Positions 1-37,343 of a stretch of 37,343 nt of DNA are shown piece by piece (position 1 is the stretch's first letter; the number at the start of each line of letters is the position of its first letter). The notes under the pieces are model-generated. The model was not told the origin of the DNA. It searched no databases and saw only the letters and a list, made by a program, of their open reading frames with translations. The DNA is from Bacilli bacterium. Lineage in GTDB: Bacteria; Bacillota_I; Bacilli_A; RF39; UBA660. A program made the position numbers and the translations under genes. The stretch is taken from assembly GCA_045636525.1 (NCBI GenBank), contig JAZTXT010000040.1:1-37343 (forward strand). The letters are read 5' to 3'.

Positions 1-531
1 TCAATAGATTATATAAAATATATACACAAATATCTATTTAAAGATATTTACGAATTTGCAGGAGAGTTTAGAAAAGTAAATTTTTCCAAACATGAAAAAA
101 TATTAAATAATGATTCAGTAGCTTATGGTGATTATCAAACATTAAAAGAATCATTAGAATATGATATATCATTAGAAAAATATAAAGATTATAAAGATAT
201 GAATATAGTAGAAGTAATAAACAATATAACTAAATTTACTTCAAGTATATGGCAAATACATCCTTTTAGAGAAGGAACTACCAGAACTACAGCATTATTT
301 ATAGAAAAATATCTAGTATCACTTGGATATAATGTAGATAATACTATATTCAAAGAAAAATCAGTATATTATAGAAATGCATTAGTAAGAAGTAATTATT
401 TTAATAATAGTTTAAATATAAAAGAAGATAATAGCTATTTAATTAAATTCTATGAAAATTTATTATTAAGTAAAAACAATAATTTACATTCAAAAGATTT
501 AATAGTAGAAGAATTATTTAAAAATTCTTAA
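1..531 (+). CDS. Fic/DOC (Fido) domain protein, 5'-truncated by the window edge
   Basis: Frame 1 is open from nt 1 (SIDYIKYIHKYLFKDIYEFAGEFRKVN...) to TAA at 529-531. A Fic-type core, HPFREGTTRTTALF, is present. The ORF-track entry 199..531 is only the part after an internal Met. Confidence 0.8.
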   Translation, partial: SIDYIKYIHKYLFKDIYEFAGEFRKVNFSKHEKILNNDSVAYGDYQTLKESLEYDISLEKYKDYKDMNIVEVINNITKFTSSIWQIHPFREGTTRTTALFIEKYLVSLGYNVDNTIFKEKSVYYRNALVRSNYFNNSLNIKEDNSYLIKFYENLLLSKNNNLHSKDLIVEELFKNS

Positions 532-540
532 GGAGGAAAT

Positions 541-1206
541 ATGAGTAATATTTGCGGAGCAATTTATATATTAACAAATCCATCTTTTCCAGATTATGTA
601 AAGATAGGATATTCAAAAAATGTAGAAGAAAGAATAAATAGATTAAACAATTCAGCAGCGGTTCCTTTTGGATTTAGACTGTATGCAACATATGATGTAG
701 AAACAGAATCAGCAGATAAAATATTACATAAAATAATTGATAAATTAAATGCTGATTTAAGAAGTGTAGATAATATAAATGATAAAATAAGAGTAAGAGA
801 ATTTTATTTAATAACACCAGAAGATGCATATGAGTTATTAGAAGATATAGCATTAATAAGTGGAACAAAAGAAAGATTACATTTACATAAACCAACAGTA
901 GAAGAAGAAATAGAAGAAAAAACCGCTAAAGAAAATAGAGAGTTAGTAAAGAATAGACATCATTTTAAAGATATAAAATTTAGTTCAAGTTTAACAAATA
1001 AAGAATATTATTCCAAAACAAAAGAAGATGGTACTTTAGGAATATATGAAGTAGATACAAATATAGAAATACCAAATAATAGTAATCCATCAAAAAAACA
1101 AATCCTATTACAAGCAGTAAAAGATTATGGTGAAGAAGTAGATACTAATAATATAACGTTATATCAATTACAACATAAATTAGAGAAATTAGTAATAAAT
1201 AAATAG
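541..1206 (+). CDS. GIY-YIG / T5orf172-type nuclease-domain protein
   Basis: The N-terminus GAIYILTNPSFPDYVKIGYS...VEERINRLN fits the GIY-YIG/T5orf172 pattern. AGGAGG at 531-536 overlaps the Fic stop and lies 4 nt before the ATG. The C-terminal ~100 aa are unassigned. Confidence 0.7.
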   Translation: MSNICGAIYILTNPSFPDYVKIGYSKNVEERINRLNNSAAVPFGFRLYATYDVETESADKILHKIIDKLNADLRSVDNINDKIRVREFYLITPEDAYELLEDIALISGTKERLHLHKPTVEEEIEEKTAKENRELVKNRHHFKDIKFSSSLTNKEYYSKTKEDGTLGIYEVDTNIEIPNNSNPSKKQILLQAVKDYGEEVDTNNITLYQLQHKLEKLVINK

Positions 1207-1239
1207 AAAGTATTGTAATAAGATAAAAGTATAGATATG

Positions 1240-1322
1240 CCCTGTAAGTCTAAGGTCTTACAGGGATTTTTAGTGCCTGTAGTCACTAAAAATTAATTTG
1301 GAGCCTTGATGTCTCCAAATTA
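1240..1322. repeat. Hairpin-cluster repeat, copy 1 (three abutting hairpins), followed by a T-run at 1327-1333; probably also the terminator of the 541..1206 gene
   Basis: Hairpins are ccctgtaag-TCTAAGGT-cttacaggg (1240-1265), atttttagtg-CCTGTAGT-cactaaaaat (1266-1293) and taatttggag-CCTTGATGT-ctccaaatta (1294-1322). The same loop motifs recur at 15077-15160 and 20526-20580. Confidence 0.75.
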
Positions 1323-1491
1323 AAGAATTTTTTTAATTTGTTTATGTAGATATATACTTTATTATTATGAAATGTAATGTTATAATATAAATGTTAAAAA
1401 TCTTTGCTTTTTGTTCCAAAAAATTCAAAAAAAATTTGATAGAAATATATAAATCAATATTGTAAAATAGTAGCAGTAGGAGGGAAAATAT

Positions 1492-1956
1492 ATGCATATA
1501 GGTAATAAAATATATGAATTAAGAAAAAGAGAAAATATGAGTCAAGAACAGTTAGCAGAAAAAATAAATGTTACTAGACAAACAATATCAAATTGGGAGA
1601 CCAATCAAACTATTCCAGATTTATATCAAGCGCTGGAACTAACTAAATATTTTAAAATATGCTTAGATGAGCTTGTGGGTAATGAAGAGTTTACATATGA
1701 TAATAATGTTGACAAGATATGGCAAGATACAATTGAAATAATAAAAGGTAAAATAAGTACGTTATTTTATGAAACTTGGATAGAAAGTTTAGAACTTGTA
1801 GAAATAAATGACAATTCAATTACACTTTTGGTTGAACGTAAATTACATTTAAATTTTGTTAAAAATCACTATGAAAAACTGATTTTAGATACTATTAATA
1901 AAATTACAAAATATGAAATAAAGGAAATTAATTATAAAATAAAAGATATTTATTGA
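1492..1956 (+). CDS. XRE-family HTH protein with a DnaA N-terminal (domain I)-like C-terminal half
   Basis: The N-terminus IYELRKRENMSQEQLAEKINVTRQTISNWE is a classic HTH_3. The C-terminus IWQDTIEIIKGKISTLFYETWIESLELVEINDNSITLLVERKLHLNFVKNHYEKLILDTI follows the DnaA domain I pattern (W..., [FY]ETW[IM], D..L.L, F...V...Y...I). AGGAGGG lies 7 nt upstream of the ATG. Confidence 0.7.
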   Translation: MHIGNKIYELRKRENMSQEQLAEKINVTRQTISNWETNQTIPDLYQALELTKYFKICLDELVGNEEFTYDNNVDKIWQDTIEIIKGKISTLFYETWIESLELVEINDNSITLLVERKLHLNFVKNHYEKLILDTINKITKYEIKEINYKIKDIY

Positions 1957-1995
1957 AAGTAATATAAATTTTCTACATATTTTAACACAAAAGTA

Positions 1996-2310
1996 TATTT
2001 TACATATAATAATCTTAAGGTGATTATATATGAATAATACTGAAGATAGAGAAGTCAAAACCGTTGTAATAGATCCAGGACATGGAGGTTCGGACGCAGG
2101 TGCTGTAGGAAATAATATATTAGAGAAAGATTATAATTTATTAATATTACAGTATATGTTTGATAGATTTAAAGAGCTGGGTATCCTCGTAGCGATTACA
2201 AGAGATTCAGATGTAACATTATCACCGACTGATAGAACAAATAGTATATTATCTAAGTTCGGTAATTCAAGTGATGTAATAGTAATATCAAATCACTTAA
2301 ATTCCGGAGG
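1996..2310 (+). repeat. Left copy of a 315-bp direct repeat (amidase promoter-proximal region, RBS and first 94 codons)
   Basis: Aligns colinearly with 11369-11683 without indels. I counted about 31 substitutions by hand (~90% identity). Similarity stops right after the shared ccggagg (2304-2310 / 11677-11683). Confidence 0.85.
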
Positions 2311-2344
2311 TAGGGTAAGTAAAATTGCAATGGATGAAATATAA
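2030..2344 (+). pseudogene. Truncated N-acetylmuramoyl-L-alanine amidase (N-terminal 94 codons, then 10 unrelated codons and a stop)
   Basis: MNNTEDREVKTVVIDPGHGGSDAGAVGNN... matches the N-terminus of the intact amidase at 11403..12770 (9 aa differences in 94). It then diverges (RVSKIAMDEI*) and lacks the rest of the Amidase_3 domain and all LysM repeats. Confidence 0.8.
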
Positions 2345-2397
2345 GGTGCATAACTTCGTAAGCTCCTTGAATTATCGGCAAAATTTAATATTAGTTC

Positions 2398-2425
2398 TTG
2401 CTTTTTTATAAAAAATGTATATAAT
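2398..2425 (+). promoter_or_regulatory. Predicted sigma-A promoter driving the RT leader
   Basis: TTGCTT (2398-2403), a 16-nt spacer, then TATAAT (2420-2425). The predicted transcription start (TSS) is near 2432-2434. The same TTGCTT/TATAAT pair is predicted upstream of rnj. Confidence 0.5.
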
Positions 2426-2431
2426 ATATAT

Positions 2432-2748
2432 TGCCACGGTAATTTGTACTCGTGGGTGTTAAATGTTAATTGTCAATACTATATTGATAATTATTAAGTT
2501 AAAGTTTACGTTCATAACTGAACCACCTCGCTTTGACTGAATTGTTGATATTAGTAATGTGAAGAATTGAACTAACATAGTCAATATTCTATCTACTATT
2601 ATTATACAATAATTAATGTAAGAGGTGCAGCATTAAAAGGGACTAAGTAAATTTTGTATTGTGAAGAATAAAAATTGAAAGGTATTGTTGAACACATCCA
2701 ATAATGGTGGCTGCAACCAGGATGTGTTTCTTCAATTTTAGGAGGAAA
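2432..2748 (+). ncRNA. Candidate structured non-coding leader / RT-associated ncRNA
   Basis: About 320 nt lie between the predicted TSS and the RT start, and no plus-strand frame is open for more than ~25 codons. Hairpins are present at 2434-2455 (8 bp with 1 bulge), 2467-2493 (12 bp including one G-U) and 2510-2523 (5 bp). A bipartite helix pairs 2671-2679 with 2731-2739 and 2691-2699 with 2720-2728, and ends at the Shine-Dalgarno sequence. Confidence 0.4.
2501..2523 (+). repeat. Left copy of a ~22-23-nt imperfect direct repeat bracketing the RT ORF
   Basis: aaagtttaCgttCataactgaac (2501-2523) versus aaagtttaTgtt-ataactgaac (4160-4181) gives 21 matched positions. Each copy can fold into a small hairpin with an ataac-containing loop. 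Confidence 0.6.
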
Positions 2749-4101
2749 ATGAAAAAGAAAATATTTAAACCAAGATATTATCAACATATTGATAAGGTAA
2801 TAGATATAAAAGATGTTGAGAAAAAAATTAAAAATAAAGATTTTGTAATTAACCATGGTTTTTATCCTTTTTTAAGTTATACTATTGAATTTAAAAAATT
2901 TTCTAAAGAAATAAATGAAGATACTAATCATCATTGGAAGATTAAAGAGAGACCGATCAAATATGCAGCACATATAGATAGGTATATATATCAATGGTAT
3001 TCTTATAACTTGAATAATTGTTATAATGAATATTGTGATAAAAATGATTTGAATGAGTCTGCTATCGCTTATAGGACTTGTTTAAAAGGCAAAACAAATA
3101 TTGATTTTGCAGCTAAGGCAATCAATTTCATAAAAAAATATGATTCATGTTATATATTAGTTAGTGATTTTACAAGTTTCTTTGATTTTATAAGCCATGA
3201 TAAATTAAAAAATAATATGTGCAAAGTTTTGAATGTTGAGAAATTAGAAGAAGATTGGTATAGAGTTTTTAAAAGCATGACTAAGTATTCTTATGTCGAA
3301 AGATATGATGTTGAAGAATTTTTAATTAACAATGGAATAGAAACAAAGGAAAGTATCAAAATTAGAAATAGTCTTTTTGATAATATTTGTTGGAAAGATG
3401 CAAAGAAAAAAATTCGCGATAAGATAAACATAAATAAAGAGGAATACGGAATACCACAAGGATCTCCTTTAAGTGGAGTATTTGCAAATGTTTATATGAT
3501 TGATTTTGATATTAAGGCTCATGATTATGCCAAAAGTAAAAATGGATTATATATGAGATATTCAGATGATTTAATAATGATAATACCTAAAAATGAAGTT
3601 TCATCAATTAGTAAAGTATGGGAGGAACTTAGTGCTATAAAAGAAGAATATCCTACATTAAAAATGAATATCGATAAAACTTCAGGGTATGTATATGAAA
3701 ATAAGCAAATTATTTCTTTGCATGAACAAATTGATGGAATGCAAAAAGGTGGAAAATTTATTAGTTATCTAGGTTTTTCTTTTGATGGAAAATATATCAG
3801 ATTTAGAGATAAAACTTTGACTAAGTTTTTTTACAAACTTTATAGAAAAATAGATTCTATGGTATTAAGAGAAAAATATAGAATTCAAAAAGGAAGAAAA
3901 AAACATACTAAAATAGATAAACATAGGATCTTAAAAGAATTGAATTCTAGTCAAGGTGAAAGTAGAAAGTTTATTGATTATGTTAATAGAGCAAAAAAAG
4001 TGTTTTCAAACGAATATTATATAGTTAATTTCAGGAAAAATATTAAATCTAAAATTTTTGAAAGATTTGAAAAAGAGAAAACGAGAATTAATCAAGTTTA
4101 A
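2749..4101 (+). CDS. Stand-alone reverse transcriptase (UG/Abi-like, defence-associated RT candidate), 450 aa
   Basis: RT motifs are present in order: IKERPIKYAAHIDRYIYQWY (RT1/2), SDFTSFFDFISH (RT3), IPQGSPLSGVFANVYMIDFD (RT4), YMRYSDDLIMI (RT5, catalytic YSDD), NIDKT (RT6) and ISYLGFSF (RT7). The start is set at M16 of the track ORF because AGGAGG (2740-2745) precedes ATG 2749. The same short AGGAGGAAA(T)ATG spacing is used at 541. There is no maturase, nuclease or other fused domain. Confidence 0.85.
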   Translation: MKKKIFKPRYYQHIDKVIDIKDVEKKIKNKDFVINHGFYPFLSYTIEFKKFSKEINEDTNHHWKIKERPIKYAAHIDRYIYQWYSYNLNNCYNEYCDKNDLNESAIAYRTCLKGKTNIDFAAKAINFIKKYDSCYILVSDFTSFFDFISHDKLKNNMCKVLNVEKLEEDWYRVFKSMTKYSYVERYDVEEFLINNGIETKESIKIRNSLFDNICWKDAKKKIRDKININKEEYGIPQGSPLSGVFANVYMIDFDIKAHDYAKSKNGLYMRYSDDLIMIIPKNEVSSISKVWEELSAIKEEYPTLKMNIDKTSGYVYENKQIISLHEQIDGMQKGGKFISYLGFSFDGKYIRFRDKTLTKFFYKLYRKIDSMVLREKYRIQKGRKKHTKIDKHRILKELNSSQGESRKFIDYVNRAKKVFSNEYYIVNFRKNIKSKIFERFEKEKTRINQV

Positions 4102-4159
4102 TTGTGTAATAATTTAGATTCAATTAATTTAAAATATTATTTAAAATAAGAATAAGAGA

Positions 4160-4181
4160 AAAGTTTATGTTATAACTGAAC
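4160..4181 (+). repeat. Right copy of the direct repeat bracketing the RT ORF; part of a weak terminator-like hairpin (tatgtt-ataactg-aacata followed by ggcttttttt)
   Basis: See 2501-2523. It is followed by a T7 run at 4188-4194. Confidence 0.55.
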
Positions 4182-4256
4182 ATAGGCTTTTTTTCTTTGT
4201 GAAAAAAAGATTAAATTATTATTATAAGAAATGAAAAAGATAAAAATTATACAGTG

Positions 4257-4531
4257 ATGAGTAATTATAATTTTAATAATACTAATTTAAGTTTAAGTGC
4301 AAAAGGATTGTTGTTATTAATGTTATCTTTTGCTAAACGATTGGAATTTTTTCTATAAATGGATTAGGTAAAAATTTTAATGAATCGAGAACAACCATTT
4401 CAAATACTTTAAAAGAGTTAAAGGACAAATCTTATATAGTTATTTTCGAAGTGCGAGATGGTAATGGCCAATTTAATTATGAGTATATTGTTTATGAAAA
4501 TCCTAATTTTAGTAATCCAGGTACCCATTAA
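4257..4531 (+). pseudogene. Frameshifted winged-helix/HTH gene of the type common on Firmicute phages and plasmids
   Basis: Frame A gives MSNYNFNNTNLSLSAKGLLLLMLSFAKRLEFFL* (4257-4358). A second frame continues as GIFSINGLGKNFNESRTTISNTLKELKDKSYIVIFEVRDGNGQFNYEYIVYENPNFSNPGTH* and ends at 4531. Together they read as one HTH protein broken by a frameshift near 4340-4350. Confidence 0.6.
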
Positions 4532-4547
4532 GGGTACGTGGATTTTT
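4517..4547 (+). terminator. Intrinsic terminator
   Basis: The stem is ccaGgtaccc-attaa-gggtacGtgg, a 6-bp perfect core extendable to 9 bp with one mismatch. It is followed by atttttcg and is unusually GC-rich for this sequence. Confidence 0.6.
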
Positions 4548-4664
4548 CGTATGCGGTATTTTGATATAATTAAGTATTAAAGAATAATAGCTAACTTAGA
4601 TAAAACCGAATATTATAAATTTTTGTCTAAATTTTTTAATTTTTATCAAAAAACGACAAAAATA

Positions 4665-4673
4665 TGTTATACT
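4665..4673 (+). promoter_or_regulatory. Extended -10 promoter element upstream of the AbrB-like gene / hsd operon
   Basis: TGtTATACT at 4665-4673. Only a weak -35 (TTATCA 4643-4648, 19-nt spacer) is present. This places the track's ATG at 4664 inside the promoter. Confidence 0.35.
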
Positions 4674-4705
4674 TAATAAGTAAGGAAAGTAAGGAGAACG
4701 GATGT

Positions 4706-4927
4706 ATGAAAAATAATAATGAACTTTTAGATACAGCAAAATTAACGTCTAAAGGACAAATTACAATTCCAAAACAAATAAGAGATTTATTAAAACTTGA
4801 ACAAGGTGATTCGGTAGTTTTTTATGTTGATGAAAATAAAAATATAAAAATAGCTAATAAAAAAGATTGTACAGTCTTACCTGATGAAAATTCAAAGCAA
4901 GTTGTAGTAAAGAGAGGTAATAGATAA
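4706..4927 (+). CDS. AbrB/MazE/SpoVT-family DNA-binding protein
   Basis: LTSKGQITIPKQIRDLLKLEQGDSVVFYVDENKNIKI is a SpoVT-AbrB swapped-hairpin motif. AAGGAG (4691-4696) lies 9 nt before ATG 4706. Its stop overlaps the hsdM start (TAATG). Confidence 0.75.
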   Translation: MKNNNELLDTAKLTSKGQITIPKQIRDLLKLEQGDSVVFYVDENKNIKIANKKDCTVLPDENSKQVVVKRGNR

Positions 4928-13264: not shown

Positions 13265-14938
13265 CTACTTAACCTCTTCCTTATTATTCTTAATATCCAT
13301 AACAATAGGCAAGATAATAGGAACTCTACCAGTCTTATCAGACAATATTGGTAGTAGACCATTAATCATCTCATTCTTCATATCATTAAAGTTAAATACC
13401 TTCTTCTTAAGCTCACTATTAATAATCTCTTCAGCTTTAACCTGAATATCTCTAATCAAATCAGTATTCTCATTAACTAAGATATACCCTCTAGTAGTAA
13501 TCGCAGGACTACCAAGAAGTACCTTGTTCTCTATATCAATATTAGCAATAATAACAAGAATACCATTGTTACTCATAAGAATTCTGTCCTTTATAACAGC
13601 GCTTCCTACTTCACCAATACGAGAACCATCTACATATACTTCACCAGCTTGAACCTTACCACCGCGAGTAAGCTCTCCTTTAACTAAGTCAAGTACATCT
13701 CCGTTCTCACATATAAAAGTATTCTCTTTGGGTACATCACACATAACTGCTAAGTCAGTATGAGTCTTAAGCATTCTAAACTCACCATGATAAGGAACAA
13801 AATATTTAGGTTTAAATAATCTCATCATAAGTTTAAGTTCTTCTTGATTAGCATGCCCTGAAGAGTGAATATCAGTCATATTATTAGTAAATACCTTAAC
13901 GCCTTTCTTGTATAACTTATTAATAGTCTTAGATACAGAAGCAGTATTTCCTGGAATAGGAGAAGACGAGAATATAACAATATCATCAGGTCTCAAACTA
14001 ATCTGTCTATGAGTACCACTTGCAATTCTAGAAAGTGCCGCTAGTGGTTCCCCCTGACTACCAGTACAAAGTAAACATACCTCTCCTGGTTTCAAATGAT
14101 TAGCTTCTTCCGCAGTAACAATAATACTACTATCCTTAAAGTATCCACATTTAAGCGCAATATCTACAGTATTCTCCATACTTCTACCAAATAGCGCAAT
14201 CTTCCTATTATTCTTTTTGCAAGTTTCTATAATATGATTAATTCTATATACATTCGAAGCAAAAGTAGCAAGAATAATTCTTCTATGCTTATAAGCTTCA
14301 AATATCTCGCCTAAATTCTCGTCAACAACAGATTCACTAAGAGATACGCCGGCAGATAGTGCATTTGTAGAGTCGCTCATAAGAACAGATACTCCCTCTT
14401 CACCAATCCTAGCCATCTTATGTAAGTTAGCAACAGGACCAATAGGAGTCATATCCATCTTAAAGTCTCCAGTCATAACAATTCTTCCATCAGGAGTACC
14501 TATAGATAAACCATGAGAATCAGGAATAGAGTGGGTTGTTCTAAAAAATTCAATATTAAAAAATTTAGTTTTAATAACAGTATTTTCTTCATATACAATT
14601 AAATTTTTATAATAAATATTTCTTTCTTCTAATTTCTTTTCAATAAGTTCTTTAGCATTTTGGGGAGCATAAATCTTAGGTATTTCCACTGTTTGTAATA
14701 AAAATGGAATACTACCTATATGATCTTCATGTCCATGCGTAATAATAAGTGCTTTAATTTTACTTTCGTTTTCCTTTAAAAAAGTGTAGTCAGGAATAAC
14801 ATAGTCGATACCAAGTAGCTCATCATCAGGAAACATAACACCAGAGTCCACGATGATAATCTCAGAATTATGCATAACAACATACATATTCTTCCCAACT
14901 TCACCAAGTCCCCCTAAGGGGATAATTTTAGTATTCAT
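13265..14938 (-). CDS. rnj: Ribonuclease J (beta-CASP metallo-beta-lactamase RNase)
   Basis: IPLGGLGEVGKNMYV, the HGHEDHIG zinc motif and an RNase J-type C-terminal domain are present; full length is 557 aa. Confidence 0.9.
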   Translation of the reverse strand: MNTKIIPLGGLGEVGKNMYVVMHNSEIIIVDSGVMFPDDELLGIDYVIPDYTFLKENESKIKALIITHGHEDHIGSIPFLLQTVEIPKIYAPQNAKELIEKKLEERNIYYKNLIVYEENTVIKTKFFNIEFFRTTHSIPDSHGLSIGTPDGRIVMTGDFKMDMTPIGPVANLHKMARIGEEGVSVLMSDSTNALSAGVSLSESVVDENLGEIFEAYKHRRIILATFASNVYRINHIIETCKKNNRKIALFGRSMENTVDIALKCGYFKDSSIIVTAEEANHLKPGEVCLLCTGSQGEPLAALSRIASGTHRQISLRPDDIVIFSSSPIPGNTASVSKTINKLYKKGVKVFTNNMTDIHSSGHANQEELKLMMRLFKPKYFVPYHGEFRMLKTHTDLAVMCDVPKENTFICENGDVLDLVKGELTRGGKVQAGEVYVDGSRIGEVGSAVIKDRILMSNNGILVIIANIDIENKVLLGSPAITTRGYILVNENTDLIRDIQVKAEEIINSELKKKVFNFNDMKNEMINGLLPILSDKTGRVPIILPIVMDIKNNKEEVK

Positions 14939-15022
14939 TAAATTCTCCTTTCATTAAATTTCTTCGTTAATAAATAAAACTAAATATAATAAAAAATTTA
15001 AAAGAATAACCACTGCTTACTA

Positions 15023-15051
15023 ATTATACTATAAAATAATTAAAAAAGCAA
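15023..15051 (-). promoter_or_regulatory. Predicted sigma-A promoter of rnj
   Basis: On the minus strand: TTGCTT (15051-15046), a 17-nt spacer, then TATAAT (15028-15023). This leaves a ~75-nt 5' UTR. Confidence 0.5.
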
Positions 15052-15076
15052 ATGGTACTTGTTATATTTTTTTGTT

Positions 15077-15160
15077 CCCTTCGAGCCTAAGGTCTCTCTG
15101 GGATTTTGTAAGCCTTATGGTCTTACAAAATAAATTTTAAAGCCTGTAGTCTTTAAAATT
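15077..15160. repeat. Hairpin-cluster repeat, copy 2
   Basis: Hairpins are cccttcgag-CCTAAGGT-ctctctggg (15077-15102, imperfect), attttgtaag-CCTTATGGT-cttacaaaat (15103-15131) and aattttaaag-CCTGTAGT-ctttaaaatt (15133-15160). The 5' flank tatatttttttgtt is shared with copy 3. Confidence 0.75.
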
Positions 15161-15199
15161 AGATGTATTATTTAAGTATATAAAAAGATAATCAAAAGA

Positions 15200-15715
15200 T
15201 TACCTTATCACATTACTTTTAATACTATAGTTATCATCCTTAATATAACTAATATCATATCTATCTAAATCAGATATATCAATAGTACCATTTTTAAGAG
15301 CACTACTAATAGTCTCCTCAAATTCATTTTCATATCTAACAATCATATACTTATCCTTAATACATTCCCAGTAGTAGGCATAATTATCATCAGAATAAAA
15401 TTCTTCAAGTGCTTCAGCACAAGCAAAGTCTTTGATATCTTTGGTGGTATCAACAATCTCTATAACGTCACCAATATCAGAACGACTAATACTACAAGAA
15501 AACTTAGTACTCTTAGCTTTTATCTGAGGAACAGAATATTCAGGACAATTATAAGTGTCATAGAAGACCCCTCTATATACAGAGTATAAACAATCACAAT
15601 CATCTGTAATAGCAAATATAGGTCTATTAATAGTAAAAATACAAACTATATCAATGACAATAGATAAAATAATAATACCAATAATAATTAAAAATATCTT
15701 AATAAATTTCTTCAT
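15200..15715 (-). CDS. Hypothetical membrane-anchored protein (single N-terminal TM helix, Cys-rich ectodomain)
   Basis: MKKFIKIFLIIIGIIILSIVIDIVCIF is a hydrophobic N-terminus. GGAGG lies upstream, and the gene starts 11 nt after the CPBP gene stop. Confidence 0.6.
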   Translation of the reverse strand: MKKFIKIFLIIIGIIILSIVIDIVCIFTINRPIFAITDDCDCLYSVYRGVFYDTYNCPEYSVPQIKAKSTKFSCSISRSDIGDVIEIVDTTKDIKDFACAEALEEFYSDDNYAYYWECIKDKYMIVRYENEFEETISSALKNGTIDISDLDRYDISYIKDDNYSIKSNVIR

Positions 15716-15726
15716 AATACCTCCGT

Positions 15727-16422
15727 TTACTTAATAGTTTTATTAATATACATACCATATAAAATAGATACAATAGTTAAAAATACAGGAGCGATCCATA
15801 TAGAAATAATATTCTCAGTACCATTAAATATAGATAAAGAGTTAACCAAAATATGAGTAATGATACATGGCCATAAACTTTTACTTTTATAAAATAAAGT
15901 AACAAATAAATAACCTGCTGCAGTAGCATACATAATCTGCATCAAAGTAGGAAGTATTTCTGCTCCATTAAGTAAATTAATAATATGACCAATACCAAAA
16001 GTAACTGAAGATACTATTATCGCAGTCTTTACATTGTCCTTTTCCATCATCTTAAATAAGAATCCTCTAAAAATAATTTCTTCAAGAAATCCAACACCTA
16101 TCATAGATATAATATAAAATATAATCTCGCTAGGAGTATTTTCTATATTAATACCAATCCATAAATTAACAGATATAATCAAAATTAAAGGAATAAAATA
16201 AAGATATTTTTTAGGATTAGGAAAAGAAGTTAAACCATAGTAACTACCGAGTTTATTCTTAATAATAAATATAATAATAAGAACAGATAATAAAATATTA
16301 GTAATTGATGTTCTATAATCAGTCATACCAAATAAATTAATACATAAGGAATTAACTAATATATATATTACAATAAGTAACATACAAAATAAAAATTCAT
16401 GTTTTTTATAAAATTTCTTCAT
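15727..16422 (-). CDS. CPBP-family intramembrane glutamic endopeptidase (CAAX protease-like)
   Basis: It is a polytopic membrane protein with EEIIFRG, FGIGH and HILVNS motifs. Confidence 0.8.
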   Translation of the reverse strand: MKKFYKKHEFLFCMLLIVIYILVNSLCINLFGMTDYRTSITNILLSVLIIIFIIKNKLGSYYGLTSFPNPKKYLYFIPLILIISVNLWIGINIENTPSEIIFYIISMIGVGFLEEIIFRGFLFKMMEKDNVKTAIIVSSVTFGIGHIINLLNGAEILPTLMQIMYATAAGYLFVTLFYKSKSLWPCIITHILVNSLSIFNGTENIISIWIAPVFLTIVSILYGMYINKTIK

Positions 16423-16439
16423 ATCATCACCATAAATTA

Positions 16440-16649
16440 CTATTTCTTTTGAGTAAGTTCTTTAATTTTTTTAGTGTCTTCAATATAAGATTCAACATAA
16501 CCACAATTAGGACATACAGCACATTTTGTTTTTCCTAAAGGTAACTTAAATATTCCTTTCTCTCTAATATCAATGCCATATTGGCCATTAGAAACCATAA
16601 TCCTTAAATCTTCTACCATTATAGTTCTACACCTTAAACATTCTCTCAT
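16440..16649 (-). CDS. Small zinc-ribbon protein (CxxC...CxxC)
   Basis: MRECLRCRT...CAVCPNCG. The start is moved to M5 of the track ORF because GGAGG lies inside the first codons of the longer version, 6 nt before this ATG. Confidence 0.6.
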   Translation of the reverse strand: MRECLRCRTIMVEDLRIMVSNGQYGIDIREKGIFKLPLGKTKCAVCPNCGYVESYIEDTKKIKELTQKK

Positions 16650-16748
16650 ACATACCTCCATAAATTACATACTATTACACCATAAGTATATCACATATTT
16701 ACTAAAAATAAATAAAAAGATAGTTATATTAAATAACTATCAAAAAAA

Positions 16749-18353
16749 TTATTCACTCTCCCCATAACTAGCAAGTAGTTCCTCATCAAAATTAATAATC
16801 TTACCACTAGGTAAAAGTAGAATTCTATCAATTCCAACACTTTTAATAAACTCTGCATTATGACTAACCATAATAATAGTGCCAGAGTAATCCCTAAAAT
16901 TATCACCAATAATCTTTTGTGTTTCAGGATCTAAGTGATTCGTAGGTTCATCTAGTAAAAGTAAGTTAGCCTTAGTAAGCATAATTTTGCAAAGTGCTAC
17001 TCTTGCTTTTTCGCCAGGAGAAAGTACCTCTATCTTCTTAAATACATCATCACCCTTAAAGAGAAAACTACCAAGAATATTTCTAAGTTCTTTTTCTCCG
17101 TATGCTTTATTATCAACATTTTCTAGAATAGTTTTGTCTATTTCTAATAGTTCTAACTCCTGTGCGTAGTAGGCCACCTCCACATCTCTACTTAAAGAAA
17201 TATTACCACTATTTGGAGTTAAATAACCCATAATAAGTTTAAGAAGAGTACTCTTACCAACACCATTAACACCAAGTATTAAAAATCTTTCACCTCTATT
17301 AATAAGAAAAGATAAATTATTATAAAGTAGTTCCTTATTAGGGTAATTAAAATAAAGATTATCAATAACAAGAGGTACTCTAGGACCTATCTTATTCGGA
17401 GTAATATTAAGTTTAACTCTGCCATATAACTTATCTCTAATAACGCGTTCTTCAAGTTTCCTTTCAAGTTTCTTCTCTCTATCTTTTCCCATTCTCTTTA
17501 AACTATGATTAGTCCTTGAAGCTGCACTTGCTCTTTCTACAAATTTTTCAAGTTTTCTAATTTCTTTTTCTTGTTCCTCCATAAGTCTTTCCCTAAGTTC
17601 ATTTTCAAGTTCTAACTTTTTCTTATATACATCATAATTACCATCATACATAGAAATTTTATGATTATTCTTATTAATATACATAATCTTATTAACAACG
17701 CTATTAAGAAAGTTAGTATCATGGGAAATAATAAGTACCATACCTTTATATTTTCTTAAATAGTTAACAATAAAAGTCCAAGTATCTTTATCTAAATGGT
17801 TCGTCGGTTCGTCAAGTAGAAGTATCTCCGGTTTCGAATATAGTACTCTAGCAAATGCAATCTTTGATTTCTGCCCACCAGATAAATCTTTAAGTTTCAT
17901 ATCAAGTAAATCGAGGTTAATATTCATATTATCAATAAGACTAAGTAGAATACTCTCATAACTATATGCTTCATAATAATCAAGTCTATTTTGAACATAG
18001 TTAATTCTCTTCATAATCTTATCTTGATCATCGTCAGTAGCTATCTTTTCATATAAAGATTGTAGTTCATCTTCTAATTTCTTTATAGGTCTAGCACTAA
18101 GTAAATAATCAAATACTGTAATATTCTCATCACCTATAATAATTTCTTGAGGTAAATAACCAATTCGTTTATCTTTGGTAATAATTTTTCCACTGTCAAG
18201 TTCTTGCTCTTTTAAAATAACCTTAAATAAAGTAGTCTTACCAGCACCATTAACACCAACAACACCAATTTTATCATTATCCTGAACAGTAAAACTAGCA
18301 CTGTCATAAATAACATTCAAATTAAAAGCAAGATTTAAGTCTCTACCAATCAT
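16749..18353 (-). CDS. ABC-F family ATPase (two ABC cassettes, no TM domain)
   Basis: Walker A motifs are GVNGAGKTT and GVNGVGKST. Signature motifs are LSGGQKSK and LSPGEKAR. LLLDEPTNHLD occurs twice, and a charged ~70-aa linker joins the cassettes. The start is set at MIGRDLNL (GAGGTG 6 nt upstream). The 31-codon hydrophobic extension in the track ORF has no RBS. Confidence 0.85.
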   Translation of the reverse strand: MIGRDLNLAFNLNVIYDSASFTVQDNDKIGVVGVNGAGKTTLFKVILKEQELDSGKIITKDKRIGYLPQEIIIGDENITVFDYLLSARPIKKLEDELQSLYEKIATDDDQDKIMKRINYVQNRLDYYEAYSYESILLSLIDNMNINLDLLDMKLKDLSGGQKSKIAFARVLYSKPEILLLDEPTNHLDKDTWTFIVNYLRKYKGMVLIISHDTNFLNSVVNKIMYINKNNHKISMYDGNYDVYKKKLELENELRERLMEEQEKEIRKLEKFVERASAASRTNHSLKRMGKDREKKLERKLEERVIRDKLYGRVKLNITPNKIGPRVPLVIDNLYFNYPNKELLYNNLSFLINRGERFLILGVNGVGKSTLLKLIMGYLTPNSGNISLSRDVEVAYYAQELELLEIDKTILENVDNKAYGEKELRNILGSFLFKGDDVFKKIEVLSPGEKARVALCKIMLTKANLLLLDEPTNHLDPETQKIIGDNFRDYSGTIIMVSHNAEFIKSVGIDRILLLPSGKIINFDEELLASYGESE

Positions 18354-18378
18354 ATTATTCACCTCAAACTTAACATAA

Positions 18379-18407
18379 ATTATACAATAACATGTACAAA
18401 AATACAA
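18379..18407 (-). promoter_or_regulatory. Predicted sigma-A promoter of the ABC-F gene
   Basis: On the minus strand: TTGTAT (18407-18402), a 17-nt spacer, then TATAAT (18384-18379). Confidence 0.5.
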
Positions 18408-18420
18408 TAATATAGCTAAA

Positions 18421-18444
18421 TAAAAAAGGCCCATTAATTTGGGC
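18421..18444 (-). terminator. Intrinsic terminator after the 18456..19148 gene
   Basis: On the minus strand: gccca-aattaa-tgggc followed by cTTTTTT. Confidence 0.5.
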
Positions 18445-18455
18445 AATATTTCAAT

Positions 18456-19148
18456 CTAAAAGAACATTCTCTGTCTAATTTCATCTACAATTCTCTTACT
18501 ATAAGAAAGAATAAATGTAAGCGTGCTTATAATTGTAATAGGAAGCGCTGCATAAAATGACCAATTATAATTAATAAAATTGAATCTAAATAAATCAATA
18601 CATGCTTCTACTGCAATAATAGTAAGCCCACTAAATAGAAGTCCCAAAGAAAGTTTCTTTAAAAACTCCCCCTTCTTCCTTTTGATCAAATAAGTAACAA
18701 GCGTAATATATATCCAAACAATAAATATAAATGGAAGTACCAAATATAAATACCAGTGCATACCATGAGTCATATATGCAATAAATAACATAAATAGTTC
18801 AGTACTAACTAGATGAACAATTAAGGATATATAAATATTTTTAATAACTGCAAAAGATAGATGGGTACCTAAATATAATATTGAAGCTACTACATATAAA
18901 GACCAAGTAATGGTTCTAGAACTAGCGTAGTCTAAAAGTAGTATTAAAAAAGAAGTAATCATTAAAATAAATATAACAATTTTAGATAAATATTTATAAT
19001 TAATTTTCTTAAAACTTTCTACATTATTAGAGTAGACAGGTTCATATTCCACATTTATTTTATTAGGATTAATAACCTTAGTATTACAAAGTGGACATTT
19101 CTTTTCAGAATTTTTAAGTTTTACACCACAGTTTACACAATATGACAT
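18456..19148 (-). CDS. Zinc-ribbon domain membrane protein
   Basis: An N-terminal CVNCG...CPLCN is followed by about five predicted TM segments. It starts 5 nt after the upstream gene's stop. Confidence 0.65.
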   Translation of the reverse strand: MSYCVNCGVKLKNSEKKCPLCNTKVINPNKINVEYEPVYSNNVESFKKINYKYLSKIVIFILMITSFLILLLDYASSRTITWSLYVVASILYLGTHLSFAVIKNIYISLIVHLVSTELFMLFIAYMTHGMHWYLYLVLPFIFIVWIYITLVTYLIKRKKGEFLKKLSLGLLFSGLTIIAVEACIDLFRFNFINYNWSFYAALPITIISTLTFILSYSKRIVDEIRQRMFF

Positions 19149-19153
19149 TTTAT

Positions 19154-20437
19154 TTACCTCCCATTATTACTTTCTATTGTAACAGGAATCCCCATTTCAA
19201 CTAATTTAGTAAAGAATAATCTTTCAAATTCAGATTCTTTAATCTTTCTAGAAAAAGATATATATATATTATTTTTATAACTAACACATCCGCATGATCC
19301 AGGTTTACCTCTAGCTCTGCCAATCATAAAACCAAGTTCCTTTACATAATTAGACATTTCCCCCGGAACATCAATTACACCAAGATTAGATAGAGTAGTA
19401 GAGTTAAATCTATCACCAAGTAATCTTTCACTCATAGATAGAATATGTTTCTTAATAAACATAGGAATTAATCTAACAAAATAATTATTAGATAATTTAA
19501 CATTCGCAGTTATCTTTGCATTAATTCTCTTTTCATTAAGAAGAATATCCATGTTACCCTTAACTTCCTTAATAATCTCTTCCAAAGTATAATGACCATA
19601 CTTAGTATCAATACCAACATTAACATAAGAAGAAAAGTTTCTCATCGTAGTACTTCTATATATCTTTCTTAAATTAACAGGTATAGATATCTTAATAGCT
19701 TTTTTCTTCTTTCTTGAAATACTATCTTTCTCCTGTATTTCTTGTATAGCTAGTATCATAACTGAAGCCAAAAACTGAGTAACACTACAGTTATATTTTT
19801 CACATTCCTTTTTAATACTCTTAATAGGTATAGTACCGGTAATAATATTAATAATATTTTTATCTAGTAGAGTGCCTTTAACATGATAAGCAGAAGCTTC
19901 TTTGTCTAATAGTCCCATATCTCTAGCATATTTTTTAAAACTATCAGAATATTCCTCTGAATTAACTTTATCATTAGGATTTAATATTTTATCAGTATAT
20001 GTAATATATATGTTATGTTTAAGTCTTAGATATTCACATGTTAAAGTAAGTAAAAAAGTAATAGCACCAGTACCATCGGTTAGCGCGTGAAAGTATTCGA
20101 TAGCAATTCTCTTGTCAAAATAACGTATTCTAAACATAAAACCATTATTCTTTTTAAAGTCAATTCTAAGCATAGGATTATTAACATCTTCTTCTATATC
20201 AGGAGTACCATCAATATGTTTAAAATAACACCAAAATAAACCTTGTTTTAACTTATAACTAAAAGAAGGGAATCTCTTCATAACATTATTTAAAGCAGCA
20301 TTAAGTATTTCTTTATCTACTTTCTCTTTCAAAGTAACAGTCATTCTAAACATAGCGGCATATTTTCTAGATAGAGTAGATGGATATATAGTCGCAGCAT
20401 TATCAAGTTTAATCCAACTAGGTATTTTATTATCCAT
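19154..20437 (-). CDS. Condensation/alcohol-acetyltransferase-like acyltransferase (HxxxDG motif)
   Basis: The N-terminal KLDNAATIYPS and the FHALTDGTGA (HxxxDG) catalytic-type motif are present; 427 aa. Confidence 0.6.
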   Translation of the reverse strand: MDNKIPSWIKLDNAATIYPSTLSRKYAAMFRMTVTLKEKVDKEILNAALNNVMKRFPSFSYKLKQGLFWCYFKHIDGTPDIEEDVNNPMLRIDFKKNNGFMFRIRYFDKRIAIEYFHALTDGTGAITFLLTLTCEYLRLKHNIYITYTDKILNPNDKVNSEEYSDSFKKYARDMGLLDKEASAYHVKGTLLDKNIINIITGTIPIKSIKKECEKYNCSVTQFLASVMILAIQEIQEKDSISRKKKKAIKISIPVNLRKIYRSTTMRNFSSYVNVGIDTKYGHYTLEEIIKEVKGNMDILLNEKRINAKITANVKLSNNYFVRLIPMFIKKHILSMSERLLGDRFNSTTLSNLGVIDVPGEMSNYVKELGFMIGRARGKPGSCGCVSYKNNIYISFSRKIKESEFERLFFTKLVEMGIPVTIESNNGR

Positions 20438-20525
20438 AAATATATCATCTCCTATCTAAATATTAATATCTTTTGTTGTTATTTATTATAACATATATCC
20501 TGATATTTTTATATATTTTTTTATT

Positions 20526-20580
20526 CCTTCGAGCCTAAGGCCTCTCTGGACTTTTTAGAGCCGCAAAGGTCTCTAAAAAG
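20526..20580. repeat. Hairpin-cluster repeat, copy 3 (two hairpins)
   Basis: Hairpins are ccttcgag-CCTAAGGC-ctctctgg (imperfect) and ctttttagag-CCGCAAAGGT-ctctaaaaag (20551-20580). The 5' flank tatatttttttatt plus the first hairpin is near-identical to 15064-15102. Confidence 0.7.
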
Positions 20581-20615
20581 AAATACTATTTTAGTGATAA
20601 AAATAACAAAAACAC

Positions 20616-20645
20616 TTGTATTTATTAGCTTTATTGTGTTATAAT
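20616..20645 (+). promoter_or_regulatory. Predicted sigma-A promoter of the rimP-nusA-infB operon
   Basis: TTGTAT (20616-20621), an 18-nt spacer, then the extended -10 TGtTATAAT (20637-20645). Confidence 0.55.
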
Positions 20646-20660
20646 ATAGGTGTCTTGAGG

Positions 20661-20687
20661 AAGAGTGGCATAAAAATCCACTCTTTT
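20661..20687 (+). promoter_or_regulatory. Terminator-like leader hairpin in the 5' UTR of the nusA operon (possible attenuator)
   Basis: aagagtgg-cataaaaat-ccactctt (8 bp) runs into tttt at 20684-20687. It lies between the predicted TSS and the rimP RBS. Confidence 0.45.
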
Positions 20688-20709
20688 ATGTATATTTAGG
20701 GAGGAAAAA

Positions 20710-20958
20710 ATGATAGAAGAACAAGTAAAAAAACTAATTGAAGGACCAGTTGCAGAACTAGGAGTAAATATCGATTCAGTAACACTTGAGAAAGAAAGTG
20801 GAGCACTATTTTTAAGAATAGTAATCGATAGAGATGAAGTAATAGACGTTGATACATGTGTTGAAGTAACAAATGTAATTAATCCATTACTAGACGAAGC
20901 AAATTTAATTGAAGAATCATACATGTTAGATGTATCTACAAAGGAGAAGGGAAGATAA
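20710..20958 (+). CDS. rimP: Ribosome maturation factor RimP, N-terminal domain only (82 aa)
   Basis: VAELGVNIDSVTLEKESGALFLRIVIDRD...VDTCVEVTNVINPLLDE...SYMLDVS matches the RimP N-domain up to the usual [LV]EVSSPG position. It then ends (TKEKGR*) and nusA starts 3 nt later. Confidence 0.7.
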   Translation: MIEEQVKKLIEGPVAELGVNIDSVTLEKESGALFLRIVIDRDEVIDVDTCVEVTNVINPLLDEANLIEESYMLDVSTKEKGR

Positions 20959-20960
20959 AA

Positions 20961-22067
20961 ATGAATCAAAAACAAATAAAAGAATTTATGAAAGCATTAG
21001 ATGCGATCATAGAAGAAAAGAAAATAGATAAAAAAGTAGTTGTTGAAGCGTATGAACAAGGTATAGCAGCAGCCTACAAACAAGAATCAGGGTTACCTAA
21101 TGTAATCGCTAAATCAGATTCTGAAACAGGAGATGTAAAACTATATACATATAGAACTGTAGTTGAAGAAGAAGTAACTAACGAAGAAACAGAAATATCT
21201 CTTGAAGAAGCAAGAAAGATAGTTGATGATATTGAAGTGGGAGAAATCATACTTGGTAATGAACTTCCAATGATAACATTTGGTAGAGTAGCAGCAGGAA
21301 AAGCTAAACAAATCGTAGTACAAAGAGTTAAAGAAGCTGAAAAGCAAAGTATATCATCAGAATTTGAAGATAAAGATGGAGAGTTAATGGTTGGTACATT
21401 ATCAAGAGAAGACCAAAATAACTACTTTGTAGACCTAGGTAGATGTAGTGGTATTCTACCAAAAGATCAAATTATACCTGGTGAAAAATTAGTTATGGGT
21501 TCATCTGTAAAAGTATATGTATCTAAATTAGAAATTGGACCTAAGGGACCATTCATTATGTTATCAAGAAGTCACTATGGATTCGTAAAGAGATTATTAG
21601 AAATAGAAATACCGGAACTAGCAGATGGAACGATTATGTTATATTCAGTAGCTAGAGACGCTGGTAGTAGAACAAAAATTGCTGTATATACAGAATACAC
21701 AAATGTAGATCCACTAGGAGCAGTAATTGGTGAAAAAGGAAGAAGAATAGCTAATGTATTAAAAGAACTAGGTGGAGAAAAAATAGATGTAATTCTATAT
21801 GATGAAGATCCAGTTAAATTCATAGCAAATGCATTAAGTCCAGCTAAAGATGTTAAAGTAACTATCAAAAATGCAGATAAGAAAGAAGCACTAGCAGTAG
21901 CAAATGATTCTAACCTTTCGTTAGCAATTGGTAGAAAAGGTCAAAATGTTAAACTAGCATCTCGTCTTACACATTATAGAATTGAAGTTAAAAGTGAGGC
22001 ACAGCTAGCGGAAAGTCCTATGACACTTGAAGAACCAGTAATCGAAGAAGAAATAATTGAGGAATAA
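20961..22067 (+). CDS. nusA: Transcription termination/antitermination factor NusA
   Basis: A NusA N-terminal domain, an S1 region and two KH domains (IGEKGRRI, IGRKGQNV) are present, in the conserved operon position. Confidence 0.95.
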   Translation: MNQKQIKEFMKALDAIIEEKKIDKKVVVEAYEQGIAAAYKQESGLPNVIAKSDSETGDVKLYTYRTVVEEEVTNEETEISLEEARKIVDDIEVGEIILGNELPMITFGRVAAGKAKQIVVQRVKEAEKQSISSEFEDKDGELMVGTLSREDQNNYFVDLGRCSGILPKDQIIPGEKLVMGSSVKVYVSKLEIGPKGPFIMLSRSHYGFVKRLLEIEIPELADGTIMLYSVARDAGSRTKIAVYTEYTNVDPLGAVIGEKGRRIANVLKELGGEKIDVILYDEDPVKFIANALSPAKDVKVTIKNADKKEALAVANDSNLSLAIGRKGQNVKLASRLTHYRIEVKSEAQLAESPMTLEEPVIEEEIIEE

Positions 22068-22068
22068 T

Positions 22069-22329
22069 ATGAAAAAAATCCCATTAAGAAGATGTGTGGT
22101 AACTAAAGAGCAATTACCAAAAGCTGAGTTACTAAGAATAGTAAAAAACAAAGAAAACGAAGTTTTCATAGATTTAACAGGAAAAGCAAATGGCCGTGGT
22201 GCATATATTAAAAAAGATGTAAATGTATTAAAAACAGCTAAAGATAAAAAAATACTTGAAAGAACACTAGAAACTCAAATAAATGAAGGCGTATATGAAG
22301 AAATAGAAAAAGTAATAACAAATATTTAA
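22069..22329 (+). CDS. ylxR: YlxR/RnpM family RNA-binding protein (DUF448)
   Basis: PLRRCVVTKE...GKANGRGAYI. ATG 22069 is preferred to the TTG at 22057, which lies inside nusA. Confidence 0.85.
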   Translation: MKKIPLRRCVVTKEQLPKAELLRIVKNKENEVFIDLTGKANGRGAYIKKDVNVLKTAKDKKILERTLETQINEGVYEEIEKVITNI

Positions 22330-22345
22330 TAGGAGGTGGATACAT

Positions 22346-24463
22346 ATGATGAGTGTATCAGAATATGCAAGTGATGTAGGTAAGAAAGTAAAGGACATTC
22401 TAAGTCTATGTAGTAAATTATCAATATCAGTAAGTAGTGAAGAAGATATGTTATCAGATGATGATATTATTATGTTAGATAACGAAATAGCCACGCTAGA
22501 AAATGATGAAGAACAAGAAGAAACTATATCAGAAGAAGATATAGAAGACTTTGAAGATTCATATGAAGAAGAATTAGAAGTACTTGAAGAAAAAGCAAAA
22601 CCTATCAAGAAAAAGAAACCTATAAAATTAGAAGAAGATAAAGATGATTTTAAAGAAAAAAGAAAAGAAATGTATAAACATAAAGAAAAATTAAAATCAA
22701 ATGTTTCTGAAGAAGAAGAAAATGTAGTTTTATATAAAGAAAATATGACAGTAGCAGACTTAGCTTCTGCACTAGAAGTAGCACCCGCTATGATAATAAA
22801 GAAAATAATGACACTAGGAATGATGGTTACAATAAATGCAGGAGTAGACTTTGATACTGCCGAAATAATAACAGCAGACTATAATAAAACACTTAAAAAT
22901 GAAAGCACAAGAGACGAAGTTAATTTTGAAGAACTAGAAATAGTAGATAATCCTGAAGATTTATTAGAAAGACCACCAGTAATAACAATTATGGGACATG
23001 TTGATCATGGTAAAACAACACTTCTAGATACAATTAGAAAAACAAATGTAGCTAGTGGTGAAGCAGGTGGAATAACGCAGGCAATAGGTGCATATCAAAT
23101 AGAATATCAAGGAAAGAAATTAACATTCATTGATACTCCAGGACACGCTGCATTTACAGAAATGAGAGCTCGTGGAGCATCAATAACAGATATAGTAATA
23201 ATTATAGTAGCAGCAGATGATGGAGTAATGCCTCAAACAAGAGAAGCAATAGATCATGCTAAAGCAGCAGGAGTTCCAATAATAGTAGCGGTAAATAAAA
23301 TAGATAAACCAACTGCTAATGTAGAAAGAGTATTAACAGAAATGTCTAATGCTGGTATCCAACCAGAACAGTGGGGCGGAGACGTAATGTTCGTAAACAT
23401 TTCGGCAGCAACCGGACAAGGTATAGATGATTTATTGGAAAGAATATTACTACTTAGTGAAATGGAAGAGTTAAAAGCAAATCCAAATAGATATGCTATG
23501 GGTACAGTAATAGAATCTAAATTGGATAAAAATTCCGGTGTAATAACTAATATACTTGTACAAAACGGAACATTAAGATTAGGAGATCCAATCGTTGTAG
23601 GAACTATTTCAGGTAAAGTAAGAACATTAAAAAATGATAAAGGAGAAAATCTAGTTGAAGCACTTCCTTCAATGCCTGTATCAATAACAGGATTATCAGA
23701 TAGTCCTTCAGCGGGAGATAAATTCATGGCATTTGAAAGTGAAAAGAAAGCTAAGGCAATTGCTGAGCAAAGAGAACTAAATGAAAAAGAAAGAAAAAAC
23801 AAGCCAAAAACAGCAGTATCACTTGATGACCTATTTAATAGAGTATCAGAAGGAGAAAAAGAAATAAATATCCTTCTAAAAGCAGATGTTAAAGGTAGCG
23901 AAGAAGCTGTTAAAAATGCCCTTTTAAAATTAGATGTTGAAGGAATAAAAATAAATGTTATAAGAAGTGGAATAGGAACAATATCAGAAAGTGACGTTTC
24001 ACTAGCAGACGCTTCCAATGCCATAATTATTGGATTCAATATAAGACCAGATCATAAAATAACTGAAATGGCAAAAGATAAAGGAATAGATATTAGATTA
24101 TACGATATCATCTATAAAGTAGTTGAGGAAATGGAAGCGGCTCTAAAAGGAAAACTTGAGCCAGAATACGAAGAAAAGGTACTTGGAGAGGCTGAAGTAA
24201 GAAAAATATTTAAATTTTCTAAAGTAGGAACAATTGCTGGTTCCTATGTAACTTCGGGTATTTTAAAAAGAGGAGCTAAAGCAAGAGTAATAAGAGATGG
24301 TGTTATTGTAAATGATAGCGTTATTGCATCACTTGCAAGAGAAAAAGACCAAGTAAAAGAGGTAAAACAAGGCCTTGAATGTGGTATAACAATTGAAAAC
24401 TTTAATGATATAAAAGAGCATGATGTTATTGAAGCATATGAAATGGTAGAAATAAAAAAATAA
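22346..24463 (+). CDS. infB: Translation initiation factor IF-2
   Basis: It has an IF2_N-like N-terminus, an acidic/basic low-complexity linker and a GTPase domain ([21 protein letters not shown]). AGGAGGTGG lies upstream. Confidence 0.95.
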
Positions 24464-24487
24464 TAATAAGAGTAGGAAATTTAAAAT

Positions 24488-25048
24488 ATGAAAAAACAAT
24501 ATCACAATTATATGAGAGACCAAAAAAATAAACTACGTCAAAGATTAGATGGTCAAGAAAGAGCTCTACAAAAAATGATTGACTCAAAAGTAAAATATGA
24601 AGAAAATTATGGTAAATATCCAGAATTATTTGAACTTGGTGAATTAGATCGAATAGGAGGGCACAACCCACAAATCATAGATGATAAAGATATGAAAAAA
24701 TCATATGAATATGGGTTCTTTAAAAAAGGAAGTAAAACTCTAGCAGGAGAATTTGCAAGAGATAAACATTCAATAGAAGAACAAAGACAATTTGGTATTA
24801 GAGACTTAAATAACGGTGTAAAAAATGAAGAATTATTTAATTTAACAGATTATCCAAACTATATGAATGGTAGAATATATCAAATGGGTAGAAACATTTA
24901 TAAATATATTGAAGAAAATAATCTTGAAATTGATAAATACATCAGTATTATGTCTATAATATATCCAAATATAGCAAATCCAGAATTTAAAATAGGATAT
25001 TATGAACAAAAAGAAGAAATAGAGGAAAAAAATAAAAAAATAAGGTAG
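24488..25048 (+). CDS. Hypothetical protein (186 aa), first of three unknown ORFs inserted between infB and rbfA
   Basis: Tight spacing, a GGAAAT-type weak RBS and no recognisable domain. It contains SYEYGFFKKGSKTLAGE and a C-terminal KIGYYEQ. Confidence 0.55.
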   Translation: MKKQYHNYMRDQKNKLRQRLDGQERALQKMIDSKVKYEENYGKYPELFELGELDRIGGHNPQIIDDKDMKKSYEYGFFKKGSKTLAGEFARDKHSIEEQRQFGIRDLNNGVKNEELFNLTDYPNYMNGRIYQMGRNIYKYIEENNLEIDKYISIMSIIYPNIANPEFKIGYYEQKEEIEEKNKKIR

Positions 25049-25056
25049 GTAATAAA

Positions 25057-25518
25057 ATGGGATATTATGAACAATCAAACACAGAAAATAGTAGAGGAAA
25101 TAGAAGTACTGCTACTAGAAATAGTGTATTTAACAAAATATCAAATTCAATCATGAGAGAAACAACAGAGAAAAAAGCAAAAGAGAGAGAAATGGAACGA
25201 TACGAAACACAAGGAAATGGCAAATACATAATGACTGGTTCTAATGATAGAGTTAATGGTATTGATTTTAGAGGGCATCTTTATAAAAATGAAGATGATA
25301 GTAAATCATATTACTACGGATATATTCATCATGGTGGAAGAAGATTATTTGCAATAGTGGAAGAATTAGTAAAAGAAGGAAAATTAGAAGAAGTTGCTTT
25401 AATAGCAGAAAGAGATTACAATCATGATCTTGAAAAAGGGCACTTAGGAATGGTAGAAAATAATAGCGTATATATGGAAGCATTTGATAAAATAGCAAGT
25501 AAAGGAAAATCTAGATAA
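25057..25518 (+). CDS. Hypothetical protein (153 aa), second of three
   Basis: It begins MGYYEQ, and the same 15 nt ggatattatgaacaa occur at 24995-25009. It contains SYYYGYIHHGGRRLFAI. Confidence 0.55.
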   Translation: MGYYEQSNTENSRGNRSTATRNSVFNKISNSIMRETTEKKAKEREMERYETQGNGKYIMTGSNDRVNGIDFRGHLYKNEDDSKSYYYGYIHHGGRRLFAIVEELVKEGKLEEVALIAERDYNHDLEKGHLGMVENNSVYMEAFDKIASKGKSR

Positions 25519-25519
25519 T

Positions 25520-25840
25520 ATGAACTTTAAACCAGGTACAAAAGAATATAGATTAACTGTTGAAGAAAAAGGTTGCTGTGGCGAATTAAATACTATTGGT
25601 AAAATTGCTTATTTTATAGAAACATTTTATGGAATAAAACTTGAAGATAAAGATATAAGAGAAGTACTACCAGTAGCAGAACCAACTAAAACTATAAGTT
25701 TCCAAAGTGGTTATAAAAATGGAAAAGCACTAGTAGATAATGGTTTCACAAAAGAACATTATTTAGAATTCTATAAAAATACAAGAACAAAAATAAAAGA
25801 AAAATTAGATTCAATAGAAATTACAAAAAAATTAAAATAG
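25520..25840 (+). CDS. Hypothetical protein (106 aa), third of three
   Basis: It starts 2 nt after the previous stop and contains SFQSGYKNGKALVDNG. Confidence 0.5.
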   Translation: MNFKPGTKEYRLTVEEKGCCGELNTIGKIAYFIETFYGIKLEDKDIREVLPVAEPTKTISFQSGYKNGKALVDNGFTKEHYLEFYKNTRTKIKEKLDSIEITKKLK

Positions 25841-25855
25841 ACAAGGAGAATTACT

Positions 25856-26200
25856 ATGAGTATAAAATTAGAAAGATTAGGAAACATCTTTGTTGAAGCA
25901 ATATCAAAAGCTATTCATGAAGAGGTAAAAGATGATGATATAAAGTTTGTAACAATAACCGCAGTAGACATTTCAAGCGATTTATCTTATGCAAAAGTGT
26001 ATTTTACAAATTTAATTGATGCTGATCGTGAAAAAGTTACAAAAGCATTAAATAGAGCAAGTGGTTTTATAAGAGGAAAACTATTTGACATGGTAGAAAT
26101 AAGAAAAATGCCAGAATTAACATTTGTTTATGATGAATCAATAGAATATGGTAACAAAATAGAAAAAATCATAAATGACATTAATAAGGAGGACGAGTAA
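25856..26200 (+). CDS. rbfA: Ribosome-binding factor A
   Basis: R..R...I.KAIHEEVKD......VTITAVDISSDLSYAKVYF is the RbfA pattern. AAGGAG is upstream and the operon position is conserved. Confidence 0.9.
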   Translation: MSIKLERLGNIFVEAISKAIHEEVKDDDIKFVTITAVDISSDLSYAKVYFTNLIDADREKVTKALNRASGFIRGKLFDMVEIRKMPELTFVYDESIEYGNKIEKIINDINKEDE

Positions 26201-27156
26201 TGAACAATATTATTAGCGAAATAAAAAAAAGCAATAATATTGTTTTGCTTTGTCATAATAATCCAGATGGAGATGCAGTAGGTAGTACTATTGCTATATA
26301 TCATATATTAAGAAAACTAGGGAAAGAAGTAGATATAGTTATTGATAAAGTACCCTCAAAGTTTAACTTTATTGAAGGTTATGAAAATATACAAACTTCC
26401 TCTGATAAAAAATATGATGTAGCAATTATATTAGATACTGCGAGTATCGAAAGGTTAAATAATCCAAATAATATTATAGAAGATATTCCAAGAAAAATAG
26501 TCATAGACCATCATGGTAGTAATACACATTACGGTGATGTGAATTTTGTTGACAGTAGGCCAGCTTGCTGTGAAGTTGTATATAATTTAGCAAAAGAAAT
26601 GGATATTGAAATAGATGAAAATATAGCAACTTCTCTATGTTCAGGGCTACTTACTGATACTGGCGGGTTATCCCATCCTGATGTAAAACCATCAACATAT
26701 GAAGTGGCAGCTTCTCTAAGTAACATCGTAGATATTCCTTCTATTCATAAAAAAGTATTAGGAACTATCACTAAAGGTCAATTTGAATTAAATAAAATAG
26801 GCACTCAAAATTTAGAATTCTATAAAGATGGACAAATAACATTTACCTATATTACTGAAGAAGATTTGATAAATTTAAATCTAGAAAAAAGTGATGCTGA
26901 CATTATAGCTAATTTAGGAAGAAATATTGAAGGAGTAGAAGTAGCTATCTACATAAGAAAATATAAAGATGAAAACAGAGTATCTCTTCGTTCAAATAAT
27001 AATATAGATGTAAATGAAATAGCCAAAATTTTTGGATGTGGTGGACATAAAAATGCAGCCGGAATATCAACAACAATGGATTTTAATGAACTCAAAGAAA
27101 AATTAATATATGAAGTAGGTAAGAAGATAGATGAATGGAATCTTAGTAGTAAATAA
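26200..27156 (+). CDS. nrnA: DHH/DHHA1 phosphoesterase (NrnA-like oligoribonuclease/pAp phosphatase)
   Basis: NPDGDAVGS, DHHGSN and GGHKNAAG motifs are present. The start overlaps the rbfA stop (TAATG). Confidence 0.8.
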   Translation: MNNIISEIKKSNNIVLLCHNNPDGDAVGSTIAIYHILRKLGKEVDIVIDKVPSKFNFIEGYENIQTSSDKKYDVAIILDTASIERLNNPNNIIEDIPRKIVIDHHGSNTHYGDVNFVDSRPACCEVVYNLAKEMDIEIDENIATSLCSGLLTDTGGLSHPDVKPSTYEVAASLSNIVDIPSIHKKVLGTITKGQFELNKIGTQNLEFYKDGQITFTYITEEDLINLNLEKSDADIIANLGRNIEGVEVAIYIRKYKDENRVSLRSNNNIDVNEIAKIFGCGGHKNAAGISTTMDFNELKEKLIYEVGKKIDEWNLSSK

Positions 27157-27997
27157 ACCTTATGGTTATACAAGTAGAGATATCGTAAACATAGTATCAA
27201 AAACATTAAAAACAAAGAAAGTAGGACATACAGGCACATTAGACCCAATAGCAACAGGTGTATTAGTTCTTCCTATTGGAAATGCTCTTAAAGTAGCAGA
27301 ACTTATAACTGCTGAAAAAAAAGAATATATAGCAAAAGTAATATTAGGCTATGAAACAGATATGCTAGATGTAACAGGAACAGAAATAAAAAGAAATAAA
27401 CCTACTTGTACAAAAGAAGAGTTAGAAGAAGTATTAAAAAAATTTATAGGTAAAAGTAATCAACAGGTACCTATGTATTCAGCTGTTAAGGTAAATGGCA
27501 AAAAACTATATGAGTATGCAAGACAAGGTATTGAGGTAACTCCTCCAACTAAGGAAATTGAAGTATATAGTCTTGAGCTAATTAGTGATATAGAATATCT
27601 AGAAGATACTATTGAATTTACAATAAAATGCAAAGTAAGTAAAGGTACATATATAAGAAGTCTAATAAGAGATATAGCCTATAAATTGGGTACTTATGGC
27701 ACCATGAAAGAATTAAATAGAACTGGGCAAGGTATCTTTTCGCTTGAAGATTCTTATACACTAGAGGATGTTCAAAATAACAACTATAAACTAATGTCTA
27801 TAAAAGATGCACTACCAAATATAAAAATAACAAGAGTAGAAGAACTACTACTAAAGAAAATAAAAAATGGTATGGTTATAGATTCATTCTTTGAAGAAGA
27901 ACTATCTTTAATCGTAGACAAAGATAATAAAGAAATAGCAATATATAAACAAAATGGAGAAGGTAAAGTAAAACCATATAAAATGATTGAGGTGTAG
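27131..27997 (+). CDS. truB: tRNA pseudouridine(55) synthase
   Basis: NGILVVNKPYGYTS and GHTGTLDPIATGVL motifs are present. Confidence 0.9.
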   Translation: MNGILVVNKPYGYTSRDIVNIVSKTLKTKKVGHTGTLDPIATGVLVLPIGNALKVAELITAEKKEYIAKVILGYETDMLDVTGTEIKRNKPTCTKEELEEVLKKFIGKSNQQVPMYSAVKVNGKKLYEYARQGIEVTPPTKEIEVYSLELISDIEYLEDTIEFTIKCKVSKGTYIRSLIRDIAYKLGTYGTMKELNRTGQGIFSLEDSYTLEDVQNNNYKLMSIKDALPNIKITRVEELLLKKIKNGMVIDSFFEEELSLIVDKDNKEIAIYKQNGEGKVKPYKMIEV

Positions 27998-27998
27998 T

Positions 27999-29810
27999 AT
28001 GAGTAAAATAAAGGTAATGAGTGAACTACTATCTAACAAAATTGCAGCTGGTGAAGTAGTAGAAAAAGTAGTATCAATAGTAAAAGAACTAGTGGAAAAT
28101 TCAGTAGATGCCAAAGCTACTTATATAAAGATAGATTTAAAAGAAGCAGGTCTTCGTGAAATAATAGTTACAGATGATGGTATAGGAATGGAAAAAGAAG
28201 ATGCCATTCTTGCATTCCAAAGACATGCCACAAGTAAACTATATACAGATGATGACCTATTTTCTATAAACTCATTAGGCTTCCGTGGTGAAGCATTACC
28301 TTCAATTGCCTCAGTATCTGAAATTGTCCTAAAAACATGTCAAAATGAAGTAGGAACACTAGTGCATATCAAAGGTGGTAAAATACTAGAAAATAAATCT
28401 TCAGATGCCAGAATAGGTACACAAATTACCGTATCAAACTTATTTTATAATACACCTGCTAGACTAAAACATTTGTCAAGTCCATATGCAGAGTTGTCAA
28501 ATGTTGTCGAATATGTAAATAAAATGGCATTATCTTATCCAAATATTAAGTTTAGACTAACTAATGATGAAAAAGAATTATTAAATACAGATGGCTCAGG
28601 TAATCTACTTAAAGTAATAAAATCAATATATGGATTAGATATAGCAAAAAGAATGTTAGAGATAAATGTATCAAATGATGACTATGAAGTATCAGGCTAT
28701 ATTTCTATGCCTGAGATAAATCGTTCTAGTAGAAATCATATGACAGTACTAGTAAATGGAAGGGTAGTAAGAAATCAAATATTAAATAAAATAATAAATG
28801 ATGCATACTCATCTTTCAAAGAAGATACAAGATATCCAATTGTAGTAATAAAAATAAATACAGATCCAACATTAATAGATGTAAATATTCATCCATCAAA
28901 ACAGGATATAAAATTCAGTAATTTTGAAGAATTAAAAATATTGATATCAACAGCCATTGTGGATACAATAAAAACAAAGTTATTAATACCTAAAATAGAA
29001 ATAAAAGAAGAAAAAAAGGAAGTTAAGTATGAAAATATTTCTTTAGATTTAGATAGAAATATAGTATCTGATATATCAAGTATTAATGTAGAAAATAAAA
29101 CAAGACTAACGGACATAATTAACTTTAATTATGAGACAAATAACGAACTAGATACAGAAGATAATAAAGATGATAATGATACAGAAATAGAAACAACATA
29201 TGTTGAAGAAATAACAGAAAAAGAAAAATTACCAGAACTATATCCTGTAGGACTAGCTCTTGGAACATACATAATATGTCAAAATGAAAAAGGTATTTAC
29301 TTGATAGATCAACATGCCGCAGAAGAAAGAGTAAACTACGAAAAGAATTATTATCTATTATCACATCCAAATAACGATGTAATATCACCATTAGTATCTA
29401 TAGTTATTGAATTTCCGCTAAACGAATTCTTAAAAATAAAAGAAAACATAGATATATTAAAAGACTTAAATATAGAAATAGAAGAGTTTGGTAGTAATGC
29501 ATTTAGAGTAGTATCTCATCCAACATGGTTTCCTAAAGGTAATGAAGAAAAAATAATAAGAAGAATTCTTGAAGAAATAAAGGATAAAGGTAAAGACTTT
29601 AATCTAGCAAAATTCAATGATAATATAGCAAAACTAATAAGTTGTAAGATGAGTATAAAAGCAAATACAAGGATAACACCAGAGGCACAAGAGGAAATAA
29701 TAAACAAATTAAGAAAATGTGATAATCCTTTCAATTGCCCTCACGGAAGACCTACAATAATTCATTTTACAATTTATGAATTAGAAAAAATGTTCAAAAG
29801 AAGTATATAG
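27999..29810 (+). CDS. mutL: DNA mismatch repair protein MutL
   Basis: IAAGEVVE, DDGIGM and GFRGEAL (GHKL ATPase) are present, with the C-terminal dimerisation domain. ATG 27999 is preferred over the TTG at 27987, which lies inside truB. Confidence 0.9.
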   Translation: MSKIKVMSELLSNKIAAGEVVEKVVSIVKELVENSVDAKATYIKIDLKEAGLREIIVTDDGIGMEKEDAILAFQRHATSKLYTDDDLFSINSLGFRGEALPSIASVSEIVLKTCQNEVGTLVHIKGGKILENKSSDARIGTQITVSNLFYNTPARLKHLSSPYAELSNVVEYVNKMALSYPNIKFRLTNDEKELLNTDGSGNLLKVIKSIYGLDIAKRMLEINVSNDDYEVSGYISMPEINRSSRNHMTVLVNGRVVRNQILNKIINDAYSSFKEDTRYPIVVIKINTDPTLIDVNIHPSKQDIKFSNFEELKILISTAIVDTIKTKLLIPKIEIKEEKKEVKYENISLDLDRNIVSDISSINVENKTRLTDIINFNYETNNELDTEDNKDDNDTEIETTYVEEITEKEKLPELYPVGLALGTYIICQNEKGIYLIDQHAAEERVNYEKNYYLLSHPNNDVISPLVSIVIEFPLNEFLKIKENIDILKDLNIEIEEFGSNAFRVVSHPTWFPKGNEEKIIRRILEEIKDKGKDFNLAKFNDNIAKLISCKMSIKANTRITPEAQEEIINKLRKCDNPFNCPHGRPTIIHFTIYELEKMFKRSI

Positions 29811-29821
29811 GAAGTGAGACT

Positions 29822-30703
29822 ATGAACAAAGTAATAGTAATAACAGGACCTACCGCAGTTGGTAAAACAAAATTATCTATAGAAATAGCAAAAAAATATA
29901 ATGGTGAAATAATAAACTGTGATGCAGTTCAAGTGTATAAAGGATTAGATATTGGTTCAGCTAAGGTAACAGAAGAAGAAAAAGAGGGTATTCCTCATCA
30001 TTTATTTGATATTAAAGAAGTAGATGAAGAATACACGATATTTCATTATCAACAAGACTGCCGAAATCTAATTGAAGAAATACAAAGTAGAGTGAAAACA
30101 CCAATCCTAGTAGGAGGAACTGGTCTCTACATAAAAGCAGCATTATACGATTATAAATTATCTGAAGAAAAAGAAAAAGATACTTATGATAATTTATCAA
30201 ACGAAGAAATATACAGTGAACTATTAAAAGTGGATAAAGATATTATAATTGATAAAAATAATCGTCGTAGACTAATAAGAGCTTTAAACTACTATAAAGA
30301 AAATAATGAATCAATAAATAATAATAAAACAGATACACTATTATATGATACGTTATTTATTGGATTAACAACAGATAGACAAAATTTATACGAAAAAATC
30401 AATAAAAGAGTAGACATTATGGTTAATGATGGATTACTTGAAGAAATAAAGCCATATTATGATAAAAATATCAGAACAAAACCACTTCTAAATGCAATTG
30501 GTTATAGAGAAATATATAAATACTTTGATGGAGAATACAATCTTGATGAAGCAATAGATAAAATAAAACAAAATTCAAGACACTACGCTAAAAGACAATA
30601 TACATTCTTTAATCATCAACTACCAGTAGTATGGTTTGAGACAGACTATAATAATTTTAATAATACAATAGAAAAAGTAAGTAATTACATAGACAGTAAT
30701 TAA
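29822..30703 (+). CDS. miaA: tRNA dimethylallyltransferase
   Basis: A GPTAVGKT P-loop and the IPHHL and VGGTGLY motifs are present. Confidence 0.9.
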   Translation: MNKVIVITGPTAVGKTKLSIEIAKKYNGEIINCDAVQVYKGLDIGSAKVTEEEKEGIPHHLFDIKEVDEEYTIFHYQQDCRNLIEEIQSRVKTPILVGGTGLYIKAALYDYKLSEEKEKDTYDNLSNEEIYSELLKVDKDIIIDKNNRRRLIRALNYYKENNESINNNKTDTLLYDTLFIGLTTDRQNLYEKINKRVDIMVNDGLLEEIKPYYDKNIRTKPLLNAIGYREIYKYFDGEYNLDEAIDKIKQNSRHYAKRQYTFFNHQLPVVWFETDYNNFNNTIEKVSNYIDSN

Positions 30704-30710
30704 CTTACTT

Positions 30711-31682
30711 TTATTCTTTTTCAATTAAAAATTTAACAAGTGCTTCTGGATCCTTCTTATCTACAATAATATCATAAATAAGATTAATAATAGGCATTTT
30801 AATTTTTTTATTTCTAAGTAGTTGCTTAATAGATTTCAAAGTATACAATCCCTCAATGGTAGTATTCTTAATATACTGATCTATCTCTTCTCTTGGTGTA
30901 TTCTCTCCAATAATTTTACCAAGTGTATAGTTTCTACTTTTAACTGATGTACAGGTAAGAAGTAAATCTCCAAAACCAGCAAAAGAAAGAATAGTTTTAG
31001 GATCTCCACCTAACGCTCTAATAAGTTCTTTAATATCATGTAAAGACTCAGTAACAAACATACAGCTAGTAGATTCAGGATATCCCATACCACCAATCAT
31101 ACCAGATGCAATAGCAATAACATTCTTAATAGAACCACATATCTCAGTCCCAATAACATCTTTAGTAGGTCTAAGCTTAACATAATCATTTTGCATACAT
31201 TTAATAATTAAATCTCTTGAATAATTACTTTTTGTTGCTACAGATAGACCAACAGGAACTCTTTTTATCATATCAACAGCAAAAGTACCACCTGAAATAA
31301 CAGCGATTTCATTTGTCTTAATATTATTTCTAACAACATCATATAAGAACAAACATGTACTTTGCTCAATACCTTTTGATGCAATACATATAACTTGTTT
31401 AGAATTGTAATATTCTTTTAACTGACCGCTTACGCTATCAACAAATTTAGCAGGAACAGCAATAACAATAACTGATGCATCTAGGACAACTTCCTTCATA
31501 TTATTACTAATATTAATAGAACTAGGTATAACATAATCAATCTTATTACTTTTTCTTTCCCTAAGCAATAAGTCCATCTCTTCATTACTATTAGTCCACA
31601 TCATAACATCACATTTGTTATCATTAAAAATATTAGCAAGTGCCATACCATAAGCACCGGTTCCTAAAATAGCAATTTTCAT
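30711..31682 (-). CDS. gpsA: NAD(P)H-dependent glycerol-3-phosphate dehydrogenase
   Basis: MKIAILGTGAYG Rossmann fold and the GSIKNVIAIA and GDLLLTC motifs are present. Confidence 0.9.
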   Translation of the reverse strand: MKIAILGTGAYGMALANIFNDNKCDVMMWTNSNEEMDLLLRERKSNKIDYVIPSSINISNNMKEVVLDASVIVIAVPAKFVDSVSGQLKEYYNSKQVICIASKGIEQSTCLFLYDVVRNNIKTNEIAVISGGTFAVDMIKRVPVGLSVATKSNYSRDLIIKCMQNDYVKLRPTKDVIGTEICGSIKNVIAIASGMIGGMGYPESTSCMFVTESLHDIKELIRALGGDPKTILSFAGFGDLLLTCTSVKSRNYTLGKIIGENTPREEIDQYIKNTTIEGLYTLKSIKQLLRNKKIKMPIINLIYDIIVDKKDPEALVKFLIEKE

Positions 31683-31993
31683 TTAATAATCATCTTCTTT
31701 CCAATTTCAATATCAAAGTACCCACTAGGAGTCTCAAATACCTTTTTAACATTTTTTTTAGGCCATATAATTTTATTTTTAGGCAAATCTTTATAAAAGA
31801 ACAATATATTATTATTTTTATCACACATAATAACATCAATATTTTTCTTCATAAAAAAAGTATGAATACTATCACATTTATCAAATAAAAGTGCACTATT
31901 AATATTCTTCTTAAACATAAATCCAAGTAGTCTTGAACCAAAACTTTTACACTCTTTAAGTTCTAATTCTTTATTTTTGAATATTAACCTCAT
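31679..31993 (-). CDS. DUF192 domain protein
   Basis: The GFMF...SIHTFFMK..IDVI pattern is present. Its stop overlaps the gpsA start (ATGA). Confidence 0.7.
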   Translation of the reverse strand: MRLIFKNKELELKECKSFGSRLLGFMFKKNINSALLFDKCDSIHTFFMKKNIDVIMCDKNNNILFFYKDLPKNKIIWPKKNVKKVFETPSGYFDIEIGKKMIIK

Positions 31994-32059
31994 ACTATCA
32001 CCATAAATTAATTATATAAACAAAATAACAAAATGGCAATACCAAAACAATATTTTTAA

Positions 32060-32088
32060 TTTACATGGAATCAAAAATATTATATAAT
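32060..32088 (+). promoter_or_regulatory. Predicted sigma-A promoter of the HExxH-protein gene
   Basis: TTTACA (32060-32065), a 17-nt spacer, then TATAAT (32083-32088). The track's ATG at 32065 lies inside the -35 element. Confidence 0.5.
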
Positions 32089-32115
32089 TTATATAGAAAT
32101 GAGGAATATTATTAT

Positions 32116-32943
32116 ATGGAAAATAAAATAGAAAGGATAAAACAAAACTTAATTACTATCATTAGAAAGTATATTGAAATAATAAAAGAAGAATATAAAG
32201 ACTATACAGATATACCAGAAAGTATAAATTTAGAAAAATATGTACATATTGAGGATACTGGTACAATTTCACTATCTGTATATGATGGACATTTCTATTT
32301 TCCAACAGACGCCTTCAAAGTTTTAGATGCGCTAAAAACAATACCAGGCTTTGGTAGCAATAAAAATCATAAAACTTGTAATAAAGATAATATGATAATT
32401 AATAATAATACTTATGTAACTTTTATAAAACATATATTTTTGAAAGGATTGACTCCAGAAGAATATTACGAAGAAATTCTTCTTCATGAAACTCTTCATT
32501 TCTGCGGTAGCGGTGGAGGAACTGCTATAAAAGAGGGTATAAATGAACTAAAAACAAGAGAGTTAGCAAAAAAATATAATTTATTAACATCATCTTGTGG
32601 ATATCCAAAAGAAACAAAAATAGCATATGAATTACAAAATATATTTGGAGAAGAAATAATAAATAAGATAGCATTTTCTAAAAATAATTTAGAAATAAGA
32701 AAAATACTAGGCACTGTATCAGAAGATGCTGTAAAATTCTACTTTACACTAGAAGAAATCATGGAAAAAGAATTTTATCATAAATACATGAAATATGATT
32801 TTCCAGGTATAACTGGTCCGATAAAGAAAACACAAAAATATAACATGATAGATTATACCAATGCATATTTGTTAATTAAAGAGTATAAAAAAAGTCATAA
32901 TATGTCAGATATATCTGTATTATCTAATTGTAAAATAAAATAG
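32116..32943 (+). CDS. Hypothetical protein with an HExxH zinc-metalloprotease-like motif
   Basis: LLHETLHFCGSGGG. The start is moved to M18 (ATG 32116) because the predicted promoter covers the upstream ATG. The GAGG is 11 nt upstream, so the start is uncertain. Confidence 0.55.
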   Translation: MENKIERIKQNLITIIRKYIEIIKEEYKDYTDIPESINLEKYVHIEDTGTISLSVYDGHFYFPTDAFKVLDALKTIPGFGSNKNHKTCNKDNMIINNNTYVTFIKHIFLKGLTPEEYYEEILLHETLHFCGSGGGTAIKEGINELKTRELAKKYNLLTSSCGYPKETKIAYELQNIFGEEIINKIAFSKNNLEIRKILGTVSEDAVKFYFTLEEIMEKEFYHKYMKYDFPGITGPIKKTQKYNMIDYTNAYLLIKEYKKSHNMSDISVLSNCKIK

Positions 32944-32988
32944 AGAATAAAAGAGACAAAAACAACAGACTTATAGTATATAGAATTA

Positions 32989-33017
32989 TTGATAAAAAAC
33001 AGCATTTATGTTAATAT
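32989..33017 (+). promoter_or_regulatory. Predicted sigma-A promoter of the first prepilin-type gene
   Basis: TTGATA (32989-32994), a 17-nt spacer ending in TGt, then TAATAT (33012-33017). Confidence 0.55.
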
Positions 33018-33035
33018 ATATGTGGAGGAAAAAAT

Positions 33036-33530
33036 ATGAATAGAAAAGGGTTTACACTAATAGAATTACTAGCAGTAATAGTACTTTTAGGACTTGTTTT
33101 AGTATTTACAATACCAAATATTACAGATACATACAAAAAAAGTAAGCTAAAAACAGAAAAAATATTTGTAGACAAACTATCAGATGTAATAGAGGGTCAC
33201 ATAAAACTAAATAGTAGTGAACTAGCATTTACATTTGACGGCAGAGCACAAAAAGATGGACAAACAGGAACTGTTGATATTTATAAAAGTACTATCACAA
33301 TTCAAAATATTATAAATGGAAATTTGTTATCAGAAACTGACTATATAAATGCCGGTAACAAAGAAACTAAATGTAATGTAAATGCTGAAATAGAAGTATA
33401 TAAAGATTCAGATTATGTCTATTGCCATAAATTAAAAAAAGAATCACTAGGATGTTTGACAACAGAATACAAAAATTCTATTATAACTGAATACGCAATA
33501 GATACATGTATCTGGGAAGAGGTTAAGTAA
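33036..33530 (+). CDS. Prepilin-type N-terminal cleavage/methylation domain protein (pseudopilin/ComGC-like)
   Basis: MNRKGFTLIELLAVIVLLGL is a class III signal peptide (G-1, F+1, E+5). GGAGG is upstream. Four Cys lie in the C-terminal part. Confidence 0.85.
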   Translation: MNRKGFTLIELLAVIVLLGLVLVFTIPNITDTYKKSKLKTEKIFVDKLSDVIEGHIKLNSSELAFTFDGRAQKDGQTGTVDIYKSTITIQNIINGNLLSETDYINAGNKETKCNVNAEIEVYKDSDYVYCHKLKKESLGCLTTEYKNSIITEYAIDTCIWEEVK

Positions 33531-33997
33531 TGACCATAATAATATACATATCAATAATACTACTTTTAATAGATCAAATATCAAAAGTACTAATAGTAAA
33601 ATTAATAGACATAAATAGTAGTATAGAATTAATAAAAAACTTTTTCTATTTAACATATACCCATAATACAGGAGCAGCTTTCAGTATACTAACAGGAAAA
33701 AGAATATTCTTAATACTAGTTGCACTAGTAATACTAATAGTAATATTTAATTATATAAAAAAAAATAAAATAGAATCAAAAGCAGAGAAGATAGCCTTCT
33801 CACTTATAATAGGTGGTTCAATAGGTAATCTACTAGATAGAATAGTAAGAGGTTACGTTATAGATTTTCTAGATTTTAAAATATTTGGATATAATTTCCC
33901 GATATTTAATGTAGCAGATACATTCATTGTAATAGGAGTCTTTCTCCTACTTATAATAACATTAGCAAGAAAGGAAGTAAAGCATGATAATAGATAG
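33530..33997 (+). CDS. lspA: Lipoprotein signal peptidase II
   Basis: NTGAAFS, GGSIGNLLDR and FNVADTFI motifs are present. The start overlaps the stop of the pseudopilin gene (TAATG). Confidence 0.9.
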   Translation: MTIIIYISIILLLIDQISKVLIVKLIDINSSIELIKNFFYLTYTHNTGAAFSILTGKRIFLILVALVILIVIFNYIKKNKIESKAEKIAFSLIIGGSIGNLLDRIVRGYVIDFLDFKIFGYNFPIFNVADTFIVIGVFLLLIITLARKEVKHDNR

Positions 33998-34877
33998 TGA
34001 AAATCAAGGTAAAAGAATAGATAAATATCTTGGAGAAAATACAGAATACACAAGAAGTAAAATACAGAAAATGATTGAAAATAAAAATGTTTTAGTAAAC
34101 GGTAAAGAAGTAAAAGCTAGTTACATTCTAAAAGAAAACGACAATTTAGAAATAACAGAATATATTGAGGAAACAGATATATTACCAGAAAATATCCCAT
34201 TAGATATATATTATGAAGATGATGATTTAATCGTTGTAAATAAACCAAGTGGTATGGTAGTACATCCCGCACCAGGTAATTATACAGGAACACTAGTTAA
34301 TGCACTTTTATACCACACTCAAAATCTAAGTACAGTAAATACAAATGTTAGACCAGGAATTGTTCATAGAATAGATGCCGATACATCAGGTCTTTTACTA
34401 GTGGCAAAAAGTGATACAGCACACAACATACTAGCAGATCAAATTCAAAAGAAAGAAACACTAAGAGAATATATTGCGCTAGTTGAAGGTACAATTACTG
34501 AAGATACTGCTACTATTGATGCTCCAATAGGAAGAGATGTAAATAATAGAAAGAAAATGTGTGTAACAAGTTCAAATTCAAAAGATGCCGTAACACATAT
34601 CAGAGTATTAGAAAGATATAATAAAGCTACACTTATAAGATGTAAACTAGAAACAGGAAGAACACATCAAATAAGAGTACACCTAAATTACATAAATCAT
34701 CCAGTAGTAAATGATCCAGTATATGGATATAAAAAACTAATAGATGAAAAATTTGGACAAATGCTACATGCTGAAAAATTAGGCTTTGTTCATCCGACAA
34801 CAAAAGAATATATGGAATTTACTGCTCCTGTACCTGATAAATTTAATAAAATATTAGAAAAATATAAAGAAGAATAA
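33984..34877 (+). CDS. rluD: RluA-family 23S rRNA pseudouridine synthase (RluD-like)
   Basis: An S4-like N-terminus and the HRIDADTSGLLLVAK and GRTHQIRVH motifs are present. Confidence 0.85.
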   Translation: MIIDSENQGKRIDKYLGENTEYTRSKIQKMIENKNVLVNGKEVKASYILKENDNLEITEYIEETDILPENIPLDIYYEDDDLIVVNKPSGMVVHPAPGNYTGTLVNALLYHTQNLSTVNTNVRPGIVHRIDADTSGLLLVAKSDTAHNILADQIQKKETLREYIALVEGTITEDTATIDAPIGRDVNNRKKMCVTSSNSKDAVTHIRVLERYNKATLIRCKLETGRTHQIRVHLNYINHPVVNDPVYGYKKLIDEKFGQMLHAEKLGFVHPTTKEYMEFTAPVPDKFNKILEKYKEE

Positions 34878-34916
34878 TTAAAAATATCTTGTGATATTCA
34901 AAATCAGTATCATAGG

Positions 34917-34946
34917 AGATTTTTTATAAAGTACAAAAAATCTTTT
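34917..34946 (+). terminator. Intrinsic terminator after rluD
   Basis: agatttttt-ataaagtac-aaaaaatct (9-bp A/T-rich stem) followed by ttt. Confidence 0.4.
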
Positions 34947-34962
34947 CATTTAACGGTATACA

Positions 34963-34971
34963 TGTTATAAT
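34963..34971 (+). promoter_or_regulatory. Extended -10 element upstream of vanW
   Basis: TGtTATAAT at 34963-34971, with a weak -35 TTTTCA 17 nt upstream. Confidence 0.4.
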
Positions 34972-34997
34972 GATTTTGAAATAGGAAGTGTAGTAAT

Positions 34998-35834
34998 ATG
35001 AAAAGAAAACTTTTTTGTCAAATTTCACCAACAACATATAAAATTTCAATGGAAAAAAACATATTATTAAGAAATATAAAAGATATATTTTCCAAAGAAA
35101 GATTTGCAAGTAAAAAACAAGAAGAAAAGTTACCCTATGCAATTTATAAACATAATTCACTTATAAGACGTAAACTTGGTAATGTTAATATGCAACTACA
35201 AGAAAATAAAGCTATAAACTTATCACTAGCGGCACCTAAAATTAGTGGAATAATAATTAAACCAGGTGAAACATTTTCTTTTTGGAAACTTGTTAATCGA
35301 TGCCTTGAAAAAGATGGTTATAAAGAAGGTTTAACAATTTCTTCAGGTAAACCATCATCAGGGATTGGTGGAGGAATGTGTCAGTTATCTAATTTAATTC
35401 ATTGGATGATTTTACATACAGATATGAAAATTACAGAACATCATCATCATGATCAAATAGATTTATTTCCTGATTTCAAAAGAGTTATTCCATTTGGAAC
35501 AGGAACTTCAATAGTATACAACTACCTAGATTATAGATTTAAAAATACTACAGATTTAACGTATCAATTAATAATATATGTAACAGACGAATACTTATGT
35601 GGAGAACTTAGAGCAGATAAAAGACAAGACTATAAATACCATATTTCATCTGAAAATGTATATTTTTCAAAAGAAGCAGATGGTATTTATAGAAATGGTA
35701 AAGTTTATCGCGAAAAAAATGATTGCAAAACAGGTAAATACATATCAAAAGAACTAATAAGAGTCAATCATGCTAAAGTTTGTTATGATACAAGTAATTT
35801 AGAAATAATAGATATTACAAAAAAAAGTAAATAA
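34998..35834 (+). CDS. VanW family protein
   Basis: SGIGGGMCQLSNLIHW and a surrounding VanW-domain-like sequence are present. Confidence 0.8.
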   Translation: MKRKLFCQISPTTYKISMEKNILLRNIKDIFSKERFASKKQEEKLPYAIYKHNSLIRRKLGNVNMQLQENKAINLSLAAPKISGIIIKPGETFSFWKLVNRCLEKDGYKEGLTISSGKPSSGIGGGMCQLSNLIHWMILHTDMKITEHHHHDQIDLFPDFKRVIPFGTGTSIVYNYLDYRFKNTTDLTYQLIIYVTDEYLCGELRADKRQDYKYHISSENVYFSKEADGIYRNGKVYREKNDCKTGKYISKELIRVNHAKVCYDTSNLEIIDITKKSK

Positions 35835-35840
35835 ATGTTT

Positions 35841-35886
35841 AAAAAATCTCGTTTTATATCAATATAAATATGAAAGGAGATTTTTT
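35841..35886 (+). promoter_or_regulatory. Stem-loop pairing the sigG Shine-Dalgarno region with an upstream complement
   Basis: aaaaaatctc (35841-35850) is the exact complement of gagatttttt (35877-35886), which includes the 3' half of the RBS aaaGGAGA. An inner 7-bp helix tttatat/atataaa lies at 35853-35868. Confidence 0.4.
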
Positions 35887-35889
35887 AAT

Positions 35890-36660
35890 ATGTCACGCCA
35901 TAAAGTAGAACTAACTGGTGTGAATACTGCGAATATAAAAGTTTTAACTAGTGAAGAAACATTAGAATTATTTAAAAAAATGAAAGAAGGAGATCCTTTT
36001 GCTAGAGAAGATCTAATAAATGGTAATTTGAAATTAGTTCTTAGTATACTAAAAAAATTCTCAGGTAAGGTAGACAACATGGATGATTTATTTCAAGTAG
36101 GTTGTTTAGGACTCGTAAAAGCAATAGATAACTTTGATACTAGCTACGATGTTAGATTATCTACATATGCCTGTCCTATGATTGAAGGAGAAATAAAAAG
36201 ATATCTAAGAGATAATAATTCAATTAGGATTTCTAGAAGCATCAAAGATCTAGCCTACAAAACACTAAAACTAAAAGAAGAACTATCAACAGGAGGAAAA
36301 GAACCATCAAATAAAGAAGTAGCAGATATCCTTGGTGTAACAGAATATGAAATATCAAATGCCTTAGATTCCTTAAGAGAACCAGTAAGCATGTATGAGC
36401 CTATCTATAATGATGGAGGAGATACCATATATCTATATGATCAAATTGCAAATAGAGAAGAAGAGTATGGCCTTGATAGTAGGCTTGCGCTAGATAAAGC
36501 AATGAAAAATCTAAAAGAAAGAGAAATAAATATTCTAAAAGAAAGATTCATAATCGGTAAAACACAAATGGAAATAGCAGAAGAACTAGGAATATCCCAA
36601 GCTCAAATATCTAGAATAGAAAAAAATGCTATAAATAGTATAAAAAAATATGTTAAATAA
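35890..36660 (+). CDS. sigG: Sporulation sigma factor SigG
   Basis: MSRHKVELTGVNT...VLTSEE...NGNLKLVLSILKKF...DDLFQVGCLGLVKAIDNFD...STYACPMIEGEIKRYLRDNNSIRISRS closely tracks Bacillus/Clostridium SigG, including the SigG-specific N-terminus. Confidence 0.85.
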   Translation: MSRHKVELTGVNTANIKVLTSEETLELFKKMKEGDPFAREDLINGNLKLVLSILKKFSGKVDNMDDLFQVGCLGLVKAIDNFDTSYDVRLSTYACPMIEGEIKRYLRDNNSIRISRSIKDLAYKTLKLKEELSTGGKEPSNKEVADILGVTEYEISNALDSLREPVSMYEPIYNDGGDTIYLYDQIANREEEYGLDSRLALDKAMKNLKEREINILKERFIIGKTQMEIAEELGISQAQISRIEKNAINSIKKYVK

Positions 36661-36726
36661 ACTAAGATTACTAGAAAATAGTATTCTTTTTTCTTTTATA
36701 AAACATATAATTTTATAGGTGATATA

Positions 36727-36960
36727 ATGCGTCTATCAGAACTACAAACAAAAGAAATAATAAATATGACAACAGGTAAAAGATTAGGATTAATAATAGA
36801 TGTGATCGTAGAACAAAATGGTTCTATAAAATCCTTAATAATAGAAGAAAAAAGAGGAAGAAGAATAGCAAGTAGAGAAGAATATGAATTAGATTGGAAA
36901 CAAATAAATAAAATAGGAGATGATATAATTCTAGTTCAAGATAAATACCAAATAAAATAA
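36727..36960 (+). CDS. ymxH: YlmC/YmxH family sporulation protein (PRC-barrel)
   Basis: MRLSELQTKEIINMTTGKRLGLIIDV...DWKQINKIGDDIILV is the family pattern. Confidence 0.8.
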   Translation: MRLSELQTKEIINMTTGKRLGLIIDVIVEQNGSIKSLIIEEKRGRRIASREEYELDWKQINKIGDDIILVQDKYQIK

Positions 36961-36970
36961 AATACCTATC

Positions 36971-36999
36971 TTGTAATAAAAAATTATTTATTATATAAT
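36971..36999 (+). promoter_or_regulatory. Predicted sigma-A promoter of the second prepilin-type gene
   Basis: TTGTAA (36971-36976), a 17-nt spacer, then TATAAT (36994-36999). Confidence 0.55.
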
Positions 37000-37015
37000 A
37001 ATTATAGGTGATACC

Positions 37016-37343
37016 ATGAATAGAAGAGGATTTACACTAATAGAACTACTAGCGGTAATAGTGTTAATAGGAATACTTGGTGTATTAATAGTACCAAATG
37101 TATTAAATGCAGTTGAAGAAGGAAAAACATCATCATATAACACATTAGTAAAAAATATAGTAACATCATCACAAATGTACTATGAAGAATGTGAGTATGG
37201 AGATTTATCAAATGAAAAATATGGTATTTATGCTTGTAAATTAAACTACGATACTAATTCTATAACCACAACTCTAGGAACATTAGCAAATACTGGATTT
37301 TTAAATGTAAATAATACCAAAGAAGAAAATGGTAAAGAAATAA
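37016..37343 (+). CDS. Prepilin-type N-terminal cleavage/methylation domain protein, 3'-truncated by the window edge
   Basis: The gene starts at ATG 37016 after AGGTGA. MNRRGFTLIELLAVIVLIGILGVLIVPN... stays open to the last base. It is not in the ORF track because no stop falls inside the window. Confidence 0.8.
   Translation, partial: MNRRGFTLIELLAVIVLIGILGVLIVPNVLNAVEEGKTSSYNTLVKNIVTSSQMYYEECEYGDLSNEKYGIYACKLNYDTNSITTTLGTLANTGFLNVNNTKEENGKEI

Follow-up and report, generated by a model that had tools for sequence, protein, structure and literature searches.

A probable DRT2 anti-phage cassette with a predicted repeat-assembled neo gene in an uncultured gut Bacilli genome

The closest described relative of the locus considered here is the DRT2 system of Klebsiella pneumoniae (KpnDRT2), whose reverse transcriptase (RT) belongs to UG2 within class 2 of the UG/Abi RTs (Tang et al., 2024, PMC11100668; Wilkinson et al., 2024, PMC12039810). 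Only for KpnDRT2 and a few homologues is it known that phage triggers concatemeric cDNA, that neo mRNA is made, that Neo is toxic, and that the system defends against phage (PMC11100668; PMC12039810). In the literature, neo has been annotated mainly in relatives of the Klebsiella system, and the authors described the task as harder in more divergent DRT2 clades. DRT9 (UG28) and DRT10 (UG17) are likewise class 2 RTs found alone or in small operons and using a cis-encoded ncRNA as template, but they produce protein-primed homopolymer or short tandem repeats and assemble no gene. We analysed a 37,343-nt stretch of DNA (hereafter the window) from an uncultured gut Bacilli bacterium. By analogy with the neo mechanism of Klebsiella DRT2 (PMC11100668; PMC12039810), we consider it highly probable that positions 2385-4118 hold a complete DRT2 (UG2) anti-phage cassette working in the same way. 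The features discussed below are collected in Table 1.

Table 1. Observed and predicted features of the DRT2 cassette and its surroundings (window coordinates)
Feature	Position	Strand	Basis
Direct repeat, left copy; spans the 5' portion of a truncated amidase gene (2030-2344) and its promoter	1977-2276	+	
Whole DRT2 cassette (promoter, ncRNA, RT gene)	~2385-4118	+	nucleotide homology with L152
Predicted ncRNA-RT promoter: TTGCTT 2398-2403, 16-nt spacer, TATAAT 2420-2425; predicted start ~2432	2398-2425	+	sequence reading and conservation in relatives
Predicted DRT2-type ncRNA, ~305 nt, both ends predicted	2432-2735	+	leader alignment, covariation
5' handle hairpin SL1, GCCACGG with CUCGUGG-GU	2433-2457	+	helix 1: compensatory changes in 4/7 pairs
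Predicted 153-nt template, copied into the cDNA repeat unit	2462-2614	+	unbiased scan, concatemer analysis, relatives
AAUGU copy 1, counterpart of Klebsiella ACA-1	2462-2466	+	identical to the copy 153 nt downstream
Template hairpin with the -35 complement	2467-2493	+	helix 2: 11 pairs, 98.6% paired, 2 compensatory
Predicted neo promoter -35, TTGACA; would be functional only once a repeat ahead of it brings it 5' of the -10	2471-2476	-	invariant, 20/20 leaders
Template hairpin with the neo start-codon complement, overlapping most of the RBS complement	2497-2538	+	helices 3 and 4: 13 pairs, 95% paired, 1 compensatory
Predicted neo start ATG	2513-2515	-	+ strand CAT in 19/20 leaders
Predicted neo RBS GAGGTGG, 7 nt upstream of the ATG	2523-2529	-	+ strand CCACCTC in 18/20 leaders
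Predicted neo promoter -10, TATAAT; the 17-bp spacing to the -35 arises only where two repeats meet	2601-2606	-	hexamer kept in all leaders
AAUGU copy 2, directly following the template on its 3' side; counterpart of ACA-2; predicted template-jump landing site	2615-2619	+	
Pseudoknot 5' strand GCAGC, 8 nt past AAUGU copy 2	2627-2631	+	pairs with 2710-2714
Scaffold hairpin with internal loop	2641-2684	+	helices 6 and 7: 7/9 pairs compensatory
Scaffold 3' hairpin, AACACAUCC...GGAUGUGUU	2691-2728	+	helices 8 and 9: 6/13 pairs compensatory
Pseudoknot 3' strand GCUGC, within the 3' hairpin loop	2710-2714	+	pairs with 2627-2631
DRT2 reverse transcriptase gene	2749-4101	+	PADLOC Drt2, NCBIfam Drt2, PDB 9c0i/9lje
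Small MazE/AbrB-like gene, then type I R-M hsdM, hsdS, hsdR	4664-11313	+	neighbouring gene annotation
Direct repeat, right copy; at the 5' end of an intact LysM amidase gene (11403-12770)	11350-11649	+	

The RT of this locus is a protein of 450 residues, read from the sequence as an open frame whose ATG at 2749 lies downstream of AGGAGG (2740-2745) and whose stop codon ends at 4101. Its catalytic YSDD occupies residues 271-274 (nt 3559-3570), with Y271, D273, and D274 invariant and S272 nearly so among 34 homologues, and RVT_1 (residues 68-343) is its sole Pfam domain. The PADLOC Drt2 profile matches with E = 1.1e-121, followed by the second-ranked family at 1e-17, and Drt2 also tops the NCBIfam list at 336 bits, a score below the equivalog cut-off of 390. 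In addition, the solved KpnDRT2 structures (PDB 9c0i/9lje) align with residues 6-422, that is, over the full length (E = 1e-54). Judged by these profile and structure matches, the RT is a member of the DRT2 (UG2) family and, as in DRT2 systems generally, a single-domain enzyme with neither a fused effector nor an obligatory partner gene. The initial annotation had recognized a YSDD enzyme devoid of fused domains and had set it apart from retron and group II intron RTs, both of which agree with our results; it had considered the family not placeable, and the profile search that it proposed has now placed it, with Drt2 the best match by far.

Alternative assignments of the RT fare poorly. It is very unlikely that the locus encodes a different class 2 UG system of the DRT9 or DRT10 kind. 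The RT does match the corresponding models at 1e-14 to 1e-15 (Drt9, 2e-14; UG17, 3e-15), which reflects shared class 2 ancestry; however, the Drt2 model is better by about 100 orders of magnitude, the alignment with solved DRT2 is full length, the leader shows the long-template geometry of neo systems, and neither SLATT nor any other partner gene accompanies the RT. For a retron or group II intron RT the probability is practically negligible, as matches to such enzymes are weak and confined to the generic RT core. The retron St85 model reaches 51 bits (cut-off 235), the PADLOC retron models are all far below Drt2, and the group II RT/maturase model TIGR04416 reaches 55 bits (cut-off 300). There is no endonuclease domain, Pfam finds no maturase domain, and a search of 2300-4300 with Rfam returned no retron msr, msr/msd, or intron match.

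The limits of the cassette are apparent from a relative (L152) in a different island, with which nucleotide homology extends only over 2385-4118, beginning at about 2385, just 5' of the -35 hexamer, and ceasing about 17 nt past the RT stop codon. About 365 nt upstream of the RT gene are thus part of the cassette, within a non-coding stretch of 404 nt (2345-2748) that the initial annotation had put at about 400 nt. That annotation had also noted the absence of an adjacent effector gene and the presence of an adjoining type I R-M operon. Indeed, the window contains no conserved adjacent effector gene, and the genes that neighbour DRT2 vary among the relatives; a metallophosphoesterase gene adjoins the RT in some of them and is absent from the window. 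The hsdM/S/R operon (4927-11313) lies directly downstream, and together with the MazE/AbrB-like gene it is neighbouring defence cargo outside the DRT2 cassette, not common to the DRT2 loci of relatives. The block as a whole lies between the two copies of a direct repeat of 300 bp, which are 88% identical.

A promoter just 5' of the leader had been called a good sigma-A promoter. The hexamers and their 16-nt spacing are indeed there and are conserved in relatives, but "good" does not hold for the -35, which agrees with the consensus at only 3/6 positions and is weak in this window. For the same reason, the site was omitted by our consensus scan, which in this AT-rich region reported 23 sites against 25.8 expected and, showing no enrichment, was uninformative. 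Relatives carry TTGACT, TTGACA, or TTGATT at the aligned positions, together with TATAAT, and it is this conservation, not the scan, that argues for a promoter of the ncRNA and RT. Most likely, this one promoter gives rise to a single transcript, with the ncRNA as its first ~305 nt and the RT as its coding part.

The leader itself is conserved, with a mean column identity of 77% among 20 distinct leaders from loci whose RTs are 51-85% identical. Their consensus structure comprises 59 pairs, 97% paired, of which 20 show compensatory changes; shuffled alignments gave 6.8 +/- 1.5 covarying pairs (0/500 reached 20) and slid controls gave 1-7. The RNA of the window folds by itself modestly better than shuffles (z = -2.45). 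By alignment and covariation, then, the leader is a conserved structured RNA, with predicted expression and predicted ends, and both the structured leader of the initial annotation and the covariation it suggested seeking in homologues' upstream regions have been borne out. The RNA lies directly upstream of the RT gene on the same strand. In order, it comprises a 5' handle hairpin, the predicted template of 153 nt, and a pseudoknotted 3' scaffold. All five pairs of the pseudoknot are kept in every sequence, and four of them have undergone compensatory changes (in L004, L006/L071, and L010). For a basal stem resembling SL2 of Klebsiella, GUGUU/AAUGU and UUAAUU/AAUUAA are candidates, neither of them backed by covariation. 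The 3'-terminal UCUUCA could pair with either copy of UGAAGA, in the template or in the scaffold.

At the level of RNA homology, no link between the leader and the ncRNAs of Klebsiella or other DRT2 systems could be demonstrated: the Rfam search of 2300-4300 yielded chance-level matches only and no DRT2 ncRNA family, and a covariance model of the clade's 3' scaffold (R1) found nothing significant in 56 distant DRT2 loci (E = 0.35-0.64). The leader does carry the geometry of a latent neo gene. An unbiased scan of both strands, in the stretch starting at 2345, converged on a unit of L = 153 at offset 117, which puts the first base of the predicted template at 2462. Such a solution also arose in 2/400 dinucleotide shuffles, and at a Photobacterium drt2 locus the same scan recovered a solution of the published type, with a 111-nt unit. 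The template is bordered by identical AAUGU motifs. The two copies co-vary in L074 (UUAUGUU) and L010 (UUUA), and across relatives the flanking microhomology amounts to 3-9 nt. Of the DRT2 hallmark that was defined on close relatives of KpnDRT2, an ACA-1/ACA-2 motif with an SL2 basal stem, the motif is absent here, with AAUGU in its place, and a search for the stem gave no convincing candidate.

When the reverse complement of the unit is concatenated, a perfect TTGACA-17-TATAAT promoter appears at the repeat junction, although hexamers resembling promoter elements are common in DNA this rich in AT. At the linear locus the two hexamers stand in the wrong order, with the -35 downstream of the -10, and there is therefore no promoter without concatenation. 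Of the three concatemer frames, which contain 0, 39, and 11 stops per three units, only one is open. It spans 51 codons per unit, carries its own RBS and ATG, and predicts a very hydrophobic 51-residue Neo repeat, MNVNFNLIIINIVLTININYCIIIVDRILTMLVQFFTLLISTIQSKRGGSV. The cDNA repeats would meet as ...TTGACAATTAACATT joined to AATTATTGTATAAT..., which can also be written ...GTATTGACAATTAACATT joined to AATTATTGTATAATAATAG.... A count of substitutions in the neo frame gave 100 synonymous and 375 non-synonymous changes, with no synonymous excess and similar values in the other two frames. Since this count carries no coding signal, the case for a coding function rests on the absence of stops, the rule of unit length, and the RBS with its ATG. 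A Pfam search with Neo found no family, and an AlphaFold2 model of three Neo repeats was too low in confidence for use (pLDDT 64, pTM 0.45).

Could the antisense frame be a conventional gene instead, encoding a small hydrophobic toxin of a type I toxin-antitoxin pair, with the leader as its antisense RNA? The minus strand does contain a 171-nt stop-free stretch, from 2632 to 2462, that encodes hydrophobic residues. In the linear genome, however, the frame from the predicted RBS and ATG ends after just 18 codons at a TAA (2461-2459), and no promoter exists unless the unit is concatenated. Such a gene would also leave the 17-bp junction spacing, the flanking repeats, and the multiple-of-three distance unexplained, and we regard it as highly improbable.

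It is quite unlikely that the cassette is an inactive remnant in which the RT or the RNA no longer functions. The weak TTGCTT of the ncRNA promoter would fit such decay, as would the gene fragments in the flanking DNA (the truncated amidase and a Fic fragment) and the non-coding stretch at 4102-4663, which has stops in the frame examined. Against this, the RT frame is intact with all invariant residues present, no stop interrupts the template frame, and promoter, RBS, pseudoknot, and hairpins are all in place. Moreover, TTGCTT is common to the closest relatives, which reside in another island.

We therefore return to a functional DRT2 cassette. The ncRNA and DNA product, which the initial annotation had held to be unknown, are not so, because both can be predicted in detail (a 153-nt template, a junction promoter, and an open frame), and it follows from this predictability that the system would be a member of the kind described in 2024. 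The earlier view, which took DRT2 and DRT9 as models, saw here a UG/Abi-class RT that stands alone and serves defence together with an ncRNA encoded in cis upstream of it; this view gains support from the Drt2 match, the conserved RNA, and the neo architecture of the leader. By analogy with Klebsiella DRT2, we postulate that the RT binds the ncRNA scaffold and reverse-transcribes the template. [quoted passage not shown] Upon phage infection, the repeats may become double-stranded, whereby every junction would join TTGACA to TATAAT across the 17-bp spacer. A transcript from this promoter would run antisense to the ncRNA and carry the RBS and ATG, and its stop-free frame would be translated into the hydrophobic 51-residue repeat, the product of which is expected to arrest the infected cell.

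A variant of this scheme accepts the tandem cDNA made as in DRT2 and does away with the translation of Neo, the repeats exerting their effect at the level of DNA or RNA, for instance as decoys or through titration of RNA polymerase or ribosomes. Sponge effects have been raised by the authors of PMC12039810 themselves, every repeat would offer a perfect promoter and RBS, and the neo frame shows no sign of selection on codons. Nonetheless, we think this variant unlikely. The open frame and units in multiples of three have persisted through indels of 6, 9, and 15 nt, the RBS and ATG are conserved, and in Klebsiella, stop codons abolish defence. Furthermore, the relatives with a 152-nt unit have a frame open from the ATG through the junction to a TAA, an arrangement that makes sense only with translation.

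Among the 20 distinct aligned leaders, 15 have units of 153, 147, 144, or 138 nt in which the junction promoter is perfect and just one frame is open, and the same is seen in the L152 group. The unit lengths of these open-frame relatives are multiples of three across indels of 6, 9, and 15 nt. The five related leaders with a 152-nt unit have no endless frame. Their reading frame instead ends at a TAA overlapping the next ATG (TAATG) and forms a finite ORF of 50 codons. Units of 152 nt occur in two related lineages, and their assembled ORF still requires the repeat junction. One concatemer may, in this case, amount to a polycistronic array of identical small peptides. It is tempting to speculate, albeit tentatively, that in the gut-Bacilli DRT2 clade toxicity could reside in a module of about 50 residues, hydrophobic and possibly membrane-active, and not in an endless polymer as such. 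If so, the "never-ending" property would be dispensable for DRT2 immunity, and RT-dependent gene assembly could deliver ordinary small toxins.

Overall, the likeness to KpnDRT2 extends from the RT, a single-domain enzyme in both, to a same-strand upstream ncRNA of comparable size (~300 nt here, 280 nt in Klebsiella) with the same order of 5' hairpin, template from about nt 30, and pseudoknotted 3' scaffold. In both, identical short motifs flank the template, the unit length is divisible by three, TTGACA-17-TATAAT arises only across the repeat junction, and the strand antisense to the ncRNA offers a frame free of stops that has its own RBS and ATG and specifies a hydrophobic product without a known domain. 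There are also clear differences. Beyond the RT score below the NCBIfam equivalog cut-off and the lack of RNA-level homology detectable with the clade covariance model, the unit measures 153 nt (51 codons) in the window and 120 nt in Klebsiella, whose close homologues have 111-129 nt, and the flanking motif is AAUGU instead of ACA. The frame also lies differently on the promoter hexamers, reading TTG-ACA as Leu-Thr in the window, whereas the Klebsiella-like Photobacterium locus reads aTT-GAC-Aat. The RBS and ATG of the window are ~85 nt downstream of the -10, giving a start in mid-unit, a position unlike that in Klebsiella, and the Neo sequences are unrelated, that of the window being the more hydrophobic.

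Other Bacillota DRT2 loci (L011-L019 and L078-L150), mostly from human and animal gut metagenomes, have RTs with 35-41% identity to that of the window. Our scan of such distant loci showed perfect junction promoters and open frames in most. Their units measure 129-183 nt, and the one open frame is set on the hexamers as in the window, in the pattern ...LT(T/E/I)I followed by (N)Y.II.... They nevertheless constitute a separate RT clade with different Neo sequences and flanking motifs, and the scaffold model of the window has no significant match among them.

Taken as predictions, these results would extend the neo gene-synthesis mechanism to a divergent DRT2 clade of uncultured low-GC gut Bacilli in a form that is explicit and can be tested; template, junction, and product sequence can all be written down. 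They suggest that the ACA motif is not universal and that, apparently, a short flanking repeat of any kind will do if it is correctly spaced. Among the relatives there is, in turn, a natural comparison of endless and finite junction-spanning ORFs, relevant to the way in which Neo kills or arrests cells. There is also a lesson for annotation, as the RT scores below the NCBIfam Drt2 equivalog cut-off and the gene in the leader is invisible to ORF callers. Among the relatives of the RT, the sole source name that we saw was a generic reverse-transcriptase label.

The cassette is a DRT2 unit, and its sequence allows prediction of the ncRNA template, the repeat junction and the Neo product. Its 450-aa reverse transcriptase (RT) ORF, proposed in the initial annotation to encode a stand-alone UG/Abi-class enzyme, is real as described, and Pfam gives RVT_1 as its sole domain, in agreement with the absence of a fused partner. 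The PADLOC Drt2 model matches the protein with E = 1.1e-121, compared with 1e-17 to 1e-14 for the runner-up families Drt1a, UG39, UG17 and Drt9. Drt2 is also the top NCBIfam match (336 bits, under the equivalog cut-off of 390), and residues 6-422 can be aligned with the solved Klebsiella DRT2 structures 9c0i and 9lje over residues 9-406 of their chains (E = 1e-54). Because of these profile scores and this alignment, we assign the RT to DRT2 (UG2), a class 2 UG/Abi RT. Retron and group II intron origins fail clearly, with 51 bits against a cut-off of 235 for the retron model and 55 bits against 300 for the RT/maturase model. When 34 homologues are aligned, Y271, D273 and D274 never vary, and RPIKYAAHIDR and YLGF are mostly kept. 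Homologues number 1131 at E <= 1e-20, and the members of the close clade (50-89% identity) were found in gut metagenomes and in MAGs of uncultured Bacilli, for example Candidatus Faecimonas and Coprovivens.

Features of the cassette and its surroundings (window coordinates unless a relative's locus is named)
Feature	Position	Strand	Remark
300-bp repeat, two copies	1977-2276 and 11350-11649		88% identity; flank cassette
ncRNA promoter	TTGCTT 2398-2403, 16 nt, TATAAT 2420-2425	+	read from sequence, supported by conservation
5' hairpin	2433-2457	+	consensus structure
AAUGU copies flanking template	2462-2466 and 2615-2619	+	spacing exactly 153 nt
Template hairpin, first	2467-2493	+	consensus structure
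TGTCAA, complement of TTGACA	2471-2476	+ (hexamer on -)	sequence
Template hairpin, second	2497-2538	+	consensus structure
ATTATA, complement of TATAAT	2601-2606	+ (hexamer on -)	sequence
Pseudoknot	GCAGC 2627-2631 with loop GCUGC 2710-2714	+	covariation
Scaffold hairpin, first	2641-2684	+	consensus structure
Scaffold hairpin, second	2691-2728	+	consensus structure
RT ORF, 450 aa	ATG 2749, stop end 4101	+	AGGAGG at 2740-2745, 3 bases before ATG
Catalytic YSDD	residues 271-274, nt 3559-3570	+	sequence
Metallophosphoesterase, downstream	L004 4364-5284, L006 4368-5288, L066 2862-3785, L071 2868-3788		mostly overlaps RT stop codon
Metallophosphoesterase, upstream	L152 4740-5663, L153 2725-3648

The 404 nt upstream of the RT gene (2345-2748) hold no credible ORF, and a covariation check over homologous leaders bore out the proposal of a structured non-coding leader. 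Twenty distinct leaders align with a mean column identity of 77% and share a consensus structure of 59 pairs, 97% paired, in which 20 pairs carry compensatory changes, compared with 6.8 +/- 1.5 in column shuffles (0/500 as high) and 1-7 in a slid-partner control. All 5 pseudoknot pairs are retained in every sequence, 4 with compensatory changes; folded alone, the window leader RNA gives z = -2.45. The TTGCTT-16-TATAAT promoter is present as annotated; its -35 matches the consensus at only 3/6 positions, and a consensus scan found no excess of promoter-like sites (23 versus 25.8 in shuffles). Support for the promoter therefore comes from conservation and not from the match. Homology to a relative in another island is confined to 2385-4118, which delimits the cassette as promoter, RNA and RT. 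The leader also carries two copies of GUGAAGAAU, in the template (2560-2565) and scaffold (2662-2667), either of which is able to pair with the conserved 3'-terminal UUCUUCA (2729-2734); covariation favours neither copy as its partner. The two options may reflect alternative pairing or a switch, and they recall the Klebsiella elongating state, in which the 3' end pairs with a scaffold linker.

In characterised DRT2, an upstream ncRNA of ~280 nt begins with a 5' hairpin, followed by a template of ~120 nt and then by a 3' scaffold with a pseudoknot, and the RT copies the template over and over, jumping from ACA at the template 5' end to ACA just 3' of the template (PMC11100668, PMC12039810). Upon phage infection the concatemers become double-stranded, with a -35 joined to a -10 across the junction, 17 bp apart; the neo transcript, antisense to the ncRNA, has a ribosome-binding site, an ATG and a stop-free frame, unit lengths are multiples of three, and the product arrests growth (PMC11100668, PMC12039810).

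The window leader shows this geometry. Its minus strand runs without a stop for 171 nt (2632 down to 2462), with the -35 and -10 hexamers in reversed order in the linear locus. For the spacer over the junction to be 17 bp, the unit must measure 153 nt, the very spacing of the flanking AAUGU copies. Concatenated, the reverse complement of 2462-2614 reads ...TTGACAATTAACATT/AATTATTGTATAAT..., with 0 stops in one frame (39 and 11 per three units in the others) and a ribosome-binding site, GAGGTGG, 7 nt before an ATG. The predicted Neo repeat is MNVNFNLIIINIVLTININYCIIIVDRILTMLVQFFTLLISTIQSKRGGSV; in the linear genome its frame meets a stop after 18 codons. An unbiased scan of both strands, which admitted every unit of 90-180 nt whose flanks share 3 nt and whose cyclic frame is open, gave the same 153-nt solution, with a promoter match of 12/12 (reached by 2/400 dinucleotide shuffles). 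Applied as a positive control to a Photobacterium plasmid locus that carries the annotation drt2, it recovered a unit of 111 nt with this same promoter. The suggestion that a cis-encoded upstream ncRNA serves a stand-alone defence RT is supported and refined; where the initial annotation left the family unplaced and the RNA and DNA product unknown, the former is DRT2 and template, junction and Neo are predictable. Homology and conserved geometry argue that a neo mechanism would operate at this locus.

The cassette differs from Klebsiella DRT2 in its flanking motif (AAUGU versus ACA), its unit (153 versus 120 nt) and its neo start codon, ~85 nt downstream of the -10 rather than near it. Compared with the Klebsiella-like Photobacterium locus, its frame is placed differently over the promoter hexamers. 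The window Neo is unrelated in sequence to Klebsiella Neo and more hydrophobic; it has no Pfam match, and its structure is predicted with low confidence only. A search of the leader for an SL2-type basal stem gave no clear candidate. A scaffold covariance model did not significantly detect distant DRT2 RNAs and Rfam holds no DRT2 ncRNA family, so homology with the Klebsiella ncRNA is not demonstrated at the RNA level.

Among relatives, unit lengths are 153, 147, 144 or 138 nt, always divisible by three, in 15 of the 20 distinct leaders and also in the closest group (L152-L157). Every one of these units has just one open frame and forms a perfect promoter at the junction. The neo ribosome-binding site and ATG are conserved, and the flanking motif varies with its two copies co-varying (UUAUGUU in L074, UUUA in L010). 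Synonymous changes are not enriched in the neo frame, in agreement with the published remark that template conservation is largely nucleotide-level. Run motif-free on distant Bacillota DRT2 loci (L011-L150), where it asked only for 3 identical flanking nt, a cyclic frame free of stops and a promoter at the junction, the same scan found a perfect junction promoter and open frame in most, with units of 129-183 nt and the window's frame over the hexamers (...LTTI/NY.II...). Given this matching geometry, the window is an ordinary member of a large Gram-positive DRT2 branch. The flanking motif of these distant loci is seldom ACA.

The most notable side result concerns not the window itself but relatives in which the assembled gene has an end. 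Leaders within ~400 nt upstream of the RT genes of L007, L069, L070 and L073 (RT ~65% identical) and, independently, L074 have units of 152 nt, not a multiple of three. They keep the TTGACA-17-TATAAT junction promoter, and their concatemer lacks an endless frame; a 50-codon ORF runs from the conserved ribosome-binding site and ATG across the junction to a TAA overlapping the ATG of the following unit (TAATG). This arrangement suggests that 152-nt units would encode a polycistronic array of small hydrophobic peptides.

As annotated, the cassette adjoins a type I R-M system; hsdM, hsdS and hsdR lie within the same repeat-flanked block, with a MazE/AbrB-like gene. The 300-bp repeat arises from a LysM amidase gene, of which it duplicates the promoter and 5' end: a truncated copy (104 aa, with promoter, 1977-2344) lies 9.4 kb upstream of the intact gene region (11350-12770), and the pair brackets the defence block. 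The 87-aa MazE/AbrB (SpoVT)-like gene (4664-4927) ends at the hsdM start (4927); it may control the R-M operon or act as an orphan antitoxin. The 560 nt between the RT gene and that operon (4102-4663) contain many stops, short open fragments (one forward frame read) and a terminator-like hairpin (4521-4537); this region could be a decayed gene, and is not homologous to the 317-aa gene after the RT in L152. Upstream of the repeat, 199-1956 looks like more mobile-element or defence-island content, with a truncated Fic/DOC fragment (110 aa), a T5orf172/MUG113 GIY-YIG-like gene and an HTH protein fused to a DnaA N-terminal-like domain. RNase J downstream indicates a chromosomal location.

The closest relatives carry the same cassette in an island that encodes an integrase and an AEP primase-helicase. 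The cargo of this island differs (metallophosphoesterase, two Dcm methylases with an NgoFVII-type endonuclease, McrBC), and in two of these relatives the island ends at the same amidase gene; no neighbouring gene is common to all relatives. Members of this DRT2 clade repeatedly have as neighbour a calcineurin-like metallophosphoesterase of ~306 aa that ends in a zinc ribbon; its upstream and downstream versions are 74% identical. The window lacks this gene, whose product could be an accessory factor or just co-travelling cargo. Amidase fragments adjoin DRT2 in L001, L004, L006 and L071, and the amidase protein cluster includes many fragments of 93-110 aa, which, together with the window duplication, suggests a recurrent hot spot for integration or recombination. 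Five tandem repeats of ~150-160 nt at 12002-12771 match the five LysM domains of the amidase.
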